A DNA stretch of 64,000 bases from Kiritimatiellia bacterium. Lineage in GTDB: Bacteria; Verrucomicrobiota; Kiritimatiellia; RFP12; UBA1067. This document shows positions 1-64,000 of the stretch, one piece after another. The stretch covers positions 2,942 through 66,941 of the forward strand of contig JAZQOS010000020.1 in the NCBI GenBank assembly GCA_045627925.1, given 5' to 3'. The notes under the pieces were generated by a model that was not told the origin of the DNA, made no database searches, and saw nothing but the letters and a program-made list of their open reading frames with translations. Numbering within the stretch: the first letter of the stretch is position 1; every line of letters begins with the position of its first letter. The position numbers were made by a program, and so were the translations under genes.

Positions 1-2911
1 CTCGATAGAGGACGGCTCGATTGTCCTTGGCGTCGATGCGGTCAATGCCGCTTAGGGCGCACTCGACGCGCAATTCCGCGACCCGGATGAATTCTCGCGC
101 TTCGCTCGGCGGCGGACCGAAGCGATCGCGCATTTCCGTTTCCACCGCGCGCAAGGTCTTCATATCCTGCGCCTCGGCGAATCGCTTCATCAGCGAGAGC
201 CGTTGCACGTCCTCCTCGACGTAGTCGTAGGGGAGACGGGGATTTACGAAGTCGAGATTGAGCTTTACGTCGATAATCTCATCGACCTTTTCGCCCTTGA
301 ATAGCGCAATCGTCCGCTTCAACAGCTGGCAATAAAGCCCGAAGCCGACGGCGGCGATGTGGCCCGACTGCTGAGAGCCGAGCAAGTTGCCCGCGCCGCG
401 CAATTCGAGGTCGCGCACGGCGAGATTAAAGCCGCTCCCCAGTCCGCCGTGGCGTTTGAGCGCGGCGAGACGTTCTCGCGCTTCCTCGTCGACGATACCC
501 GAAGGCGGCAACAGGAAGTAGGCGTAGCCCTGTTTCGCCGAGCGCCCCACGCGTCCGCGCAATTGATAGAGGTCGGCCATTCCGAATTGATCGGCGTGGT
601 CGACGAGAATGGTGTTGGCGCGCGGGATGTCGATGCCCGATTCGATGATCGTGGTCGAAAGAAGGATGTCGTAGTCGCCGCGTTCAAATTCGCGCATTTT
701 CTTCGCGAGCGTCCTGGCGTCCATCTGGCCATGGGCGACGACGATGCGGGCTTTAGGGAGGAGTGCGTGCAATTCCTTCTCGACTTTGGCGATGGTGGCG
801 ACGCGATTGTGGAGAAAGTAGACTTGTCCGCCGCGCAGGATCTCGCTTTCCACGGCGGTTTTGATTATCTCGGTGGAGGCGCGGACGATGCGCGTTTCGA
901 CGGCGACGCGTTCGCGCGGCGGCGAGCGCAGGAGCGAAAGGTCGCGCGCACCTGTCATCGACAGATACAGCGTGCGCGGAATCGGCGTCGCCGAAAGGGT
1001 AAGGACGTCGGCGGTCGCCCGCAGGCGCTTTAAAAATTCCTTGTGGCGCACGCCGAAGCGCTGTTCCTCGTCGACGATTACGAGTCCGAGGTCGTGGAAG
1101 CGGAGCTTTTCGGAGAGAATCGCGTGAGTGCCAATTACGATGTCGCAGGCGCCGCTTTCGACGCGCTTGAAGGTGCCTCGGCGGGTGAGCGGGCTTTGGA
1201 AGCGCGACACCGCCTCGATGCGAACGGGAGTGCCGTCGAAGCGCGAGGTAAAGGTTTCGAAGTGTTGCTCGGCGAGTACCGTGGTCGGCGCGAGCACCGC
1301 GACTTGCTTGCCGTTCAAGGCGGCGATGTAGGCCGCACGCATCGCAACTTCGGTCTTGCCGTAGCCCGCGTCGCCGCAAACGAGCCGATCCATCGGCTTC
1401 GATTTGCCGAGGTCTTCCTTGATCGCGGCGATTGCGCTCGTCTGGTCGGCGGTTTCCTCGTAGGGGAACGCCGCCTCGAACGCGTCCATTCCCTCGCATT
1501 CGACGTCGTAGACGAATCCGGGGATGGTTTCGCGTTTCGCCTGCGTCTCCAAGAGCGCGGCGGCGAGATCGCAGACCGCCTTTTGGGCGTTTTGCTTATC
1601 GCGTGCCCAGCGCTTGCCGTCGAGTCGATGGAGGCGAACCGCTTCGCCCTTGACGCCGACGTAGCGCGAAAGGAGATGGGCGTGGGCTGCGGGGACGTGC
1701 AGAATTCCGCCGTCCGCGTATTCGATGGTAAAGACTTCGCTCCGCTTGCCGTCAAGGAGAATCTCCGAGGAGCCCGTATATCGTCCCACTCCGTAGTCGA
1801 CGTGGACGACGTATTCGCCGGGTTCGAGATCGTCGAAGTCCGAAAGGCGCGCGCCGCGTACGCGCCGATCGGCGTGGTGGACGGTTTTTTTGACGAAGAC
1901 GCGATCGGCCTTGCTGACGACGACGAGCTTTCCGACTTCGAATCCGCCGGAGAGCGCGTCCATTTCCACTACCGTCTCACCGCGCTTTTTCGCCTGCGCG
2001 AGATGCTCTTCGAGCCGCTTTTTCGCCGCCTCGAAGATTTCCGGGTGGTGCGATTCGTCCGCGCCCAGTTCCGCGAAGCCGGGGAGCGGAGAGACGACGA
2101 AATCGTAGGTCGCAACTCCTCTGGGCGCGGGGTCGCCGGTATAGGCGATGCGCCGCGTCTTCGCTTCGAGATTGTAGGAGTTGTGCTCGAGCTCGAGGAT
2201 GGTCGCGCTCTTGGGGAGGATGTCGAGTAAAGTGGTTCGCTCGTCGGTCGATTCGTCTTTCGCGGGCAAAAAGATCGCGCGTTCGATGCGTTCGATGGAG
2301 ATTTGGGTCGCGGGGTCGAAACTGCGCAATGACTCGAGATCGTCGCCGAAGAACTCGCCGCGCACCGGAAATTCCTCGCCGGGGCTCCATGCGTCCACGA
2401 TGCCGCCGCGCACCGAGAATTCGCCTTCCTCGCAAACTTGCGGAACGCGGCCGTAGCCCACCTTCGCGAGCCGTTCGACGAGCGTGGAGAATTTGCAGCC
2501 GCTCTTCAAGTCGAGGACAAGCGGCTCGACGCCGCGCGCGGGAATGGAACTTGCGAGCGCGGGATAGGACGCGACTACGATCGCCGGATAGGGTCTTAGT
2601 TCGTACGCTCGCAAGGCGGCGATTGTCTTAAGGCGCGTTCCGAGCGCGGAGCGGTCTCCGTCCAATAACGGCGGAAATTCAAGTAGCGTCGGTCGCTTCG
2701 GCCCCATCGTCTCGCCGATTGTCCGCAAGTCGTCCGCGAGCCGATCCGCCGAGGGAACGCCAGGGGTGACCGCGAGCAAGAGTCCGTCCTCGACGAGCGC
2801 GAGCGCGAGAAACGCATCCGCGCCGCCGATCATCGACGGCAAGGCAAGAGCCCCGTCGAGGTTCGCCCCCGGGGGTGTAAATTCCTTTGCGAAAGCCTCT
2901 ACCGCTCTCAC
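1..2911 (-). CDS. mfd: Transcription-repair coupling factor Mfd (3' end runs off the window)
   Basis: Manual minus-strand translation from GTG at 2911 gives GYGRVPQVCEEGEFSVRGGIVDAWSP, RLVCGDAGYGKTEVAMRAA and SATPIPRTL motifs. It is absent from the ORF track because no stop lies in the window. Confidence 0.95.
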   Translation of the reverse strand, partial: MRAVEAFAKEFTPPGANLDGALALPSMIGGADAFLALALVEDGLLLAVTPGVPSADRLADDLRTIGETMGPKRPTLLEFPPLLDGDRSALGTRLKTIAALRAYELRPYPAIVVASYPALASSIPARGVEPLVLDLKSGCKFSTLVERLAKVGYGRVPQVCEEGEFSVRGGIVDAWSPGEEFPVRGEFFGDDLESLRSFDPATQISIERIERAIFLPAKDESTDERTTLLDILPKSATILELEHNSYNLEAKTRRIAYTGDPAPRGVATYDFVVSPLPGFAELGADESHHPEIFEAAKKRLEEHLAQAKKRGETVVEMDALSGGFEVGKLVVVSKADRVFVKKTVHHADRRVRGARLSDFDDLEPGEYVVHVDYGVGRYTGSSEILLDGKRSEVFTIEYADGGILHVPAAHAHLLSRYVGVKGEAVRLHRLDGKRWARDKQNAQKAVCDLAAALLETQAKRETIPGFVYDVECEGMDAFEAAFPYEETADQTSAIAAIKEDLGKSKPMDRLVCGDAGYGKTEVAMRAAYIAALNGKQVAVLAPTTVLAEQHFETFTSRFDGTPVRIEAVSRFQSPLTRRGTFKRVESGACDIVIGTHAILSEKLRFHDLGLVIVDEEQRFGVRHKEFLKRLRATADVLTLSATPIPRTLYLSMTGARDLSLLRSPPRERVAVETRIVRASTEIIKTAVESEILRGGQVYFLHNRVATIAKVEKELHALLPKARIVVAHGQMDARTLAKKMREFERGDYDILLSTTIIESGIDIPRANTILVDHADQFGMADLYQLRGRVGRSAKQGYAYFLLPPSGIVDEEARERLAALKRHGGLGSGFNLAVRDLELRGAGNLLGSQQSGHIAAVGFGLYCQLLKRTIALFKGEKVDEIIDVKLNLDFVNPRLPYDYVEEDVQRLSLMKRFAEAQDMKTLRAVETEMRDRFGPPPSEAREFIRVAELRVECALSGIDRIDAKDNRAVLYR

Positions 2912-2921
2912 TTCGGCGGGT

Positions 2922-2955
2922 ATTATACCATACTGCAGCGTGGATTTGGTATAAT
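2922..2955. promoter_or_regulatory. Divergent pair of extended -10 boxes (mfd / GT2)
   Basis: ATTATACCA-N16-TGGTATAAT; each box is 10 nt from a start codon. Confidence 0.75.
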
Positions 2956-2965
2956 ACGAAAACGA

Positions 2966-3880
2966 ATGAGGTTTTCGGTTATAATCCCCGCGCATGGCGA
3001 CGCCGCTCTTCGGGAGCTGACGCTAAAGTCCGTTCGCGAGCAAGGCGTCGAGTGCGAAATACTGGTCATTGGTGTCGGCGAGAATCTTTCGGCGAGCGAG
3101 GCGCGGAATCGCGGAATCGAGCGCGCCCAAGGGGATTATCTCGTTTTTTGCGACGATGACGACGCCTTGGAGGCGGGGGCGCTTAGGTATTTGAGCGACA
3201 TTATCGACGCCGAAGCGCCGGACGCGATTAATTACTCGTATCGCGAAGTTACTTCGCTTGACGATGCCGTGCCTTTCGAGCGGGGCGAGCTCGAACGCTT
3301 CGATTTTCGCGATCCGAAAGACGCGGTGCGTGGCTTTAGGCGGCTTTTTACCTGGCTTTGGGCGTGGAATACGTGTTATCGGCGCGAGGTGATCGCCAAG
3401 CTGCGCTTTCGTGACTTTCTCGCGGGTGAAGACACGCTTTTCGGTGCGGAGGCGATGGTGCTGTTCGGCAAGGTCGTGAGAACCGACGCCGCGCTTTATC
3501 GCTATTTGCAGCACGATAGATCCGTCCTTCATTCGCCCTCGCGTCGTCAGGTATTGGACGGCGAAAAATCCATTCTCGCGATGCTCGAGACGGCGAAAAA
3601 GCTAAAGGGCTTCGAGGAATCGCGCGTTTTCGCCTACGCGCGAGCGCGCAAATTGCTCATTCATTACGTTTTCAAGTACGGCGCGCGAGTCCCCGCTTTG
3701 GAGTCGCTCGGCGTCTGGCGAGACTTCAAGGCGGTAGCGAAGGAGTTTCTCGTTTCTTCGCCGGAGTTCTCGTGTTTTTCCCGCCTGTATTATCGCGCGC
3801 TGCTCGCGCCTTGGTTCGACGCAGTCGTTTCGAGGCTTTCGCTCGCCAGCATACATGCCTGTCTGCATAGTCTCGGCTGA
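2966..3880 (+). CDS. Family 2 glycosyltransferase
   Basis: N-terminal FSVIIPA, ARNRGIERAQGDYLVFCDDDD (DxD) and GED motif. Confidence 0.9.
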   Translation: MRFSVIIPAHGDAALRELTLKSVREQGVECEILVIGVGENLSASEARNRGIERAQGDYLVFCDDDDALEAGALRYLSDIIDAEAPDAINYSYREVTSLDDAVPFERGELERFDFRDPKDAVRGFRRLFTWLWAWNTCYRREVIAKLRFRDFLAGEDTLFGAEAMVLFGKVVRTDAALYRYLQHDRSVLHSPSRRQVLDGEKSILAMLETAKKLKGFEESRVFAYARARKLLIHYVFKYGARVPALESLGVWRDFKAVAKEFLVSSPEFSCFSRLYYRALLAPWFDAVVSRLSLASIHACLHSLG

Positions 3881-3905
3881 GACTTTTTGATATAATACCC
3901 GCATT

Positions 3906-4973
3906 ATGTTGGATGTCGCAAAATTCACGGAAACGCTGAAGCGCGAAGGGGTGGATGCGTTTTGTGGAGTTCCCGATTCGCTGCTTAAGTCGTTTTGCGC
4001 GTACATTGCCGATAATTGTTCGGCGGAGCATCTCATTACCGCGAACGAGGGCGGCGCGGTGGCGTTCGCGGCGGGTCATTACCTCGCGACGAGCCGCCTC
4101 GCCTGTGTTTATATGCAGAATTCCGGCGAGGGCAATGCGATCAATCCCCTGGCGTCGCTCGCCGATCCCGACGTTTATTCGATTCCAATGCTGCTTTTGA
4201 TCGGCTGGCGCGGCGAACCCGGAGAAAAGGACGAGCCGCAACACGCAAAGCAGGGGAAAATTACGATTTCGCTTTTGGATACGCTGGGCATTCCGAACGA
4301 GACGCTGTCCGACGACGAATATAGCGCGCTGGAGACGACGGCGCGGTTGATTGCGCGGGCGAAGTCGGAGAGTCGACCGGTTGCGCTCGTCGTCCGCAAG
4401 GGGCTTTTCGCGGAGTATTCGCTGAAGAATCGGTCGTCGGATGTGGCAGCGGTTTCGCGCGAAAGCGAAATCGAGCGGCTCGTGGCGACGTTTCCGGAGA
4501 ACGCGGTCGTCGTTTCGACGACGGGAATGATTTCGCGCGAACTTTACGAAATCAGGGAGCGCCGTCAATCCGGTCACAATCGGGACTTCCTTACCGTCGG
4601 CTCGATGGGCCATGCGCTGATGATTGCGCTCGGTATCGCCAAGGCGCAGCCGAAGCGTCCCGTCGTTTGCCTCGACGGAGATGGTGCGACGATCATGCAA
4701 ATGGGGAATCTCGCGATTGCCGGACAAAGCGGTTGCGTCAATCTTACCCACATCGTACTGAACAATGCGGCGCACGATTCGGTCGGCGGGCAACCCACGG
4801 TTGGCGGCGAAATCGACCTCGGAAAAATCGCCGAGGCGTGCGGCTACAACACGGTGAACGGACCCGTATTCCGCGAGATCAAGGTCGCGAAGGGAGCGCG
4901 CGAGGATTTGGGTCGTCCGAAGGAGAAGCCCGTGGACAACAAGAGTCTTTTTATGGAAAATTTGGCGAAATGA
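3906..4973 (+). CDS. aepY: Phosphonopyruvate decarboxylase
   Basis: FCGVPDSLLK, YMQNSGEGNAINPL, DEPQH, ThDP motif DGDGA...NN and HDSVGGQPT; next to a PEP mutase. Confidence 0.95.
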   Translation: MLDVAKFTETLKREGVDAFCGVPDSLLKSFCAYIADNCSAEHLITANEGGAVAFAAGHYLATSRLACVYMQNSGEGNAINPLASLADPDVYSIPMLLLIGWRGEPGEKDEPQHAKQGKITISLLDTLGIPNETLSDDEYSALETTARLIARAKSESRPVALVVRKGLFAEYSLKNRSSDVAAVSRESEIERLVATFPENAVVVSTTGMISRELYEIRERRQSGHNRDFLTVGSMGHALMIALGIAKAQPKRPVVCLDGDGATIMQMGNLAIAGQSGCVNLTHIVLNNAAHDSVGGQPTVGGEIDLGKIAEACGYNTVNGPVFREIKVAKGAREDLGRPKEKPVDNKSLFMENLAK

Positions 4974-6091
4974 ACATCAAGCGTAATATCCTTTTAAATC
5001 CCGGTCCGGCGACGACGACCGATACCGTAAAGCTTGCGCAGATCGTCCCCGACATCTGTCCGAGGGAAAAGGAGTTTGCGGAACTGATGCGCAAACTTCG
5101 GCGCGATCTCGTGGAGGTCGTCCATGGCGACGAGCGTTATACCTCGGTGCTCTTTTGCGGTTCGGGAACGGTCAACATTGACGTTTGCGTGAATTCGCTT
5201 TTGCCGGCGGAGAAGCGGATTCTCGTTTTGAACAACGGCGCCTACAGCGCGCGCGCCGCCGAGGTTGCGTCGGCTTACAACCTGCCGCGCATCGATCTGA
5301 AGCTGCCGATCGACCGTCCGGTCGACGTCGCCGAAGTCGAGAAGGCGCTTAAGGCGAATCCCGACGTCGGCGTCGTGTACGTTACCCATCACGAAACCGG
5401 ATCCGGCGTCCTCAACCCGATTCGCGAAATTGGCTCGATTGCGCATCGATACGGCGCAACGTTCGTCGTAGACACGACTTCGTCCTACGCGATGATACCA
5501 ATCGACATCGTCAAGGACAACGTGGATTTTTTAATGGCGAGCGCCCAAAAGGGACTTATGGCGATGACGGGGCTTTCGTTCGTCGTCGGGCGCGAAGACA
5601 TCATCAAAGCGTCGAAGGACTATCCGGTCCGCTCCTATTACTGCAATCTCTTCCTTCAGTACGATTGCTTCGAAAAAACCGGCGAGATGCACTTCACCCC
5701 GCCGGTGCAGACGGTCTACGCGCTAATTCAGGGGCTGAGGGAATATCGTGCGGAAGGCGAACAGGCGAAGTGGGCGCGCCATGTGCGCGTTTTCGAGGCG
5801 CTCCACAATGGTCTGAAGGAGCTTGGATTCAAGAATCTCATTAAGCGCGAATACCAGTCGGGGCTCGTCATTTCGGTAATCTATCCCGATGACCCGAACT
5901 GGTCGTTCGAGAAGATCCACGACTATTGCTACGATCGGGGATTTACCATCTATCCCGGCAAGGTCGGCAGCGCCCGCACTTTCCGTTTGTGCGCGCTTGG
6001 CGCAATCGACGTTCCCGACATCGAGGAATTTTTCAAGGTCTTGAGGGAAGCGCTCGAAGCGAACAACATCAAGGTCGTATACCATGACTAA
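4970..6091 (+). CDS. aepZ: 2-aminoethylphosphonate aminotransferase (class V PLP)
   Basis: ILLNPGPATT, HHETGSG, SAQK, HFTPP and GFTIYPGK; ATGA overlap with the aepY stop (start corrected from the ORF track). Confidence 0.92.
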   Translation: MNIKRNILLNPGPATTTDTVKLAQIVPDICPREKEFAELMRKLRRDLVEVVHGDERYTSVLFCGSGTVNIDVCVNSLLPAEKRILVLNNGAYSARAAEVASAYNLPRIDLKLPIDRPVDVAEVEKALKANPDVGVVYVTHHETGSGVLNPIREIGSIAHRYGATFVVDTTSSYAMIPIDIVKDNVDFLMASAQKGLMAMTGLSFVVGREDIIKASKDYPVRSYYCNLFLQYDCFEKTGEMHFTPPVQTVYALIQGLREYRAEGEQAKWARHVRVFEALHNGLKELGFKNLIKREYQSGLVISVIYPDDPNWSFEKIHDYCYDRGFTIYPGKVGSARTFRLCALGAIDVPDIEEFFKVLREALEANNIKVVYHD

Positions 6092-7382
6092 AGTCTATAC
6101 TTGCTTTTGCACGGCGTCGATTCACCAAGGTCACCTCAACATCATCAACGAGGCGAGGAAGCTCGGCGAAGTTACGGTCGGAGTCCTTTCGGACAAGGCG
6201 GCGATTCGCTACAATCGCTTTCCGGTCGCGACGATCGAGGAACGCATCGCGGCGGTGAAGGCGATCGACGGCGTGAAAGAAGTGGTCGTCCAGGAAGATA
6301 TGCTTTATCGGGACGTAATCGAGCGTCTCAAGCCCGATTACGTCGTCCACGGCGACAACTGGGCGAATCCCGACGCGCCGGAATACGCGATTCGCGAGCG
6401 CGTCGAGCGCGAACTCGCCGTCTACGGCGGAAAGATCGTCGACGTTCCCTACACTCGCGATGCCGAGGCGCGGAAGGTGGACGAGATCGATCGCGAGAAG
6501 CTGGCGATGCCGGAGTATCGTCGCAAACGCCTTCGGGAGCTTATTCGGCTTTGTCCGGTGGTGAAGACCATCGAGGCCCATTCGGGGCTTACGGGGCTTA
6601 TCGCCGAGAAGACGGTGGTGCGCGGCGAGAACGGCGAGCTCGACCAGTTCGACGCGATGTGGGTTTCGTCGCTTTGCGATTCGACGGCGAAGGGCAAGCC
6701 CGACATCGAGCTCGTAGACATGTCGTCGCGTCTTCGCACGATCGACGACATTATGGAGGTGACGACGAAGCCGATTATCCTCGACGGCGACACCGGCGGG
6801 CTTACCGAGCACTTCGTCTACAACGTCCGCACGTTGGAGCGTGTCGGCGTTTCCGCAGTCATCATCGAAGACAAGACGGGGCTCAAGAAGAATTCGCTTT
6901 TCGGAACCGAAGTCGAGCAGACGCAAGATACGATCGAGAACTTTTGCGCGAAAATCTCCGCAGGCAAGGACGCCTTGCGGACGAAGGAATTTATGATTAT
7001 CGCGCGTTGCGAGTCGCTCATCCTCGAACGCGGGATGGACGACGCGCTGAAGCGTTGTCGCGCCTACGTGAAGGCGGGGGCGGACGGAATCATGATTCAC
7101 TCGCGCAAGAAAGATCCGGCGGAAATTCTCGAATTTTGCGACAAGTTTCGCGCCGAGGACAAGTCTACGCCGATTGTCGTCGTTCCGACCTCGTTTAATG
7201 CGATTACCGAGCGGGAGCTCGCCGAGCACGGCGCCAATATCGTCATCTACGCGAACCAGCTTACGCGTGCCGCCTTTCCGGCGATGCAGTCGGTCGCCGA
7301 GGACCTTTTACGCCATCATCGGGCGTTGGAAGTGGATGCGAGGTTGCTTCCGTTCAAAAAGATAATTTCGCTAATCGGCTGA
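6084..7382 (+). CDS. aepX: Phosphoenolpyruvate mutase with N-terminal cytidylyltransferase-like domain
   Basis: PEP mutase motif EDKTGLKKNS (EDKx5NS) and DGDTGG; N-terminal HQGH and VVHGDNW. Confidence 0.96.
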   Translation: MTKVYTCFCTASIHQGHLNIINEARKLGEVTVGVLSDKAAIRYNRFPVATIEERIAAVKAIDGVKEVVVQEDMLYRDVIERLKPDYVVHGDNWANPDAPEYAIRERVERELAVYGGKIVDVPYTRDAEARKVDEIDREKLAMPEYRRKRLRELIRLCPVVKTIEAHSGLTGLIAEKTVVRGENGELDQFDAMWVSSLCDSTAKGKPDIELVDMSSRLRTIDDIMEVTTKPIILDGDTGGLTEHFVYNVRTLERVGVSAVIIEDKTGLKKNSLFGTEVEQTQDTIENFCAKISAGKDALRTKEFMIIARCESLILERGMDDALKRCRAYVKAGADGIMIHSRKKDPAEILEFCDKFRAEDKSTPIVVVPTSFNAITERELAEHGANIVIYANQLTRAAFPAMQSVAEDLLRHHRALEVDARLLPFKKIISLIG

Positions 7383-7397
7383 TCTTCGCGAGAAAGC

Positions 7398-7805
7398 ATG
7401 CATTTGAACTCAAAGGAAGAGGCGGGGTTGTTCGTTAAGTTCTGCGCGTCTTCGGCGGCGGGATTTCTTCTGGACAATACGGTCTTTACCGCGATTATCC
7501 TTGTTTTGAAGCTGCCGCGGCGTTACGATATTCTAATTGCGCTTGTCGTCGCGCGCGTCATTTCGGCGCTTTTCAATTATCTGTTTAATCGGCGATATGT
7601 CTTCGGCGGTGCGACTTCGGTCGGCGGATCGCTTACGCGATATACGCTATTGGCGTTTGCGATCGCCACGCTATCCTACGCCTTTACCGCGACGATTTCC
7701 GCCGTGTTCGACAAGATGGGGCTTTCGATTACGTTCGTGAAGATTATGGTCGAGATCGTGCTGTTTCTCGTTTCCTACATCGTCCAGCGCCGCTGGGTGT
7801 TTTAA
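7398..7805 (+). CDS. GtrA family membrane protein
   Basis: 135 aa with about 4 TM helices, FNYLFNRRYVF and C-terminal QRRWVF. Confidence 0.85.
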   Translation: MHLNSKEEAGLFVKFCASSAAGFLLDNTVFTAIILVLKLPRRYDILIALVVARVISALFNYLFNRRYVFGGATSVGGSLTRYTLLAFAIATLSYAFTATISAVFDKMGLSITFVKIMVEIVLFLVSYIVQRRWVF

Positions 7806-7858
7806 CGGGGTGATTTTTTGGTATAATATACGACCAATCAACCATAAGGAGAATGCAA

Positions 7859-8950
7859 ATGTCACGCGTATACAACTTTTCCGCCGGCCCGGCGACGCTG
7901 CCTCTCGAGGTTTTGCAGCAGGTTCAAAACGATCTCGTCGATTATAAGGGTTCTGGGATGTCGGTTATGGAGATGTCGCACCGTGGAAAGGACTACGAGC
8001 CGATTCACGCCGAGGCGATTCGCAACTTTAAGGAACTGACGGGAATTGGCGACGATTACGAGGTCCTCTTCATTCAGGGCGGCGGCAGTATGCAGTTCGC
8101 GATGATCCCGATGAACTTCCTCGGCGCGGGTCAAACGGCGGATTACGCGAACGAAGGCACGTGGTCGGGCAAGGCGCTTAAGGAGGCTAAGAAGGTCGCG
8201 GCGCTGCGCGGAGCGACGGTAAACGTCGTCGCCGATTGCGCGAAGGACATTCCCGTGCGCATGCCGAGAGCGGACGAGTGGAAGTTTTCGGACGGCGCCG
8301 CCTACACCCACATCTGCACGAACGAGACGATTTCCGGTGCGCAGCTCAAGGAGATTCCGGCGGTAAAGGGACCGCTTTTCGCGGATATGTCCTCGGATAT
8401 TCTCGGCATCGACCGCGATTTCACCAAGTTCGACCTCTTCTACGCCGGCGCGCAGAAGAATCTTGGACCTGCGGGAATGGCGGTAGTCGCGATCAAGAAG
8501 GAGCTCGCGGCGAAGGGCAGCGAGGCGATTCCGACGATGCTCCAGTATCGCACCCACGTGGACAACAATTCGCTCTACAACACCCCGCCGACGTTCGCGA
8601 TTTACGTCTTCGGCGAGGTGATGAAGTGGGTGAAGAAGATCGGCAAGGAAACGCTTTTCAAGCAAAACGACGCGAAGGCGAAGAAGATCTACGACGTCAT
8701 CGACGCAAGCGCGTTCTACAAGGGCACGGCGCTCAAGGAATTCCGCTCGAACATGAACATTACCTTCCGCCTGCCGAGCGAGGAGTTGGAGGCGAAGTTC
8801 ATCGCGGACGCGAAGGCGCTCGGCATGAGCTCGCTCAAGGGCCATCGCAGCGTCGGCGGCATTCGCGCGACGCTCTATAACGCCTTCCCGGTCGAGGGCG
8901 TTGATCGGTTGGTGGAATTTATGCACGAGTTCGAAAAGAGGAACGGCTGA
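7859..8950 (+). CDS. serC: Phosphoserine aminotransferase
   Basis: YNFSAGPA, SVMEMSHR, AGAQKNLGPAG and GHRSVGG; SD AAGGAG 7 nt before ATG 7859; TGGTATAAT at 7819. Confidence 0.97.
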   Translation: MSRVYNFSAGPATLPLEVLQQVQNDLVDYKGSGMSVMEMSHRGKDYEPIHAEAIRNFKELTGIGDDYEVLFIQGGGSMQFAMIPMNFLGAGQTADYANEGTWSGKALKEAKKVAALRGATVNVVADCAKDIPVRMPRADEWKFSDGAAYTHICTNETISGAQLKEIPAVKGPLFADMSSDILGIDRDFTKFDLFYAGAQKNLGPAGMAVVAIKKELAAKGSEAIPTMLQYRTHVDNNSLYNTPPTFAIYVFGEVMKWVKKIGKETLFKQNDAKAKKIYDVIDASAFYKGTALKEFRSNMNITFRLPSEELEAKFIADAKALGMSSLKGHRSVGGIRATLYNAFPVEGVDRLVEFMHEFEKRNG

Positions 8951-10101
8951 TGAAATACGCGTGCTTGAATCCGATTGCGAGCTGCGGGCTCGCGGAACTC
9001 GGGAATAATTACGAGCTCACCGAAAAGGTTGAAGAGGCCGAGGCGATTTTCGTCCGGTCGGCGAAGATGGAGGAGCTCGCGGTCAGCCCCAAGTGGCTCG
9101 CGGTGGCGCGGGCGGGCGCCGGCGTCAACAACATTCCCCACGCCGACTACGCGAAGAAGGGAATCGTGGTTTTCAATACCCCGGGCGCGAACGCGAACGG
9201 CGTCAAGGAGCTGGTAATCGCGGCGATGCTCATCGCGAGTCGCGATATCATCGGGGGCGTGAAGTGGGTGGAGGCGAATGCCGCCGATCCGGCGCTCGCG
9301 AAGAGCGCGGAGAAGGCGAAGAAGGCGTTCGCGGGTACGGAAATCGCCGGTAAGCGACTCGGCGTCATCGGTCTTGGGGCGATTGGTCGCAAGGTCGCGT
9401 CGGCGGCGTTGGCGCTCGGGATGGAAGTCTACGGCTACGACCCGTGTCTTTCGCCGGCGGCCGCCCAGGCGCTCGACAAGAGCGTCAGGCGATGCGCGGA
9501 CTTGGACGAAATTTATCGCGATTGCGATATTATCACGATCCACGTGCCCGCGCTCGATTCGACGAAGGGGATGGTTAACGCCGCGGCGCTCGCGAAGATG
9601 AAAGACGGCGTAATTATCATCAACGCCGCGCGTGATGTTCTGGTGAACGAGGCCGATCTTCTGGCGGCGCTCGAAAAGGGCAAGGTTCGCAAGTACGTCT
9701 CCGACTTCCCGAACTCGACGACGGCGGGCAAGCCGGGCTGCATCGTAATTCCGCACCTCGGCGCCTCGACCGAGGAGTCCGAGGACAATTGCGCGGTTAT
9801 GGCGGCGAAGGAAATGCGCGATTTTATCGAAAACGGCAACATCGTCAATTCGGTGAACTATCCCGCTTGCACGCTCGGCCCCGTCGGCAAGGAAGGGCGA
9901 ATCGCAATTTGCCACGGCGCGAGCGCGGCGGAGGCGATTAAAGCTGAGCTCGAAAAAGCGGGCGTTAAGATCGACAAGTGCGCGAACGGAACGCGGGGCG
10001 AGATCGGCTATACGCTAATCGAGGCCGCTTCGATCTCCGACGAGGCACTAAAGGCGCTTTCGGCGCTTTCGGGCGTTTTGCGGGTAAGGAAGATCGCGTA
10101 A
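8950..10101 (+). CDS. serA: D-3-phosphoglycerate dehydrogenase
   Basis: RAGAGVNNI, NTPGANAN, GLGAIG and PHLGAST; follows serC. Confidence 0.93.
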   Translation: MKYACLNPIASCGLAELGNNYELTEKVEEAEAIFVRSAKMEELAVSPKWLAVARAGAGVNNIPHADYAKKGIVVFNTPGANANGVKELVIAAMLIASRDIIGGVKWVEANAADPALAKSAEKAKKAFAGTEIAGKRLGVIGLGAIGRKVASAALALGMEVYGYDPCLSPAAAQALDKSVRRCADLDEIYRDCDIITIHVPALDSTKGMVNAAALAKMKDGVIIINAARDVLVNEADLLAALEKGKVRKYVSDFPNSTTAGKPGCIVIPHLGASTEESEDNCAVMAAKEMRDFIENGNIVNSVNYPACTLGPVGKEGRIAICHGASAAEAIKAELEKAGVKIDKCANGTRGEIGYTLIEAASISDEALKALSALSGVLRVRKIA

Positions 10102-10113
10102 GAGGGGGCGGCG

Positions 10114-11307
10114 ATGAAAATCAGGGCGTTTGCGGCCGTGCGGCCGAATCCGGCGGATGCCGAAAAAGTCGCAGCGGTGCCGTACGATGTTGTTGATACC
10201 GCGGAGGCGAAGGTGCTCGCGGCGGGAAACCCGAAGAGCTTTCTCCACGTTTCGCGTCCGGAGATTGATTTAAGCGAGGGAACCGATCCTTCGTCGGACG
10301 TGGCCTACGCGCAGGCGAAGAAGGCGCTCAATGGCTTAATTGCCGATGGGGTGCTCGTTCGCGACGAGGAACCGAAGTTCTACGCCTATCGCCAGACGAT
10401 GGGCGCGCACGCTCAGACCGGAATCGTCGCAACCTTCGATACCAAGGATTATCTCGCCGGCGTTCTCAAGCAACACGAAAAGACGCGCAAGGACAAGGAA
10501 GACGACCGCACGCGCCACATCGAGACCTTGGGGGCGCAAACCGGCCCCGCGTTCCTCGCCTATCGCGACGACAAGGCGATCGACCTTATCGTCGAGGACG
10601 CCTGCCGCAAGGCTCCGCTTTACGATTTCGTCGCGCCGGACGGGATTCGCCACACGGTTTGGGAGATCGCAAGCGCCACGGCATGCGCGGGCGACGAGCT
10701 CGTTGAGCTTTTCGCGCGCATACCCGTCGCCTACATCGCCGACGGACACCATCGTTCCGCCGCCGCTTCGCGCTACGCGAAACTGCGCGACTTCGAGGGC
10801 GAGAGCCGCTACTTCATGGCGGTAATCTTTCCGGCGAGCCAGCTTAAGATTCTCGCGTACAATCGGCTCGTGAAGGATCTAAACGGGCTTACGAAGGAAG
10901 AGTTTATCGCGCGGATCAAGGAGAAGTTCACGCTGGGCGAAAGGGGCGAGCGGAACTGTCGGATGTATTTGGACGGCGAGTGGACGCCGCTTTCTTGGAA
11001 ACTTCCGAAAGGTGATGTCGTTTCCGCGCTGGACGTATCCTATCTTCAGGATAACTTGCTCGCGCCGATTTTGGGAATCGGCGATCCGCGTACGGACGCG
11101 CGCATTTCCTTCATGGGCGGGATTCGGGGCGACAATGAGCTCGCGGCGAAGGTCGATTCGGGCGAGAACGCCGTCGCTTTCGCGATGAATCCGGTTACCG
11201 TGGAGGAGATGATGGCAATCGCCGACGCCGGCGCGATAATGCCGCCCAAGTCCACCTGGTTCGAGCCCAAGCTTCGCTCCGGACTTTTCGTCCACCTCGT
11301 CGGTTAA
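10114..11307 (+). CDS. DUF1015 family protein
   Basis: PYDVV, HEKT, YIADGHHR and MPPKSTWFEPKLRSGL. Confidence 0.92.
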   Translation: MKIRAFAAVRPNPADAEKVAAVPYDVVDTAEAKVLAAGNPKSFLHVSRPEIDLSEGTDPSSDVAYAQAKKALNGLIADGVLVRDEEPKFYAYRQTMGAHAQTGIVATFDTKDYLAGVLKQHEKTRKDKEDDRTRHIETLGAQTGPAFLAYRDDKAIDLIVEDACRKAPLYDFVAPDGIRHTVWEIASATACAGDELVELFARIPVAYIADGHHRSAAASRYAKLRDFEGESRYFMAVIFPASQLKILAYNRLVKDLNGLTKEEFIARIKEKFTLGERGERNCRMYLDGEWTPLSWKLPKGDVVSALDVSYLQDNLLAPILGIGDPRTDARISFMGGIRGDNELAAKVDSGENAVAFAMNPVTVEEMMAIADAGAIMPPKSTWFEPKLRSGLFVHLVG

Positions 11308-11379
11308 GCGGCGCGTTGGACGATTTTGACGCCGAGCGGGCTATTGCCATTTACGACGGGAAATGGTAGAATTCCAATC

Positions 11380-12108
11380 GTGAAGAAGTCCTCGCGCAAG
11401 CTCAAATATCGGCGCATTCTCCTGAAGCTTTCGGGCGAAGTCCTCGGGAATCGCGCAACTGGGGAGTGCATTGACCCGAAGAATCTCGCGTTCATGGCCG
11501 AACGGGTGAAGAAAATCCACGCGCTCGGTTGCGAAATCGGCATCGTTCTCGGCGGCGGCAACATCTTCCGCGGGCTTTCCGGCGCGGACAAGGGCGTCAA
11601 TCGCGTGACGGGAGACTCGATGGGCATGCTCGCGACGATTATCAACGGGCTCGCGATGATGAACGCGCTCGAGTCGATCGGTGTTCCTACGCGGCTCATG
11701 ACCGCAATCGAAATGCCCAAGCTTGCGGAACCTTTCATCCAGCGCAAGGCGATTCGCCACTTCGAGAAGGGGCGCGTGTGCATCTTCGCTGGCGGAACGG
11801 GGAATCCGTATTTCTCGACCGACTCCGCCGCCGCGCTCAGGGCGAGCGAGATCGGCGCCTCGGCGCTTTTGAAGGCGACCAAGGTGGCCGGAATCTACAC
11901 CGCCGACCCGAAGAAGGATCCGAAGGCGAAGAAGTACGCTTCGCTCAAGTACGAGACCGCGCTTGAAAAGCGCTTGAAGGTCATGGATTCGGCCGCGTTT
12001 GCCCTTTGCATGGACAACGGAATCCCGATCATCGTCTTCGATTTCTTCGACAAGAACGCGTTGGAGCGCGTCGTCAAGGGCGAAGCGGTGGGGACGATAG
12101 TGAGTTAA
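11380..12108 (+). CDS. pyrH: UMP kinase
   Basis: LLKLSGE, GGGNIFRG and GTGNPYFSTD; GTG start 7 nt after TTGCCA-17-TAGAAT. Confidence 0.97.
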   Translation: MKKSSRKLKYRRILLKLSGEVLGNRATGECIDPKNLAFMAERVKKIHALGCEIGIVLGGGNIFRGLSGADKGVNRVTGDSMGMLATIINGLAMMNALESIGVPTRLMTAIEMPKLAEPFIQRKAIRHFEKGRVCIFAGGTGNPYFSTDSAAALRASEIGASALLKATKVAGIYTADPKKDPKAKKYASLKYETALEKRLKVMDSAAFALCMDNGIPIIVFDFFDKNALERVVKGEAVGTIVS

Positions 12109-12126
12109 AAGTTCAAGGAAGAAAAC

Positions 12127-12690
12127 ATGGAAACGGTTGCGGAAGTACTGAACGACACGAATACGAAGATTCAGAAGAGCTTTGACCAGCTCAAGAGCCA
12201 GTTCGCGGGTTTGAGAACCGGAAAAGCCTCGCCGGCGATGGTCGATCAGATCAAGGTCGATTACTACGGCGCGCCGACGCCGATCAAGAATCTCGGAACG
12301 ATTTCGACTCCGGAGCCGCGCCAGATCAAGATTACGCCTTTCGATCCGACGGTTATCGACGCGATGAACAAGGCGATTCTCGCCGCCAACATCGGCGTCA
12401 CTCCGCAGACCGACGGAAAAGTGCTGCGTATCACCGTCCCCGAACTCAACGAGGAGCGCCGCAAGGAGATCGTCAAGGTCGCCAAGACCCAGGCCGAGGC
12501 GCAGAAGGTCGCGATGCGCAACGTGCGGCGCGACGCGAACGACGCGGTGAAGAAACTCGAAAAGGACAAGAAGATTTCGGAAGACGACCTGAAACAGGGT
12601 CTGGACAAGATTCAGAAGGCGACCGACGACGGCATCGCGAAAATCGACGCCGAGTTGAAGGCCAAGGAATCCGAGGTAATGGCGGTTTAA
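12127..12690 (+). CDS. frr: Ribosome recycling factor
   Basis: LRTGKASP, VDYYG, PELNEERRKE and RNVRRDAN. Confidence 0.98.
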   Translation: METVAEVLNDTNTKIQKSFDQLKSQFAGLRTGKASPAMVDQIKVDYYGAPTPIKNLGTISTPEPRQIKITPFDPTVIDAMNKAILAANIGVTPQTDGKVLRITVPELNEERRKEIVKVAKTQAEAQKVAMRNVRRDANDAVKKLEKDKKISEDDLKQGLDKIQKATDDGIAKIDAELKAKESEVMAV

Positions 12691-12700
12691 GGAGAAGGCA

Positions 12701-13558
12701 ATGGCGGAAGAAATCGAAATGACTCCGGTCGACGCGGCGGAACCGCCCAAGGCGAATCCGCTCGCGAAGCCGATTATTGCGAACAAAGTGCAGACGGTTA
12801 AGGCGAGCCCGCTCGCAAGGCCGGGCTTGAAACTCCCGTCCAAACCGGGGCTTTCGACGGCGGGGCTGAAGCTTCCGCCCAAGCCGATCATCCGCAAGCC
12901 GGGCTCGCCGGTTTCAAGCGCGCTTCCGAAGCCGATTATGCCGACGAAACCGGCGGCGACTCCGGTCGAGGCGCCGAAGCCGGTAGAAACCCTGAAGAGC
13001 GTGACCCAAAAGCTCAAGGGCATCACCCAGCAGATTCCGCAGCAGGCGATTTTGCACAAAACGGGAATCATCGCCGATGCCGCGCTTACCGAGGCGCAGA
13101 AGGAGGCGGCGAAGCACAAGACCGCCCGCATCTCGCTTTCGGACGCGATGGGCGTCGCGCCGGTGAAGAACGAGAACGCGCCGATGAAGACGATTCGCAT
13201 CAAGCGGCCGATCAACATCCCCGGCGCGACCGAGAAGCTCGCGCCGCAGAGCGCCGAAGCGATAGCGCCAGTCGCCGAGCCCGCGGTCAGCGTTACCCAG
13301 AAGAAGACTTTAAAGATCGCGCGTCCCGCGACGAGCAAGTTCGCGGTCAAGCGTCCGGCGCCCGCCGGCGAGGGCGAAGTCGCCGACATTCCCGACATTC
13401 CGTCTGCGCCGATTCCGCCGGTTCCGACGGCGCTCAACGTCGACACCACCCCCGCCTGGGTCTACACGCTTTCGACGATCGTTCAGCTCGCGGCTTGCGT
13501 GGTGATGGGGGTTGTCGCCTGGTATCTCTACCAAAACACGCAGACCTTCTACTTCTGA
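12701..13558 (+). CDS. Pro/Lys/Ala-rich low-complexity protein with a single C-terminal TM helix
   Basis: SD AAGGAG, host-like codon usage and a hydrophobic C-terminal segment. Confidence 0.8.
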   Translation: MAEEIEMTPVDAAEPPKANPLAKPIIANKVQTVKASPLARPGLKLPSKPGLSTAGLKLPPKPIIRKPGSPVSSALPKPIMPTKPAATPVEAPKPVETLKSVTQKLKGITQQIPQQAILHKTGIIADAALTEAQKEAAKHKTARISLSDAMGVAPVKNENAPMKTIRIKRPINIPGATEKLAPQSAEAIAPVAEPAVSVTQKKTLKIARPATSKFAVKRPAPAGEGEVADIPDIPSAPIPPVPTALNVDTTPAWVYTLSTIVQLAACVVMGVVAWYLYQNTQTFYF

Positions 13559-13565
13559 TGACGAA

Positions 13566-14444
13566 GTGAGGCGGTTCGCTGCCATCGTGAGGGCGACAGC
13601 GCTCGAGGTCGAGTCCGAGCCGTTGTCGCTCCTCGTTTTAATCTCGGCGCTCGTTCTCGCGATTATGGCGCCGCTACTTCATTACCATCAGTTCGGCGAG
13701 CCGACGCGGATGGCGCGAGACGCGGGCTTTTCCGCACTGTTCCTCGGTTCGCTCGCGTTTGCGATTTTCCTGCCGATAAGGGTGTTTGTTCGCGAACGCG
13801 AGTCGGGGACGATGGCGATGGCGCTTGCGCACGCGACTTCACGGGGCGGATTCTTCGGGGCCAAGCTCGTCGGCATCGCGTTCGCCCAACTCGGTTTCGC
13901 CCTCGTCGTTTTCACGACGACGTTGGTCGTTGTCGAGGGCGCGCGCATCGGCGGGGAAATCGCGAACGGCGACATTGCGCGAATTTACGGCCCTTGTGCG
14001 GCGATCGCGTTTGTAATGCTGTTATTGCCGCTCGTCGTCGGCGCGCTTCTGAACCGTTTCGCCAATCGTCGCTTCGTCCTTTCCGCCTGTCGGCTCGCCG
14101 TTTGGCTTTCGGCGCTCGCCCTACTGGGCGTCGCGGCGGTGGACGCAAAAACGCTCGTGCGGTATTTGCCGGTCGCCTTGCTCGTCGTCGTTCAGTCGTG
14201 GGTGTTCATGGCGCTGGCGTCGGCGCTCGCGACGAGGTTCAGGCCGAATTTCGCCGCCTCGGCTTCGGCGCTCTTGCTTGCGCTCGCCTTGCCTTTTGTC
14301 GGAAACTACTATTCGGTGGATGCGCTCGCGAAGGGCGGGACGCTCGCTTGGTCGTACGTCGCGCTGGCGATTTTGGCGGCGCTTTTGCCTATCGTGGCTT
14401 TCGTCGTAATCGGAATCTCGCTCACGGGCGAAGGCGGGGAATAA
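13566..14444 (+). CDS. ABC-2 type permease-like membrane protein
   Basis: Multiple TM helices and a RERESGT...SRGGFFGAKLVG motif; precedes an ABC ATPase; start uncertain. Confidence 0.75.
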   Translation: MRRFAAIVRATALEVESEPLSLLVLISALVLAIMAPLLHYHQFGEPTRMARDAGFSALFLGSLAFAIFLPIRVFVRERESGTMAMALAHATSRGGFFGAKLVGIAFAQLGFALVVFTTTLVVVEGARIGGEIANGDIARIYGPCAAIAFVMLLLPLVVGALLNRFANRRFVLSACRLAVWLSALALLGVAAVDAKTLVRYLPVALLVVVQSWVFMALASALATRFRPNFAASASALLLALALPFVGNYYSVDALAKGGTLAWSYVALAILAALLPIVAFVVIGISLTGEGGE

Positions 14445-15196
14445 TGGCGGTAATCGAACTCAAGAACGTAAAAAAGACTTTTCGCGACTTTTGGCTCCGG
14501 CCGGTCGTGCAGGCGGTGGATTCGCTTTCGCTCGAGATCGAGCGCGGCGAAGTCTTCGGGCTTTTGGGCCCCAACGGCTCTGGCAAATCGACGACCATCA
14601 AGATGATTTTGGGACTGGTCGCACCGAGCGCGGGCGAAATCGCTGTTTTCGGCGAAAAGCCGCGCTCTCTATCCGCGCGCAAACGTCTCGGATATTTGCC
14701 CGAGCTCAGCTATCTTCATCCGTTTCTAACCGCCGAGGAAACGCTCGAATACTACGCGGGGCTTTGCAACCTCAAGCGAAGCGAGGCGAAGAAGCGCACG
14801 CAAGCGCTTTTGAAGATGGTCGGGATGGAAAAGGTCGCGAAGCGTCCGGTGGGCGGGTTCTCGAAGGGCATGGCGCGGCGTATCGCGCTCGCGGCGAGTT
14901 TGATCGGCAAACCCGAACTTCTGATTCTTGACGAACCGACTTCGGGTCTCGACCCCGTTTCGACGCGCGAGGTGAAGACGCTCGTCAAGGCGCTTGCGAA
15001 GGGAGGAATGACGATTCTCATGACTTCGCACCTTCTCGCCGACGTCGAGGACGTTTGCGATCGGGTAATGATTTTGAACGGCGGCAAGGCGGTTGCCGAG
15101 GGCAAGGTCGGCGAGTTGGGCACGAGTCTCGAGGAGTTTTTCCTCGCGAAGGTCAAGGATGCGGATGATTTCGTTTTGGCGGATTTTCTCGCTTGA
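14444..15196 (+). CDS. ABC transporter ATP-binding protein
   Basis: Walker A GPNGSGKST, FSKGM signature, LILDEPTSGLD and SH switch. Confidence 0.95.
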   Translation: MAVIELKNVKKTFRDFWLRPVVQAVDSLSLEIERGEVFGLLGPNGSGKSTTIKMILGLVAPSAGEIAVFGEKPRSLSARKRLGYLPELSYLHPFLTAEETLEYYAGLCNLKRSEAKKRTQALLKMVGMEKVAKRPVGGFSKGMARRIALAASLIGKPELLILDEPTSGLDPVSTREVKTLVKALAKGGMTILMTSHLLADVEDVCDRVMILNGGKAVAEGKVGELGTSLEEFFLAKVKDADDFVLADFLA

Positions 15197-16412
15197 GGCG
15201 AAGGCGCTCGTGCGCTCCAAAACGCTGCTCATGCTTGCGGTGGCGAGCATCGGGTGGCTGTTCGTTCTGCCGCGTTTTCTGAAAGGCGACGGCACGCTCG
15301 ACGGCGCGCGCGAACTTTACGTGCGCTACGGTCTTGGCGGCGCGTTTTTGCTGATCGCGCTCGCCTTGCTTTCCTCGGCCACCGCCTCGCTCGCGAAGGA
15401 ACGTGCTGCCAAAAGGTTGCAGCTTACGATGGTGCGACCGGTGAGCGCGTTCGCGATTGTCCTCGCGAAAACGCTCGCGCATGCGTTTTCGGGCGCGGCG
15501 ATTCTGGCGTTGGTCGCGCTTATCTTGTGCGCGAGGGTGGATTGCAGCCGTCTGTCGAACCACGTTCTCGAGCCGATTCTGCCTTCGCCGCGCGTCGAAG
15601 CGGAGGCGATGTACGCGCACTTTATGGCCGACGAGCGAACTCCGGAAGAGGTGAAGAAGGCTCCCAAAACGCTGCTTTTGCGGATTCTCGCCGCACGCGC
15701 CTACGATCGTTACGAGTCGATTGCGACCAATGCCGTGGCGCGATGGAAGTTCCCGATTTCCGATTTTAGGGCGAGTGCCTCGCCGAGCGTGCGGCTGCGC
15801 TTCACCACGCAAATCGGCGCGAGCGACGACGTCAAGGGCTCGCTCTCGCTCGGGGACTTTCGAGCTACGGTGGGCAACGTTACGAAATCCGTGATCGTCG
15901 TTCCGCTTGCGGGTGCGGGTAATCTCGGCGAAACGTTGGAATTCGCGAATTGCGGCGAGAAGTCGCTGATGTTTCGTCCTCGCCGCGATGTGCAACTCTT
16001 GATGCCGGCGGAACCGTTTGCGGTGAATTTCGTCTTCGCGTATTTGGAGCTCGTCGCGATCCTTTTCGCGCTTCTTGCCTTCGGCGCGATGCTGTCGGCG
16101 GCGCTATCGCGCCCGGTTGCGCTTTTTTCGGCGATTGCCGTGTTCGTCGTCGGTGAGATGGGGCCGAGCGTTATCGAGCAGTATCCCGACGAATTTCACG
16201 CGAGCAAGATCGATAGGGCGGGGCTTGCGATCGCGCGTGCGACGACGGAGCTTACGCGTCCGGTCGCGGGCCTGAAACCGGTCGCGGCGCTTGCCGCCGA
16301 CGAACGCGTGGAAACGGGCGAAGTCGTTCGCGCGCTCGTCACGGACGGAGTCGTATTGCCGCTCGTATTCGCGCTTTTGGCGGCTTTCGCGCTGCCGCGC
16401 AAGGAGGAATAA
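15165..16412 (+). CDS. ABC-2 type permease with large extracytoplasmic domain
   Basis: SLAKERAAKRLQLTMVRPVS motif; TM helices at both ends. Confidence 0.75.
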   Translation: MISFWRIFSLEAKALVRSKTLLMLAVASIGWLFVLPRFLKGDGTLDGARELYVRYGLGGAFLLIALALLSSATASLAKERAAKRLQLTMVRPVSAFAIVLAKTLAHAFSGAAILALVALILCARVDCSRLSNHVLEPILPSPRVEAEAMYAHFMADERTPEEVKKAPKTLLLRILAARAYDRYESIATNAVARWKFPISDFRASASPSVRLRFTTQIGASDDVKGSLSLGDFRATVGNVTKSVIVVPLAGAGNLGETLEFANCGEKSLMFRPRRDVQLLMPAEPFAVNFVFAYLELVAILFALLAFGAMLSAALSRPVALFSAIAVFVVGEMGPSVIEQYPDEFHASKIDRAGLAIARATTELTRPVAGLKPVAALAADERVETGEVVRALVTDGVVLPLVFALLAAFALPRKEE

Positions 16413-16415
16413 ACG

Positions 16416-17189
16416 ATGTTTCCCGATCTCGTCGATCTCGGTTTCGTTCATATCAAGACTTACGGCGCTTGCATGGCGATCGGATTTCTCCTTTGCTGGA
16501 GACTGATTGAAAAGCTGAGCGGTCGCAAGGACCTTTCGAACTTGCTGTTGTCGCTAATGGTTTCCGGCGTCGTCGGCAGTCGCGCCGCCTACGTAATCGA
16601 AAATTGGTCGCGGGAATTCGCGGCGAATCCGGCGGCGATTATTCGCGTGGATCGCGGCGGACTCGTCTTTTACGGCGGGCTGATACTCGCAATCGTCGTG
16701 TTCTTCGCGTGGTGTGCGATGAAACGCGAGCGAGTGTACGAGCTCGCCGATCTTTTTTGCACGGTCATTCCGCTCGGTCACGCCTGCGGGCGAATCGGGT
16801 GCTTTTTCTACGGGTGCTGTTACGGACGCGATTCGAACGCATGGTGCGCGGTCGTGTTTCCGGCGGGGAGCCCGAGCTGGTTCGAGCATGGTCGCAAGGC
16901 GGTGGCGGTTTTGCCGACGCAGCTTTTCGAGGCGGCGGCGCTCCTTGCGCTTTTCGCGCTTCTGTACTTCCTTTATCGGCGTTATCGACGTTACACGACC
17001 GGAGTCTATCTCGTCGGTTACGCGATGATTCGTTTCGCGCTAGAATATTTGCGCGGCGATCCGCGCGCGGAAGTGGGGCCGTTTTCCATTGCCCAGACGA
17101 TTTCTTTCGGCATTTTCGTCCTCGGAGTCGTTTTCGTCGCCCTTTCTTGGTATAATATTCGCCATGACTACCGTAACCAAGACCGTTAA
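16416..17189 (+). CDS. lgt: Prolipoprotein diacylglyceryl transferase
   Basis: GGLVFYGG, GRIGCFFYGCCYG, PTQLFE and RFALEYLRGD. Confidence 0.95.
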   Translation: MFPDLVDLGFVHIKTYGACMAIGFLLCWRLIEKLSGRKDLSNLLLSLMVSGVVGSRAAYVIENWSREFAANPAAIIRVDRGGLVFYGGLILAIVVFFAWCAMKRERVYELADLFCTVIPLGHACGRIGCFFYGCCYGRDSNAWCAVVFPAGSPSWFEHGRKAVAVLPTQLFEAAALLALFALLYFLYRRYRRYTTGVYLVGYAMIRFALEYLRGDPRAEVGPFSIAQTISFGIFVLGVVFVALSWYNIRHDYRNQDR

Positions 17190-17574
17190 GTTCGACGCGG
17201 CGCACGTTCTCACCAATCATCAGGGACTTTGCAAGAATTTGCACGGCCACACCTATCGAGTGGACGTCTCGGTCGCCGCCGACGAGCCATCCGAGGGCAT
17301 GGTCATCGACTTCAAGGATTTGAAGCGCATCGCGATGGAGAAAATCTGCGACAAGTTCGATCACGCCTTCATTTACAACACCGCTTCCGAGGGCGAACGA
17401 GAAATCGCCTCGGTCGTGGAGAAAAACGGTATGCGCACCGTCGCGATTCCCTTTCGCTCGACGGCGGAAAATCTCGCGCGGTATTTTTTCGACGAGCTTA
17501 AGGGCGCGGTCGTCGGTTTGGTTTCGGTTAAGGTGTGGGAAACCGCCGAGAACTGCGCGGAATATCGCGCGTGA
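17164..17574 (+). CDS. queD: 6-carboxytetrahydropterin synthase
   Basis: FDAAH, CKNLHGHTY, GMVIDF, STAENLA and VWET; ATG 7 nt after a TGGTATAAT that lies inside lgt. Confidence 0.93.
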   Translation: MTTVTKTVKFDAAHVLTNHQGLCKNLHGHTYRVDVSVAADEPSEGMVIDFKDLKRIAMEKICDKFDHAFIYNTASEGEREIASVVEKNGMRTVAIPFRSTAENLARYFFDELKGAVVGLVSVKVWETAENCAEYRA

Positions 17575-20500
17575 GCGTTCTCGGTGAGCTTTTTTGGGAG
17601 TTTCTTAAAATCGCCCTGACGGTAATCGGAGGCGGCTACGCCATTCTCGCAGTCGCCGACGACGTTTTCACGAAGAAGGGTTGGACGAAGGAAGGGGAGA
17701 TCACGGATGAGATCTCCGTCTTTCAGATGATTCCCGGGCTTATCGCGACGCATACCGCGGTCTATGTGGGGCGAAAAAAGGCGGGTATCGCTGGAGCGAT
17801 GGTCGCCGTTTTGGCGGTGGCGCTGCCGACCATTGCGCTTTTTACGCTCGTCGCCGTCTATTATGATTCAATTCCGGTTGAAAACGCGTATTTGAAGTCG
17901 GTTTTCGTCGGGCTTCGTTCGGCGCTCACGGGCATCATCGCCTCCGCGGTAATCGGCGGCTGGCGACGCAATTTGAAGGATGTCTTTTCCTACGCGGTGA
18001 TGGCGCTCGCGGCGTTCGGGAGCCTGTATTTCGGGGTTGCGCCGACGGTTTTGGGGGCGATGGTCTTGGGACTCGCCTGGGAGTTCGGCGGCGGAAAGTT
18101 CCGCTCGTCGGCGCTGGCATTTCTCGTGTTCCTCAAGTACGGCGTTCTTTGTCTGGGCGGCGGCTTCGTGCTCATCCCGATGTACATCGAGGATTTCGTC
18201 GGGCCTTCGGCCGCGTTTTTGCAAATCTCGGCGGAGGAATTCTCCAACGTGATGGCGCTCGCCCAAATGACGCCGGGGCCGGTGGGAGTGAACGCGGCGA
18301 CCTATTTCGGCTTTCGGCTCGGCGGCGCGGGCGGCGCGGTACTCGCCTCGCTTTGCCTCGTCTTGCCGGGGTCGGTGCTCGTCTATCTCGCCTTGAGTTC
18401 GCTCGATCGCTTCCGCGAAAGTCGCATTGTCAGGGGCGTCTTCCGCGCTCTTCGGCCGACCGCCGTCGCGTTGATGCTCGTCGCCCTCGCCGCTTTCGCG
18501 AAAACGAGCGTGCTGGACGGTGAAAACAATTTCAACATTGTTTCCGCCATAATTGCTATAATATCAGGAATTATGATTATGAAAAAGAAACTCAACGTCG
18601 TTCTCGTAATTCTTCTTTCCGCGTTCGTCGCCGGCATCGCCCGCGCGGATGGAATCACCGCCGAGGATTTCCCCGACGCCGATTCGGTTTTGGTCGACGA
18701 AACGGAAAGCGTCGTTTACCGCGTTGACGGCACGTACGACTCGACCTGCGAGTGCTGGGTGAAGATTTTGACCGAGAAGGGTCGACGCGAGGAAGGAACG
18801 TTTACGCTCCATTATTCGCGTCGATACGGTAGTGCGAAACTTCTCTACGTCGGGGCGATTGACGAAAACGGAGTCGAGCGCGAAATCGACGTCTCCTCGA
18901 CCACCGTCGACACTACCGACAACTCGTCGATGAAGGATAACATCTACGACCCGATGGATCGTCGCATTTCTTGCGCGATTCCCGGTCTCAGGGTCGGCGA
19001 CACGCTGCATCTCAAGTACACTCGCGGCAGTTTCAGCCCGCGTTGCGAGGGGAAGTGGGCGGATATTTCGATTATGGAATGGACGAGCCCGTTCGTCAAG
19101 CGGACGTACACCATTCTTTCTCCGAAGGAGCTTCCGCTGAAGAAGATCGCCGTTCGCAATCCGCGCGGCAACGTCAGGGAAACGCACGAAACGCTATCGG
19201 ACGGATCGGTTCGCCACACCTTCGTCTGCGAGAACGCGAAGCAGATTTTCGCCGAGCCCGATATGCCGCGAATGGAGACCCAGGTTCAGCACGTGCGCGT
19301 CTCCACCGCCGAAAACTGGCAGGAAATCTCGAAGTGGTATTGGGATCTTTGCGCTCCGCATCTCGCCCGTACCAACGAGGCGATCACCAACAAGGTGGAG
19401 GAGCTCGGCCACGATATCCGCTCGATCTTCAAGTTCGTTTCGCAGGAAGTCAGGTACATGGGTCTTACGATGGAGGATACCTCGCCCGGCTTCGCGCCGC
19501 ACGACGTGGACATTACCTTCAACAATCGCTACGGCGTTTGTCGCGACAAGGGCGCGCTCCTCGTCGCGATGCTGCGCCTCGCCGGTTTCGAGGCGTTTCC
19601 CGTCCTCATTCACGCGGGCGCGAAGCACGACCCGGAGATTCCCCAGCCGTTCTTCAACCACGCCGTCGTCGCGGTCGACAAGGGCAATCGCGAGTACGAG
19701 CTCATGGATCCGACGAACGAGAACGCGAAGGATCTCTTTCCGGCGTATCTTTGCGACAAGAGCTTCCTCGTCTGTCGTCCGGACGGCGAGACGTTGCTCA
19801 CTTCGCCGGTGCCGAGCGCCGAGCACAACACGCTCAAGGTCGTCTCCAAGGGGCGGCTTTCGAGCGACGGCTCGATGGTTCTCGACAACGACATCCTCTT
19901 CGGCGGCATCAACGACACCATCTATCGCCATTCGTTCGTGACCAAGAAGCCGGCGGATCGCGTCAAGTACTTCGAGCGAGTGGTAAAGCGGCTTTCCCCG
20001 GGCGCGGAGCTTTTGAAGTGCGAGATCGAGCCGGAGGACATGCGCGATACCGACGTTCCGATCCACGTTCGGCTTTCCGCGAAGCTTCCGGAGATGCTGC
20101 TTTTTGGAGAGAGCCGCGACGAGTTGACGGTTCCCTACATCAGCCGCATCTTCGGCATGGCGAATTTCCTTTTCGCGGACAACACTTCGCTCGACAAGCG
20201 CGTTTTTCCGCTCGACATCGACACCACCGCGGGCTTGGACGAAACGATCGAAATCGATCTCGGAACCGCAGTCGGCGAGGCGAAGGAGCTGCCGACGACC
20301 ACGGTCACGAACGGCGGCTACGACTATTATCGGACTTTCAGCGTCGAGGGACGCACGCTCAAGTCCGAGCGCAAACTGAAGATTACCAAGGTCGAGTTTT
20401 CGCCGGAGGAATACGTTACCTTGAAGAACAATCTCAAGCTCGTCGAGGCGGCGGAGCGCAAGCGCCCCGTCTTCACCAAGGGATTGCTCGCCGAGGCCGA

Positions 20501-22196
20501 CGTCCATTACATGCTCGAAAAGACCGAGGTGGACATCAAGTCCGACAAGGAGTGGAAGGAGACCGAGACGATCGAGAAGGAGATATTGAGCTACGACGGC
20601 AAGAAAAGCTCCGCCGAGCTGAAGATCGCCTTCACGCCTTGCGTAGAGGCGCTGGACGTCGTGAGCGCGGTCGTTTCCAACAAGGACGGACGGGTGTATC
20701 AGGTCTCGGATCGCGAGATGAACGTAATGGATTGCGGCTGGGCGGCTTCGGCGCCTCGTTACCCCGCCTCGAAGACGCTAATCGTCAACCTTCCCTCGGT
20801 CGAAATCGGTAGCGTCATCTCCTACACCATCGTTCATTCGGTAACCAACGCGCCGACGCCGTATTGCGCGGTTTTCGGCTTCGATGCGCACGAGCCGTTG
20901 GATTGCCGCGTCGTTCGAATCGACGATTGGAAACGCGAGGTCGTCCATCCGAAGCAAATCGCGAACGAGCCGGGTCAGCCGTTCGGGCCGCTTTGGCGCG
21001 ATCAGATGATCGTCACCAGGGCCAAGTTCGCGCCGATCGACCTCAAAGTCGGCGAGGCGGAGCTCGAAAGCGGCGAGAAGGACATGAAGGAAATTCGCGA
21101 CTGGATGGCTCGGCACGTTCGGGTCGCGGGGCCGGCGATGTACGAGTTGCCGCTTGAATTGCAGCTTACCGATCCCGAAACCGTAATCAAGGAGCATTAC
21201 GGCACTCGTCTCGACTACGTGCGTACGCTGTGCGCGCTTTTGCGGGGCGCGGGCTACGAGGCGGACGTCGTCCTTACGGCGGCGAACGGCGGCGATCCCG
21301 ACGAAGTCAGACGGCGCATGAAATTCGAGAAGCCCGACGTGCGCGCGTTCTCGATCGCACTTTGCCGTGTCAGGATTCGCGAAGGCGGATTCCTCGGTTT
21401 TGGTGGCGAGACGAAGGAGTACTTCCTCGGCACGGAAAACGAATACACGCCGCTCGGAGCGAGCATGTACGCGGGAAGCGATTACTTCGATCCCGAAACG
21501 TGCGAGTTCGGCGTCGTTACGGTTCCCGACGTCAGGCTCGGCAGCATGGACGGCGAAAAGACGGTCATCGACATCAAGGAGGACGGTTCGGCGGAGATCT
21601 CGATCGAGTCCGTGACTTGGGGTCACGCGGTTGGTGCGTTCCGCAAGACCTTCGCGGAGATTTTACCCGAAGACCGCAGTCGCCTCCACCAGTCACTGCT
21701 CGGTTCGATTTCCCAGGCGGCGAGCGCAATCGGAGACTTGGAGACGGATCTCGAGGGCTATCCTGCCAAACGGCGTTTCGCCTGCAAGGTTCCGGATTAC
21801 GCGATGGTCTCCGGCGGTACGATTACGTTGCAGGCGCAATCGCTCCTTTCGACGATTCCCGCCTTCACCGGCAAGGTTCGCAAGACGCCGTTTGCGGTGA
21901 GCGCGCAGGGCGAGGCGTGGGAGGAGGTCGTCGTGCGCTTCCCGAAGGGCTATACCATAATCGAGCATTTGCCGGATTCGTTCGTTTTCGCCGATCCTCA
22001 CGACGCGAACAAGATTTGGCTAACGAACAAGGTCTCGAAGAGCGAAAAGGACGGGGTAGTCGAAGTTAGCGTTTTCCGCAAGGTCATGGGACGCAAGTAC
22101 ACGTACTTCACCCCCGACTACATCGAGCTCGTGAACGACCGCAGTCGCATCGCCGATTCGCGCGCCAATCGAACGATCGTAGTCAGAAAACCGTAG
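17571..22196 (+). CDS. Chromate transporter (two CHR domains) in frame with a DUF3857/transglutaminase-like protein
   Basis: CHR motifs IGGGYA/QMIPG and LGGGFV/QMTPGPVGVNAATYFG, then a transglutaminase triad (GVCRDKG, FNHAV, LMDPT) and a second module lacking the Cys; no stop in between. Confidence 0.88.
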   Translation: MSVLGELFWEFLKIALTVIGGGYAILAVADDVFTKKGWTKEGEITDEISVFQMIPGLIATHTAVYVGRKKAGIAGAMVAVLAVALPTIALFTLVAVYYDSIPVENAYLKSVFVGLRSALTGIIASAVIGGWRRNLKDVFSYAVMALAAFGSLYFGVAPTVLGAMVLGLAWEFGGGKFRSSALAFLVFLKYGVLCLGGGFVLIPMYIEDFVGPSAAFLQISAEEFSNVMALAQMTPGPVGVNAATYFGFRLGGAGGAVLASLCLVLPGSVLVYLALSSLDRFRESRIVRGVFRALRPTAVALMLVALAAFAKTSVLDGENNFNIVSAIIAIISGIMIMKKKLNVVLVILLSAFVAGIARADGITAEDFPDADSVLVDETESVVYRVDGTYDSTCECWVKILTEKGRREEGTFTLHYSRRYGSAKLLYVGAIDENGVEREIDVSSTTVDTTDNSSMKDNIYDPMDRRISCAIPGLRVGDTLHLKYTRGSFSPRCEGKWADISIMEWTSPFVKRTYTILSPKELPLKKIAVRNPRGNVRETHETLSDGSVRHTFVCENAKQIFAEPDMPRMETQVQHVRVSTAENWQEISKWYWDLCAPHLARTNEAITNKVEELGHDIRSIFKFVSQEVRYMGLTMEDTSPGFAPHDVDITFNNRYGVCRDKGALLVAMLRLAGFEAFPVLIHAGAKHDPEIPQPFFNHAVVAVDKGNREYELMDPTNENAKDLFPAYLCDKSFLVCRPDGETLLTSPVPSAEHNTLKVVSKGRLSSDGSMVLDNDILFGGINDTIYRHSFVTKKPADRVKYFERVVKRLSPGAELLKCEIEPEDMRDTDVPIHVRLSAKLPEMLLFGESRDELTVPYISRIFGMANFLFADNTSLDKRVFPLDIDTTAGLDETIEIDLGTAVGEAKELPTTTVTNGGYDYYRTFSVEGRTLKSERKLKITKVEFSPEEYVTLKNNLKLVEAAERKRPVFTKGLLAEADVHYMLEKTEVDIKSDKEWKETETIEKEILSYDGKKSSAELKIAFTPCVEALDVVSAVVSNKDGRVYQVSDREMNVMDCGWAASAPRYPASKTLIVNLPSVEIGSVISYTIVHSVTNAPTPYCAVFGFDAHEPLDCRVVRIDDWKREVVHPKQIANEPGQPFGPLWRDQMIVTRAKFAPIDLKVGEAELESGEKDMKEIRDWMARHVRVAGPAMYELPLELQLTDPETVIKEHYGTRLDYVRTLCALLRGAGYEADVVLTAANGGDPDEVRRRMKFEKPDVRAFSIALCRVRIREGGFLGFGGETKEYFLGTENEYTPLGASMYAGSDYFDPETCEFGVVTVPDVRLGSMDGEKTVIDIKEDGSAEISIESVTWGHAVGAFRKTFAEILPEDRSRLHQSLLGSISQAASAIGDLETDLEGYPAKRRFACKVPDYAMVSGGTITLQAQSLLSTIPAFTGKVRKTPFAVSAQGEAWEEVVVRFPKGYTIIEHLPDSFVFADPHDANKIWLTNKVSKSEKDGVVEVSVFRKVMGRKYTYFTPDYIELVNDRSRIADSRANRTIVVRKP
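18554..18562 (+). promoter_or_regulatory. Internal extended -10 box for a nested start at 18573/18579
   Basis: TGCTATAAT in an AT-rich patch, 10 nt before an in-frame ATG. Confidence 0.65.
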
Positions 22197-22219
22197 GAAT
22201 TCGTTTATCTTTTTTCCCC

Positions 22220-22248
22220 TTGCGCTAAAGGGCGTGGTATGGTATACT
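22220..22248 (+). promoter_or_regulatory. rpsP promoter
   Basis: TTGCGC-17-TATACT with TG extension. Confidence 0.7.
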
Positions 22249-22288
22249 ACGCGCTAAATTCATTCATCCAAGTGGAGCAAATGAGAGT

Positions 22289-22612
22289 ATGGTAAAGATC
22301 AGAATGCGTCGCACGGGTTGCACCAACCACGCGACCTATCGTATCGTCGCGGCCGATGAACGGTGTCCGCGCGACGGCAAGTTCCTTGAAATCCTCGGAT
22401 GGTACGACACCCAGATCAAGGAAAACAACTTCAAGCTCGACCTCGAGCGTGTCGATGCGTGGCTCAAGAAGGGCGCCAAGCCCTCGACCACGGTCGCTTC
22501 GCTCATTCGTCGTGCGAAGAATCCCAATTTGAAACCCCATCACGCGGTGAAGGCCCAGCCCAAGCCGGAAGCCAAACCCGCCGAAGCCGCGGCCGAGGCG
22601 CCCAAGGCGTAA
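22289..22612 (+). CDS. rpsP: 30S ribosomal protein S16
   Basis: MVKIRMRRTG, YRIVAADERCPRDGKFLEILGWY and WLKKGAKPS. Confidence 0.97.
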   Translation: MVKIRMRRTGCTNHATYRIVAADERCPRDGKFLEILGWYDTQIKENNFKLDLERVDAWLKKGAKPSTTVASLIRRAKNPNLKPHHAVKAQPKPEAKPAEAAAEAPKA

Positions 22613-22624
22613 GGAGGAAGGAAA

Positions 22625-22990
22625 ATGGGTATCAAGCTTATTGACAAGATCAACGCGGAACAGACCGCGTCTCTCGCGGACAAGAAGTATCCCGAATTCA
22701 AGACCGGCGATATCGTTCGCGTTTCCATCAAGATCAAGGAAGGCGACAAGTTCCGCGTTCAGGACTTCGAGGGCAAGGTGCTCGCGATCGACAACGGCCG
22801 CAAGAACGTCTCGGGCAACTTCACGGTTTCTCGCGAGAGCTACGGCGTGCGCGTCGAGAAGCTCTTCCCGTTCGCTTCGCCTTGGATTCAGGCGATCAAG
22901 CTCGTCAAGCCCGGTAACGGCTGGCGCTCAAAGCTCTACACCGAGCGCACCTTCTGCTCGCACAAGGCGGTTCGCAAGCTCGCGAAGTAA
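22625..22990 (+). CDS. rplS: 50S ribosomal protein L19
   Basis: PEFKTGDIVRV, RVQDFEG and FTVSRESYGVRVEKLFP. Confidence 0.95.
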   Translation: MGIKLIDKINAEQTASLADKKYPEFKTGDIVRVSIKIKEGDKFRVQDFEGKVLAIDNGRKNVSGNFTVSRESYGVRVEKLFPFASPWIQAIKLVKPGNGWRSKLYTERTFCSHKAVRKLAK

Positions 22991-23014
22991 GGCGCTGGTA
23001 TTGGGTGAATGAAG

Positions 23015-23051
23015 AGGACGCGATTTCAGTGAAATCGCGTCCTTTCTTTTT
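23015..23051 (+). terminator. Rho-independent terminator after rplS
   Basis: AGGACGCGATTTC/GAAATCGCGTCCT stem followed by a T-tract. Confidence 0.85.
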
Positions 23052-23083
23052 GGCGGGCTTTGTGCTATACTGACCGAAAAGCA

Positions 23084-23761
23084 ATGCTTGAAATCGACGT
23101 AATCAGCGTTCAGCCGCAGATGTTCAAGGGCTTCCTTACGGAGTCCATCGTCCAGCGTGCCGTCAAGAAAGGCGCATGCCGCGTTAATCTCGTCGATCTT
23201 AGGGAATTCGGCGAGGGACGGTGGAAGAAGGTGGACGACAAGCCCTACGGCGGCGGCCCGGGCATGCTTATGAAGTGCAAGCCCTGGTTCGAGGCGGTGG
23301 AAAGTCTGGGGCGGGCAACTCGCGTAATCATGACCACTCCGGCCGCGCGGAAATTCACCCAACGCGACGCCGAGGAGCTTGCCGCGCTCGAAAACGGCCA
23401 CTTGGTCTTTCTCTGCGGCCATTACGAGGGCTTTGACGCGCGAGTGGAGACGCTCGCCACGGACAAGTTTTCCGTCGGAGATTTCGTGATGACGGGCGGG
23501 GAGCTCGCCGCCGCTTCGATGGTCGATGCGATTGTCCGGCTTTTACCGGGAGTGTTGGGCGGTGGCAAGGCGGCGACGAGCTCGGAGAGCTTTTCGGATA
23601 TGAAGACGCTCGAAGCTCCGCAATACACCCATCCGCCGTGCTTTCGCGGAATGAAGGTTCCCGAAGTGCTCCTTTCCGGCGATCACGCGAAGATCGAGGC
23701 TTGGCGGAGCGCGGCGGCGGCGAAGCGCACGCGCGAGGAAAGGCCGGATCTCGCGAAATGA
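23084..23761 (+). CDS. trmD: tRNA (guanine37-N1)-methyltransferase
   Basis: VDDKPYGGGPGM, CGHYEGFDAR, SVGDFVMTGGE and LLSGDH. Confidence 0.97.
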   Translation: MLEIDVISVQPQMFKGFLTESIVQRAVKKGACRVNLVDLREFGEGRWKKVDDKPYGGGPGMLMKCKPWFEAVESLGRATRVIMTTPAARKFTQRDAEELAALENGHLVFLCGHYEGFDARVETLATDKFSVGDFVMTGGELAAASMVDAIVRLLPGVLGGGKAATSSESFSDMKTLEAPQYTHPPCFRGMKVPEVLLSGDHAKIEAWRSAAAAKRTREERPDLAK

Positions 23762-25332
23762 ACGCGCTTCTCTTGGCGGTGGCGATTGTGGCGCACGAGC
23801 CGGGGTACTACACCTCGCTGGCGAATCACCTTGAGCGCTGGCTCGCCGGCGAGGGCGTCAAGGCGCGGACGATATCGGTCGGCTCAATGGCGGATGCGCT
23901 CAAGACGGAAAAGCTCGCCTTTTTGGTCGGCTTCGACCGCCCGACGGCGGGGGAGATTTCGACTTTGAGCGCCTTTCGCGCACGGGGAGGAAAGCTCGTC
24001 GTCTTTTATTCCGCTTCGCCCGAGCTCGCACGGCTAATGGATGTTAAAGTACTCGGTTATCGGGCGGCGGGGTATCCGGGCGAGTGGAGCCGAATGGATT
24101 TCGCTCCGAAGTCGCTCGCCGGCGCGCCCGCTTCGATTCTCCAGACCTCGACCGTCCTGCAACGCGCTTCTCCGCTACCCGGCAAAGGGCGGGTAATCGC
24201 GACTTGGTCGGATCGCACGGGCAAGCCCTCGAACGAAGCGGCGTGGATCGCGACCGCTGGCGGATATTGGATGACCCACGTTCTTCTGGCCGACGGCGAA
24301 GAGGACAAGAAAGCGCAGCTTATGGGCGCGATCGTCGGTTCGATCGACCCACGGCTTTGGAAATTGGAGTCGCACATCGCGCGCGCGGAAGCGAAACATC
24401 GCGAGACAAGAGAGTACGCGCTAAAGCAGATTCCGGCGAAAGGCGAAATTCACGCGGTCTGGGATCATAGCGGCACGGGGCTTTATCCGGGGAATTGGGC
24501 GAAGACGATCAAGGTTCTCAAGGAGGCGCGGATTACCGATCTCTTCGTCAATGTCGCGGGCGCGGGCTTTGCGCATTACCCGAGCGACGTCTTGCCGCGC
24601 TCGCGTGTTTTTGCGCAGGAAGGCGACCAGCTCAAGGCGGTCATTGAAGCGGCGAAGGGAACGGGAATTCGCGTTCACGCGTGGATACTCGCCTTTTCGG
24701 CGACGCGGGCGACTCCGGAGACGCTCGCGGAAGCGGCTCGTCGGGGTTGGCGACTCAAAAAGGAGAACGGGACGCTGACGGAATACCTCGATCCGGCGAA
24801 CGCGGAAGTGCGTGCGTACGTCCTTAAGGCGATTGAAGAGATTGTCACGCGCTATCCGGTAGCGGGGGTGCATCTCGACTTCGTGCGCTATGGCGACGGT
24901 GTCGTGAAGCCGTCGAACGCGGCGGAGAAGGTTTCGAGCTTCGTAGCCGAGGCGAGAAGGAGGGTGAAGCGACCAAAATGGCTCACGACGGCGGTCTACG
25001 GAAAATACCCTGCGTGCATCGGCTCGGTCGGGCAGGATTGGGACGGATGGCTAAAGATGAATCTCGTCGATTACGTAGTGCCGATGGACTATACGGCGAG
25101 CGAGAAAGTTTTCGCCGAGCTCTTGGCCGGACACGCGAAATTGACGACCCACGCGCGAAAAACCATCGTCGGCATCGGAGTCACGGCGAACGAATCGCGA
25201 CTCGACGCGAAAAGCGTCATCGATCAAATTCGGCTCACCCGCAAATTCGGCCTCGCCGGTAACGCGCTCTTTGATCTTGATCTCACGTTGGAGAAACAAA
25301 TTCTTCCCTATCTCAAATTGGGTATTTGGTGA
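23758..25332 (+). CDS. Glycosyl hydrolase-like 10 (DUF187) family protein
   Basis: GIRVHAW, YLDPANAEVR, GVHLDFVRY, GQDW and DYVVPMDY; N-terminal hydrophobic segment. Confidence 0.8.
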   Translation: MNALLLAVAIVAHEPGYYTSLANHLERWLAGEGVKARTISVGSMADALKTEKLAFLVGFDRPTAGEISTLSAFRARGGKLVVFYSASPELARLMDVKVLGYRAAGYPGEWSRMDFAPKSLAGAPASILQTSTVLQRASPLPGKGRVIATWSDRTGKPSNEAAWIATAGGYWMTHVLLADGEEDKKAQLMGAIVGSIDPRLWKLESHIARAEAKHRETREYALKQIPAKGEIHAVWDHSGTGLYPGNWAKTIKVLKEARITDLFVNVAGAGFAHYPSDVLPRSRVFAQEGDQLKAVIEAAKGTGIRVHAWILAFSATRATPETLAEAARRGWRLKKENGTLTEYLDPANAEVRAYVLKAIEEIVTRYPVAGVHLDFVRYGDGVVKPSNAAEKVSSFVAEARRRVKRPKWLTTAVYGKYPACIGSVGQDWDGWLKMNLVDYVVPMDYTASEKVFAELLAGHAKLTTHARKTIVGIGVTANESRLDAKSVIDQIRLTRKFGLAGNALFDLDLTLEKQILPYLKLGIW

Positions 25333-25342
25333 AAGGAAAACC

Positions 25343-26524
25343 ATGAACGATTTTGAATTCATATCGGCGACTCGGTTCAAATTCGGGCGGGGCGCGGAAG
25401 CTCATGCGGGCGAACTTATTCGCGCTGCGGGCGGGAGCAAGGTGCTTTTGCATTACGGCGGCGGCAGTGCGATCAAAAACGGCGCTTACGGCAAGGTGAC
25501 GCTTGCACTCGAAAAGGCGAATCTACCCTATGTCGCGCTTGGCGGGGTAAAGCCCAATCCGCGCGAGGACTTGGTGCGGAAGGGAATCGAGATCGTCCGA
25601 AGGGAAAAGATCGACTTCATCCTCGCCGTGGGCGGCGGTAGCGTCATCGACTCGGCGAAGGCAATCGCCTTTGGCGCGGTCTACGACGGCGATTTCACCG
25701 ACCACGCCTTCGGCAAGGACGTGAAGGCGATGACGCCGGTTCCGGCGGCGTTGCCGGTTGGTGCGGTGCTGACGATCGCGGCCGCGGGCAGCGAGGGTTC
25801 GTCGAACAGCATTATCAGCATCGGCGAGAAGAAATTAAAGCGAACGATCACCGGTGACAAACTGCGACCGGTGTTTGCTATTCTCGATCCGGAATTTACC
25901 TTTTCGTTGCCGCCGTATCAGACGGCTTGCGGGCTAACCGACATCTTCGCCCACGCCGCCGAACGCTACTTTTCGCCGACCGAGGACGTGCTTGTAACCG
26001 ACGAACTTTGCGAAGCGGTGATGCGTACGGTCGTCGCCGAGAGCGCAAGGGTTCTCGCCGATCCGCGCGACTACGGCGCACGCGCGAACATCATGTGGGC
26101 GGGAATGGTGGCGCACAACAACCTCTGCGGAGTCGGACGAGCGCAGGACTGGGCGAGTCACGGCATCGAGCACGAACTTTCCGCGCTTTACGACTGCGCC
26201 CACGGGGCGGGGCTCGCGGTGGTGATGCCGGCGTGGATGGATTTTGTCAAGGACGCGGACTTGAAGCGCTTTGTGCGGTTCGCCGAGCGAGTTTGGAATG
26301 TGCGCGAAGGCGGAAGCGACGCGGAAATCGCGAGCGCGGGCATCTCCGCCTATCGGGCGTGGCTCAAATCGCTGGGGATGCCGTCGAAGCTCGGCGAACT
26401 CGGCGGCAAGGCGGAGGATATTCCGCTTTTGGCGGCGAATCTTGGCCTTAAGGGCAACACGCTCGGCGCCTTCAAGCCGCTGACCCAAGCCGACGTCGAG
26501 ACGATTCTTCGCGCCACCTGTTGA
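25343..26524 (+). CDS. Iron-containing alcohol (butanol) dehydrogenase
   Basis: GGVKPNP, AVGGGSVIDSAK, DWASHGIEHELSA and HGAGLA. Confidence 0.93.
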   Translation: MNDFEFISATRFKFGRGAEAHAGELIRAAGGSKVLLHYGGGSAIKNGAYGKVTLALEKANLPYVALGGVKPNPREDLVRKGIEIVRREKIDFILAVGGGSVIDSAKAIAFGAVYDGDFTDHAFGKDVKAMTPVPAALPVGAVLTIAAAGSEGSSNSIISIGEKKLKRTITGDKLRPVFAILDPEFTFSLPPYQTACGLTDIFAHAAERYFSPTEDVLVTDELCEAVMRTVVAESARVLADPRDYGARANIMWAGMVAHNNLCGVGRAQDWASHGIEHELSALYDCAHGAGLAVVMPAWMDFVKDADLKRFVRFAERVWNVREGGSDAEIASAGISAYRAWLKSLGMPSKLGELGGKAEDIPLLAANLGLKGNTLGAFKPLTQADVETILRATC

Positions 26525-27402
26525 GGGCGATGGCGGCGAACGCATTCGAGGTCTGGTATTTTCCGGGATGGATGCGGGCGAACGAGCCGCAAGACGGAGT
26601 TTTGCCGGCGCTCGCGACTTGTTTCCCTGAATCGAAAATCGTCTTCAAGGCATGGGACGGCGATCGAGTTTGGCCGAAGGCGACCGAAAACGCCGATTTG
26701 GCGGCGGAATGCTTTGCGGACGAGATCGCAGCGTTGGATTGCGCGGAGCGGTCGAACCTCGTATTGGTAGGACATTCGTTGGGCGGAAGAATTGCGGCGC
26801 GAGTGTCTCGACGGCTCGGAGACCGAGGACTCAAAGTCAGGGAGACGGTGCTGCTCGGTGCGGCGATTCCGTATCGGGATGCGGATGTGGAGGCGTCGGG
26901 TCTTGGAAGCGAATTGCCGGTGATGGCGATTTGTAATCCGCAGGACGTGACGCTTCGATACGTGTATACCGTGCTCGGCGGCGAAAACTCGCCGGCTTTC
27001 GGAGCTAACGGCGCGCTCAAACGCCTCGAAAACGTGCGCGAGTACGTCGTACCCTCGACTATCGTCGCCGAAACTCCGATCGATCGGACGTGGGCGGATA
27101 TTCAAGCGGTGAAGGAAATTTGCAACCATCACGCGCTTTTCTATCTCGAATGTCTGCGGAGAATCGTCGGCGGCGAGGCGATGGACGAGGGAGTTATGGT
27201 GCCGCAGGATTTCATCACCGTCGAGTTGCCGGTAATGGATATCGGAGTGTGGTGGGATGTAATCGACGAATATGACGGGTGGAAGCTCGAGCGCAACAAG
27301 CTCACCGGTCATGCGCGCATCCTTGATCCCGGCAAAATTCGCAAGGCGTGGGGCTCGCTTGCGGTTCTGAAGCCGGCCTTTGAAAAGATCAAGCGCATGT
27401 GA
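26521..27402 (+). CDS. Alpha/beta-fold hydrolase
   Basis: Nucleophile elbow LVGHSLGG; C-terminal WW...GWKLERNKLTGHARILDP domain; start uncertain. Confidence 0.75.
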   Translation: MRAMAANAFEVWYFPGWMRANEPQDGVLPALATCFPESKIVFKAWDGDRVWPKATENADLAAECFADEIAALDCAERSNLVLVGHSLGGRIAARVSRRLGDRGLKVRETVLLGAAIPYRDADVEASGLGSELPVMAICNPQDVTLRYVYTVLGGENSPAFGANGALKRLENVREYVVPSTIVAETPIDRTWADIQAVKEICNHHALFYLECLRRIVGGEAMDEGVMVPQDFITVELPVMDIGVWWDVIDEYDGWKLERNKLTGHARILDPGKIRKAWGSLAVLKPAFEKIKRM

Positions 27403-27682
27403 ACGGAACTAAAAAGAGCGCCATTGGAGAGATCTTGCGATAAACGAGGGTGATGCGTCCGCTAATATCCGTTGGATCGCTAACGACCTTCAGATGCTTT
27501 GGCGGCGGTGCGCTCAAAATACGGAGGCCTTCATTTTCGGACATTGCTTCACGCGACTTCGCCACCACCTCCGCGAAACTTGACGTTTCGCCGCACGATG
27601 GGCATAACATAATATCCTTCGCCACGTTAATGTCATTGGGTGTGACTTCGCTTCCGCATCGTGGGCAACGATAAGTTTTCAT
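27389..27682 (-). pseudogene. Probably truncated Zn-ribbon membrane protein
   Basis: CPRC...CPSC, SD GGGAGA; ends within its first hydrophobic segment (FLVPFTCA*) where it meets the convergent hydrolase gene. Confidence 0.5.
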
Positions 27683-27705
27683 ATTCAACGATCTCCCGTT
27701 CGTTG

Positions 27706-27741
27706 TGGTGGAGGTGAGGATGGACAAAAGGCTGTCCGAAA
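27706..27741 (-). repeat. Degenerate copy of tmRNA 3' end (att-like scar 2)
   Basis: TGGTGGAGGTGAGG-N12-CTGTCCGAAA matches 29297-29332 except for the 12 central nt. Confidence 0.8.
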
Positions 27742-27983
27742 TCTACGCAAAATCGACTCCCTATTTTGCCAAAAAGTTCGTTTCCTTGCCATCATCTGTT
27801 ACAGCCGTTTAAGTGCGAGTATTATAGCACAGCCTTCGCCATTCGTCTAACGACAACTTTGGACGAGACACCTACTGGCAAGAAAACGAACTTTTTTCGG
27901 ACATCCTATTTCCTACCCGAATCTGGTCGTACAGACAAGAAAACGAACTTTCCCTATTTATCCGAAAGTCCTCTGCATTGACC

Positions 27984-28319
27984 CTATGTGGACTCTATTA
28001 TGCGCTTGCAATGCACACACTCGAAAGGCTCTCCTTTTACAATCGCCGTGAATCTCGCATTGTTTTCTTTGTCGCCAGGAAATTCGCGATGAGATTTTAC
28101 TGCACGCTGTCCGCAATGCGGACAGATGAGACAGTCATAGGCAGCATATTCACACAACGCACCGGAGAAACCTAGAACAACCATTGATAAAATTCCGAAT
28201 CCGGCTCCCATTGCGCCACCAATGAACGTCATGCACAAGGCGAAACCAGCACAAGCCATCACAGCCAACACCATCGCAGCGATTCGCAGTCTTCTGAACT
28301 TCCGGAAATCGGTCTTCAT
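27984..28319 (-). CDS. Small hypothetical membrane protein with two CxxC motifs
   Basis: 2 TM helices followed by CPHC...CVHC; SD-like AGGAAAG; lower GC. Confidence 0.65.
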   Translation of the reverse strand: MKTDFRKFRRLRIAAMVLAVMACAGFALCMTFIGGAMGAGFGILSMVVLGFSGALCEYAAYDCLICPHCGQRAVKSHREFPGDKENNARFTAIVKGEPFECVHCKRIIEST

Positions 28320-28321
28320 AG

Positions 28322-28729
28322 CTAAGGAGATTCTTTCCTGTCACACGCGTTTTTAAGCAGAGTCATTGATTTACATTTACCCCACTTGCGCTGAAAACGG
28401 GAATCATCACCTTCGTCCAATGTCCGATCAACAAGTCGGCCGTTGGCGTCATAGACAAGGTAAGCCGAGCCTGACGGCAAGAACCCCACTGGTCCCATGT
28501 TGAGCATTGTGTAGGTAGCACCATCCAACTCAACCGTCTTGATGTTCTTCACTGCAGATGGTTCTGCTACAATCAGTGCTTCTGGCGTAGGATATGTACA
28601 ATAACGATAGAAACACTTCGCGCCCGACGTTTCAAGGAAGATGATAAGTATAACAAGCCCACCCGCGGTCGCTACAACGACCGCAACGACCTTTAAGAAT
28701 TTAAAAGCAAATTTATATAATCGATTCAC
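28322..28729 (-). CDS. Hypothetical protein with N-terminal TM anchor
   Basis: GTG start 9 nt after a minus-strand TGGTATAAT (28739-28747); LPSGSAYLVYDANGRLVD..DEGDD motif; lower GC. Confidence 0.65.
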   Translation of the reverse strand: MNRLYKFAFKFLKVVAVVVATAGGLVILIIFLETSGAKCFYRYCTYPTPEALIVAEPSAVKNIKTVELDGATYTMLNMGPVGFLPSGSAYLVYDANGRLVDRTLDEGDDSRFQRKWGKCKSMTLLKNACDRKESP

Positions 28730-28826
28730 TTTAACTATATTATACCACACCGTTATTTTTTGCGCCACTGTATATTGCAAAACCTCGCATCGTTATACCG
28801 GTTAAGCTGAAAATCGGAAGTGGAAC

Positions 28827-28874
28827 CGAAGGATGGTGGAGATGCCGAACTTATGGAGTCGAACTTATGTCCGA
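28827..28874 (-). repeat. Degenerate copy of tmRNA 3' end (att-like scar 1)
   Basis: CGAAGGATGGTGGAG is identical to 29290-29304 and is followed by GGAGTCGAAC...TGTCCGA. Confidence 0.8.
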
Positions 28875-28897
28875 GCCAGTTTAGAAGCATACCTTGA

Positions 28898-29137
28898 TCA
28901 GAAATGCCGACGGGCGAACTCGTGGCCAGAGCCAGTTTTCAAATATCGCTCAAACGCCTGCGCTTTGACTTCTGCAGTAAACGCACAATAGAAATCGACT
29001 TCCCAAGGCTTATATTTAGCCGTGTGGTAGCATTTCCCAGAATTGTGTTCTGCAAGTCGACGCTTCAAATCTGAGGTTGAACCAATATAGTGTTGCTCGG
29101 GATGATCAACACTTACAAGCCGATATGTGTAATACAT
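28898..29137 (-). CDS. Stand-alone GIY-YIG nuclease family protein (79 aa)
   Basis: YYTY...HYIGSTSDLKRRLAEHNSG...KYKPW...FERYLKTGSG. Confidence 0.9.
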   Translation of the reverse strand: MYYTYRLVSVDHPEQHYIGSTSDLKRRLAEHNSGKCYHTAKYKPWEVDFYCAFTAEVKAQAFERYLKTGSGHEFARRHF

Positions 29138-29160
29138 GGCTGATATCCTTCATCTTTCAG

Positions 29161-29300
29161 TCCTCCTACGCGACTTCGTCGACTACGGAGGACACCATCC
29201 TTCGTCCGCTTCGGATGGCCAACCATCCTTCGCAAACAGCATCTACCTTCCTTTGGCCTGCCATCCGTAGCCAAACAGCTTGCTGTTTGCGAAGGATGGT
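29161..29300. repeat. Cluster of REP-like hairpins between ssrA and the GIY-YIG gene
   Basis: Hairpins at 29161-29192, 29196-29219 and 29261-29299; perfect 20-bp inverted repeat 29222-29241/29281-29300. Confidence 0.8.
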
Positions 29301-29649
29301 GGAGGTGAGGGGAGTCGAACCCCTGTCCGAAACGGTATCACCCAAGCGTCTACGCGTGTAGTCTGCCTTTAATCTCGAAATGGGCAAGCGGACAAACGCG
29401 CTAAGCTCAATTCATCCGCTTGATTCGGCACCCTGCAGCGAACAGGCGGAACTCCCTGCAGCGTGGTCCGATGAATTATGCCTTTTAGGTTATCGGGCGT
29501 CCCCTAATCGACATGCGGCCTTTATTTAGGCGGCAAGAGCGTAATCGTTGTTCGCAATTACAGTTTTTTCCCGTTTTTTAACGAGGCCAACGAGAATCCT
29601 CGACGCGCGACCTGACTTCAACACATTCCGTCGAAACCGGATCACCCCC
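29297..29649 (-). ncRNA. ssrA: tmRNA
   Basis: 5' GGGGGTGATCCGGTTTCGAC, 3' GGACAGGGGTTCGACTCCCCTCACCTCCACCA; tag frame ANNDYALAA* at 29555-29526. Confidence 0.97.
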
Positions 29650-29669
29650 ATAAGGGGAAAACGAGGCGA

Positions 29670-29703
29670 ATTATACCATAATTCACGTCCTTTGTGGTAT
29701 AAT
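29670..29703. promoter_or_regulatory. Divergent pair of extended -10 boxes (ssrA / phosphatase)
   Basis: ATTATACCA-N16-TGGTATAAT. Confidence 0.75.
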
Positions 29704-29713
29704 ACTTTGCCGT

Positions 29714-31312
29714 ATGAAGAACTTCGTCAAGATGAGTTTGAATGTGGTCGTCCTGTCGGCGGTCTTGTTCGTCGGCATTGCCATCTTCGTCGCGATGAGC
29801 ACCAAGTCGATGATGGTCGGCGAGGCGGAGCGTACGGTTCGAAGCGTCGTGCGCGCGACTGCGGGGCGCATTGATCTATTGATGTCCGAGGTGGAATCGG
29901 CGGTCAACAACTCGGCGTGGATGGTCGGCGAGCACCTTAATGACCCCGATTACATGTATCGCATTACCCGCGAGCTTGTGAAGAACAACGAGTTCATTGT
30001 CGGTAGCGCGATCGCCTTCAAGTCAAACTACTTCCCGAAGAAGGGCCACTTCTTCGCGCCTTACAGCTATCTTGACGAAAAGGACACGCTTAAGTTCAAG
30101 CAACTCGGCTCCGCCGACAACGACTATTTTATTCAGGAGTGGTACGATGTTCCATTGAAGAGCGGCGAGCGGTATTGGACGGAACCGTATTTCGACGAGG
30201 GCGGCGGTAAGATATTGATGAGCACTTATTCCGTGCCGATTAAGGACGCGAAAGGCGAGGTGTACGCGATTTTGACCGCTGATCTCTCGCTTGAACAGTT
30301 GCGCGGTTATGTCGCCGCGATCAAACCCTATCCGCAATCCTACGCCGTTTTGAAAACCGCGAAGGACGGCTATCTCGTTCGCCCGCCCCGGCAGAGCGAA
30401 GTCGACAAGATGATCACGATTCGCGATCATGCGGCGAACGGCTGGATTATCGAAATCATCTGTCCCGTCTCGGAGATTTTAAAAGGTGCCGAGGAGCTGG
30501 TCGTGAAGATTGTCATCTTCTCGCTCGCGGGACTTGCGCTTATCTTCCTTCTTTCCTGGTTTTATTCTTCGCGGCTTCAGCGCGCCACCGTCGAGCGTCA
30601 GCGCATCGCAAGCGAACTTTCGATTGCGAGCAAGATTCAGGAGGATATTCTACCGCGGAAGTTTCCCGATTATCTTACCGCGCGGCTTCGACCCGCGCGC
30701 GAGGTCGGCGGCGACCTTTACGATTTCGTGGAAGTGGGCGACAAAGTTTACTTTATCGTCGGCGACGCCTCGGGGAAAGGGGTTCCGGCGGCGCTCTTCT
30801 CATTTATGGCGGAGACGGCGTTTCGGCTTTCGTGCACGATGGGCTTGAAGCCCGACGCGATTGTCCGCAACATCAATTCAATTTTGGTTAACGGCAACGA
30901 CATGAGCATGTTCGTTACGACCTTCGTCGGGCTTCTCGACCGCAAAACCGATGCATTCGAATATTGCAACGGCGGGCATAATTCTCCGGTAGTCGTCGAC
31001 AAGGACGGCAAGGTCGAGTTTCTCGCGGTGAAGCGCAATTTGCCTTGCGGCGTTATGGAGGACTATCCGTTCACCTTGCAGTCCGCCCAGCTTTCGGCGG
31101 GTTCGACGCTGATAGTCTACACCGACGGCGTAACCGAGGCCGAACGCGCCGACCATTCCCAGTTCGGCGAGGGACGGCTCGACGATTTCGCGCTTGCGCA
31201 CGCCACGGAGGAGCCGTCCGCAATCGTCGGCAAGCTTTTCGCCGAGGTGGATCGTTTCGTCGCCGGTGCCGAGCAGTCCGATGACATAACGGTGATGGCG
31301 ATTCGGGTTTGA
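29714..31312 (+). CDS. Cache-domain sensor / SpoIIE (PP2C) family phosphatase
   Basis: TM-Cache (WTEPYFDEGGG)-TM, then PAREVGGDLYD, GDASGKGVPAA, YTDGVTEA and SDDIT. Confidence 0.93.
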   Translation: MKNFVKMSLNVVVLSAVLFVGIAIFVAMSTKSMMVGEAERTVRSVVRATAGRIDLLMSEVESAVNNSAWMVGEHLNDPDYMYRITRELVKNNEFIVGSAIAFKSNYFPKKGHFFAPYSYLDEKDTLKFKQLGSADNDYFIQEWYDVPLKSGERYWTEPYFDEGGGKILMSTYSVPIKDAKGEVYAILTADLSLEQLRGYVAAIKPYPQSYAVLKTAKDGYLVRPPRQSEVDKMITIRDHAANGWIIEIICPVSEILKGAEELVVKIVIFSLAGLALIFLLSWFYSSRLQRATVERQRIASELSIASKIQEDILPRKFPDYLTARLRPAREVGGDLYDFVEVGDKVYFIVGDASGKGVPAALFSFMAETAFRLSCTMGLKPDAIVRNINSILVNGNDMSMFVTTFVGLLDRKTDAFEYCNGGHNSPVVVDKDGKVEFLAVKRNLPCGVMEDYPFTLQSAQLSAGSTLIVYTDGVTEAERADHSQFGEGRLDDFALAHATEEPSAIVGKLFAEVDRFVAGAEQSDDITVMAIRV

Positions 31313-31905
31313 TGCAAACGGTAATTCTGGCTAATGGCGATTTCCCGCCGAAGGGCGGCGAGGCGTATTCTGCGCTTAAGCAGGCGAAGCGGGTTGTCGC
31401 TTGCGATGGTGCGGCGGCGGAGTTCTATCGGGCGTTTGGCCGGTGGCCGGACGCGGTTGTAGGCGACTTCGATTCTTCCTCGGGGTCTTGCGGCGACGCG
31501 GAACTTGTTAAATGCACCGACGATAATCTTAACGATCTCGAGAAGGCGATTCTTTATTGCAAGCTGACATTCGGGGACGACCTTGTGATCGTCGGCGCGA
31601 GCGGCAAGCGCGAAGACCATACGATTGGCAACATCTTCCGTGCGCTCGAATACGGAGTTAAGATTGTTACGGAAAGCGGCGTCTTTTATTCTCTCTTCGG
31701 CAAGGGAACGTTCTGCTCGCGCAAGAATGCTGGCGTTTCCATTTTCACGAATAACCCCAAGGCGAAGATGGAGTCCACGGGGCTGAAGTGGCCGCTTAAG
31801 GGCGTGAAGTTCTCCGCGCCTTACGTCGCGACCCTTAACCGCACCACTTCGACGCGCTTTACGATCAAGACCGATTCGCCTGCTTTCGTTTATATCGAAA
31901 GGTAG
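31312..31905 (+). CDS. thiN: Thiamine diphosphokinase
   Basis: ILANG, ACDGA, VVGDFDS, NDLEKA, GKREDH and GLKWPL. Confidence 0.9.
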   Translation: MQTVILANGDFPPKGGEAYSALKQAKRVVACDGAAAEFYRAFGRWPDAVVGDFDSSSGSCGDAELVKCTDDNLNDLEKAILYCKLTFGDDLVIVGASGKREDHTIGNIFRALEYGVKIVTESGVFYSLFGKGTFCSRKNAGVSIFTNNPKAKMESTGLKWPLKGVKFSAPYVATLNRTTSTRFTIKTDSPAFVYIER

Positions 31906-32489
31906 GGATTCGCCGACTTTTCCGCGCCAATCGTCGTGTGCGGCCCGTGCCCTGGGATGACGAGTGTTTCGTCTGGCAATTGGACGAGTTTTTTAAGCGA
32001 ATCCAAGAGCGTCGACATGCTGCCGCCCGGCAGATCCGTGCGACCGATCGAGCCCGCGAACAGGGTATCGCCGGAAAGGAGCAGCTTTTCGGACGGGAAA
32101 TAGTAGCAAACTCCGCCTGGGGTATGGCCGGGCGTTTCGATGACCTCGCAAAAGTCGAGCTCTTTGGTCTCGTGCAAGTTTTTCGGCTCGGGGATTCCCG
32201 GATAAGTCGGCGGCAGCCGGTTGAGCGGATGGGTAAGAACCGGGCGGTCGAGTCGGTGGACGTAGACCCTAAGCTCGGGAAAACGCTTTTGCAACTCGGG
32301 GATTGCGCCGATGTGGTCGAAGTGGGCGTGGGTAAGGAGGATTCCGGCGGGGACGAGGCCGCGCTTCTCCATTAGTGCGATAATGCGCTCCGCTTCGTCG
32401 CCGGGGTCGACGATCCACGCCTTGCCGTCCAGCGAGAGGATCGACGAGTTCACCTCGAAAGAGCCAACTTGAATAGTCAATCGTTCCAT
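31890..32489 (-). CDS. MBL-fold metallo-hydrolase (glyoxalase II-like)
   Basis: THAHFDH, TPGHTPG, GDTLF and PGHG. Confidence 0.93.
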   Translation of the reverse strand: MERLTIQVGSFEVNSSILSLDGKAWIVDPGDEAERIIALMEKRGLVPAGILLTHAHFDHIGAIPELQKRFPELRVYVHRLDRPVLTHPLNRLPPTYPGIPEPKNLHETKELDFCEVIETPGHTPGGVCYYFPSEKLLLSGDTLFAGSIGRTDLPGGSMSTLLDSLKKLVQLPDETLVIPGHGPHTTIGAEKSANPYLSI

Positions 32490-32523
32490 AATTTAAGGTA
32501 ATTATATCATAAAAGCGCTCGGG

Positions 32524-32553
32524 TTGACTTTGCGAGGCGGTTTTTGGTAAAAT
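32524..32553 (+). promoter_or_regulatory. rpsB promoter
   Basis: TTGACT-18-TAAAAT with TG extension; divergent from a minus-strand TGATATAAT at 32501-32509. Confidence 0.65.
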
Positions 32554-32664
32554 ACGCGCTAATTCGTCCAAGTCGGACGAATGGAAGCGAAAGATTTCCG
32601 GTATCCATCCGGGGACAAAGCGGATTAATCGAAAAACAAAAGGATTAAATAAGGAAAGAACAAA

Positions 32665-33690
32665 ATGGAAATGCCTACCTCGGCCCTCACCGGGATTACG
32701 CTCAAGGACATGTTTGATGCCGGGCTTCACTTCGGCCATCAAACCAAGCGCTGGAATCCGAAGATGAAAGGATACATCTTCGACAAGCGCAACGGAATTC
32801 ACATTATCGATCTCGCCCAGTCGGTTCAGCTTTTGGACGAGGCGGCCGGTTTCGTCCGCGAGACGATTCTCGCCGGCAAGAAGATTCTCTTCGTCGCGAC
32901 CAAGAAGCAGGTCGCCGAGATGGTTAAGGCCTCCGCGGTCGAGAACGACCAGTTTTACGTGACCGAGCGCTGGCTCGGCGGTACGCTCACCAACTCCAAG
33001 ACCATCCGTTCCTCGGTCAAGCGCATGCGCCAGTTGCAGGCGACGGCGAAGGCGAACGGCGGCGAGCTTTCCGAGCACAAGCAGGAGAACTCGGTGCTCC
33101 GTCGCGAACTCGCCAAGCTCGAGAAGAACCTGACCGGCGTCGCCGATATGGTGAACGATCCGGGCGCGGTCGTCGTCATCGACTGCGTGAAGGAGGCGAA
33201 CGCGGTCAAGGAAGCTTCGCGTCTCAATATTCCGATCATCGCGATCGTCGACACGAACGCCGATCCGGAGCCGATCGATTACGTGATCCCCGGCAACGAC
33301 GACAGCGTGCGCGGAGTCGAGCTTATCCTCAACGGATTTTCGAAGGTCATCAAGGCCGCGAACGATGAGTACGGCGCGAAGGCAGCCGAGGAAAACCGCA
33401 AGCGCGAGCAAGAGCGCGCCCAGCGTGACGAGGCCGAGAAGGCGGCGCGGGCGGAGCGCAAGGCGAAGGCGGCGACGAAGCCTGCTGCCGGTGCCAAGAA
33501 GCCCGTGACCCGCAAGCCCGGCTCGGTCGCCGCGAACGTGAAGGCGGCGGCGCGCGCGGCCAAGGAAGCGGCCGAGACCAAGGCGAAGGCTGATCTCGCC
33601 AAGAAGCGTCAGGCCAAGGTCGTCGAAGCGGCGGCTGCGGTCGAGGCGGCGAAGGAAGAGGCGGTTGCGGCTACGCCGAGCGAAAAGTGA
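32665..33690 (+). CDS. rpsB: 30S ribosomal protein S2 with long Ala/Lys-rich tail
   Basis: AGLHFGHQTKRWNPKM, RWLGGTLTN, DTN and PGNDD. Confidence 0.98.
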   Translation: MEMPTSALTGITLKDMFDAGLHFGHQTKRWNPKMKGYIFDKRNGIHIIDLAQSVQLLDEAAGFVRETILAGKKILFVATKKQVAEMVKASAVENDQFYVTERWLGGTLTNSKTIRSSVKRMRQLQATAKANGGELSEHKQENSVLRRELAKLEKNLTGVADMVNDPGAVVVIDCVKEANAVKEASRLNIPIIAIVDTNADPEPIDYVIPGNDDSVRGVELILNGFSKVIKAANDEYGAKAAEENRKREQERAQRDEAEKAARAERKAKAATKPAAGAKKPVTRKPGSVAANVKAAARAAKEAAETKAKADLAKKRQAKVVEAAAAVEAAKEEAVAATPSEK

Positions 33691-33731
33691 TAAACGATAA
33701 ACGAAAAGCGAAAAACTAAAGAGGGTTTGAA

Positions 33732-34565
33732 ATGACGATTACGATTGACATGATCAAGCAACTCCGCGAAGCCACTGCCGCAGGCATGGGCGCTTGCAAG
33801 GAAGCGCTCGCCGCCACCGACGGCAACATGGACGAAGCGGTGAAGTATCTTCGCGAGAAAGGTCTCGCGGTCGCCGCCAAGCGCGTCGACAAGGAGTCCA
33901 AGCAGGGCATCGTCGCGCTCGCGGAAGCGGCCGACAAGAAGACGATGGCGCTCGCGGAAGTCAACTGCGAAACCGACTTCGTCGCCAATACCGACGCCTA
34001 CAAGGAATTCTGCGCCAACGCGGCCAAGGTCGCCTTGGAGGGGAAGGACATCGCCGAGACGCTCGCCGACGACTACAAGATGCTCCTTACCAAGACCGGC
34101 GAGAACGTGAAGATCCGCCGTTCGGAGCGCTACGAGCTTTCCGGTTCGGGGTGCCTCTCTGGCTACATCCACATGGGCGGCAAGATCGGCGTCATCGTGG
34201 AACTCGCTTGCGACAAGCCCTGCGAAAAGCTCGACGAAGCCGCCCACATGATCTGCTTGCAGGTCGCGGCGAACTCGCCGAAGTACGTGAAGAGCGAAGA
34301 CGTTCCCCAGCCGGAAATCGACGCCGAGCTCGAGATCAAGCTCAACGCGCTCAAGGAGCAGAAGGGCAAGTTGCCGCCGGAGCAGGCGCTCGTCGGCATC
34401 AAGAAGGGCTTGGCCGCGAAGTTCTGCACGCAGCTCTGCCTGATCGAGCAGGAATACGTCGCGGACGGCGACCTCACCGTCAAGAAGTATCTCGACGGCA
34501 TCGCGAAGGAGATCGGCGCGCCGATTTCCGTGAAGCGTTTCGCGCGTCTCCAACTCGGAGCGTAA
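33732..34565 (+). CDS. tsf: Elongation factor Ts
   Basis: IKQLREATAAGM..CKEAL and EVNCETDFVA. Confidence 0.97.
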   Translation: MTITIDMIKQLREATAAGMGACKEALAATDGNMDEAVKYLREKGLAVAAKRVDKESKQGIVALAEAADKKTMALAEVNCETDFVANTDAYKEFCANAAKVALEGKDIAETLADDYKMLLTKTGENVKIRRSERYELSGSGCLSGYIHMGGKIGVIVELACDKPCEKLDEAAHMICLQVAANSPKYVKSEDVPQPEIDAELEIKLNALKEQKGKLPPEQALVGIKKGLAAKFCTQLCLIEQEYVADGDLTVKKYLDGIAKEIGAPISVKRFARLQLGA

Positions 34566-34566
34566 G

Positions 34567-35466
34567 ATGCGCAAGTTGAACGGCCTGGCGCTCGCGCTGG
34601 CGGTTATCGCCGCCATCGCGGGCGCGGTCGTTTTCGTCTCGCACCGGCGCGACATCGCCGCCTACGAGGCATCGCGCGCCGCCAACGAGGAGGAAACGGC
34701 GAACGCGAAGGCGAAGGAAGCGAAGGCGCTCAAGGAGGCGGAGGAAGCGAAGCGCGCTTCCGCCAAGCTCGAACTCGAGCGCGAAAAATCGCGCATTAAG
34801 GCGGCGGAGGAGGAGAAGGCCGTGAAAGCGCGGGAAGCGGAGAATTTGGCCGTAAAGTCTCGCATCGCCGAGGACGCGCGGCGCGAGGCGGAGGCGAAGG
34901 CGAAGGAATCGAGCGACGCCCGCGCCCTCGCGGAGGCGAAGGCGAAGGAGGCGAAGGCGCTTAAGGACGCGGAGGAGGCGCGCGAAAAGACCGCCGAAGC
35001 CGAGGCGGTTGCGAGCGAGCACGAGCGCGCCAAGGCGGAGGCCGAGACGCTCAAGCTTCGCCATTCGCTCGCGGAACTGGAAGCCCTTAAGAGCGAATAC
35101 GGCGCGCGTATTGCGGAGGCGGAAGCGCTGACGCGAGATCTGGAGGAGATGAAGGAAGCGCTGACGCCGGAGCGGACGGTTTCCGATTTGATGACTACCG
35201 GCGACGACTTGCGCACGGAAAAGCCCGCCGAAGAGGATGACCGGAACGTGCCCGCAGGTCGGCGCGAACTCGCGAGGGCGGAAAAGGCGTTCGCCGCGCT
35301 GAGGGCGGAGATTTCATCGGCGACTCGCGAAGAGCAAATCAAGAAGCTTGAAGCGCTTATGCGAGAGGCGATCAAGGCGGATCGCGTAGTCGAAGCGCAA
35401 TACTACTATCGGACAATCCGCGAGATGTATCCGGATTGGGAATTTACGGGAGGCGAGGACAAATGA
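34567..35466 (+). CDS. Membrane-anchored Ala/Glu/Lys-rich coiled-coil protein
   Basis: N-terminal TM helix and repeated AKAKEAKALK(E/D)AEEA. Confidence 0.75.
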   Translation: MRKLNGLALALAVIAAIAGAVVFVSHRRDIAAYEASRAANEEETANAKAKEAKALKEAEEAKRASAKLELEREKSRIKAAEEEKAVKAREAENLAVKSRIAEDARREAEAKAKESSDARALAEAKAKEAKALKDAEEAREKTAEAEAVASEHERAKAEAETLKLRHSLAELEALKSEYGARIAEAEALTRDLEEMKEALTPERTVSDLMTTGDDLRTEKPAEEDDRNVPAGRRELARAEKAFAALRAEISSATREEQIKKLEALMREAIKADRVVEAQYYYRTIREMYPDWEFTGGEDK

Positions 35467-36581
35467 GTCTGGCGGTGGGAATCGTGGGTTTGCCGAACGT
35501 CGGCAAATCGACTTTGTTCAACGCGCTGACCAAGAAGCAGCAGGCGGCGGCGGAGAACTATCCTTTCTGCACCATCGAGCCGAACACGGCGGTGGTGGAG
35601 GTGAACGACGAGCGGCTCGAAAAGCTCGCCGAGCTCGCGAAGCCCGAGCAGATTATCCGCGCCACCGTCGACTTCACCGACATCGCGGGTCTCGTCAAAG
35701 GCGCGTCGAAGGGCGAGGGTCTCGGCAACAAGTTCCTCGCCAACATTCGCGAGTGCGACGCGATTCTCCACGTCGTTCGGTGCTTCGAGAACGACGACAT
35801 CATCCACGTTCAGGAGGGCGGCAACAAGTCCGCGCCGATCGATCCCGTGGGCGACGCCGAGGTGATCGAAACCGAGCTTATTCTCGCCGACATGGAGCAG
35901 CTTCAGAAGCGCTACGAGAAGGTTCGCAAGGAAGCCCAGGCGAAGCCGCCGATGCGTCCCGAGGCCGAGGCCTGCGCCGCGCTTTTGAAGCATCTCGAAG
36001 AGGGAAACCCCGTTCGGAGTTTCCCGCGCAAGGAAGGCGATGCGATTTTGAACGTTCTCAAGGAGCTTCACTTCCTTACCGACAAGAAGGTAATTTATTG
36101 CGCCAATGTCGCCGACGACAACGTCACCGGCGAGGGCAATCCCCACGTCGCCGCGCTCAAGGCCTACGCCGACCGTCAAGGCGCGAATATGGTCGTCATT
36201 TGCGCGCAGATGGAAGCCGATCTTGCGGGGCTTTCCGACGCCGAGGCAAAGGAGTTCTTGCAGAGCTACGGGTTGAGCGAATCGTCGCTGGACAGGACGA
36301 TCAAGCTCGCCTACGAAACCTTGGGACTCGCGAGCTTTCTTACGGCGGGGCCGAAGGAAGTTCGGGCGTGGACGTTCCGCCGCGGCTGGAAGGCGCCGAA
36401 GTGCGCCGGCGTCATCCACACCGATTTCGAAAAGGGCTTCATTCGCGCCCAGGTCGTCGCTTACGCCGATTACGTAAAGTACGGCGGCGAGGCGGGAGCG
36501 CGCGAGCACGGCGTTTTGCGTCCCGAGGGCAAGGAATACGAGATGCAAGACGGCGACGTCGTCGAGTTCATGTTCAACTAA
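35463..36581 (+). CDS. ychF: Redox-regulated ATPase YchF
   Basis: [31 protein letters not shown] and [12 protein letters not shown]. Confidence 0.98.
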
Positions 36582-36599
36582 ACGAGAGGGAGGCGGTAT

Positions 36600-37037
36600 A
36601 TGGAAATTCGCCAACTGTCGATTTTTCTGGAGAACAAGCCGGGGCAGCTTTCGGCGATTTGCCGCGCGCTCGCCGACGCCGGAGTCAACATCGCCACGCT
36701 CTCGCTCGCCGATACGAGCGACTTCGGGATCGTGCGGATGATTGTGGACGACCACGAGAAGGCGAAGAAGGTGCTTTCGGATTGCGGCCACGTCGCCAAC
36801 GTGAAGGAAGTGATCGCGGTGTGCGTGCCCGATCGCCCGGGCGGGATGGCCGAGGTAATGGGCGTTTTGGACGGCGTGGAGGTGAATATCGAATACAGCT
36901 ACGCCTTCTCCTTCCACAAGGGCGAGAAGGCGGTTTTGGTGTTTCGCTTCTCCGACAACGCTCGCGCCGCCAAGGCGCTCAAGGCGGCGGGGTATATTAC
37001 GCTTTCGGAGGATGAAGTAATAAAGGAGAGTCGATGA
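36600..37037 (+). CDS. Tandem ACT domain protein
   Basis: QLSIFLENKPG, DRPGG and NIEYSYAF. Confidence 0.9.
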   Translation: MEIRQLSIFLENKPGQLSAICRALADAGVNIATLSLADTSDFGIVRMIVDDHEKAKKVLSDCGHVANVKEVIAVCVPDRPGGMAEVMGVLDGVEVNIEYSYAFSFHKGEKAVLVFRFSDNARAAKALKAAGYITLSEDEVIKESR

Positions 37038-37900
37038 AGAAGGCGGTTGTCAATGGTACGGCGATTCCCGACGAGGCGGTGAGTTTCGAGCTTGATCGCC
37101 TCGTTCGGTTCTACATGAGCCACGGCATGACGATGGACGAGGTGAAGAAGAACTTGCCGAAGCTGGAGGAAAAGGCGCTTGAGCAGGCGATTGGCGCGCG
37201 ACTCCTCTTGGAGAGGTCTCACGAACTCGACGTCAAGGTCACCGCCGCGGACATCGACGCGGAAGTCGCGAAGGTCGTGACCCAAGTCGGCGGCGAGGAG
37301 AACTACAAGAAGGCGCTCGCGGCCCAGAAGATCAGCGAGACGGATTTCCGCAAGGAACTCGAAAAGGGCGCGAAGGTGAATAAGCTCGTCGAGCAGGCTT
37401 GCAGCAGCGTGCCCGAGCCGACCGAGGAGGAGGTCACCGCGTTCTACGAGGCCCATCAAGCCGAATACGTCGAGCCGGAACAAGTCCTTTGCCAGCACAT
37501 CCTCGTCAAGGGCGCGACTCCCGAGGCGTTCGAGAAGATTCGCGCGATTCGCGAGCGCATCGTCAAGGAAGGTGCGGATTTCGCGGCCGAGGCGAAGAAG
37601 AACTCCGATTGCCCGAGCGGCGCCGAGGGCGGCAGTCTCGGCTGGTTCGGACGCGGAATGATGGTCCCCGAGTTCGACAAGGCGGCGTTCGAGATGAAGA
37701 AGGGCGAGATTTCCGACATCATCACGACCCAGTTCGGCTATCACATCATCTACAAGGCCGATCAGCGCGGCGGCGGGAAGCTGACGCTCGTCGACGTCCA
37801 CGACCAGATCAAGGATTTCCTGCGCCACGAAGCGCGCGGTCGGGCGATGGACGCGTTCGTCGGCGAACTTAAATCGGCGGCGAAGATCGAGTATTCGTAA
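37034..37900 (+). CDS. PpiC-type peptidyl-prolyl isomerase with SurA-like N-domain
   Basis: HILV, SDCPS..GGSLG.F.RG.MVPEF and TQFGYHII. Confidence 0.92.
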   Translation: MKKAVVNGTAIPDEAVSFELDRLVRFYMSHGMTMDEVKKNLPKLEEKALEQAIGARLLLERSHELDVKVTAADIDAEVAKVVTQVGGEENYKKALAAQKISETDFRKELEKGAKVNKLVEQACSSVPEPTEEEVTAFYEAHQAEYVEPEQVLCQHILVKGATPEAFEKIRAIRERIVKEGADFAAEAKKNSDCPSGAEGGSLGWFGRGMMVPEFDKAAFEMKKGEISDIITTQFGYHIIYKADQRGGGKLTLVDVHDQIKDFLRHEARGRAMDAFVGELKSAAKIEYS

Positions 37901-38757
37901 TGGAAATCACCTCTCCCGGCAATCCCAAGCTCAAGTACGTCGTCAAGCTTCGCAGCTGCTCGACGCGCGAGGAGTCGGGCGAGATGATCGTCGAGGGCTA
38001 TCGTGAATGTCGGCGGGCGTTGGACAACGGCTACAAGCCGCGTGCGATTTTCCATTGCCCCGAGCTTTATCTCAAAAACGAGAACGAGCCGGCGATTGTC
38101 GCGGAGTGCGAAAAATCGGGCGCGGAAGTCTATACTTGCACGCGGACGTGCTTCGAGAAGATCGCCTACAAGGAACGCCCCGACGGACTTTTGATGGTCG
38201 GCCCGCACGTCTCGATCAAGCTCGCGGAGCTCAAGCTTCCCGAGAACGCGCTCGTCATCGTTACCGAATCGATTGAAAAGCCGGGCAATTTGGGGACGAT
38301 TCTCCGCAGCGCCGACGCCGCGAAAGTGGCGGCGGTAATCGTTTGCGACCGGACGACCGACATCCACAACCCGAACGTCGTTCGCGCCTCGACGGGAACG
38401 ATGTTCTCGGTGCCGATTGTGGAGGCGACGAGCGAAGAGGCGCTCGCGTTTCTAAAATCGCGCGGCTTTAAGATTCTCGCCGCGACTCCCCACGCGGAAA
38501 AGCTTCACTTCGAAGTCGATTTGACCGGCAACGTCGCGATTGCGCTCGGCGCGGAGCAATACGGGCTTACCGCGAAGTGGATGGACGGCGCCGAATTGCG
38601 CGTCAGAATTCCCATGCTCGGGCTCGCCGATTCGCTTAACGCCTCGGCGGCGGCGACGATTCTCGTCTACGAAGCGGTTCGTCAGCGAATCGCCGCCGGT
38701 ATTGACCGAGTTCCCGAGTTCGTTCCGTGGCACGGCGAAGGAATGCACGACCATTGA
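37900..38757 (+). CDS. TrmH/SpoU family RNA methyltransferase
   Basis: EKPGNLGTILRSA, GAEQYG and IPM..DSLN. Confidence 0.93.
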   Translation: MEITSPGNPKLKYVVKLRSCSTREESGEMIVEGYRECRRALDNGYKPRAIFHCPELYLKNENEPAIVAECEKSGAEVYTCTRTCFEKIAYKERPDGLLMVGPHVSIKLAELKLPENALVIVTESIEKPGNLGTILRSADAAKVAAVIVCDRTTDIHNPNVVRASTGTMFSVPIVEATSEEALAFLKSRGFKILAATPHAEKLHFEVDLTGNVAIALGAEQYGLTAKWMDGAELRVRIPMLGLADSLNASAAATILVYEAVRQRIAAGIDRVPEFVPWHGEGMHDH

Positions 38758-39752
38758 GATTCGCGAATCCCATCTTTCTCGTATTGGTGGCGGCGGTGCC
38801 GCTCGCGGGAGTCTTTTGGACGTTCCTCAAGGCGCGGCGCGAGAAGTCGCTGGAAAAGCTGGTCGCGCCGTCCTTGCGCGCGCGGCTCATGCCGCAAGGC
38901 GCGAATCTCTGGGGCTTTCAGGCGGTCGCGATTCTCGTTGGACTTGCGCTCGTCTTGCTCGCGGCCGCGCGGCCGCAGTGGGGCAAGACCACCGAGAAGT
39001 ACGTCGAGCGCTCGCGCAATCTCGTCGTCGCCATCGACGTTTCGCGCTCGATGCTCGCCGAGGACGTTCGGCCCAATCGGCTCGAACGCGCCAAGGCCGA
39101 CGTCGCCGATCTCATCGATTCTCTGGAAGGCGACCGCGCGGCGCTTGTGGCGTTTCGGCGCACGGGAGTCGTAATATGTCCGCTCACCACCGACCGTGGA
39201 TTTTTGCGGAGCGCGCTCGAGCAACTTACTCCCGACAGCGCTCCGCGCGGCGAAACCGATTTGGGGAGCGCGATTCGCGCCGCGCTTGACGCGCTGGATC
39301 CGGCGGCGGACGACCATAATGCGATTATCGTAATTTCCGATGGCGGAGACTTGCGCGGCGAGGCGATTGCCAACGCGGAGCTGGCCGCGAAACGCGGAAT
39401 CCCGATTTTCACCGTCGGTATCGGTGACCCGACGCGCGGGGCGGAGATTCCCTCCGAAGACGGCAAGTCGGCGCAGAAGTTCAAGGGCGAGGTCGTGAAG
39501 GTAAAACTCGAGTCGGCGGCGCTGGAGGCGATTGCCAAGGCGAGCAAGGGGCGTTACGTTCCGCTCGCGACCGCGGGCACCGCCGAGACGACACTCGGGG
39601 CGATTTACCGGAAGTTCTTAAGACAAGTCGCGGTCAAGGAACAAAACGAGGAATCCGAGCGCGTGGCCGAAAGGTACGAAGTATTCCTCATTCCCGGTTT
39701 GGTCTTGCTTTTAATTGGTGCGGCGCTTTCCAAGGGCCGGATTATGGTATAA
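38754..39752 (+). CDS. VWA domain membrane protein (BatB-like)
   Basis: AAARPQWG, MIDAS DVSRSM, PLTTD and ISDG; terminal TM helices. Confidence 0.88.
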   Translation: MRFANPIFLVLVAAVPLAGVFWTFLKARREKSLEKLVAPSLRARLMPQGANLWGFQAVAILVGLALVLLAAARPQWGKTTEKYVERSRNLVVAIDVSRSMLAEDVRPNRLERAKADVADLIDSLEGDRAALVAFRRTGVVICPLTTDRGFLRSALEQLTPDSAPRGETDLGSAIRAALDALDPAADDHNAIIVISDGGDLRGEAIANAELAAKRGIPIFTVGIGDPTRGAEIPSEDGKSAQKFKGEVVKVKLESAALEAIAKASKGRYVPLATAGTAETTLGAIYRKFLRQVAVKEQNEESERVAERYEVFLIPGLVLLLIGAALSKGRIMV

Positions 39753-39762
39753 TGGAGAAGTT

Positions 39763-40446
39763 ATGAACAGCAACACTTCCTCGCTTGTCAACGTCCTTAG
39801 GTACATCGAGCGTCCCCTTATGAGCGACGGGCGCATCGATCTCGGAGAAACCGCGCTTTGTCTGCGGATGATTCGTCCGTTCGTCCAGGCGGGCGATCCC
39901 GGCGCGATCGAGCTTAATCAGCTCCTTAGCGAAGTGCGCGCGGACGGAGTCATCACTCCCGAGGAATCGGAAAAGCTCATTCGCATGCTCGCCAAGCTCG
40001 CGAACGAGAACCAGACGCTGGCGAAGTACGTGCACGCTTCCGTCGTCGATGGCGTCAAGAAGGTTGACACTTCGGGGATTTTCGAGACGGTCGGCGCGTT
40101 CAAGGCGGCGCTCGAGACGATTGGCGAAGAGCTCGAAAACCTCGATTATGGAATCGTTTGCGCGCCGCGCGAATCGGGGCGTATTTTGGGCTCGGCGATG
40201 GCGGCGAAGTTCGAAAAAGCGCTCGTCGCCTCCGACGACACCGCGCTCAAGGGCGACAAGGTGGTGGTGGTCGACGACGTGCTTACCGATGGCGTGGAAC
40301 TCTCCGCGAGCATCGATAAAATCGAAAAGGCCGGCGGCAAGATTATGAAGGTCGTCGTTATCGCCGAATTGGACGGCTACGGAGCGCGAGTGAACGCGCT
40401 TAAGAGCCGCTCCGTCCTTTCGCTCGTCAAGATCGCCGGGAAATGA
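39763..40446 (+). CDS. Type I phosphoribosyltransferase-like protein with extra N-terminal helical domain
   Basis: PRPP-binding loop VVVVDDVLTDG and APRT-like RESGRILG; ATG 9 nt after TGGTATAAT. Confidence 0.7.
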   Translation: MNSNTSSLVNVLRYIERPLMSDGRIDLGETALCLRMIRPFVQAGDPGAIELNQLLSEVRADGVITPEESEKLIRMLAKLANENQTLAKYVHASVVDGVKKVDTSGIFETVGAFKAALETIGEELENLDYGIVCAPRESGRILGSAMAAKFEKALVASDDTALKGDKVVVVDDVLTDGVELSASIDKIEKAGGKIMKVVVIAELDGYGARVNALKSRSVLSLVKIAGK

Positions 40447-41054
40447 GCCGTACGAAGGCGGTCGTGTTCGACTTCGGCGGGGTAATGACTACCCGGACGA
40501 TGCCGGAAAAGGTGCAGGCGTTTCTCCTTAAGAATGGCATCGATTGGGCCATTGTCGAGGCGGGCTACGCGAAATATCGTCGGCTTATGGACGGCGGGTT
40601 CATTACCTTAAGGGAAATGTATTCGCTTATTTGGGCCGATAACGATATTGAGTTTTCCGACGCCGATTACGAGGAACTCTTGAAAGTCGATGCCGAAAGC
40701 TGGCTTACCGATTATCGCAATCTCGCGACGAGGGATTGGATGAGGGAGCTGAAGGCGAAGGGTTTTAAGCTCGGGATTTTGACCAACATGCCGCCTGCTT
40801 TCGCGCCGCTTTTCCGCGAAGTCTACGCGGATTTCGTCGAGCTCGCCGACGCCGTCGTCATTTCCGGCTTGGAGCGCATGTTCAAGCCCCAACAAAGGAT
40901 TTATCGGTTGATGGAAAAGCGTCTTAACCTCTCGCCCGGGGAAATACTTTTCGTCGATGACGTCGAATCGAACTGCGCCGCTGCCGAAAAAGCCGGCTGG
41001 TCGGCGATACGCTTCCAAAGCGTAGAGCAAGCGCGAATGGCGTCACTTCGGTGA
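40443..41054 (+). CDS. HAD family phosphatase
   Basis: FDFGGV, LTN, KP and FVDD. Confidence 0.9.
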   Translation: MSRTKAVVFDFGGVMTTRTMPEKVQAFLLKNGIDWAIVEAGYAKYRRLMDGGFITLREMYSLIWADNDIEFSDADYEELLKVDAESWLTDYRNLATRDWMRELKAKGFKLGILTNMPPAFAPLFREVYADFVELADAVVISGLERMFKPQQRIYRLMEKRLNLSPGEILFVDDVESNCAAAEKAGWSAIRFQSVEQARMASLR

Positions 41055-41128
41055 GCGAACAAAAGCAGCTCCTCAGGGTCCCACGGCGAATACGCCGTAT
41101 CCCTTCGCTCGCTCTTTTGCTTCGCTCA

Positions 41129-41400
41129 CCTTCGTTCCGTAGCGGGTTGCCTAACGGCAACAGTACCTATTAGCGCGAATCGGAAAGATTCGCTTACTGC
41201 CCGAAACGACTTTTCTCGTCTTCTCGTTCCGCAACTGAGCGCTACGCTTAAGTGGTGCGCCAAACTGCTCTTCATCCCTTCGTTCCGCAGCGGGCGCTAC
41301 GCGCAAATGAGTGCCCGAAACGACATATCCGTCCCTTCGTTCCGTAGCGGGTTGCCTAACGGCAACAGTATCTATTTGCGCGAATCGGAAAGATTCGCTT
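41129..41400 (+). repeat. REP-like repeat cluster: 67-bp direct repeat plus two shorter copies
   Basis: 41129-41195 vs 41334-41400 differ at 2 positions; partial copies at 41221 and 41277. Confidence 0.85.
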
Positions 41401-41410
41401 GTTGCGCGTA

Positions 41411-41564
41411 AAAGGTAGTTGAAAGTCCACCCATGCACTTTTGAAAGTGCTACCATGGACTTTGGGAAGTGCATACAAGGACTTTGTCGAGTGCATGTAT
41501 GCACTTCGAAAAGTGCATGGTATGAAATCTTCAAGTGCTTGGATGCACTTCCGAAAGTGCATTT
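41411..41564. repeat. Tandem array of about 7 palindromic 22-bp units
   Basis: Consensus ATGCACTT-N4-AAGTGCAT-N2 at 41433, 41455, 41477, 41499, 41521 and 41543 (41411 degenerate). Confidence 0.85.
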
Positions 41565-41759
41565 TGGCATGAAATAGTCGAAATCTCGATCAAACCGCGA
41601 CGATATGTCGCACCTTTAGCCGTTTTCAATAACCTGCCGTTCTTGCTTCAATAACCCGCCGTAGCCGGAAAGCCGCTCGGCGGCTACGACCTTCCCCCGG
41701 TTTTAGCTGGAAATAATTGCATTTGCCGTTGGTGGGGGCGGTGTGGTATAATAGGCACA

Positions 41760-42020
41760 CATTGATCTTTGACATCGGCGGGTGGCAGTTGCGCCCGCTA
41801 TCGGGCTGAAGCGAGAAATCGTCGAAGCCAGAACCTCAAAATCGGAGTCCATAACGAGCCGAGGAGAGGAGTTGGGAACTCCCAAAAGGATCCTGACAAC
41901 GTACGCAACTTGCGTACTGAGTTTTGATTGAGAACCGCTAATTTTCAAATGCAAAAGCGAGGTATGTAGGTGCGTTACGTGGGACAATTCCACGTGGCGT
42001 GCTTTCTATTTATGTTTTTG
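41760..42020 (+). ncRNA. Candidate structured ncRNA / leader
   Basis: Follows TTGCCG-18-TATAAT; boxA-like TGATCTTTGACA; five hairpins; T-rich end; no credible ORF. Confidence 0.45.
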
Positions 42021-42133
42021 CATAGGCTCTTAGCGGTGCCTCAATCAAGACATGAATTTGAAGGCACGCCACTCTTTTTCTGCGCGAGGGTGGTGAGTGT
42101 GTATAACTGAAGCGCAGATTAAGGAGTAGAGAT

Positions 42134-44848
42134 ATGAGAAGGATTGTTACGATATTATTTGCCTTAACATCATTTAGTGCCTTTGCCGACACTTGGACGG
42201 ATCCAAATACTGGCATTGAATGGAGATACACAATCGACAATGGCGAGGCGAGTTTAGGTGCCGAAGTCCCGGCGGGAGCCATGACGTGGACCTTGGAATC
42301 TATGACGGCAGTATCAATAGAGACTACTGGAGCGATAACAATTCCATCCACATTGGGTGGTTGTCCAGTGACGCGCATTGGCGAATATGCGTTTTATTGC
42401 TGTGGGGGGCTTAAGTCTATAACAATACCATCAAGTGTGACAAGTATTGAAGACAATGCTTTTATTTGTTGTTGGGGACTGACATCATTTTGTGTTGATG
42501 ATAATAATTTTTCGTTCTCATCGCGAAATGGGTTGCTTTGCTCAAAGGACGGCGCAAAACTCTTTGCGGGTGTAAATGGTGAGGTGGTAATACCTAATTG
42601 CGTTGAGGATATTGGCGTATATGCGTTTTGTGGTTATAGTAGGCTTGTATCTATAACAATACCATCAAGTGTGACAAATATTTCGGTAGTATCATACTCT
42701 GGAACGATGTCTATGGGATGGGCAGCGTTTTTTGGTTGCGACATGCTTGAAAACCTAGAGTTTTTGGGACTGCCCCCAGATGGCATTAATCAGTCGGCAA
42801 TAATGCGGTATGCTGCGAATGTTAGGTATCCACAAGAGTATGATGGTGAGTGGAAGGAGTTTGTGGGAAGCGATCGTTTTGGCGGATATATATTTGAGGA
42901 CTCAAATACAGGTATAATTTGGACGTATACAATAGCCGATGGTACGGCTATCGTGGGCGGTGCCTCAACATTTCCTGCAGTTCATAGAGCAACAACTGGC
43001 GCAATAATAATTCCATCAATGTTCGGTGGTTGTCTTGTGACGAGCATTGGACGTCGTGCATTTTATGGTTGCGGTGGGCTAACCTCGGTAACGATACCAT
43101 CAGGTGTAACGAGCATTGGCAACGATGCGTTTTTTGGTTGTAGTGGGTTAACTTCGGTAGCGATGCCATCGAGCGTGACGCGCATTGGCGAATGTGCGTT
43201 TTATTGCTGTGGGGGGCTTAAGTCTATAACAATACCATCAAGTGTGGGTAGTATTGGCTATGGCGCATTTTATGGTTGCAGTGGGCTAATGACAATGAGC
43301 ATACCATCAAGTGTGGCGAGCATAGGAGAAGAGGCTTTTAGCTGGTGTAGTGGGCTAGCATCATTTTGTGTTGACGAAAACAATTCTTTCTTTTCATCGA
43401 TAAACGGACTTCTTTGTTCAAAAGATGGTAAAAATCTTGTTTCAGGTGTGAATGGCGATGTGATAATACCCGATTGCGTGGAGAGTATTGAATATGGAGC
43501 GTTTTATGGTCGTGACGCAATTACCTCAGTAACGATTCCAGCTTGCGTTACGAGTTTTCTTGAGATATTTCCGGACGCATACGCTGGAATAAAAGAGGTA
43601 ATTATTTGTGATGGCGTGACAAGTATTGGGAGTGATGAGTTTGCGGGTTGTAGTGGATTAGCGATGATAACGATACCATCAAGTGTGGCAAGTATTGGTG
43701 AACGCGCTTTTGATGGTTGTAGAAGTCTTACGTCAATAACAATACCATCGAGTGTGATGAGCATTGGGCCTAGCGCTTTTAGCGGTTGCAGTGGACTTGT
43801 AGAGTTAACTATATCATCAAGCAAGACATCCGTGATAACGTCTTCGTATTATATGCCAACATTTTTTGGTTGTAGTGGACTGACAAAAGTAACGATACCG
43901 GCGTGGAAGTTGTCATCAGTATTTCCACAAGCATATACAACGATAAAAGAGGTGATTATTTGTGATGGAGTAACGAGTATAACCGAATCTATGTTCGCTG
44001 GGTGTAGCGAGTTAACATCGGTAACACTTCCTTCGAGTGTTGTAAATATTGGAGATGATGCGTTTAATAGTTGTGACAAATTAACATCAATAACAATTCC
44101 GCAAAGGGTAACAAAGGTTGGCAGCAGGGCGTTTAGCGATTGCGCCAATTTGCTTTCGGTTGAGTTTAAAGGGGATGCTCCTGATTATGGAGATGATGTG
44201 TTTGATGGTACGCCTCGTAGGCTCGTTGTCTCGGTGCCGAGTGGATCGATTGGATGGGATGGCGGATTTACGGCTAATCTTCCAGAGGGATGGTGCGGTA
44301 GGGCGATTGTTCATTCTGGTGAGAGTTACGATTGGGATGCTGGTATTGCAGGAGTGTATTTAACTACGACCAATGTGGTAGTTCAATATGTTGTTAATGG
44401 TGTTATGCCGGAGGATGTTACGCCACCAATTGATACTGATTTTGTTGCGGTTTTAACGGAGATTAAAGGAGGGGCGGTGTCGGTGCCGCAGAGTTGGCCG
44501 GAACAATTCCCTGGTTTCACGGCTAAATTCGGTAGTGATTTCGGCAAGGCGCTTACGATGGCGACTGGAAAGACCGGAATCGGCGGTGCGCCGATGTTGG
44601 TTTGGCAAGATTACGTCGCAGGCACCGATCCGACGAATCCCGACGACAAGTTCGCGGCATCGATTACATTCGACGAGAACAACAAGCCAATTATCAGTTG
44701 GTCGCCGGAGTTGAAGGACGAGCGCGGCAACTACTTGAGAAAATATACGGTTTACGGCAAGTCGAAGTTGAATGACGTCACTTGGACTGAAGTCAAGGAC
44801 GATGCCGAGAATTACAATTTCTTCAAGGTTACCGTAGAAATGCCATAA
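42134..44848 (+). CDS. BspA-like leucine-rich repeat (LRR_5) secreted/surface protein
   Basis: Signal peptide ...SFSAFA, many IPSSVTSIGxxAFxGCxxL repeats, SD AAGGAG; AT-rich. Confidence 0.92.
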   Translation: MRRIVTILFALTSFSAFADTWTDPNTGIEWRYTIDNGEASLGAEVPAGAMTWTLESMTAVSIETTGAITIPSTLGGCPVTRIGEYAFYCCGGLKSITIPSSVTSIEDNAFICCWGLTSFCVDDNNFSFSSRNGLLCSKDGAKLFAGVNGEVVIPNCVEDIGVYAFCGYSRLVSITIPSSVTNISVVSYSGTMSMGWAAFFGCDMLENLEFLGLPPDGINQSAIMRYAANVRYPQEYDGEWKEFVGSDRFGGYIFEDSNTGIIWTYTIADGTAIVGGASTFPAVHRATTGAIIIPSMFGGCLVTSIGRRAFYGCGGLTSVTIPSGVTSIGNDAFFGCSGLTSVAMPSSVTRIGECAFYCCGGLKSITIPSSVGSIGYGAFYGCSGLMTMSIPSSVASIGEEAFSWCSGLASFCVDENNSFFSSINGLLCSKDGKNLVSGVNGDVIIPDCVESIEYGAFYGRDAITSVTIPACVTSFLEIFPDAYAGIKEVIICDGVTSIGSDEFAGCSGLAMITIPSSVASIGERAFDGCRSLTSITIPSSVMSIGPSAFSGCSGLVELTISSSKTSVITSSYYMPTFFGCSGLTKVTIPAWKLSSVFPQAYTTIKEVIICDGVTSITESMFAGCSELTSVTLPSSVVNIGDDAFNSCDKLTSITIPQRVTKVGSRAFSDCANLLSVEFKGDAPDYGDDVFDGTPRRLVVSVPSGSIGWDGGFTANLPEGWCGRAIVHSGESYDWDAGIAGVYLTTTNVVVQYVVNGVMPEDVTPPIDTDFVAVLTEIKGGAVSVPQSWPEQFPGFTAKFGSDFGKALTMATGKTGIGGAPMLVWQDYVAGTDPTNPDDKFAASITFDENNKPIISWSPELKDERGNYLRKYTVYGKSKLNDVTWTEVKDDAENYNFFKVTVEMP

Positions 44849-44881
44849 TTGCGCGTTAGCGCTCGGTTGTGGAACGAAGGA
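44849..44881 (-). repeat. Inverted copy of the 41277 REP-like unit
   Basis: Reverse complement TCCTTCGTTCCACAACCGAGCGCTAACGCGCAA vs CCTTCGTTCCGCAGCGGGCGCTACGCGCAA. Confidence 0.7.
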
Positions 44882-45112
44882 ACGGAATGGTGCGAGCAAT
44901 GCGCCGAAGGAGGCTAACGAAGTGTCGCCTCCTGAGGGTAGGTTGCGAAGCAACGGCGTAAGCCGCGCGACAGCGCCCGCATGTATAGATGGCGGCGATG
45001 ACGCACAAGAGGAGGGACGACGGTTTGGGCGTTATCGACGTCATCGAGCGAGCGGCTTGTCGTCTTCGAGTGACGCCTCTGAACGCAATATATGATATAA
45101 TGCATAGCGAAT

Positions 45113-46228
45113 ATGGCGGCGGATACAAAGCGGATACTTTCGATTGACCTCATGCGAGGTCTCGTAATGTTCGTTTTGGTCGGTTTTCAGCCGATTCTGT
45201 GGGCGATGCGCGGCGAAATAGATGCGCCTGCGCTCAAGTGGCTGGTGGGTGCGTTCACTCATGCGCAATGGGAGGGACTTTCGATTTGGGATATGGTGAT
45301 GCCGGGCTTTTTGTTCATTTCCGGGGTGACGATTCCCTTTAGTCTCGACAAGTATCGCCAATCGGACGACAAGCTCGCGGTTTACGTTCGCATACTTCGT
45401 CGCTTTTGTCTTTTGTGGATATTTGGCATGGTGATTCAGGGAGGGCTATTGTCCTTCGACCCGCTACGCATACGGCTCTTTACCAACACGCTGCAGGCGA
45501 TTGCGGTTGGGTATCTCGTAACTGCGATTATGGTGCTACATCTTTCGCGTCGGTGGATGCTCGCAGTTTGCGGCTTTTGTCTCGTCGTTTATGCGCTCGT
45601 TATGTCGCTGGGCGGAGATTTCACCCACACCGGCAATATCGCCGAGGCGATTGATAACGCGGTTTTAGGGCGTTTTCGCGATGGTGTCTATTACGACTCC
45701 AATGGCAACTGGCATTTTTCGCCTTATTATAATAATTCATGGATACTAAGTTCGCTTAATTTCATTGTCTCGGTCGCCATTGGCGCGTTGGCCGGTTCGT
45801 GGCTGAAGCGGCGAGACCATTCCGCGCGTCAAAAGACGCTTGGGTTGGCGGCGTTTGGCGTGAGCGCGTTGTTGCTTGGCTACGCTTGGAGTCCGTGGCA
45901 TCCGATCATAAAACGACTTTGGACGTCCTCGATGACGCTCGTCAGCTCCGGATATGCGTTGTTGCTGCTATCGGCGTTCCACTTCGTGGTCGACGAAAAG
46001 GGATGGACGAAGGGGATGATGTGGCTTGGCTATTATGGCCGCAATGCGATTCTCGCCTATTTTCTCGGAGAGTTCGTGCGTTTCGATTCGGTGGTGAATT
46101 CATTTGCTTACGCACTTGCGCCGATGGTTGACGGGTTTTATCCGGCGGTATTGGCGCTCGGGAAGTCGCTAATCATTTTCTTGATACTGGTCTTGATGGA
46201 TCGCGCCAAGATTTTTGTCAGATTGTAG
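45113..46228 (+). CDS. Membrane acyltransferase, HGSNAT/DUF5009-like
   Basis: RILSIDLMRG, HAQWEG...D.VMP.FLF and PIIKRLWTSS. Confidence 0.85.
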   Translation: MAADTKRILSIDLMRGLVMFVLVGFQPILWAMRGEIDAPALKWLVGAFTHAQWEGLSIWDMVMPGFLFISGVTIPFSLDKYRQSDDKLAVYVRILRRFCLLWIFGMVIQGGLLSFDPLRIRLFTNTLQAIAVGYLVTAIMVLHLSRRWMLAVCGFCLVVYALVMSLGGDFTHTGNIAEAIDNAVLGRFRDGVYYDSNGNWHFSPYYNNSWILSSLNFIVSVAIGALAGSWLKRRDHSARQKTLGLAAFGVSALLLGYAWSPWHPIIKRLWTSSMTLVSSGYALLLLSAFHFVVDEKGWTKGMMWLGYYGRNAILAYFLGEFVRFDSVVNSFAYALAPMVDGFYPAVLALGKSLIIFLILVLMDRAKIFVRL

Positions 46229-46300
46229 TAGTGTGCGATTTGGTGTTTTTGATATAATAATCGTGTACAAGGCAAAAGCCAAGTTGAAAGGAATTAGTTT

Positions 46301-47752
46301 ATGAAACAGTTCTTCGTTTCGGTTCTCGCAGTCGTATCCTTCGCCGCGTTCGGTGCGCGGGAACATGTCGCCAACATTCAGATCGCACATGTTGACGAGC
46401 TCGTTAAGGGCGTGACGCAGCTTGGCGAGTTGACCGGCAATCCAATGATCGGGTTTATGGCGTCGCAGGCGATTTCGACCTTGCCGCAAATCAAGCTCTT
46501 TGGCCCTGCGCGAGACGGCGAATCCACGCTTTTCGCCACTTACGCCGATCCCGAGAAGCTGAACGCGCAACTGGACAAAAACGACGTGGCGGTCGCCGCG
46601 CTCTATCCAATCGCGCAGTCGAAGGCGGATTTCCTCGCCACTCACCCCGATGCTACCGAAAAAGACGGCGTCATTACGGTGAAGATGGACGAAAAGTCGT
46701 TAGCCGTCGTTTTCTCGGAAGACGGCAAGTGGGTTGCTTGGAGCGATAAGAGCGAGCTCGCGCTTGGAGCGCTCAAGGAGATTAAGGCGGCGTCGCGCAA
46801 GATGAACGGCGATTTGGCGAAAGTGGTCGTATTGCCGAAAGGGATTAAGATGTTTGCGGACTCGCTCGCGGACAAGATGGCGAAGGAGAAGAAAGATTCG
46901 CCCGAATATTGCAAACTTGCCGAACTTGAAATGTGGTCGAAAGGCATTTCGTCGGTTGCAATCGGAGTGCGCATCAACGAAGCGGGGCTTGATGCTCGGG
47001 TGCTCGCCAAGATTACAAAGGGCGGTATGCTCGAAACGCTTTGCACGAAGGGTATCGAGGATTCGGCTTGGAACGCTCTTGATCCGAAAGCGCTTTCCGC
47101 TTCGTTAATGGCGGCGGATGTCGGCGGAGAGTATATTTCGTGGGACAAAATCGAGAGCGTTCTTAAAAAGCACGGTCTCGACGCCTCGTTCATTTCCGTC
47201 AAAGAGCCAGTCAAGAACTACGGGGTTTATACGCTGGATATTCCCGCGCTTTGCGAATACATCACAAAAGACGCGGAGAAAATCGTCGGGGTCGATCTTG
47301 CGGCGTTGACGACCGATTTGGGCGGATTGCAAAGCGCCTCGACCAAGGGCTTCAAGTCGCCCGCGTGCGGCGCGTCGTTCTCGATCAAGGGTGCATCGCC
47401 GAAAGCAACTCCGAAAGCACGTTTCGAAAAGACGTTGCCAGAGGCGAAAGGCAAGACTCTTTGCAAGGCGGACGTCGTCTCGCTTTATTCGACCATCAAG
47501 GCCATTCTTCCAGCGGTGCTGGCGAAGCTGGAGAGCGACGAGCGCGCGGCCATCGAGCCGCTCGTCAAGTCGTTGCCCGAGGAAGGCGCGGGAGCGGTCG
47601 CCGGAGCGTGGTGGCGAGAGAAGGACGCTTTTCGCGGAATTGTGCGCGTTTCCGCCGACGAGTTCAAGGGGATTGCCGCTTGCGTGAACGTGTTTATGGC
47701 TTATCAGATGTCTCAGGCGATGCAGAACGCAAATATGAGCGAGGGCAAGTAA
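46301..47752 (+). CDS. Hypothetical secreted protein
   Basis: Signal peptide ...FAAFGA; upstream TGATATAAT (46250) and SD AAAGGA. Confidence 0.8.
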   Translation: MKQFFVSVLAVVSFAAFGAREHVANIQIAHVDELVKGVTQLGELTGNPMIGFMASQAISTLPQIKLFGPARDGESTLFATYADPEKLNAQLDKNDVAVAALYPIAQSKADFLATHPDATEKDGVITVKMDEKSLAVVFSEDGKWVAWSDKSELALGALKEIKAASRKMNGDLAKVVVLPKGIKMFADSLADKMAKEKKDSPEYCKLAELEMWSKGISSVAIGVRINEAGLDARVLAKITKGGMLETLCTKGIEDSAWNALDPKALSASLMAADVGGEYISWDKIESVLKKHGLDASFISVKEPVKNYGVYTLDIPALCEYITKDAEKIVGVDLAALTTDLGGLQSASTKGFKSPACGASFSIKGASPKATPKARFEKTLPEAKGKTLCKADVVSLYSTIKAILPAVLAKLESDERAAIEPLVKSLPEEGAGAVAGAWWREKDAFRGIVRVSADEFKGIAACVNVFMAYQMSQAMQNANMSEGK

Positions 47753-47758
47753 TAAGTC

Positions 47759-48616
47759 ATGGAAAAGATAAAGTACTGCGAAATTCGCAAGGAAGCGTGG
47801 ACGCGGCTTTTTGGCGCCAATGGCTGGTTTTGGCGTATTGTCGGTTCGTTGCTGCTATTTGGTTTTGTCGGACAGTTGGTTCTTGGCCCCGTTCAAAAGA
47901 TGACGGAAGTGGCGCTTGCCGGCAGTCCGGAGCGTGGGTTTGGTATGCATACCGTTGGTGCGCTACTGCTTTTCCTGTTTGTCGCTTTGGTGATTAATGC
48001 AATCGGTGCCTACGGCGGCGCGAGAGTTTTTGCTAATTGCGTGCGCTCTTCGAACGAAGGGTGCTTGAAGGCGATGTTCTCCGGCTTCAAGTCGCCGCTC
48101 TCGCTTTTAGCATTGTATTTTTGTCTTGTAATGATTGTGATTTTTGCGCTCGTTATTCCGCTCGGCCTTGGCGTGGTCTGTTGCGATAATTTGACGCTTG
48201 ATATGTCGCCGCACAACGTCTACTTCGGTCTGGGCGCCGTAGTCGCGTTTTTCGTCGCGCTGTGGATTGCAATGGTTCTTTTTTATCGTTATCGCTTCGC
48301 GTTCTTCTTCAAAGTGGACAATCCCGACTGGTCGGCGGTGAAGTGCATTCGGGAAAGTACGACGAGGATGCGCGGCAAGAAGTGGCGGCTATTTATGTTG
48401 GATTGCTCGTATTGGCTGTCGATAACCGTCGTTTTGGTGTTGATGCTGGCGGTGATGGCGACGACTTACATGTCTATCACCGCTGAAAGTGCGGGTTTGC
48501 TTTTTGCGGATGCGGCGCTTATTTTTGCGGCGATGTGCGCGAGTTACGTAGTCGGCGTTTATTTCGCCGTCGGCGGCGCGATTTTCTATCGTGATTACGT
48601 TGCCAGCGCCGCGTGA
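47759..48616 (+). CDS. DUF975-like membrane protein
   Basis: YRYRFAFF...NPDWSAVKCIRES...MRGKKWRLFML pattern; multiple TM helices. Confidence 0.7.
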   Translation: MEKIKYCEIRKEAWTRLFGANGWFWRIVGSLLLFGFVGQLVLGPVQKMTEVALAGSPERGFGMHTVGALLLFLFVALVINAIGAYGGARVFANCVRSSNEGCLKAMFSGFKSPLSLLALYFCLVMIVIFALVIPLGLGVVCCDNLTLDMSPHNVYFGLGAVVAFFVALWIAMVLFYRYRFAFFFKVDNPDWSAVKCIRESTTRMRGKKWRLFMLDCSYWLSITVVLVLMLAVMATTYMSITAESAGLLFADAALIFAAMCASYVVGVYFAVGGAIFYRDYVASAA

Positions 48617-48719
48617 ACGCCGATTGCACGATATTGGTCGCGCTCGCCTTCAAAATGCTGCCGGTCGAACTTATCGTTCGGCTTCAGAACGGGTTGCATT
48701 TTTGATATAATACTCCCGT

Positions 48720-49541
48720 ATGAAAATAGTTTCCGTTGACAAAGGAGTGGCGTTCGGCAAGGACAAGCTCGTGTTCATTGCCGGACCTTGCGTAATCGAG
48801 TCGCGCGCGATGGCGCTCGACCTCGCGGAAAAGCTTTCGCGGCTTGCGAAAAAGTTGAAAGTGCCTTACATATTCAAGGCGAGTTTCGACAAGGCCAATC
48901 GCACCAGCGTCGATTCGTTCCGCGGCCCCGGTCTCGACAAGGGTCTTGAAATTCTCGCGGAGATTCGCGCCAAGTACGACGTTCCCGTTCTTACCGACGT
49001 TCACGAACCATGGCAGGCGAAGGTCGTCGCCGAAGTGTGCGACGTTTTGCAAATTCCGGCGTTTCTCGCTCGCCAGACCGACCTCGTAATCGCCGCCGGC
49101 GAAACCGGAGCGGTGGTGAACGACAAGAAGGGCCAGTTCATGGCGCCGGAGGACATGGTTCAGGTCGTCCGCAAGATCGAGTCAACCGGCAATAAGCGCA
49201 TCGTCCTTTGCGAGCGCGGCAGTTCCTTCGGTTATCGCAATCTCGTCGTGGATATGCGATCGCTGGCGATTATGCGCGAAACGGGATATCCGGTGGTGAT
49301 GGACGCGACCCACGCCGTGCAGCATCCCGGCGGGTTGGGCACGGGTTCGGGCGGCGATGGCAAGTTCGCGCCGCTCATCGCGCGCGCGGCGGTGGCGACC
49401 GGAGCGGTGGACGGCGTTTTCATGGAAACTCACGTGAATCCCAAGGTCGCGAAGAGCGACGCCGCGAACGCGATTCGTTTCGCCGAGGTTGAATCGCTTT
49501 GGAAAAAGCTCGTCGCCATCAAACGAACGGTCGAGGATTAA
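48720..49541 (+). CDS. kdsA: KDO8P synthase
   Basis: IAGPCVIES, KASFDKANRTS, QIPAFLARQT and DATH. Confidence 0.97.
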   Translation: MKIVSVDKGVAFGKDKLVFIAGPCVIESRAMALDLAEKLSRLAKKLKVPYIFKASFDKANRTSVDSFRGPGLDKGLEILAEIRAKYDVPVLTDVHEPWQAKVVAEVCDVLQIPAFLARQTDLVIAAGETGAVVNDKKGQFMAPEDMVQVVRKIESTGNKRIVLCERGSSFGYRNLVVDMRSLAIMRETGYPVVMDATHAVQHPGGLGTGSGGDGKFAPLIARAAVATGAVDGVFMETHVNPKVAKSDAANAIRFAEVESLWKKLVAIKRTVED

Positions 49542-49542
49542 C

Positions 49543-50103
49543 ATGAAATCCTCAACCTCCAGCCTCCACCTCTGTCCAACTCCAACCATTCTCTCCAACT
49601 CATTCCTTTTTTTCATCTTCACCTTCGCCTCCCTATCCTCCTTCGCCTTCGACTCGGAGGCGTGGCTTGGCAAACGTGAAATGCTTACTCGCGAAGCCGA
49701 GCGGCTGCGTGCGGCGTATTCGAATTGCACGGCGCGCGTCGATCAATCCGCCGAGGGAATGGTCGTGCCGATCGAGACCTATCCGAATGGCGCGATCAAG
49801 TATTCCATTGCCGCCGACCGGGCGCAGTTCTTCCTGAAGGAAGGGCTCATTTGGGCCGATGGCGTTGTCATTACCCAGCTCGATTTGGACGGCAAGGAGC
49901 TTTCGCGCATCGAGGCCAGGAGTTGCGTCGTTGATCGCGACACCAAAAGCGGTTGGGTCGAGGGACGCGCGCGGATTGTGCGCGACCGGACTTCGTTCAC
50001 CGGCGAGGGTGTTTATTTCTCTTCGCCGGAGAACTACGTCATCAGTTTCGATGCTTCGCGGGTCGAGTCGAAAGATGTGAAGACCGGAGGGTTGCCGCTA
50101 TGA
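49543..50103 (+). CDS. LptC-like LPS export protein
   Basis: Lies between kdsA and lptA/lptB; N-terminal hydrophobic segment and beta-rich C-terminus. Confidence 0.55.
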   Translation: MKSSTSSLHLCPTPTILSNSFLFFIFTFASLSSFAFDSEAWLGKREMLTREAERLRAAYSNCTARVDQSAEGMVVPIETYPNGAIKYSIAADRAQFFLKEGLIWADGVVITQLDLDGKELSRIEARSCVVDRDTKSGWVEGRARIVRDRTSFTGEGVYFSSPENYVISFDASRVESKDVKTGGLPL

Positions 50104-50603
50104 CGCTCGCAATGCTGATCGTTTTCGCCTGGTCGCTTTTCGGTCTTGAGGACGCGCTCTTCGGGGATAACGACAAGGAGACGACCGAAACGCAATCGGA
50201 GGGCGTGGAAATCACCGCGCGACGGAGCGATCTCGACAAGGGCGAGGGCGTGGTGATGTTCGAGGGCGGCGCGTTCGTTCGCTATGCCGCCGACTACAAT
50301 CTTCACGCCGATCGACTCTTCGCGTTCTTCAATTCCTCGAACGAGTTGGAGCGTATCGTCGCGCTCGGCGATGTCGCGATTACCAATCGTCAGCGTCACG
50401 GCGAATGTGCAATGGCGCAGTTTCGGCGCGGTGCTGGAGAGATCGAGCTTTACGGCGACGAAAACGCGCCGGCTTCGCTCGCCGAGGAGGGCAAGGATGC
50501 GCTGCGCGGCAAACGCATCAAATTCTGGATCGAATCCGAGCAGGTTCAGGTGGACGGCTCGGAAATCTCCATCGAAGACGGCGGAAAGGGACTTAAATTA
50601 TGA
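50100..50603 (+). CDS. LptA/OstA-like protein
   Basis: ITA...FEG...ADRL...RIVALGDVAI...LRGKRIKF jellyroll pattern; precedes lptB. Confidence 0.7.
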   Translation: MTLAMLIVFAWSLFGLEDALFGDNDKETTETQSEGVEITARRSDLDKGEGVVMFEGGAFVRYAADYNLHADRLFAFFNSSNELERIVALGDVAITNRQRHGECAMAQFRRGAGEIELYGDENAPASLAEEGKDALRGKRIKFWIESEQVQVDGSEISIEDGGKGLKL

Positions 50604-51376
50604 GCGACTTGGTGATGGATGCGATGAGCGCGATGGCGTCGGAGCGCGCGCAGACGGCGGATTTGGAGGCAAGAGGTCTCGTCAAGGTTTATGGCGACAG
50701 AACCGTCGTCAGCGGCATGGACGTCAAATGCTCCTGCGGAGAGATCGTCGGCATCCTCGGACCGAATGGCGCGGGCAAGACGACGACTTTCTACATGATC
50801 GTCGGGCTGGTGAAGCCGGAGGCGGGAAGCGTCGTGTTTCACGGCGAGGACATAACGCGTCTTCCGGTCTACAAGCGCGCTCGCAAGGGTCTTGGATATC
50901 TCGCGCAGGAGGCGAGCATCTTTCGCAAGCTCTCGGTTTGGGATAATGTGATGGCGATTTTGGAAACCTTGCCGCTTTCGCGCAAGGAACGCGCCGCTCG
51001 CGCCGAGGAGTTGCTCGCGCCGTTCGATCTTGTGAAAGTGGCCAAGCAGCCGGCCTACACGCTTTCCGGTGGCGAACGGCGCAAGCTCGAAATCGCGCGC
51101 GCGCTCGTACGGAATCCGGCGATTCTGATGCTCGACGAGCCGTTTGCGGGCGTCGATCCGCTTTCGGTGAACGAGATTCAGGAAATCGTCCGCCGTCTGG
51201 CGGCGAAGGGACTTGGAATCATCATTACCGACCACAACGTGCGAGAAACATTGAGTGTTGTAAATCGGGCGTATTTGGTGTATAATGGCAAGCTGTTGAA
51301 GGAAGGAACCAGCGACGAACTGGTAAACGACCCGGAGGTGCGCGAGAAATACCTCGGCGAGAACTTCCGGATGTAA
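50600..51376 (+). CDS. lptB: LPS export ABC ATPase
   Basis: GPNGAGKTTTFY, GYLAQEASIFRKL, DEPFAGVDP and ITDHNVRETL. Confidence 0.97.
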   Translation: MSDLVMDAMSAMASERAQTADLEARGLVKVYGDRTVVSGMDVKCSCGEIVGILGPNGAGKTTTFYMIVGLVKPEAGSVVFHGEDITRLPVYKRARKGLGYLAQEASIFRKLSVWDNVMAILETLPLSRKERAARAEELLAPFDLVKVAKQPAYTLSGGERRKLEIARALVRNPAILMLDEPFAGVDPLSVNEIQEIVRRLAAKGLGIIITDHNVRETLSVVNRAYLVYNGKLLKEGTSDELVNDPEVREKYLGENFRM

Positions 51377-51393
51377 AAGAAAGGAGCTCAAGA

Positions 51394-51729
51394 ATGAGCA
51401 TTGAAGTAACGATGAGACACAGCGACGTCAGGATCGAGTCGCTCAAGGAATACGCGGAAAAGCGCATGAATCTTCTGAAGGCGAGATTCCCGAAGGTGAC
51501 CAAGGCGGCGATCGTAATCGACATCGACGTCAAGAAGCACATGTACATGGCGGAAGTCGTCGCCAATCGCCTCGGCGAGACGGCGGTGGGCGCCAAGGAA
51601 TTCTCGGAGTCCGCGAAGAGCGTCATCGACGCGGCGGCGGCGCGGGCCGAGCGTCAGCTTCTGAAGATGCGGGTCAAGGCTCGCAAAGGCACGGTTCGCC
51701 GTCAGCGCGCGGCCTCGGCCAAGAATTGA
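51394..51729 (+). CDS. hpf: Ribosome hibernation factor HPF/RaiA family
   Basis: IEVTMRH...LKEYAEKR...IDAAAARAERQL; synteny with lptB and hprK. Confidence 0.8.
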   Translation: MSIEVTMRHSDVRIESLKEYAEKRMNLLKARFPKVTKAAIVIDIDVKKHMYMAEVVANRLGETAVGAKEFSESAKSVIDAAAARAERQLLKMRVKARKGTVRRQRAASAKN

Positions 51730-51732
51730 CGA

Positions 51733-52743
51733 ATGAAGCGACTGCCCTCCAAGGCGAATGCGCGGGGTTTCCTCACGGTCGCCGACTTCCTGGAAGCCGG
51801 TCGTGAGGAACTTCAGCTGACGCTGGTCGCGGGCGAAACGGCGCTCGACCGCAAGGTCGAGGAGCCGATCGTGAGCCGTCCCGGGCTCGCGCTCACCGGC
51901 TTTTACGAGCATTTCGCGTGGAAGCGGTTGCAGTTGATCGGCAAGAGCGAAACCGCGTATCTGAACTCGCTGGACGACAAGACGCGCTTCAAGCGCTTCA
52001 AGGCGCTGATCGAGCGCAAGGCGTTCTGCTTCGTCTTCACCAACGGGCAGCAACCTCGCAAGGAGGAAATTGCGATTGCCGACGAGATGGGCGCGGTCAT
52101 CATGACGACGCCGCTCAAGACTCGCGTTTTCGCGAGCCGCAGCGCGTTTGTGATCGAGGGCGTTTTGGCGCCGACGACGTCGATTTACGGGACGATGGTC
52201 GAAGTCGCGGGGCTCGGCGTCCTCATCGAGGGCGACCCCGGAGTCGGCAAGAGCGAGACCGCGCTCGGCCTTATCAAGCGTGGATGCGCGTTGATTGCCG
52301 ACGATCTTACCTGCATTCGCAAGGAAGTGGGCAACAATCTTCTTTTCGGTTCCGCCTCGGATTCGACCGCGGGCTATATGGAGATTCGCGGCATCGGCAT
52401 CATGCACATCCCCAGCCTCTTCGGCGTCTCGGCGATACGCGGCGAAAAGCGGCTGCAGCTCATAATTTCCTTCAAACGGCTCAGTGACGTTAAAAGTGAA
52501 CTCGATCGCGTGGGCCAAACGCGCCACTACAAGACGATTCTCGGCGTCGAGGTTCCTAACGTCATCATCCCGGTTTCGGCCGGACGCGACCTCGTAAATC
52601 TCGTCGAGACCGCGGCGATGCAGCAAAAACTTCTCTTTTCCGGAATGGATCCGGTAAGCTCGCTTTCGGAGCGTCTGCGCTGCCGCGCGGAGGAAAGCGC
52701 CCAAACTCCGGAAAAACGAAAGGGCAAGTCGAATGGCCGATAA
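51733..52743 (+). CDS. hprK: HPr kinase/phosphorylase
   Basis: RPGLALTG, GDPGVGKSE, ADD, MEIRGIGI and GRDL. Confidence 0.96.
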   Translation: MKRLPSKANARGFLTVADFLEAGREELQLTLVAGETALDRKVEEPIVSRPGLALTGFYEHFAWKRLQLIGKSETAYLNSLDDKTRFKRFKALIERKAFCFVFTNGQQPRKEEIAIADEMGAVIMTTPLKTRVFASRSAFVIEGVLAPTTSIYGTMVEVAGLGVLIEGDPGVGKSETALGLIKRGCALIADDLTCIRKEVGNNLLFGSASDSTAGYMEIRGIGIMHIPSLFGVSAIRGEKRLQLIISFKRLSDVKSELDRVGQTRHYKTILGVEVPNVIIPVSAGRDLVNLVETAAMQQKLLFSGMDPVSSLSERLRCRAEESAQTPEKRKGKSNGR

Positions 52744-53017
52744 ACTGGTGCGGGAGTTCGAACTCAAGAACAAGTACGGAATGCACGTCCGTCCCGCGGG
52801 ACTCTTCGCCAAGCTTGCGAGCAGGTACGAATCGGAAATCGACGTCGAGAAGGACGGTAACGTCGTCTCGGGCAAGTCCATTATGGCGCTGATGACGCTG
52901 GAGGCGGTTTGCGGCACGGTGCTCAAAGTCACGGCGCGCGGCAAGGACGCGCAGGAGGCGTTGGACGAATTGGAGGCGCTCGTCGAACGGAAGTTCGACA
53001 TCCCGGATGAGCAGTAG
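52733..53017 (+). CDS. ptsH: Phosphocarrier protein HPr
   Basis: GMHVRPA (His15) and GKSIMAL (Ser46). Confidence 0.96.
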   Translation: MADKLVREFELKNKYGMHVRPAGLFAKLASRYESEIDVEKDGNVVSGKSIMALMTLEAVCGTVLKVTARGKDAQEALDELEALVERKFDIPDEQ

Positions 53018-54797
53018 TCCGAGAATGCGCACCTTATCCGGGCTTGCCACGTCGAGGGGGTTTGTGGCGGGTCCGGTTTTCGTGTATCGTGGGGACGACG
53101 AAATTCCGCTTCCGGAGTATGTGGTCGAAGAGGGCGGTGAAGCGGCGGAACTCGCGAAATTCCGCAAGGCGATTGCCGACACGAGCAAGGAGCTGGAGGG
53201 AATCGTCGAAACGCTAAAATCGCGCATCGGCGGCAAGGACGACGTCAAGGTCTTCGAGTGTCACTTGATGCTGGTCGAAGATCCGGTGACCAAAGCCGAG
53301 ATCGAACGCTACATCTCGGACGAGCGGCTCAACGCCGCGGCCGCGGTTCGCAAAACGGCGGATCGCACGCGAGCGCAATTCGCGAAGATGAAAGACGAGT
53401 ATTTCCGCGAGCGGATGCGCGATATCGACGATGTGGAGAGACGGATTTTGAAGGCGCTTACCGGATTCGCCTCTTCGCCCTATCGCGAGTTGAAGACGCC
53501 GAGCATTGTCGTCGCGGACGATCTCACGCCTTCCGAAACCGTGCAGATGCCGCGCGAGTACGTGCTCGGATTCGCGACCAACGGCGGTTCGCCGACGAGT
53601 CATGTCGCGCTTTTGGCGCGGGCGATGGGGCTGCCGGCGGTAACCGGACTTGGCGAAATCACCGAACTCGTTTCGCCCGGCGAAACGGTGCTTTTGGACG
53701 GAACCAACGGCGCGATTACCATTGCGCCCGACGAGGCGACGGAGCGGGAATTTCGCGCGCTCGCCGAACGGCAGAAGGCGAGCAACTTGTCGGCGCTCGT
53801 CGGAAAACCGGCGGGTACGCTCGCGGACGGCGGCGAGGTGCTCATTTTCGCGAACGTCCACCCCGGAGTGCCGATTGGCGGATTGAAGGAGCACGGCGCG
53901 CGCGGCATTGGTCTATATCGCAGCGAATATCTTTGGCTCAATCGTGGGTCCGAACCGACCGAAGAGGAACAGTTCGTCGCCTATCGCGACGCGGCGAAGT
54001 TTGTAACCTCTCTCTCGCCGGAGGCCACGATCACCATTCGCACGCTGGACATCGGCGGCGACAAGGCGGTGAAGGGAATCTCGATTCGCGAGGCGAATCC
54101 GTTTCTCGGCAACCGTTCGATTCGCTATCTCCTGTCCAATCGCGGAGTCTACCATACGCAACTAAGGGCGATTCTTCGCGCTTCGGCGTTCGGACGGATT
54201 TGCGTCATGAACCCGATGATTTCGTGCGTGGAGGAAGTCGAGGCGGCGGCGGCGGCGATTGAGGCGGTGAAGCACGAGCTCGACCGCGAAGGCGTCGCCT
54301 ACGACAAGTCCATTCGCATCGGTGCGATGATTGAAGTTCCGGCGGCGGCGCTCAACGCCGACGCGATTGCGAAAAAGGTGGACTTTCTTTCAATCGGCAC
54401 CAACGATTTAATCCAGTACACGATGGCGGCGGATCGCAGCAACGAGGCGGTGGCCCACCTCTACCAGCCGACCAATCCCGCAGTGCTGAAGTTGATGCGC
54501 TACGTCATCGCGGCGGCGAAGCGCAATCGCATTCCCGTCGGAGTTTGCGGCGAATCCGCCGCCGATCCGATTATGGGAGTGTTGTGGGCGGCGATGGGAA
54601 TCGACATGCTGTCGATGTCGACGACTTACATTCCGGTGATGGCGAAGCTCTTTTCCCGGCTCACGCGCGCCGATCTCGCCGAGTATCTCGCGGTTTCGGA
54701 GTCGGCGGGCGACGGTGCGAGCGCGAGCGAAATTCTCGACGTCTGTCGCAAATGGTTGATCAAGAAGATTCCCGATTTGGAGAAACTCGTCGCATGA
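53007..54797 (+). CDS. ptsI: PTS enzyme I
   Basis: TSHVALLARA, GLYRSE, RTLDIGGDK, SIGTNDL and VCGE; alternative start at 53025. Confidence 0.96.
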   Translation: MSSSPRMRTLSGLATSRGFVAGPVFVYRGDDEIPLPEYVVEEGGEAAELAKFRKAIADTSKELEGIVETLKSRIGGKDDVKVFECHLMLVEDPVTKAEIERYISDERLNAAAAVRKTADRTRAQFAKMKDEYFRERMRDIDDVERRILKALTGFASSPYRELKTPSIVVADDLTPSETVQMPREYVLGFATNGGSPTSHVALLARAMGLPAVTGLGEITELVSPGETVLLDGTNGAITIAPDEATEREFRALAERQKASNLSALVGKPAGTLADGGEVLIFANVHPGVPIGGLKEHGARGIGLYRSEYLWLNRGSEPTEEEQFVAYRDAAKFVTSLSPEATITIRTLDIGGDKAVKGISIREANPFLGNRSIRYLLSNRGVYHTQLRAILRASAFGRICVMNPMISCVEEVEAAAAAIEAVKHELDREGVAYDKSIRIGAMIEVPAAALNADAIAKKVDFLSIGTNDLIQYTMAADRSNEAVAHLYQPTNPAVLKLMRYVIAAAKRNRIPVGVCGESAADPIMGVLWAAMGIDMLSMSTTYIPVMAKLFSRLTRADLAEYLAVSESAGDGASASEILDVCRKWLIKKIPDLEKLVA

Positions 54798-55471
54798 AGC
54801 GCGTACTGGTAACCGGCAGTTCCCGTGGCATCGGCAAGGCGATTGCCGACGCACTTGTCGCCGAGGGCTACGAAGTCGTGACCCATTCCGTAAAATCTTT
54901 CGGGACGACGCTTCGCTTCGATATCGCCGATCGAGCGGCCGCGGCGAAGGCGATCGGCGAGGATATTGCCGCGCACGGGCCCTACTACGGCGTCGTCCTC
55001 AATGCGGGCGTCAATCGCGACAATGCCTTTCCGGCGATGGATGACAAGGAGTGGGACGAGGTGATCAACGTCGACTTGAACGGGTTCTACAACGTTTTGA
55101 AGCCGTGCGTGATGCCGATGGTGTCTGCGCGCATCAAGGGTCGGATCGTCGCGATTTCGTCGGTTTCCGGCGTCGTCGGCAATCGTGGGCAGGTGAATTA
55201 CTCGGCGGCGAAGGCGGGGATTATCGGGGCCGCGAAGGCGCTGGCGGTCGAGCTCGCCAAGCGCGGCATTACCGTGAACGCTATCGCGCCCGGGGTAATC
55301 GAAACGGAAATGACGGAGAATCTTGAATTTGCGGATGAAATTCGCAAGGCGATTCCTATGCGTCGTTTCGGTACGGCGGAAGAAGTCGCCTCGCTCGTTA
55401 AATATCTCTTATCTGATGGCGCCGCGTATCTAACGCGGCAGGTTATCAGCGTGAACGGAGGACTTTTCTGA
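54794..55471 (+). CDS. fabG: 3-oxoacyl-ACP reductase (SDR)
   Basis: TGSSRGIG, NAG and GQVNYSAAK. Confidence 0.88.
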   Translation: MKRVLVTGSSRGIGKAIADALVAEGYEVVTHSVKSFGTTLRFDIADRAAAAKAIGEDIAAHGPYYGVVLNAGVNRDNAFPAMDDKEWDEVINVDLNGFYNVLKPCVMPMVSARIKGRIVAISSVSGVVGNRGQVNYSAAKAGIIGAAKALAVELAKRGITVNAIAPGVIETEMTENLEFADEIRKAIPMRRFGTAEEVASLVKYLLSDGAAYLTRQVISVNGGLF

Positions 55472-56649
55472 TGGCGAGAACGGTTTATTTCGACAATAAT
55501 GCGACTACGCGAGTTGCGCCCGAGGCGGTGGAGGCGATGAAGCCGTTTTTCGGGGAGTTCTACGGCAACCCGAGCTCGATGCACGCTTTCGGCGGCGAGG
55601 TTGCGAAATACGTGGAAAAAGCGCGCGAGGAAGTGGCGGCGTTCATCAACGCCGAACCGGACGAAATCGTCTTTACCTCGTGTGCGACCGAATCTGACAA
55701 TTCCGCGATTCGTGGCGTCACCGATTGGTTCGGCAAGGACTTGAAGGTCATTACCACCGCCGTCGAACATCCTGCGGTGTTGCAGCCCTGTCGTCGACTC
55801 AAGGCGATGGGACACGAGGTCGTAGAGCTTAAAGTGGACAAGTCGGGGCAGCTCGACATCGAGGAATTGCGCACCGAGGTGCGGGAGAATTCGCTCGTTT
55901 CGATTATGTGGGCGAATAACGAAACCGGCGTCGTTTTCCCGATCGAGGAAGCGGTGAAGATTTGCAAGGAAAAAGGCGCCATCTTTCATACCGACGCCGT
56001 GCAAGTCGCGGGCAAGATTCCGGTGGATGTGAAGAAAGTTCCCGTCGATATGCTTTCGATGTCGGGCCACAAGTTCCACGCGCCGAAAGGCGTGGGGATT
56101 TTCTACATCCGCAGGGGAACTAAGGCGAAGCCGTTTATGCTGGGCGGCCACCAGGAGCGCGGTCGGCGCGCGGGAACCGAAAACGTTCCCTACATCGTCG
56201 CGCTCGCCAAGGCGTGCGAGCTTGCGCGGAAGGGCATGGCGGAGGAGGCGAAAGCGCTTGCGGCGATGCGCGATCGGCTGGAGGCGGGGATTCTCGCGAA
56301 GTGCCCGAACGTGCTGATTAACGGAGATAAGGCGCATCGACTACCCAATACGCTTAACGTCAGTTTTGAATACGTCGAAGGCGAGGCGATTGCCTACCAT
56401 TTGAGCGATCGCGGAATTTGCATTTCCACCGGCTCGGCGTGCGCCTCGGGCTCGCTCGATCCGAGTCACGTAATTCGCGCGATGGGCGTGCCGTTTACCG
56501 CCGTTCACGGTTCGGTGCGATTCTCGCTTTCGCGCTACAACACAATGGACGAGGTGTCTTACGTGCTCGAAGAGTTGCCGCCGATAATCGCGAAGTTGCG
56601 TCGTCTTTCGCCGTTCGGCCCGGGAAAGGACGTTTCGACCTATGCGTAA
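55471..56649 (+). CDS. nifS: Cysteine desulfurase
   Basis: YFDNNATT, HTDAVQ, SGHKFH and STGSACAS. Confidence 0.93.
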   Translation: MARTVYFDNNATTRVAPEAVEAMKPFFGEFYGNPSSMHAFGGEVAKYVEKAREEVAAFINAEPDEIVFTSCATESDNSAIRGVTDWFGKDLKVITTAVEHPAVLQPCRRLKAMGHEVVELKVDKSGQLDIEELRTEVRENSLVSIMWANNETGVVFPIEEAVKICKEKGAIFHTDAVQVAGKIPVDVKKVPVDMLSMSGHKFHAPKGVGIFYIRRGTKAKPFMLGGHQERGRRAGTENVPYIVALAKACELARKGMAEEAKALAAMRDRLEAGILAKCPNVLINGDKAHRLPNTLNVSFEYVEGEAIAYHLSDRGICISTGSACASGSLDPSHVIRAMGVPFTAVHGSVRFSLSRYNTMDEVSYVLEELPPIIAKLRRLSPFGPGKDVSTYA

Positions 56650-56950
56650 GTTCGTGGCATTGGCGCTTTTGCTCGCGCTCGCTGGTTGTCGGCGCGAGGA
56701 CTTCCGCGTTTGCGTAGTGGAGATGCCGGATCTTCGCGCCGACGCGCAGACGACCCAGAGCGTCGTAAAGGCGATTTCGATTTATCGTGGCGTGGATCTT
56801 GATTCGCTTGAATGGGATTTTGCCGCGAAAACGCTGAAAGTGCGGTACGATTCGATGCAGCTCGCGGAGGCGAATCTTCGCTATGCAATCGAGGAAGCGG
56901 GAGTGAAAGTCCGCTTTCCGAAGAAGCTTGATAAACATGCCGGCCATTGA
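56642..56950 (+). CDS. Small lipoprotein, HMA-like fold
   Basis: Lipobox LAGC; ferredoxin-like pattern ending AIEEAG. Confidence 0.65.
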   Translation: MRKFVALALLLALAGCRREDFRVCVVEMPDLRADAQTTQSVVKAISIYRGVDLDSLEWDFAAKTLKVRYDSMQLAEANLRYAIEEAGVKVRFPKKLDKHAGH

Positions 56951-58016
56951 GAGACGTGAATTCCCCGGTTTCGTGGACGTGCACGTCCACTTTCGCGATC
57001 CCGGCATGACCCAGGCGGAAACGACCGCGAGCGGGCTCGAAGCGGCGCGTCGCGGTGGGTTCGCGGCGGTGGTGACGATGCCGAATACGACGCCGGCGGG
57101 CGATTCGGTCAAATGGATAAAGGCCAATCTCGCGGCGCGAGGCGGCGCGAGGATCTATCCCTCGGCGGCGATTACGCGCGGTCGCTTGGGCAAGGAGCCT
57201 TCGGACTTGGAGACGCTCGCCGAGGCGGGAGCCGCTTTTTTCACCGATGATGGCGCCTATGTCGCCGACGACAAGGTGATGGAAAATGCGATGCAGCGCA
57301 TTGCCGATCTTAATATGGTCGTTTGCGAGCACGCGATGGACGGCGCGGTTGAGGCGGGCGGCGTGATTCGCGATTGTCCGCTTGCGCGCAAACTCGGCTT
57401 GCCGACGATTTCGGTCGAAACCGAAACGAGGGCGATTCGGCGCGACCTTTCGATTTGTCGCGAAACCGGCTGTCGCTTGCACATTCAGCACATTTCCACC
57501 GCCGAGGGCGTGGAGCTCGTTCGCAATGCGCAACGCGAGGGTCTGCCGGTTACCGCCGAGGCGACGCCGCACCATCTTCTATTCGCTTGCGAGGAAATTG
57601 AAGCCGACGACGCCGCTTTCAAGATGGCACCGCCGCTCGGTAATCGCGAGGATCGCGCGGAACTGCGTCGCGCGGTAAAGGACGGAGTACTTATGTTCGC
57701 TACCGACCACGCGCCGCACCCGGCGGAGCGCAAGCGGCTCGGTTTTCGCGATTCCGCGAACGGAATCATCGGCTTGGAGACCGCGATTCCCGTGACCTAC
57801 GGCGTAATGGTCGAGGAAGAGGGAATGTCAGTGGAGAAGTGGGCCGAGGCGTGGTGGAAGCTCCCGCGCGATATCGTGCGAGGAATTGCGGACGATTTGC
57901 CCAAAACGAGAATCGAAATCGGCGAGCTGAAGAAGGTCGACATCGAAGCTTTCGCGAGTCTTTCGCGCAACTCGCCCTACGGCGGAACGCAATGGAGGTG
58001 CTGGCCATGCATTTAG
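56937..58016 (+). CDS. pyrC: Dihydroorotase
   Basis: PGFVDVHVHFRDPG, MPNT, HIST, KMAPPL and ATDHAPH. Confidence 0.9.
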   Translation: MPAIERREFPGFVDVHVHFRDPGMTQAETTASGLEAARRGGFAAVVTMPNTTPAGDSVKWIKANLAARGGARIYPSAAITRGRLGKEPSDLETLAEAGAAFFTDDGAYVADDKVMENAMQRIADLNMVVCEHAMDGAVEAGGVIRDCPLARKLGLPTISVETETRAIRRDLSICRETGCRLHIQHISTAEGVELVRNAQREGLPVTAEATPHHLLFACEEIEADDAAFKMAPPLGNREDRAELRRAVKDGVLMFATDHAPHPAERKRLGFRDSANGIIGLETAIPVTYGVMVEEEGMSVEKWAEAWWKLPRDIVRGIADDLPKTRIEIGELKKVDIEAFASLSRNSPYGGTQWRCWPCI

Positions 58017-58825
58017 CGGCTTTTGACCAGGCGGCGGCTTATTTTCCGGATATTTGTTTTCAGCGTCCGCCGGATCTCGGGATTATGCTGGGTTCGGGTT
58101 GGGGCGAGGCGTTGGAGATGGACGAGATCGTCTTTCGCGCCTCCTACGCCGACATTCCGGGGCTGGGCGCGTCCACGGTCAAGGGCCATGTCGGGGAGTT
58201 TGTCCTTTATCGTCGCGCCGGGAAGCTCGTCGCCGCGTGGTGCGGACGCCGCCATTACTACGAGGGCGCGGGCTGGGAGTCGGTGGTGTTGCCGACGGAA
58301 ATGCTGCGGCGGATGGGCTCGCGGACGGTTCTTTTGACCAACGCCTCGGGTGGAATCAATCCCGCACTGCGTCCGGGAGACTTTGTGATCATTCGCGATC
58401 ATATCAATCTCATCGGTTTTAGCCCGCTCGTCGGCGCGCATGTCGCCGAGTGGGGCGAGCGCTTCCCCGACATGACCGAGGTCTATTCGCGGCATTTGGC
58501 GGAACTGCTGCGCTCGAGCGCGAATCGTCACGGTCTTCGGGCGATGGACGGGGTCTACGCCTTCAACATCGGCCCCGCCTACGAGACGCCGGCGGAAATC
58601 CGCGCTTATCGGGCGCAAGGCGCCGACGTGGTCGGAATGTCCACGGTTCCCGAAGCGGTATTCGCCCATGCTTGCGGGATGCGGGTCGCGGGCGTGTCGC
58701 TGGTAAGCAATCTGGCGGCGGGGATTTCGCTTTCGCCGTTGGCGCACGAGGAAGTGGTCGCGGCGGGAGAGGCGGCGAAGCCGAAGATGCGCATGTTGAT
58801 CGACGACTTCCTCGCCAAGCTGTGA
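58007..58825 (+). CDS. punA: Purine nucleoside phosphorylase
   Basis: LGSG, STVKGH, GRRHYYEG, GPAYETPAE and VGMSTVPE. Confidence 0.93.
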   Translation: MHLAAFDQAAAYFPDICFQRPPDLGIMLGSGWGEALEMDEIVFRASYADIPGLGASTVKGHVGEFVLYRRAGKLVAAWCGRRHYYEGAGWESVVLPTEMLRRMGSRTVLLTNASGGINPALRPGDFVIIRDHINLIGFSPLVGAHVAEWGERFPDMTEVYSRHLAELLRSSANRHGLRAMDGVYAFNIGPAYETPAEIRAYRAQGADVVGMSTVPEAVFAHACGMRVAGVSLVSNLAAGISLSPLAHEEVVAAGEAAKPKMRMLIDDFLAKL

Positions 58826-59718
58826 TCGACGACGAGATCGAGCTTTATCTCGGCGCGTTGATGCTCGAAAAGGGGCTTGCGCGCAACTCTTGCGAGGCGT
58901 ACGCGGGCGATCTCAGGCGATTCGCCGCTTACTTGAAGAGTCGGGGAATCGGACGCGCCGACGACATCGAACGCGAACACATCGTCGATTTTCTCGAAGT
59001 CCAGCGCGAGGACGGACGAAGCGGTTCGACCCGCGCTCGTCGCACGGCGGCGATAAGGATGTGGCTAAAGTACTTGCGCGAGCGGCGAATGATCAAGCGC
59101 AATCCGGCGGAACTGCTGGAAGCGCCGAAGAAGGATCTTGTCCTGCCGCGAACGCTTTCCGAAGAAGAGGTCGCGAATCTTTTGGATGGAATCAAGGGTC
59201 TTATGCCGCGCGATTTGCGGGATCGCGCGATGTTGGAGATTATGTACGGGTGCGGGCTGAGGGTGAGCGAAGTTTGCGAGCTTAAGATGGATGCGGTCGT
59301 CGCCGAAGGAGAGCTGCTGCGGGTATTCGGCAAGGGCTCGAAGGAGCGGCTCGTGCCCATCGGCGGCTCGGCCGGGCGAGCGCTTCAGGCGTATTACGAT
59401 TCGGCGCGGGGTGTTTTCGTAAAAGGCAATCTCGCCGAGACCCATGTTTTCGTGACCCGTCTCGGCAAGAAGTTCACTCGCCAGGGCGTCTTTAAGATCA
59501 TTCGCGAGCGCGCCGCCGAAGCGGGAATAGCCGCAGAGCGGATTTCGCCGCATGTTCTTCGCCATTGTTTCGCCTCGCACATGCTTGCGCATGGCGCGGA
59601 TATTCGCGCGATACAGGAGATGTTGGGCCACGCGGATATCGGGACGACGCAGATATACACCCATGTGGACGAGGCGGGCTTTAGCGCGCTACATAAGAGG
59701 TTTCATCCAAGAGCATAG
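58822..59718 (+). CDS. xerD: Site-specific tyrosine recombinase XerD
   Basis: EKGLARNS..AY..DL, GLRVSE, GKGSKER, SPHVLRHCFASH and LGHADIGTTQIYTHV. Confidence 0.9.
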   Translation: MIDDEIELYLGALMLEKGLARNSCEAYAGDLRRFAAYLKSRGIGRADDIEREHIVDFLEVQREDGRSGSTRARRTAAIRMWLKYLRERRMIKRNPAELLEAPKKDLVLPRTLSEEEVANLLDGIKGLMPRDLRDRAMLEIMYGCGLRVSEVCELKMDAVVAEGELLRVFGKGSKERLVPIGGSAGRALQAYYDSARGVFVKGNLAETHVFVTRLGKKFTRQGVFKIIRERAAEAGIAAERISPHVLRHCFASHMLAHGADIRAIQEMLGHADIGTTQIYTHVDEAGFSALHKRFHPRA

Positions 59719-59969
59719 CGTCACTTCGGGATGAAAAGCGGTTTGGCCGCCTATTCTCACTAAGGTTGTCGTGAATACACTAATCCTCGTAGCCGGACTA
59801 TTTACTTCGGCATGGGTTATGTCTGGTAATATAGTTGCTGTTTCCGGTTGAGTAGGCTGGGAGCAGCTATACGTGGCAGCACCATCGCATGGTACGTTTT
59901 GTGCGGAATGCCGTCTCCCAATCGCGACATGCGGGATTTCTACGAGCGCAAGCTCGGCACGTCCTATGG

Positions 59970-60039
59970 CGAGTTGCAAACATGAGCCTCGCCAGCCAGC
60001 GCTTGGGGGCGCGCTGGCTCGGCTCACGTTCACAACTCG
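59970..60039. repeat. Long imperfect palindrome
   Basis: CGAGTTGCAAACATGAGCC...AGCCAGCGC / GCGCTGGCT...GGCTCACGTTCACAACTCG. Confidence 0.7.
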
Positions 60040-60158
60040 AACATATTTCTTTGTCCAGAAGGGCTTCGTTGGGGAAGCTCTGGAAAGCCATTGCTTTTTT
60101 ATGGCAAAGAAATTTTACCCCTACCCTTGACAACTACATACGTGGTATAATTTAGCCA

Positions 60159-61058
60159 ATGATTGACACCAGTGTAAATTTAGGCGGGCTCAAGATGGCG
60201 ACGCCGATCGCCACTGCAAGCGGAACTTTCGGTTATGGGACGGAATATCTCGGCGCGGTCGACTATTCCAAGCTCGGCGCGATTACGGCGAAGGGGATTC
60301 GCCTCGATCCGTGGCCGGGCAACGAAATGCCGCGCCACGCCGAAGTCGCGGGCGGGCTCGTTAACGCCATCGGCTTGCAGGGTACGGGCATCGAGCACTT
60401 CTTAAAGTACACCGTTCCTTGGTATCGCGAAAACGTCAAGGTTCCGCTTATCGCCAACATCTGGGGCGGCTCCATCGAGGAATACGGCGAGGTCGCGCGG
60501 AGAATGGGCTTGGAGGTGGACGCGATCGAGGTTAATGTGAGCTGCCCGAATGTCAAAGAGGGTGGGCACACCTTCGGTCAAGATCCAACCGTTTTGAAAG
60601 AGGTTGTCGAAACGGTGCGCGGCGCTACCAAGCTTCCGCTCATTATCAAGCTCGCGCCGAATGTCCCCGACATTAAGCCCTACATCCGCGCTTGCGAGGA
60701 AGGCGGCGCGGACGCCTTGTCGATGATTAACACCATCCCCGCGATGGTAATCGACATCGAAAAGCGCAAGCCGGTTCTTGCGAACGTCACCGGCGGGCTT
60801 TCCGGCCGCGGAATTCATCCGGCGGCGGTAAAGCTCGTCTACGACGCGCATAAGGCGACCAAACTCCCGATCCTCGCCATGGGCGGGGTCTACGAAGCGA
60901 AGGACGCAATCGAATTCTTGCTTGCGGGCGCGACCGCGGTTGCGGTCGGGACGGCGATTTTCACCAATCCGAAGGTGGTTTCCGAGGTCGCGGACGGTAT
61001 CGTCCAGTATTGCGAAAAGCACGGTTTTTCGTCCGTTTCCGACATCAATATGGTATAA
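60159..61058 (+). CDS. pyrD: Dihydroorotate dehydrogenase (class 1B catalytic subunit)
   Basis: ASGTFGYG, NAIGLQ, NVSCPNV, INT and GGLSG. Confidence 0.95.
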   Translation: MIDTSVNLGGLKMATPIATASGTFGYGTEYLGAVDYSKLGAITAKGIRLDPWPGNEMPRHAEVAGGLVNAIGLQGTGIEHFLKYTVPWYRENVKVPLIANIWGGSIEEYGEVARRMGLEVDAIEVNVSCPNVKEGGHTFGQDPTVLKEVVETVRGATKLPLIIKLAPNVPDIKPYIRACEEGGADALSMINTIPAMVIDIEKRKPVLANVTGGLSGRGIHPAAVKLVYDAHKATKLPILAMGGVYEAKDAIEFLLAGATAVAVGTAIFTNPKVVSEVADGIVQYCEKHGFSSVSDINMV

Positions 61059-61068
61059 TACACCATAT

Positions 61069-61866
61069 ATGAACGGATACAACTCGGTTGTTTGCATAAA
61101 GCAGGTTCCGGATACGAAAAAGGTGACGGGCGACGCCATGAAGGCGGACGGCACGATCAACCGAGCGGCTTTGCCCGCGATTTTCAATCCCGAGGACAAG
61201 AACGCGCTGGAAGCGGCGCTTTGGGTAAAGGAAACCTACGGCGGAACGGTTACCGTAATTACCATGGGCCTTCCGGCGGCGACGGCGGTTCTTCGCGAGG
61301 CGTTGATGTGCGGCGCGGATCGCGCGGTTCTCGTTACCGACCGCAAGGCGGCGGGTTCGGACACGCTCGCTACGAGTTATATTTTGAGCCAGGCGGTTAA
61401 GAAGTTTTCGCCCGATCTCGTATTTTGCGGGCGGCAGGCGATCGACGGCGATACGGCCCAAGTCGGGCCGCAAATCGGCGAAAAGCTCGATTGCGCGGTC
61501 GTTACCTATCTCGAAAAACTCGAGCTTAAGGGCCGCGAGGCGATTGCGACGCGCGACATCGGCACGGGGATCGAGACATGCAAGGCGAAGTTGCCGGCGC
61601 TCTTTACGGTTACCGAGAAGTTCGGCGAGCTTCGTCCCTACCAAATGCGGCGGGTGATGAAGTACAAGAACGCCGAGGTCGAGACGCTTTCCTGCGCCGA
61701 TATCGGCTGCGAGGACGAGCGGTGCGGCTTCGCCGGTTCGCCGACGAGCGTCAACAAGATCGAATCCGTCGTCCTCGCGGGCGGCGAGTTCAAGGCGATC
61801 GAACCGACGGACGAGGGGATCAACCATCTTATCAAGGAGCTTGTCGATGACCACACGATCGGGTGA
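61069..61866 (+). CDS. etfB: Electron transfer flavoprotein beta subunit
   Basis: VCIKQVPDT, NPED and GRQAIDGDTAQVGP. Confidence 0.95.
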   Translation: MNGYNSVVCIKQVPDTKKVTGDAMKADGTINRAALPAIFNPEDKNALEAALWVKETYGGTVTVITMGLPAATAVLREALMCGADRAVLVTDRKAAGSDTLATSYILSQAVKKFSPDLVFCGRQAIDGDTAQVGPQIGEKLDCAVVTYLEKLELKGREAIATRDIGTGIETCKAKLPALFTVTEKFGELRPYQMRRVMKYKNAEVETLSCADIGCEDERCGFAGSPTSVNKIESVVLAGGEFKAIEPTDEGINHLIKELVDDHTIG

Positions 61867-62869
61867 AGTCTGGGTATTCGCCGAACAGGAGGAGGGCAAG
61901 CTCTCCGAGGTTCCGTTCGAGCTTTTGGGCAAGGCGCGCGAACTCGCGGACAAGTTGGGCGTAAAAGTCGGCGCGGCGCTTTTGGGCGAAGACGTGGAGG
62001 GGTTGGCGAAGGAGCTTTTCGAGGCGGGTGCCGACGTCGTTCATCTCGTCGAGGACAAGGAGCTCGAAGTCTTCCGTAACAAGGCCTATCGCGAGGCGAT
62101 GGTTTCGCTCATCAAGGAGTGCTCGCCCCAGATCGTCATCTTCGGCGCGACGCACATGGGGCGCGATCTCGCGCCGGCGGTGGCCTCGGCGCTACGGTGC
62201 GGGCTTACGGCGGATTGCACCGATCTTCAAATCGGCGAATACCTCGACAAGAAGACGAACGAGAAGTTCGAAAACGTCCTGCATCAGATTCGTCCGGCTT
62301 TCGGCGGCAATATTATCGCGACTATCGTGAACGCGCGCCACTGGCCCCAGATGGCGACGGTACGCGAGGGCGTGATGAAGCCCCTCGAGCCGCGCAAGGG
62401 TTTCGAGGGCGAGCTTAAGCGCCACGATTCCCGTTTGAAGGGCGTGGAAATTCCGACTGAAGTTCTGGAAATCGTCCGTAGGGCGTCGACCGTGAATCTC
62501 AAAGGTTCGCGCGTCATCGTCGCGGGCGGCGCGGGCGTCGGCTCGAAGGAGAATTTCCAGTTGCTCCACGAGCTTGCCGCGGCTTTGGGCGGCGCCGTCG
62601 GCGGTTCGCGCGCAGCGGTGGACCTCGGGTATTGCGAACACGAGCGCCAAATCGGACAGACCGGCGTTACGGTTCGTCCGGCGCTTTTTATTTCCTGCGG
62701 AATTTCCGGTGCGGTGCAGCATCTCGCGGGAATGCAGGACTCGGCGAAGATCATCGCCATCAACACCGACAAGGACGCGCCGATTTTCAAAGTCGCCCAC
62801 TACGGCATCGTCGGCGATCTTAACGTCGTCATTCCGAAGATGATCAAGGCCATCAAGGCGAAGGGATAA
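61847..62869 (+). CDS. etfA: Electron transfer flavoprotein alpha subunit
   Basis: GLTADCT, RPAFGG, QIGQTG and GISGAVQH. Confidence 0.95.
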   Translation: MTTRSGEVWVFAEQEEGKLSEVPFELLGKARELADKLGVKVGAALLGEDVEGLAKELFEAGADVVHLVEDKELEVFRNKAYREAMVSLIKECSPQIVIFGATHMGRDLAPAVASALRCGLTADCTDLQIGEYLDKKTNEKFENVLHQIRPAFGGNIIATIVNARHWPQMATVREGVMKPLEPRKGFEGELKRHDSRLKGVEIPTEVLEIVRRASTVNLKGSRVIVAGGAGVGSKENFQLLHELAAALGGAVGGSRAAVDLGYCEHERQIGQTGVTVRPALFISCGISGAVQHLAGMQDSAKIIAINTDKDAPIFKVAHYGIVGDLNVVIPKMIKAIKAKG

Positions 62870-62874
62870 GCGCG

Positions 62875-64000
62875 ATGGGCAATTTTTACCGCGATAATAA
62901 GGATATCGAAAACGTCCTCGATGCGCTCGACCTTACCGAGGTCGCGACGCTCCTGGAGGAAGACTTCAAGTTCGCGAAGGAATACGACTTCGCGCCGAAG
63001 GACGCCGCCGATGCGATCGACAACTACAAGCGCGCGATTGACGTTTGCGGCGAGATTATGGCCAACCGCATCGCGCCGCTCGCCGAGGAAACGGATTTGA
63101 AGGGCAATATCCTCAATCCCGATGGCTCGGTTACCTACGCGCCGGGCATCAAGCTCGCGATTGAGCTATTCGGCAAGACGGGGCTTTTGGGCGTGCAGAT
63201 TCCCTACTACCTCGGAGGCCTCAACATGCCGTGCACGGTGCTTCCCGCCTGCAACGACGTGGTGAGCCGCGGCGACGCCTCGCTCATGAACCTTTTCGGG
63301 CTTCAGGGCATCGCCGAGACGATCAACATGTTCGGAGACGAAGAACTCAAAAAGGCCTATATTCCGAAGCTCGTAACCGGTGAATGGACGGGGGCGATGG
63401 TGCTCACCGAGCCGGACGCGGGTTCCGATCTTCAGAGCGTGAAGACGAGCGCGCATCAGGACGCGAACGGCAACTGGTTCGTGAACGGCGTCAAGCGCTT
63501 CATCACCAACGGTTGCGGCGAAGTGTTGTTGGTCTTGGCGCGCACGGAGCCGGAGTTCTCCGATGGACGCGGACTGAGCTGCCTATTGGTCGAAAAGGGG
63601 CCGTGGGTCAAGGTTCGTAGGCTTGAGAACAAGCTCGGTATTCACGGTTCGCCGACTTGCGAAATGGTATTTACCGAGGCGCCGGCGAAACTGATCGGGT
63701 TGCGCAAGCGCGGACTCATAACCTACGTGATGGCGCTGATGAACGGCGCGCGCATGGGTATCGCCGCCCAGGGAACGGGCATCGGCGAGGCGGCTTACCG
63801 CGCCGCGCGCGATTACGCCGCGAGCCGCAAGCAGTTCGGAGTCACGATCGACAACTTCCCGGCGATTCGCGAACTCATCTCGACGATGAGCGTCGAATTG
63901 CAGGCCTCGCGCGCGCTCGCCTATTACGCGGCGAAGAACGTCGACATGGAAACCGGTCTCGGCCGGAAGGGCGATCGTCCGCGCGCGAAACGCTACGCCA
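62875..64000 (+). CDS. Acyl-CoA dehydrogenase (runs off the window)
   Basis: Manual translation: MGNFYRDN..., GAMVLTEPDAGSDL, GVKRFITNG, KLGIHGSPT and RKQFG. Confidence 0.93.
   Translation, partial: MGNFYRDNKDIENVLDALDLTEVATLLEEDFKFAKEYDFAPKDAADAIDNYKRAIDVCGEIMANRIAPLAEETDLKGNILNPDGSVTYAPGIKLAIELFGKTGLLGVQIPYYLGGLNMPCTVLPACNDVVSRGDASLMNLFGLQGIAETINMFGDEELKKAYIPKLVTGEWTGAMVLTEPDAGSDLQSVKTSAHQDANGNWFVNGVKRFITNGCGEVLLVLARTEPEFSDGRGLSCLLVEKGPWVKVRRLENKLGIHGSPTCEMVFTEAPAKLIGLRKRGLITYVMALMNGARMGIAAQGTGIGEAAYRAARDYAASRKQFGVTIDNFPAIRELISTMSVELQASRALAYYAAKNVDMETGLGRKGDRPRAKRYA

Follow-up and report, generated by a model that had tools for sequence, protein, structure and literature searches.

The window, a stretch of 64,000 nucleotides from a Kiritimatiellia bacterium, contains an open reading frame in which a membrane transporter is joined to a large enzyme predicted to be exported. 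This raises the question as to whether one helix can be both the last transmembrane segment of the transporter and the signal peptide of the enzyme, and whether the enzyme can also be made on its own. An earlier note, made from the letters of this DNA, had described a CHR transporter reading without a stop into a DUF3857/transglutaminase protein of ~1200 aa, and this is borne out: the frame is open on the forward strand from 17535 to the stop codon at 22194-22196 (1553 aa counted from 17535), and Pfam finds the domains of both parts. The likely start is the GTG at 17571, and homologues start at the equivalent position. The features of the unit are as follows.

17148..17156, + strand: TGGTATAAT, likely promoter of the queD-CHR-enzyme transcription unit, within the 3' end of lgt and 10 nt upstream of ATG 17167, a geometry typical of this genome
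17167..17574, + strand: 6-pyruvoyl-tetrahydropterin synthase (PTPS, QueD-like) gene (PF01242, 123 bits), whose stop overlaps the fusion GTG as GTGA
17571..22196, + strand: long ORF of 1541 aa (protein cluster P0002), a two-domain CHR transporter and a DUF3857/transglutaminase-like protein in frame
17586..18071, + strand: CHR domain 1 (contig C20:20527-21012; profile positions 2-165 of 166)
18120..18629, + strand: CHR domain 2 (contig C20:21061-21570; profile positions 4-164 of 166), the match extending into the junction helix
18726..19235, + strand: DUF3857 domain, copy 1 (Pfam)
19374..19595, + strand: transglutaminase-like core (Pfam Transglut_core)
20544..20861, + strand: DUF3857 domain, copy 2 (Pfam), with a weak match to 3kd4_A

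Pfam Chromate_transp (PF02417) matches in two stretches (217 bits against a cut-off of 28.6), and the second copy, residues 196-365 of the 1553-aa frame, continues through KKKLNVVLVILLSAFV. By profile score the transporter part is a member of the CHR superfamily that falls short of the cut-offs for the chromate efflux transporter ChrA (TIGR00937, 118.7 versus 171.7 bits; NF053760, 102 versus 250). The downstream part, ~1,180 aa, carries two copies of DUF3857 (PF12969; 107.5 bits, cut-off 24.6) and one match to the transglutaminase-like cysteine protease superfamily (PF01841; 40 bits, cut-off 23). The cysteine of GVCRD, the histidine of NHA and the aspartate of MDPT, which we take to be the Cys-His-Asp triad of the transglutaminase-like family, occupy nearly invariant columns across 35 aligned sequences. 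A search by sequence for solved structures found none for CHR and only 3kd4_A, a weak match (E 0.0014), for the enzyme part. At NCBI these fused proteins of 1,500 aa are named simply 'chromate transporter'; if the arrangement proposed below is correct, this is a warning for annotation, as the label would conceal that the protein includes a large secreted enzyme and that the gene probably has a second product.

The fusion is shared with relatives, which the earlier note had proposed to check. PF02417, PF12969 and PF01841 occur together in 48 protein clusters of 45-100% identity, and the fusion is present in 26 of the 117 species genomes of this genus of gut bacteria; among the best 150 matches listed from 301 genomes of the order (53 genera), full-span matches fall only in the same 26 genomes. 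At all 48 junctions there is a single helix, with no leftover second helix or linker. In this locus the junction comprises three further features.

18554..18562, + strand: TGCTATAAT, extended -10 element of a predicted internal leaderless promoter, in the Ile-Ala-Ile-Ile codons of the penultimate helix, which include the rare codons GCT and ATA
18573..18581, + strand: ATG ATT ATG, in-frame starts of a predicted short isoform (Met335 and Met337 of the 1541-aa protein)
18582..18647, + strand: dual-use segment consisting of KKK (n-region and cytoplasmic flank), LNVVLVILLSAFVAGI (last CHR helix and h-region) and ARA (c-region)

Comparison with profiles and orthologues identifies the junction helix as the native terminal helix of the CHR family, as had been proposed from its resemblance to the usual CHR terminus. 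It belongs to the CHR domain because the family profiles match almost to their last position (Pfam, 164 of 166; TIGR00937, 367 of 368), and the 17 standalone CHR orthologues examined all end in a helix of the type KK-x-N/H-P-V-L-L-I-V, followed by 2-12 residues and a stop. These standalone proteins of the genus share both CHR domains and the terminal helix with the fusion, and their CHR part is 47-62% identical to it, but their frame closes soon after the helix, the basic cluster is not preceded by a Met, and their genes have neither the TATAAT nor the dip in GC3. The standalone CHR of L070 stops exactly after ALRA and may be a product of fission.

By alignment the same helix also occupies the position of the cleavable signal peptide in unfused enzyme orthologues, in agreement with the second half of that proposal. 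These DUF3857/transglutaminase-like proteins of the genus and order (~1,200-1,330 aa) are orthologues along the full length of the mature enzyme, with 44-57% identity inside the genus, but use an SD or a leaderless promoter in intergenic DNA, and those examined start with ordinary N-terminal signal peptides of their own, e.g., MRKLLFFTLSLVAIWCVRA before DEEIT, and then the same (F/Y)PDAD motif. The junction peptide, MIMKKK-LNVVLVILLSAFVAGI-ARA followed by DG, has the makings of a Sec signal peptide, with a positively charged n-region, a hydrophobic h-region, small residues at -3 and -1 and an exported domain after them. The predicted signal peptidase I cut lies between 18647 and 18648 (between Ala359 and Asp360), and the genome encodes a signal peptidase I. 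The -1 position is alanine in all 48 fused junctions listed, the column is invariant in 35 of 35 aligned sequences, and -3 is a small or aliphatic residue. In an AlphaFold2 model (pLDDT 77.6, pTM 0.54) the helix spans residues 343-357 and is followed by a 14-residue coil that holds the cut site, and then by the first DUF3857 strand. With 15-19 residues, the hydrophobic stretch is among the longer ones for a cleaved signal peptide.

The earlier note had also pointed to a TATAAT-type element 10 nt before the in-frame ATG at 18573, with the geometry of other promoters in the window, and this site belongs to a class seen throughout the genome. The 9-mer TGNTATAAT occurs 18 times in the window, where 0.29 are expected, and 325 times in the genome, compared with ~22 expected from base composition; in 143 of the 325, an ORF of 50 aa or more starts with an ATG located 6-12 nt downstream of the site, and one site of the promoter type precedes the tmRNA gene. 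Judged by this enrichment and spacing, TGNTATAAT followed by an ATG 6-12 nt later is the standard leaderless promoter of this genome. At the junction, TGCTATAAT is separated by 10 bases from the ATG at 18573 (a second ATG follows at 18579), which fits the leaderless extended -10 class, although it is off the genome consensus at two positions: two bases before TG it has A instead of the T of 85% of sites, and its TGC is found in only 13 of 155 sites. It is the sole one of the 143 with more than 105 in-frame open codons upstream (347). A search for sigma-70 promoters that have a -35 as well as a -10 element did not pick up the + strand junction site, as expected, because an extended -10 promoter has no -35 element. 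In an RNA-library run (X20), contigs cover parts of both halves of the ORF, including one at 18141-18646 that spans promoter and ATG, but these contigs show neither start nor strand and may be DNA-derived. The accessible parts of the literature on leaderless translation with Kiritimatiellia yielded work on anti-SD usage.

The relatives keep this element in part. Seven of the 26 fused species, the most distant with 51% protein identity across the junction query, have TGNTATAAT 7-10 nt before an in-frame ATG; in three of the seven (94%, 81% and 61% identical to the window) ATAATTGCTATAATAT is conserved without change, whereas synonymous sites on either side of it differ. Six further species have a perfect TATAAT 42-60 nt upstream, written in other codons (Trp-Tyr-Asn or Gly/Arg-Tyr-Asn), and in three or four of these six, an SD-like AGGAG made up of Arg/Lys codons stands immediately before the ATG; in one more (L049) a TATAAT overlaps the junction ATG. 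The earlier note had asked whether relatives keep the internal TATAAT: one lies near the junction in 14 of the 26 fused species, with the same geometry in seven, and the other 12 have none there; because the fused species are related, these counts overstate independence.

Controls within and between genes locate the signal at the junction. There are 14 TATAATs in 2,340 nt of junction zones and seven in 83,499 nt elsewhere in the same ORFs, a 71-fold higher density, and for TGNTATAAT the numbers are nine and zero. The equivalent zone of the standalone CHR genes has no TATAAT in any of the 17, and its mean A+T is 0.35, compared with 0.56 in fused genes. GC3 in the 10 codons before the basic cluster is 0.31 below the ORF mean in fused genes and 0.00 below it in standalone genes. 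An internal Met is present no more than three residues before the basic cluster in 39 of the 48 fused proteins and directly after the cluster in six more, leaving three clusters (P0018, P0043 and P0044) with no Met beside it; none of the standalone CHRs examined (n=17) has a Met before the cluster. The penultimate helix is rich in Ile, Asn and Tyr only in the fused genes. As a matter of sequence comparison, these data demonstrate selection at the nucleotide level at the junction, specific to fused genes. The proposed internal promoter is well supported, albeit indirectly, by this conservation, enrichment and set of standalone controls, and a promoter inside the transporter coding sequence probably lets the enzyme be made alone.

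We consider it fairly likely that the locus is an in-frame nested gene pair sharing one helix, in which a long product of 1541 aa and a short product of 1207 aa would both be cut by signal peptidase to give the same enzyme. Transcription from the upstream promoter (17148) would yield the 1541-aa protein, a complete two-domain CHR transporter continuing into the DUF3857/transglutaminase-like enzyme, and because of its cytoplasmic KKK flank the last CHR helix would insert N-in/C-out and carry the enzyme across the inner membrane. The leaderless extended -10 promoter in the penultimate-helix codons would yield a 1207-aa pre-protein from ATG 18573, whose N-terminus (MIMKKK, the shared helix and ARA) would act as an ordinary Sec signal peptide. 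Signal peptidase I would cut both products after Ala359 to release the same mature periplasmic or secreted enzyme, starting DGITAEDF, and the CHR transporter left over from the long form would then stop at the same point as standalone CHR proteins. In this model we infer that the promoter is active, that translation starts at the internal ATG and that the products are cleaved. Splitting of the long product by signal peptidase is plausible, in that the topology fits, the -1 alanine is invariant and a signal peptidase I gene is present; however, conservation of the A-x-A motif is no proof of it, because the short isoform alone explains the conservation.

An alternative is that the long protein is never cut, such that the transglutaminase-like domain is a periplasmic appendage tethered to CHR, and the internal promoter, if active, only adds soluble enzyme. 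Terminal transmembrane helices of 15-19 hydrophobic residues often stay uncleaved. What is accessible of a review on signal peptides describes uncleaved signals and makes no mention of natural internal cleavage in bacteria. Retention of the in-frame fusion in 26 of the 117 species also fits a permanent tether, as do the 12 fused species with no recognizable internal promoter, where the long form must therefore deliver the enzyme. Nonetheless, the alanine at -1 and the small or aliphatic residue at -3 persist even in P0018, P0043 and P0044; the cut site of the structural model lies in coil, two residues past the helix; and cut-site geometry and topology are identical in the long form and the pre-protein. 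We regard a permanently uncleaved fusion as unlikely.

A further possibility, which we rate as more doubtful still, is that the AT-rich stretch and its TATAAT are not a promoter, but the outcome of some other selection where the two domains meet, e.g., for a run of rare codons that slows translation while the protein inserts into the membrane, or for weak mRNA structure that favors internal initiation on the long mRNA. The GC3 dip is present in most fused loci, including several without TATAAT, the junction uses rare codons (ATA, 11.7% of Ile; GCT, 9.6% of Ala), and some clades have the SD-like AGGAG before the internal ATG, all of which such explanations would accommodate. However, a pause requires neither the exact 9-mer, with its restriction to junction zones, nor a promoter-to-ATG spacing of 7-10 nt typical of the genome, and three different codon contexts converge on TATAAT.

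The earlier note had asked for reads to be mapped against an assembly error, and contigs of three other studies bridge the junction at the DNA level without indels (X1, 17247-19668; X2, 18048-19668; X4, 18236-18914), which confirms the fusion and excludes such an error. Although the source is a metagenome-assembled genome of 81 contigs, an artefact of assembly or sequencing, or a recent pseudo-fusion through loss of a stop codon in one genome, is extremely improbable given these contigs, the occurrence of the fusion in 48 clusters and 26 species at identities down to 45%, and the single helix without remnants at every junction.

More tentatively, and with rather less confidence than in the nested pair itself, we suggest that a working promoter and start codon are written into the penultimate-helix codons and have reshaped the amino acids of that helix (Ile-Ile, Trp-Tyr-Asn or Tyr-Asn, depending on the clade), that the terminal helix is at once a structural transporter helix and the cleavable signal peptide of a nested secreted enzyme, that the long product is a natural polyprotein processed by signal peptidase I, and that several gains or losses of the arrangement have occurred in a single genus. 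If so, transmembrane helices and signal peptides would be naturally interchangeable enough for one segment to do both jobs, which bears on how signal peptidase tells anchors from signals, and the penultimate helix would show clearly how a regulatory element that overlaps coding sequence constrains the composition of a protein. Because the helix is shared, restoring a stop codon would destroy the export signal of the enzyme, and the two genes would be locked together.

We judge the arrangement to be a variant of what is known from in-frame nested isoforms and from polyproteins that contain an internal signal peptide. FbcH of Bradyrhizobium is a cytochrome b-c1 polyprotein cleaved at an internal signal sequence. 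Like the fusion described here, it has a polytopic membrane protein and then an exported domain in one ORF, with a signal-peptide-like helix and cleavage site between them, but its internal signal is an extra segment rather than the functional last helix of the upstream protein, and it is not known to have an internal promoter making the downstream part alone; cleavage in our system is predicted from topology and motif. The long and short forms of CheA, IF2 and ClpB are in-frame internal-start isoforms in bacteria, and here too one frame would encode two proteins, with an internal ATG as the start of the shorter. The short forms of CheA, IF2 and ClpB are truncated versions in the same location, whereas the internal start at the junction would convert a transmembrane helix into an export signal at the N-terminus, would give a product with no functional domain in common with the transporter, and would have its own predicted leaderless promoter inside the coding sequence. 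A literature search run largely outside subscription journals and supplements found no published account of a CHR-DUF3857/transglutaminase fusion and only unrelated work for 'chromate transporter' with 'transglutaminase-like'; the accessible text of its sources has DUF3857 in list entries only and, for the FbcH cleavage precedent, the gene name 'cytochrome b/c1, fbcH' only.

Within the genus, the fused genes were expected to form a single clade, but for the enzyme tree, with 26 fused rows and 33 others, an AU test rejects this (p 6e-51). The CHR tree has at least three changes of fusion state on well-supported branches, and as both trees are unrooted, these changes could be gains, losses or recombination. 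The repeated adjacency, divergence and fusion of both genes is a hint that CHR transporter and enzyme are functionally linked.

The open frame on the forward strand runs from 17535 to a stop at 22194-22196, and the fusion ORF likely begins at GTG 17571, whose bases are shared, as GTGA, with the stop codon of the gene before it; this start gives the recorded 1541-aa protein, whose N-terminus aligns with those of its homologues. In a Pfam search the frame matches Chromate_transp twice (217 bits), DUF3857 twice, and a transglutaminase-like core once, which confirms the earlier note's reading of a complete CHR transporter that continues without a stop into a DUF3857/transglutaminase protein. The two CHR halves are reportedly of inverted topology, from work on Bacillus CHR pairs. 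Because the NCBIfam chromate-efflux models match only under their cut-offs, we describe the transporter as a CHR-superfamily member and assign no substrate. In this assembly (1.78 Mb in 81 contigs) the fusion lies among housekeeping genes:

16416-17189, lgt, upstream of the fusion
17167-17574, PTPS/QueD gene, directly upstream; its stop overlaps the fusion GTG
17571-22196, forward strand, fusion ORF
downstream of the fusion, rpsP, rplS, and trmD, in that order

The fusion is not an artefact. The junction is bridged by sequencing-run contigs from three other studies (X1, 17247-19668; X2, 18048-19668; X4, 18236-18914) with substitutions and zero indels, which disposes of the assembly error that the earlier note had wished to exclude. 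Runs containing the sequence are metagenomes of animal gut and faeces, from nine studies. All three Pfam families occur together in 48 protein clusters of 1,008 to 1,645 aa (45-100% identity; the shortest, 1,008 aa, appears truncated), which NCBI names 'chromate transporter'. A single open frame covers both parts in 26 of the 117 species genomes of the genus, the window's own included; in most others the enzyme (about 1,190-1,330 aa) and a standalone CHR (mostly about 375-500 aa) match separately, usually on different contigs, and in three of the 117 neither is matched. Where the two unfused genes are adjacent, five pairs are on the same strand and one is divergent. No full-span match outside the genus is found among the best 150 matches listed for 301 sampled genomes of the order.

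The junction reads ...NNFNIVSAIIAIISGI-M335-I-M337-KKK-LNVVLVILLSAFVAGI-ARA359|D360-GITAEDFPDAD (Met1 is at 17571; the bar marks the predicted cut). The second CHR match spans the helix, reaching position 164 of 166 in the Pfam model and 367 of 368 in TIGR00937, and the 17 standalone CHR orthologues examined all end alike, with a basic pair, x-N/H-P/V, about 17 hydrophobic residues, 2-12 further residues, and a stop. Ordinary signal peptides open the unfused enzymes examined, and both their c-region and the mature N-terminus behind it (A|D-D/E-x-T-x-E-K/R-F/Y-PDAD) can be aligned with the fused junction. From these standalone CHR ends and unfused enzyme starts, we conclude that in the fused segment the CHR helix leads straight into the c-region belonging to the enzyme's signal peptide. 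Alanine at -1 and the same layout recur in 48 of 48 fused junctions listed, and the -1 column does not vary across 35 aligned sequences; both proposed resemblances, to a CHR terminal helix and to a Sec signal peptide with an A-x-A site, hold. An AlphaFold2 model of residues 1-610 (pLDDT 77.6, pTM 0.54) has helices at 323-337 and 343-357, coil at 358-371, and the first DUF3857 strand from 372, so the predicted cut would fall in coil, two residues past the helix. The positive-inside rule is stated in a review of signal peptides; the KKK flank should hold the helix N-terminus in the cytoplasm and its C-terminus outside, exactly the orientation that an exported enzyme needs.

The extended -10 element TGNTATAAT is hugely over-represented in this genome, with 18 occurrences in the window (0.29 expected) and 325 genome-wide (about 22 expected in 1.78 Mb), and 143 genomic sites are followed after 6-12 nt by an ATG that begins an ORF of 50 aa or more. 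Extended -10 promoters therefore routinely give leaderless or near-leaderless mRNAs in this organism, which appear to be a main expression mode in this uncultured gut Kiritimatiellia. The consensus upstream of the TG is W-W-T-W. Sites and associated features in the window are as follows:

2947, 3888, 17148, 29695, 45093, 48703, and 60143, among others, TGNTATAAT
29297-29649, reverse strand, tmRNA gene (178.7 bits)
29670-29678, reverse strand, TGGTATAAT, about 20 nt upstream of the tmRNA 5' end
29695, forward strand, divergent TGGTATAAT, serving an ORF that starts at 29714
41744-41752 (forward), 27821-27829 (reverse), 7819-7827 (forward), and 46250-46258 (forward), TGNTATAAT without a long ORF start within 12 nt

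The last four may be promoters for leadered mRNAs, for small ORFs, or for RNAs absent from Rfam. The 3' end of lgt (17089-17189) holds the next gene's promoter and start (TGGTATAAT at 17148, ATG 17167, lgt stop 17189), a further case, in this compact genome, of a predicted promoter lying within coding sequence.

The junction site, TGCTATAAT, 10 nt from ATG 18573, fits this class, and would yield a short isoform, a 1207-aa pre-protein. Of the 143 sites it alone lies deep within in-frame coding sequence (347 open codons upstream; next highest, 105), and it departs from the upstream consensus at one position, with the rarer TGC form; its rare codons include ATA (11.7% of Ile codons) and GCT (9.6% of Ala codons). 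Across the 26 fused loci, TGNTATAAT lies 7-10 nt ahead of an in-frame ATG in seven, three of which (94%, 81%, and 61% identical to the window across the junction query) keep 16 bases, ATAATTGCTATAATAT, identical to the window's while adjacent synonymous sites differ. In two loci Trp-Tyr-Asn codons form TGGTATAAT, which lies 42 nt ahead of the ATG of Met-Lys-Lys-Lys; in four G/C-GGTATAAT stands 54-60 nt upstream (with an SD-like AGGAG/AGGA from Arg/Lys codons, directly before an ATG after the basic cluster, in three or four of that group); and in one TATAAT overlaps the junction ATG; 12 have no TATAAT near the junction. The junction zones, 2,340 nt in all, contain 14 copies of TATAAT; the remaining 83,499 nt of those ORFs contain seven, so the density differs 71-fold. 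For TGNTATAAT the corresponding counts are nine and none. In the equivalent zone of 17 standalone CHR genes TATAAT is absent; A+T is 0.56 in fused junction zones versus 0.35 in standalone CHRs, and GC3 of the 10 codons before the basic cluster falls below the ORF mean by 0.31 (26 fused) versus 0.00 (17 standalone). In 39 of 48 fused proteins a Met precedes the basic cluster by at most three residues, and in six more it comes immediately after the cluster; none of the 17 standalone CHRs examined has a Met beside it. These features are specific to the fused state, and they persist across distances at which saturation of synonymous sites would be expected, which we read as selection for an internal start rather than as a relic. 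An internal promoter for the enzyme is accordingly a well-supported prediction: the proposed match to the genome's other promoters stands and is conserved in seven loci and absent from the standalone controls, with a TATAAT near the junction in only 14 of the 26 fused species. An RNA-library contig over 18141-18646 is compatible with read-through transcription, although it may be DNA and contigs cannot show a start.

At four fused loci of one clade (L057, L059, L060, and L061, in genomes G077, G087, G127, and G032), the basic cluster before the last helix is coded AGG AGA AAR, which spells an SD-like AGGAG(A) 4-7 nt before the in-frame ATG following the cluster; the same codons would then be both membrane-topology signal and ribosome-binding site.

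The enzyme may instead stay tethered to the CHR transporter in an uncut long form (the 1541-aa product), with A-x-A conservation explained by the short isoform, which alone already requires that site. For this reason we infer cleavage of the long form from other points: the cut-site geometry is the same in both forms, a signal peptidase I gene is present in the genome, and in the 12 fused species that lack a recognisable promoter the long form must deliver the enzyme. Cutting of the long form by signal peptidase I is thus plausible.

FbcH is a bacterial polyprotein with an internal signal sequence, and in-frame internal-start isoforms are known in bacteria; these are the nearest known cases. 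The present case departs from them in two respects: the signal here is the upstream transporter's own functional last helix, with cleavage predicted from sequence, and the downstream product has its own predicted promoter inside the coding sequence. Nothing in print was found on the fusion or on DUF3857 function in a search that was thin in subscription journals.

An unrooted enzyme tree of 59 rows, built on the N-terminal 430 columns, requires nine changes for the fused rows, at least two forced by well-supported branches, and an unrooted CHR tree (44 rows) needs seven, at least three forced. A single fused clade is rejected by the AU test on the enzyme (p 6e-51). Fusion and separation therefore occurred more than once, or there was recombination between species; unrooted trees give no direction. 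At one locus with adjacent unfused genes (L070, G086:C21), the CHR ends ...SKK-CSIMTLVLASAAVGAALRA-stop, its final ...SKKCSIMTLVLASAAVGAALRA followed by TAG at the exact position of the fused proteins' predicted cut. The enzyme's own promoter comes after this stop, as do TGGTATACT and the enzyme gene, whose signal peptide is new and longer. This arrangement may have arisen by fission or may represent the state before fusion.

The second half of the enzyme (20544-22196) has the appearance of an internal duplication, with the second DUF3857 domain followed by a stretch, YGTRLDYVRTLCALLRGAGYEADVV, that by eye resembles a transglutaminase-like core without Cys at the usual G-x-C position; Pfam counts only one core in the whole enzyme, and the second module may be inactive. 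The genome has a third CHR domain, located close to the end of a contig in an open frame of 186 aa (L001, G000:C53:50-544), which may form half of a short-chain CHR pair.

Follow-up and report, generated by a model that had tools for sequence, protein, structure and literature searches.

The question raised by this locus is why a minimal nuclease gene and a cluster of hairpins stand directly behind the tmRNA gene (ssrA) of a Kiritimatiellia bacterium of the gut. The locus lies in a DNA stretch of 64,000 nt, which we call the window. A preliminary description, made from the letters alone, had taken the arrangement as a candidate minimal mobile unit of about 480 bp, REP-like and bracketed by repeats of the tmRNA 3' end, or alternatively as a nuclease co-transcribed with its own structured RNA. 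The best explanation in our judgement, which we hold with moderate confidence, is a small mobile cassette of the selfish type with an Ssn-like, hairpin-specific nuclease, which resides at tRNA-like CCA ends and is expressed by read-through from ssrA.

The ssrA locus, its hairpins and its nuclease gene

The tmRNA gene occupies positions 29297-29649 of the minus strand (ARAGORN; Rfam RF00023, 178.7 bits, full length) and encodes the tag ANNDYALAA. An extended -10-like motif, TGGTATAAT, is located 21 nt 5' of the tmRNA start (29670-29678, minus strand) and is likely the ssrA promoter; the window contains 11 matches to the motif where 0.07 would be expected. The minus strand has no match to it at 28748-29669, i.e., the copy at 29670-29678 is the sole one upstream of the cassette, and no terminator-like site was found between ssrA and the nuclease gene. 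Lacking a promoter motif, the nuclease gene probably relies for its expression on transcripts that start at the strong ssrA promoter and read through. Co-transcription with the RNA gene, which the preliminary description offered as an alternative to mobility, agrees with a mobile cassette and is likewise favoured.

Two signature hairpins were recovered by a strict structure-plus-motif finder. Hairpin H1, in the sense orientation (29261-29299, minus strand), reads CCATCC-TTCG-[CAAACAGC..GCTGTTTG]-GCTAC-GGATGG, its first three bases being the CCA of the tmRNA, and hairpin H2, in the antisense orientation (29160-29193, plus strand), reads GTCCTCC-TACG-[CGAC TTC GTCG]-ACTAC-GGAGGAC. The preliminary description had counted three such hairpins, but the third, at about 29196, has the outer stem and the loop motifs without the inner stem; it falls within a 28-nt mini-hairpin unit (29194-29221, plus strand), which repeat analysis places between 11-nt direct repeats ACCATCCTTCG. 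The perfect inverted repeat of 20 nt into which the tmRNA ACCA falls was found again as described: its distal arm (29222-29241) has as its partner 29281-29300, which crosses the tmRNA/cassette junction (ACCA/TCCTTCG...). The cassette holds an inverted copy of its own "hairpin + ACCA/TCCTTCG" junction, and it is there that the 28-nt unit varies. These 28 letters at 29194 are left out in contigs of three other public runs (X9, X17 and X1), and besides the 28-nt gap the X1 contig shows 0 differences from this assembly over 351 nt; the indel is a population-level difference and adjoins the ACCA/TCC junction.

The interval 29138-29304 folds with z-scores of -8.2 and -7.6 on the two strands, none of 200 shuffles being as good, and an Rfam search of 27500-30500 at E <= 1 gave no match for the trailer except a weak, sub-threshold one to tmRNA_permuted. 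In the whole 1.78-Mb genome the strict finder returned four matches, two of which are H1 and H2, and no further true hairpin copy was found elsewhere in the assembly (92% complete); CACCATCCTTCG occurs three times genome-wide, always within the ssrA locus. A looser hairpin pattern, with 133 genome matches, was uninformative. The REP-like nature that had been proposed does not extend to dispersal in this genome, where the hairpin motif is confined to the cassette.

The co-oriented gene behind ssrA (28898-29137, minus strand), preceded at 8 nt by a Shine-Dalgarno-like AAGGA, was correctly recognised from the start as that of a 79-aa single-domain GIY-YIG nuclease: it matches Pfam PF01541 with 55.8 bits (curated cut-off 22.6; E 5.8e-15), and the domain spans residues 1-68 of the Pfam model. 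Matches to the nuclease in PHROGs and NCBIfam were only weak, the NCBIfam one being sub-threshold. Y17, R27, H31 and E63 are invariant among the relatives and Y5 is nearly so. In the structure model (pLDDT 96.1) the fold, with strands at 2-9, 16-21 and 45-53 plus helices, fills the whole chain; its best structural matches are the nuclease domains of Slx1/HIGLE (TM 0.69-0.76, normalised to the query), and it also matches UPF0213, UvrC and I-TevI domains. The dN/dS of 0.07-0.09 corresponds to strong purifying selection. As judged from its residues and its model, the nuclease is catalytically intact and constrained. Synonymous sites are saturated between the window copy and its nearest relatives, and there is therefore no sign of a recent transfer into this genome.

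Past the gene, the tmRNA 3' end indeed recurs in a decayed second copy (TCGGACA...CTCCACCA, then TCCTTCG, with which a cassette opens over its first 7 nt) at 28827-28875 of the minus strand, although this copy begins 22 nt past the stop codon rather than about 25 nt. Direct repeats of the tmRNA end relate 28827-28844 to 29290-29307 (17/18) and 28855-28874 to 29311-29330 (85%). Homology with the nearest tmRNA-linked relative (L043) stops at 28864, inside this copy. In the family comparison, with L042, homology ends at the stop codon (28896), so that the unit is about 400 nt long and not about 480 bp as first proposed. A third copy, which the preliminary description had missed, lies at 27706-27741 (minus strand) and consists of TTTCGGACAG, 12 unrelated nt and CCTCACCTCCACCA; in the window, CTCCACCA occurs 5 times against 0.67 expected. 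Between the second and third copies and outside the cassette there is an islet (27984-28780, minus strand) with open reading frames of 152 and 111 aa, which have their own TGGTATAAT motif at 28739-28747 and no family match except a weak one of the 111-aa frame to Pfam YesK (E 0.0017, below the cut-off). Earlier insertions at this hotspot probably left behind the two downstream tmRNA-end copies, which lie outside the cassette. A 12-nt match to the tmRNA end at 35593, on the 5' side of ssrA, was taken as chance (E 0.12).

A family of cassettes behind tRNA and tmRNA genes

Of 401 genomes of the phylum, 174 have relatives of the gene. Among 41 related genomes there are 11 homologues, ten of them directly behind a co-oriented tmRNA (6) or tRNA (4). 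When all fetched loci are considered and duplicates are removed, 69 distinct matches remain, of which 59 are full-length and the other 10 are fragments or broken. Of the 59 full-length copies, 40 follow a co-oriented tRNA or tmRNA gene at a distance of up to 500 nt, and four others are in tandem arrays there. The rest comprise seven copies at contig edges and eight with no tRNA or tmRNA by ARAGORN: one of these eight loci has a tmRNA that contains an N gap, in five the cassette comes after a tmRNA or tRNA-Ala end fragment of 8-38 nt, and the last two hold cassettes truncated at the 5' end. The target genes are those of tmRNA and of the tRNAs for Ala, Val, Pro, Leu, Ser, Lys and Arg. A tRNA-like end always forms the left flank, and the right flank is unrelated between loci. 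The proposed tie of the unit to tRNA-like 3' ends thus extends to the family.

The inverted repeat across the junction is likewise a family feature. A perfect repeat of at least 8 nt, starting 2-5 nt inside the tRNA end, is present at 35 of the 40 loci, against a single junction-crossing inverted repeat among 46 tRNAs of the bacterium's own genome used as a control, and that one is this very ssrA locus. Behind a tRNA-Leu gene that ends in CACCC the distal arm reads GGGTG. The hairpin motif in the relatives has conserved loops and outer stems, covarying inner stems and one copy per strand; the inner stem of the H1-type hairpin covaries across loci (CACGGCC/GGCCGTG, CGATTCGC/GCGAATCG, CTCC/GGAG), and the motif in the orientation of H2 stands directly upstream of the gene in most relatives. 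The strict finder, applied to 179,863 nt of locus sequence in which some places are present twice, gave 46 matches, all but one inside cassettes. The flanks of the homologues are therefore associated with the hairpin signature as well as with tRNA and tmRNA ends, both of which the preliminary description had asked about. Bracketing by tRNA-end repeats, in contrast, was rejected as a family trait and is peculiar to this locus: a downstream copy of the tRNA end of at least 10 nt was found at 2 of 40 loci, and a control with reversed queries also gave 2 of 40.

The distribution of the cassette is patchy. The gene is present in 5 of the 24 other genomes of the genus, and of the 17 ssrA sites in the genus whose 3' flank is visible, seven open with this hairpin, four carry another cassette and six carry neither. 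Filled and unfilled ssrA sites thus exist, as the preliminary description had suggested looking for, but the flanks were not conserved between the species compared (tblastx and blastn of 27000-31400 against 25 tmRNA and 22 gene loci), which means that the "empty sites" are ssrA genes without a cassette, rather than strictly orthologous empty alleles from which exact boundaries could be read. In the protein tree, which is built on 79 columns only, a copy linked to tRNA-Leu is the sister of the window protein (support 99/81), and the well-supported branches force at least six changes of target for tmRNA and at least five for Ala. Tandem arrays have periods of 364 and 402 nt, two copies within one genome are 92% identical, and one genome carries a gene-less hairpin module behind tmRNA and a gene-bearing copy behind tRNA-Ala.

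Three relatives on viral contigs, found by one peptide pattern, were also noted; none of them adjoins a complete tRNA, and two adjoin a tRNA-Ser-like or tmRNA-like end fragment. Three such relatives are too few to name phages as the vector.

Known systems with similar components

As described by Chenal et al. 2025 (PMC11893778), SsnA of Neisseria meningitidis (cd10448) binds its hairpin repeat only as single-stranded DNA and cleaves a few bases upstream. According to the main text of that paper, the hairpin repeats NTS (Neisseria Transformation Sequence) and SRM (Ssn-related motif) go with the Ssn family, and the IS-like layout of gene and hairpins was noted by its authors. Proteins of both families consist of a single GIY-YIG domain of about 80-94 aa (79 aa here, with no DNA-binding extension), the Tyr/Tyr/Glu residues Y6, Y17 and E64 of SsnA are equivalent to Y5, Y17 and E63 here, and in both cases the gene is flanked by hairpin repeats conserved in sequence and structure (PMC11893778). 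The published degenerate SRM pattern, however, has nine matches in this genome and none in the cassette, i.e., the cassette hairpins fall outside it and carry a different conserved motif instead; moreover, Ssn hosts have their hairpins multiplied genome-wide (PMC11893778), unlike this bacterium, where they are not spread. For Kiritimatiella glycovorans, a relative within the class, Supplementary Data 4 of the same paper gives a cd10448 homologue by PSI-BLAST, below the CDD-score cut, and an SRM enrichment of 0.74, i.e., none. In the literature on GIY-YIG and Ssn nucleases we found no description of tRNA-end cassettes; tRNA and tmRNA do not occur in the main text of PMC11893778, whose PDF supplements may hold gene-neighbourhood figures. 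A further difference from Ssn is that the hairpins here form inverted pairs found only upstream of the gene, and that the cassette has a fixed place at the CCA end of tRNA or tmRNA genes.

REP/RAYT and IS200/IS605 elements employ HUH Y1 transposases, which work on single-stranded DNA hairpins. They share with the cassette a small enzyme, imperfect palindromes with conserved unpaired bases, insertion right after a short fixed sequence and the existence of gene-less hairpin units. Unlike them, the cassette encodes a hydrolytic GIY-YIG enzyme and not an HUH transposase with its covalent intermediate, its hairpins are not dispersed, and no HUH Y1 gene lies beside it, the three Y1_Tnp matches of the genome being all on other contigs (C57, C61 and C69). 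Elements of the REP/RAYT type are also discussed beside Ssn in the main text of PMC11893778.

In T4-like phages, the free-standing GIY-YIG homing endonuclease SegB is located in a tRNA gene cluster (PMC2330249). In both cases a GIY-YIG gene adjoins tRNA genes and appears to behave selfishly, with presence/absence polymorphism. Seg proteins, however, have a DNA-binding domain and cut the empty allele as double-stranded DNA, whereas the 79-aa protein consists of nothing but the catalytic domain. The flanks of the cassette family also vary from site to site, which classic homing would hardly explain. Another comparison is with Slx1/HIGLE and UPF0213, to which the model comes closest in structure and sequence. 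The substrates of Slx1/HIGLE are branched or flapped DNA and not plain duplex, but Slx1 carries an additional zinc-finger domain, works with a partner protein, Slx4, and has no link to hairpin repeats or tRNA genes.

Mechanism and alternative explanations

GIY-YIG enzymes hydrolyse DNA. To our knowledge none of them joins it, so the nuclease alone cannot move the cassette. The segment 28896-29296 (about 400 nt) is one copy of the cassette family, a hairpin module followed by a minimal GIY-YIG gene, and it is joined to a tRNA-like 3' end in such a way that the CCA of the tRNA-like gene provides the opening bases of the first signature hairpin. The distal arm pairs back over the CCA junction, and immediately ahead of the gene the second motif copy runs on the other strand. 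By analogy with SsnA and the Ssn family, we infer that the hairpins are single-stranded DNA recognition sites for the nuclease. Cutting of hairpins, combined with host repair and recombination, may allow the cassette to persist, to duplicate in tandem and occasionally to move to another CCA end, candidate landing ends including the tRNA-end copies at attachment sites of integrative elements. It is possible, although we regard it as doubtful, that such cassettes form a new class of minimal site-specific mobile element, in which the nuclease reads a CCA-footed hairpin and, together with host repair, would place hairpin units and the gene precisely behind CCA on either strand. If true, this would be an insertion mechanism without transposase or integrase, and it would provide natural single-stranded DNA nucleases with new, partly structure-defined specificities.

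Genomic islands and prophages with tyrosine integrases enter tRNA and tmRNA 3' ends, i.e., the same hotspot, and repeated tmRNA 3' ends are the usual scar of tandem integrations at ssrA. The cassette could thus be a deletion remnant or edge cargo of an integrase island or prophage at ssrA, the repeats being attachment sites and the GIY-YIG nuclease having no part in mobility. The two downstream tmRNA-end copies of the window fit such an origin, as do the third copy and the islet at 27742-28826, which are without a GIY-YIG gene, and the tRNA-Ser-like or tmRNA-like fragments beside two of the three viral relatives, as an attachment site would carry. This origin is nevertheless improbable for the cassette itself. 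No integrase is present in the islets or the unit, as the preliminary description had also stated; the nearest Phage_integrase match is about 30 kb off, on the 5' side of ssrA, and no recombinase gene lies within 30 kb on its 3' side. Among 133 open frames of at least 130 aa from 27 cassette loci, which make up half of the listed frames (131 further frames lay outside the scan), there was no Phage_integrase at E <= 1e-10. Downstream repeats are absent from 38 of 40 loci, i.e., they do not exceed the control, the unit has a size of about 0.4 kb, and cassettes abut housekeeping genes, e.g., those of DnaJ, NifU and IF-2B. For the tmRNA-end repeats alone, island integration is a likely origin.

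A function at the RNA level and one in the host's own service are two further explanations, both of which we consider rather unlikely. The trailer might be a structured module co-transcribed with the tmRNA or tRNA, e.g., a double-stranded processing site at which the stable RNA is parted from the nuclease mRNA, the CCA pairing serving 3'-end processing. The interval from ssrA to the gene, with neither promoter motif nor terminator-like site, fits co-transcription; the 20-bp perfect stem starts at ACCA, and with RNA parameters the sense strand is the more stable one at 24 of 32 loci (mean -3.4 kcal/mol), which is only suggestive, the related loci not being independent, but leaves room for an RNA-level role. 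Pieces of the cassette are present in contigs of three RNA libraries from two studies, a weak hint at depth 2-6 and with DNA carry-over possible, and the flanks 28700-28843 and 29672-29750 are uncovered in these contigs and covered in run X1; since the libraries were compared as assembled contigs, gaps and depth of cover show neither transcription nor its absence. Relative to transcription, however, the motif is found in either orientation, so that at the RNA level its two copies would differ as molecules, and the hairpins therefore look like DNA signals and not like an RNA structure. Moreover, no Rfam family matches the trailer, G-U pairs are barely commoner in the sense fold (121/1798 vs 99/1737), and SsnA is inactive on RNA according to the main text of PMC11893778. 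Alternatively, an Ssn-like single-stranded DNA nuclease may have been domesticated for a cellular role on incoming or replicating single-stranded DNA and kept behind tRNAs for strong expression. A host-useful gene would also fit, because of the low dN/dS and the presence in 174 of 401 genomes, and Ssn modulates natural transformation in Neisseria (PMC11893778, main text). Against this stand its occurrence in a minority of genus genomes (5 of 24), the 10 broken or fragmentary copies among 69 distinct matches, the tandem arrays and target switching, and the confinement of hairpin targets in this genome to the cassette.

As a mobile cassette, the unit, with its 79-residue protein and hairpins, may rank among the smallest self-contained selfish elements in bacteria, and it would widen the range of Ssn nucleases from dispersed repeats to a site-specific life at tRNA and tmRNA ends. 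Its hairpins would be concrete oligonucleotide substrates for new single-strand-specific cutters, which can be of interest for single-stranded DNA technology. The CCA pairing and the probable read-through from ssrA may affect the maturation of an essential RNA. Cassettes of this kind also help to explain the variability and the assembly breaks behind tRNA and tmRNA genes, where 7 of the 59 full-length copies lie at contig edges.

The cassette behind ssrA

The feature that lies behind the tmRNA gene (ssrA) is real and well-defined. It is located in an assembly of 81 contigs (1.78 Mb, 92% complete) whose relatives, according to record annotation, are Kiritimatiellia and other Verrucomicrobiota of animal guts. 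Read in the tmRNA sense, i.e., along the minus strand, the tmRNA gene (29297-29649), ending in ...CTCCACCA, is followed by a hairpin-rich spacer of 159 nt, a GIY-YIG gene of 79 codons (29137 down to 28898; Pfam E 5.8e-15), a spacer of 22 nt, and copy 2 of the tmRNA end, the last ~43 nt of tmRNA in decayed form, with TCCTTCG behind it (28875 down to 28827 together). A further copy of the tmRNA end, copy 3 (27706-27741; 10 and 14 perfectly matching bases separated by 12 unrelated ones), bounds an islet of 1.1 kb with two small ORFs without family assignment. Each element listed at ssrA by the preliminary description was found at its position, and the 20-nt inverted repeat that includes the tmRNA ACCA is perfect, as was claimed there. 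The islet ORFs (27984-28780) encode 152 aa and 111 aa (CPHCG...CVHC motifs) and have their own copy of the putative promoter motif TGGTATAAT; a 113-aa membrane and zinc-ribbon ORF behind the ssrA cassette of one relative (L025, 2372-2713) resembles a window islet ORF.

Residues Y17, R27, H31 and E63 of the nuclease are invariant in the alignment and Y5 is nearly so; Y5, Y17 and E63 correspond to Y6, Y17 and E64, whose mutation was described to inactivate SsnA of Neisseria (PMC11893778). The structure model (pLDDT 96.1) is nearest to Slx1/HIGLE and UPF0213 domains, and dN/dS is 0.07-0.09 in pairs with unsaturated synonymous sites. The only other GIY-YIG match in the genome is a 509-aa frame on a different contig. 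The sequence TGGTATAAT, present in 11 copies in the window versus 0.07 expected, looks like an extended -10 promoter motif of this organism; example sites among the 11 are 2922, 2947, 29670 and 29695, often as divergent pairs ~25 nt apart. One of the copies precedes tmRNA by 21 nt, and the following one on this strand, at 28739-28747, is already past the cassette. Since the minus strand between these two copies gave neither promoter-like nor terminator-like sites, the GIY-YIG gene would be expressed by read-through from ssrA. Contigs from three RNA libraries of two studies extend over parts of the cassette but not over its outer flanks, which hints weakly at cassette transcription; those of a fourth run, of unstated library kind, cover cassette and flanks entirely.

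Hairpins and the CCA junction

The spacer folds far better than shuffled sequences on both strands (z -8.2 and -7.6). Of the three hairpins described previously, a strict finder, which requires an outer and an inner stem together with the unpaired blocks TWCG and CTWC, recovered two: H1 (29261-29299, sense strand) and H2 (29160-29193, antisense strand). The one near 29196 is incomplete and falls within a 28-nt segment edged by an 11-nt direct repeat. The two-hairpin layout recurs in the relatives. The loci retrieved amount to 179,863 nt, some places being included twice, and all except one of the 46 finder matches in them lie within cassettes. Outer stems and loop blocks share a conserved sequence, CC(A/C)TCC, TWCG, RCTAC and GGA(T/G)GG, while the inner stems vary among loci with compensating changes. 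Because it is found in either orientation with respect to the gene, the motif is most simply regarded as a putative DNA signal read on a single strand rather than an RNA structure.

The first three bases of H1 are the CCA of the tmRNA or tRNA gene. At 35 of 40 tRNA- or tmRNA-linked loci, the junction is spanned by a perfect inverted repeat (8 nt or longer) that starts 2-5 nt inside the RNA gene end; among the 46 tRNA-type genes of the window genome, it is present only at the tmRNA. One tRNA-Leu locus, with a gene end of CACCC, shows the matching change in the hairpin arm as well as in the distal arm. Directly after H2, the antisense strand reads ACCA|TCCTTCG, which is the junction in an inverted copy. 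Immediately behind this ACCA is the 28-nt segment mentioned above (29194-29221), a unit itself ending in ACCA that is exactly absent from contigs of three public runs otherwise matching the window, one of them with no other difference over 351 nt. The unit was either gained at the CCA junction by insertion or lost by deletion between the 11-nt repeats; in both cases, the population variation is located at the ACCA junction. On another contig of the same genome, the 3' flank of tRNA-Pro(tgg), the site of full cassettes in three relatives (L005, L079, L093), contains TCCTTCGCG, i.e., the first cassette bases, with no hairpins or gene behind, which may be a footprint or chance.

Distribution, end repeats and relation to Ssn nucleases

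Among 40 relatives and the window genome itself, 11 genomes carry homologues, ten of them immediately downstream of a tmRNA or tRNA gene in the same orientation, the remaining one being a fragment. The scan of named genome contigs gave 22 additional loci, and matches, often several in one genome, were found by a profile search in 174 of 401 genomes of the phylum. The deduplicated set contains 69 distinct matches. As to the proposed association of homologues with the hairpins and with tRNA/tmRNA 3' ends, the hairpins are present in the cassettes, and 40 of the 59 full-length copies follow a tRNA-type gene at a distance of up to 500 nt. A further 4 belong to tandem arrays and are more distant from the gene, 7 sit at contig edges, and 8 lack an ARAGORN call; these 8 comprise one tmRNA interrupted by Ns, two 5'-truncated cassettes and five short tmRNA or tRNA-Ala end fragments sitting exactly at the cassette boundary. 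The target genes are tmRNA and tRNAs for Ala (two anticodons), Val (three), Pro, Leu (two), Ser, Lys and Arg. In the genus, ssrA genes with and without the cassette both occur: the hairpin start is present in 7 of the 17 ssrA genes whose 3' flank is visible, another small cassette in 4 and neither in 6. In the tree of the 59 proteins, the window copy has a tRNA-Leu-linked copy as its sister, at least six state changes for tmRNA and at least five for Ala are needed to explain the well-supported branches, and the placement is discordant with taxonomy (79 columns only; deep forks unresolved). Arrays of near-identical units follow tRNA-Lys and tRNA-Pro with periods of 364 and 402 nt, and one tandem array terminates with a gene-less hairpin module. 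Behind tRNA-Ser(tga) of one relative (L011, genome G030), two tandem 137-nt gene-less hairpin units, each ending in an 18-nt tRNA-Ser 3' end, precede a distant GIY gene and a further copy of this end, which is thus present four times.

The tmRNA-end repeats were previously taken as brackets of the unit. When the last 30 nt of the tRNA were searched for up to 500 nt behind the gene, end copies of at least 10 nt were found at 2 of 40 loci, the same as with the reversed-query control. Homology with the tRNA-Leu-linked sister extends to the stop codon (28896) and with the nearest tmRNA-linked relative to 28864. The repeats therefore appear to be outside the design of the family and fit repeated events at an ssrA hotspot. 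Since the first 7 nt of a cassette come after copy 2, this copy may derive from a previous tmRNA-plus-cassette state whose end was displaced. Elsewhere, one arrayed cassette is flanked by a ~55-nt duplication of the preceding gene's end, so some insertions evidently do duplicate the upstream target. In agreement with the preliminary description, no integrase was found in the window islets; at E <= 1e-10 none was found in a scan that covered 133 frames of at least 130 aa from 27 cassette loci, out of a list with 131 further frames from 27 loci.

Among described systems, the closest is the Ssn family of single-domain GIY-YIG proteins, which are reported to bind and cut hairpin repeats only as single-stranded DNA and whose genes are flanked by the repeats (PMC11893778). 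The window cassette is alike on the points checkable by sequence. Unlike in Ssn hosts, its hairpins do not fit the published hairpin pattern (PMC11893778), and the genome is without dispersed hairpin repeats: REP-like dispersal is absent, as only 2 of 4 strict-finder matches genome-wide are real, both in the cassette. The main text of the Ssn paper (PMC11893778) makes no mention of tRNA or tmRNA, and in the published literature searched we found no description of GIY-YIG cassettes at tRNA ends. On balance, the element is probably a mini-cassette of selfish type that is mobile, encodes an Ssn-like nuclease and is tied to the CCA ends of tRNA-like genes.

A second kind of small cassette occurs at ssrA ends in the genus, in the tmRNA 3' flank of L021, L024, L025 and L027; it follows the GIY gene, too, in L045 and L049-L052. 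It consists of GAATAGG/GTGATAG-rich repeats and a 124-aa gene (Pfam 23S_rRNA_IVP, PF05635, E 1.1e-26) and is joined directly behind the discriminator base, CCA not being encoded. By eye, apparent truncated 3' ends of 23S_rRNA_IVP-type genes lie behind several GIY genes, which suggests that the two kinds of cassettes stack or replace each other. In L047 (125-1123, minus strand), an IS1595-family transposase gene is directly upstream of a tmRNA-end fragment and cassette, away from the real ssrA, and in L044, L048 and L052 cassettes have Fic/DOC genes next to them.
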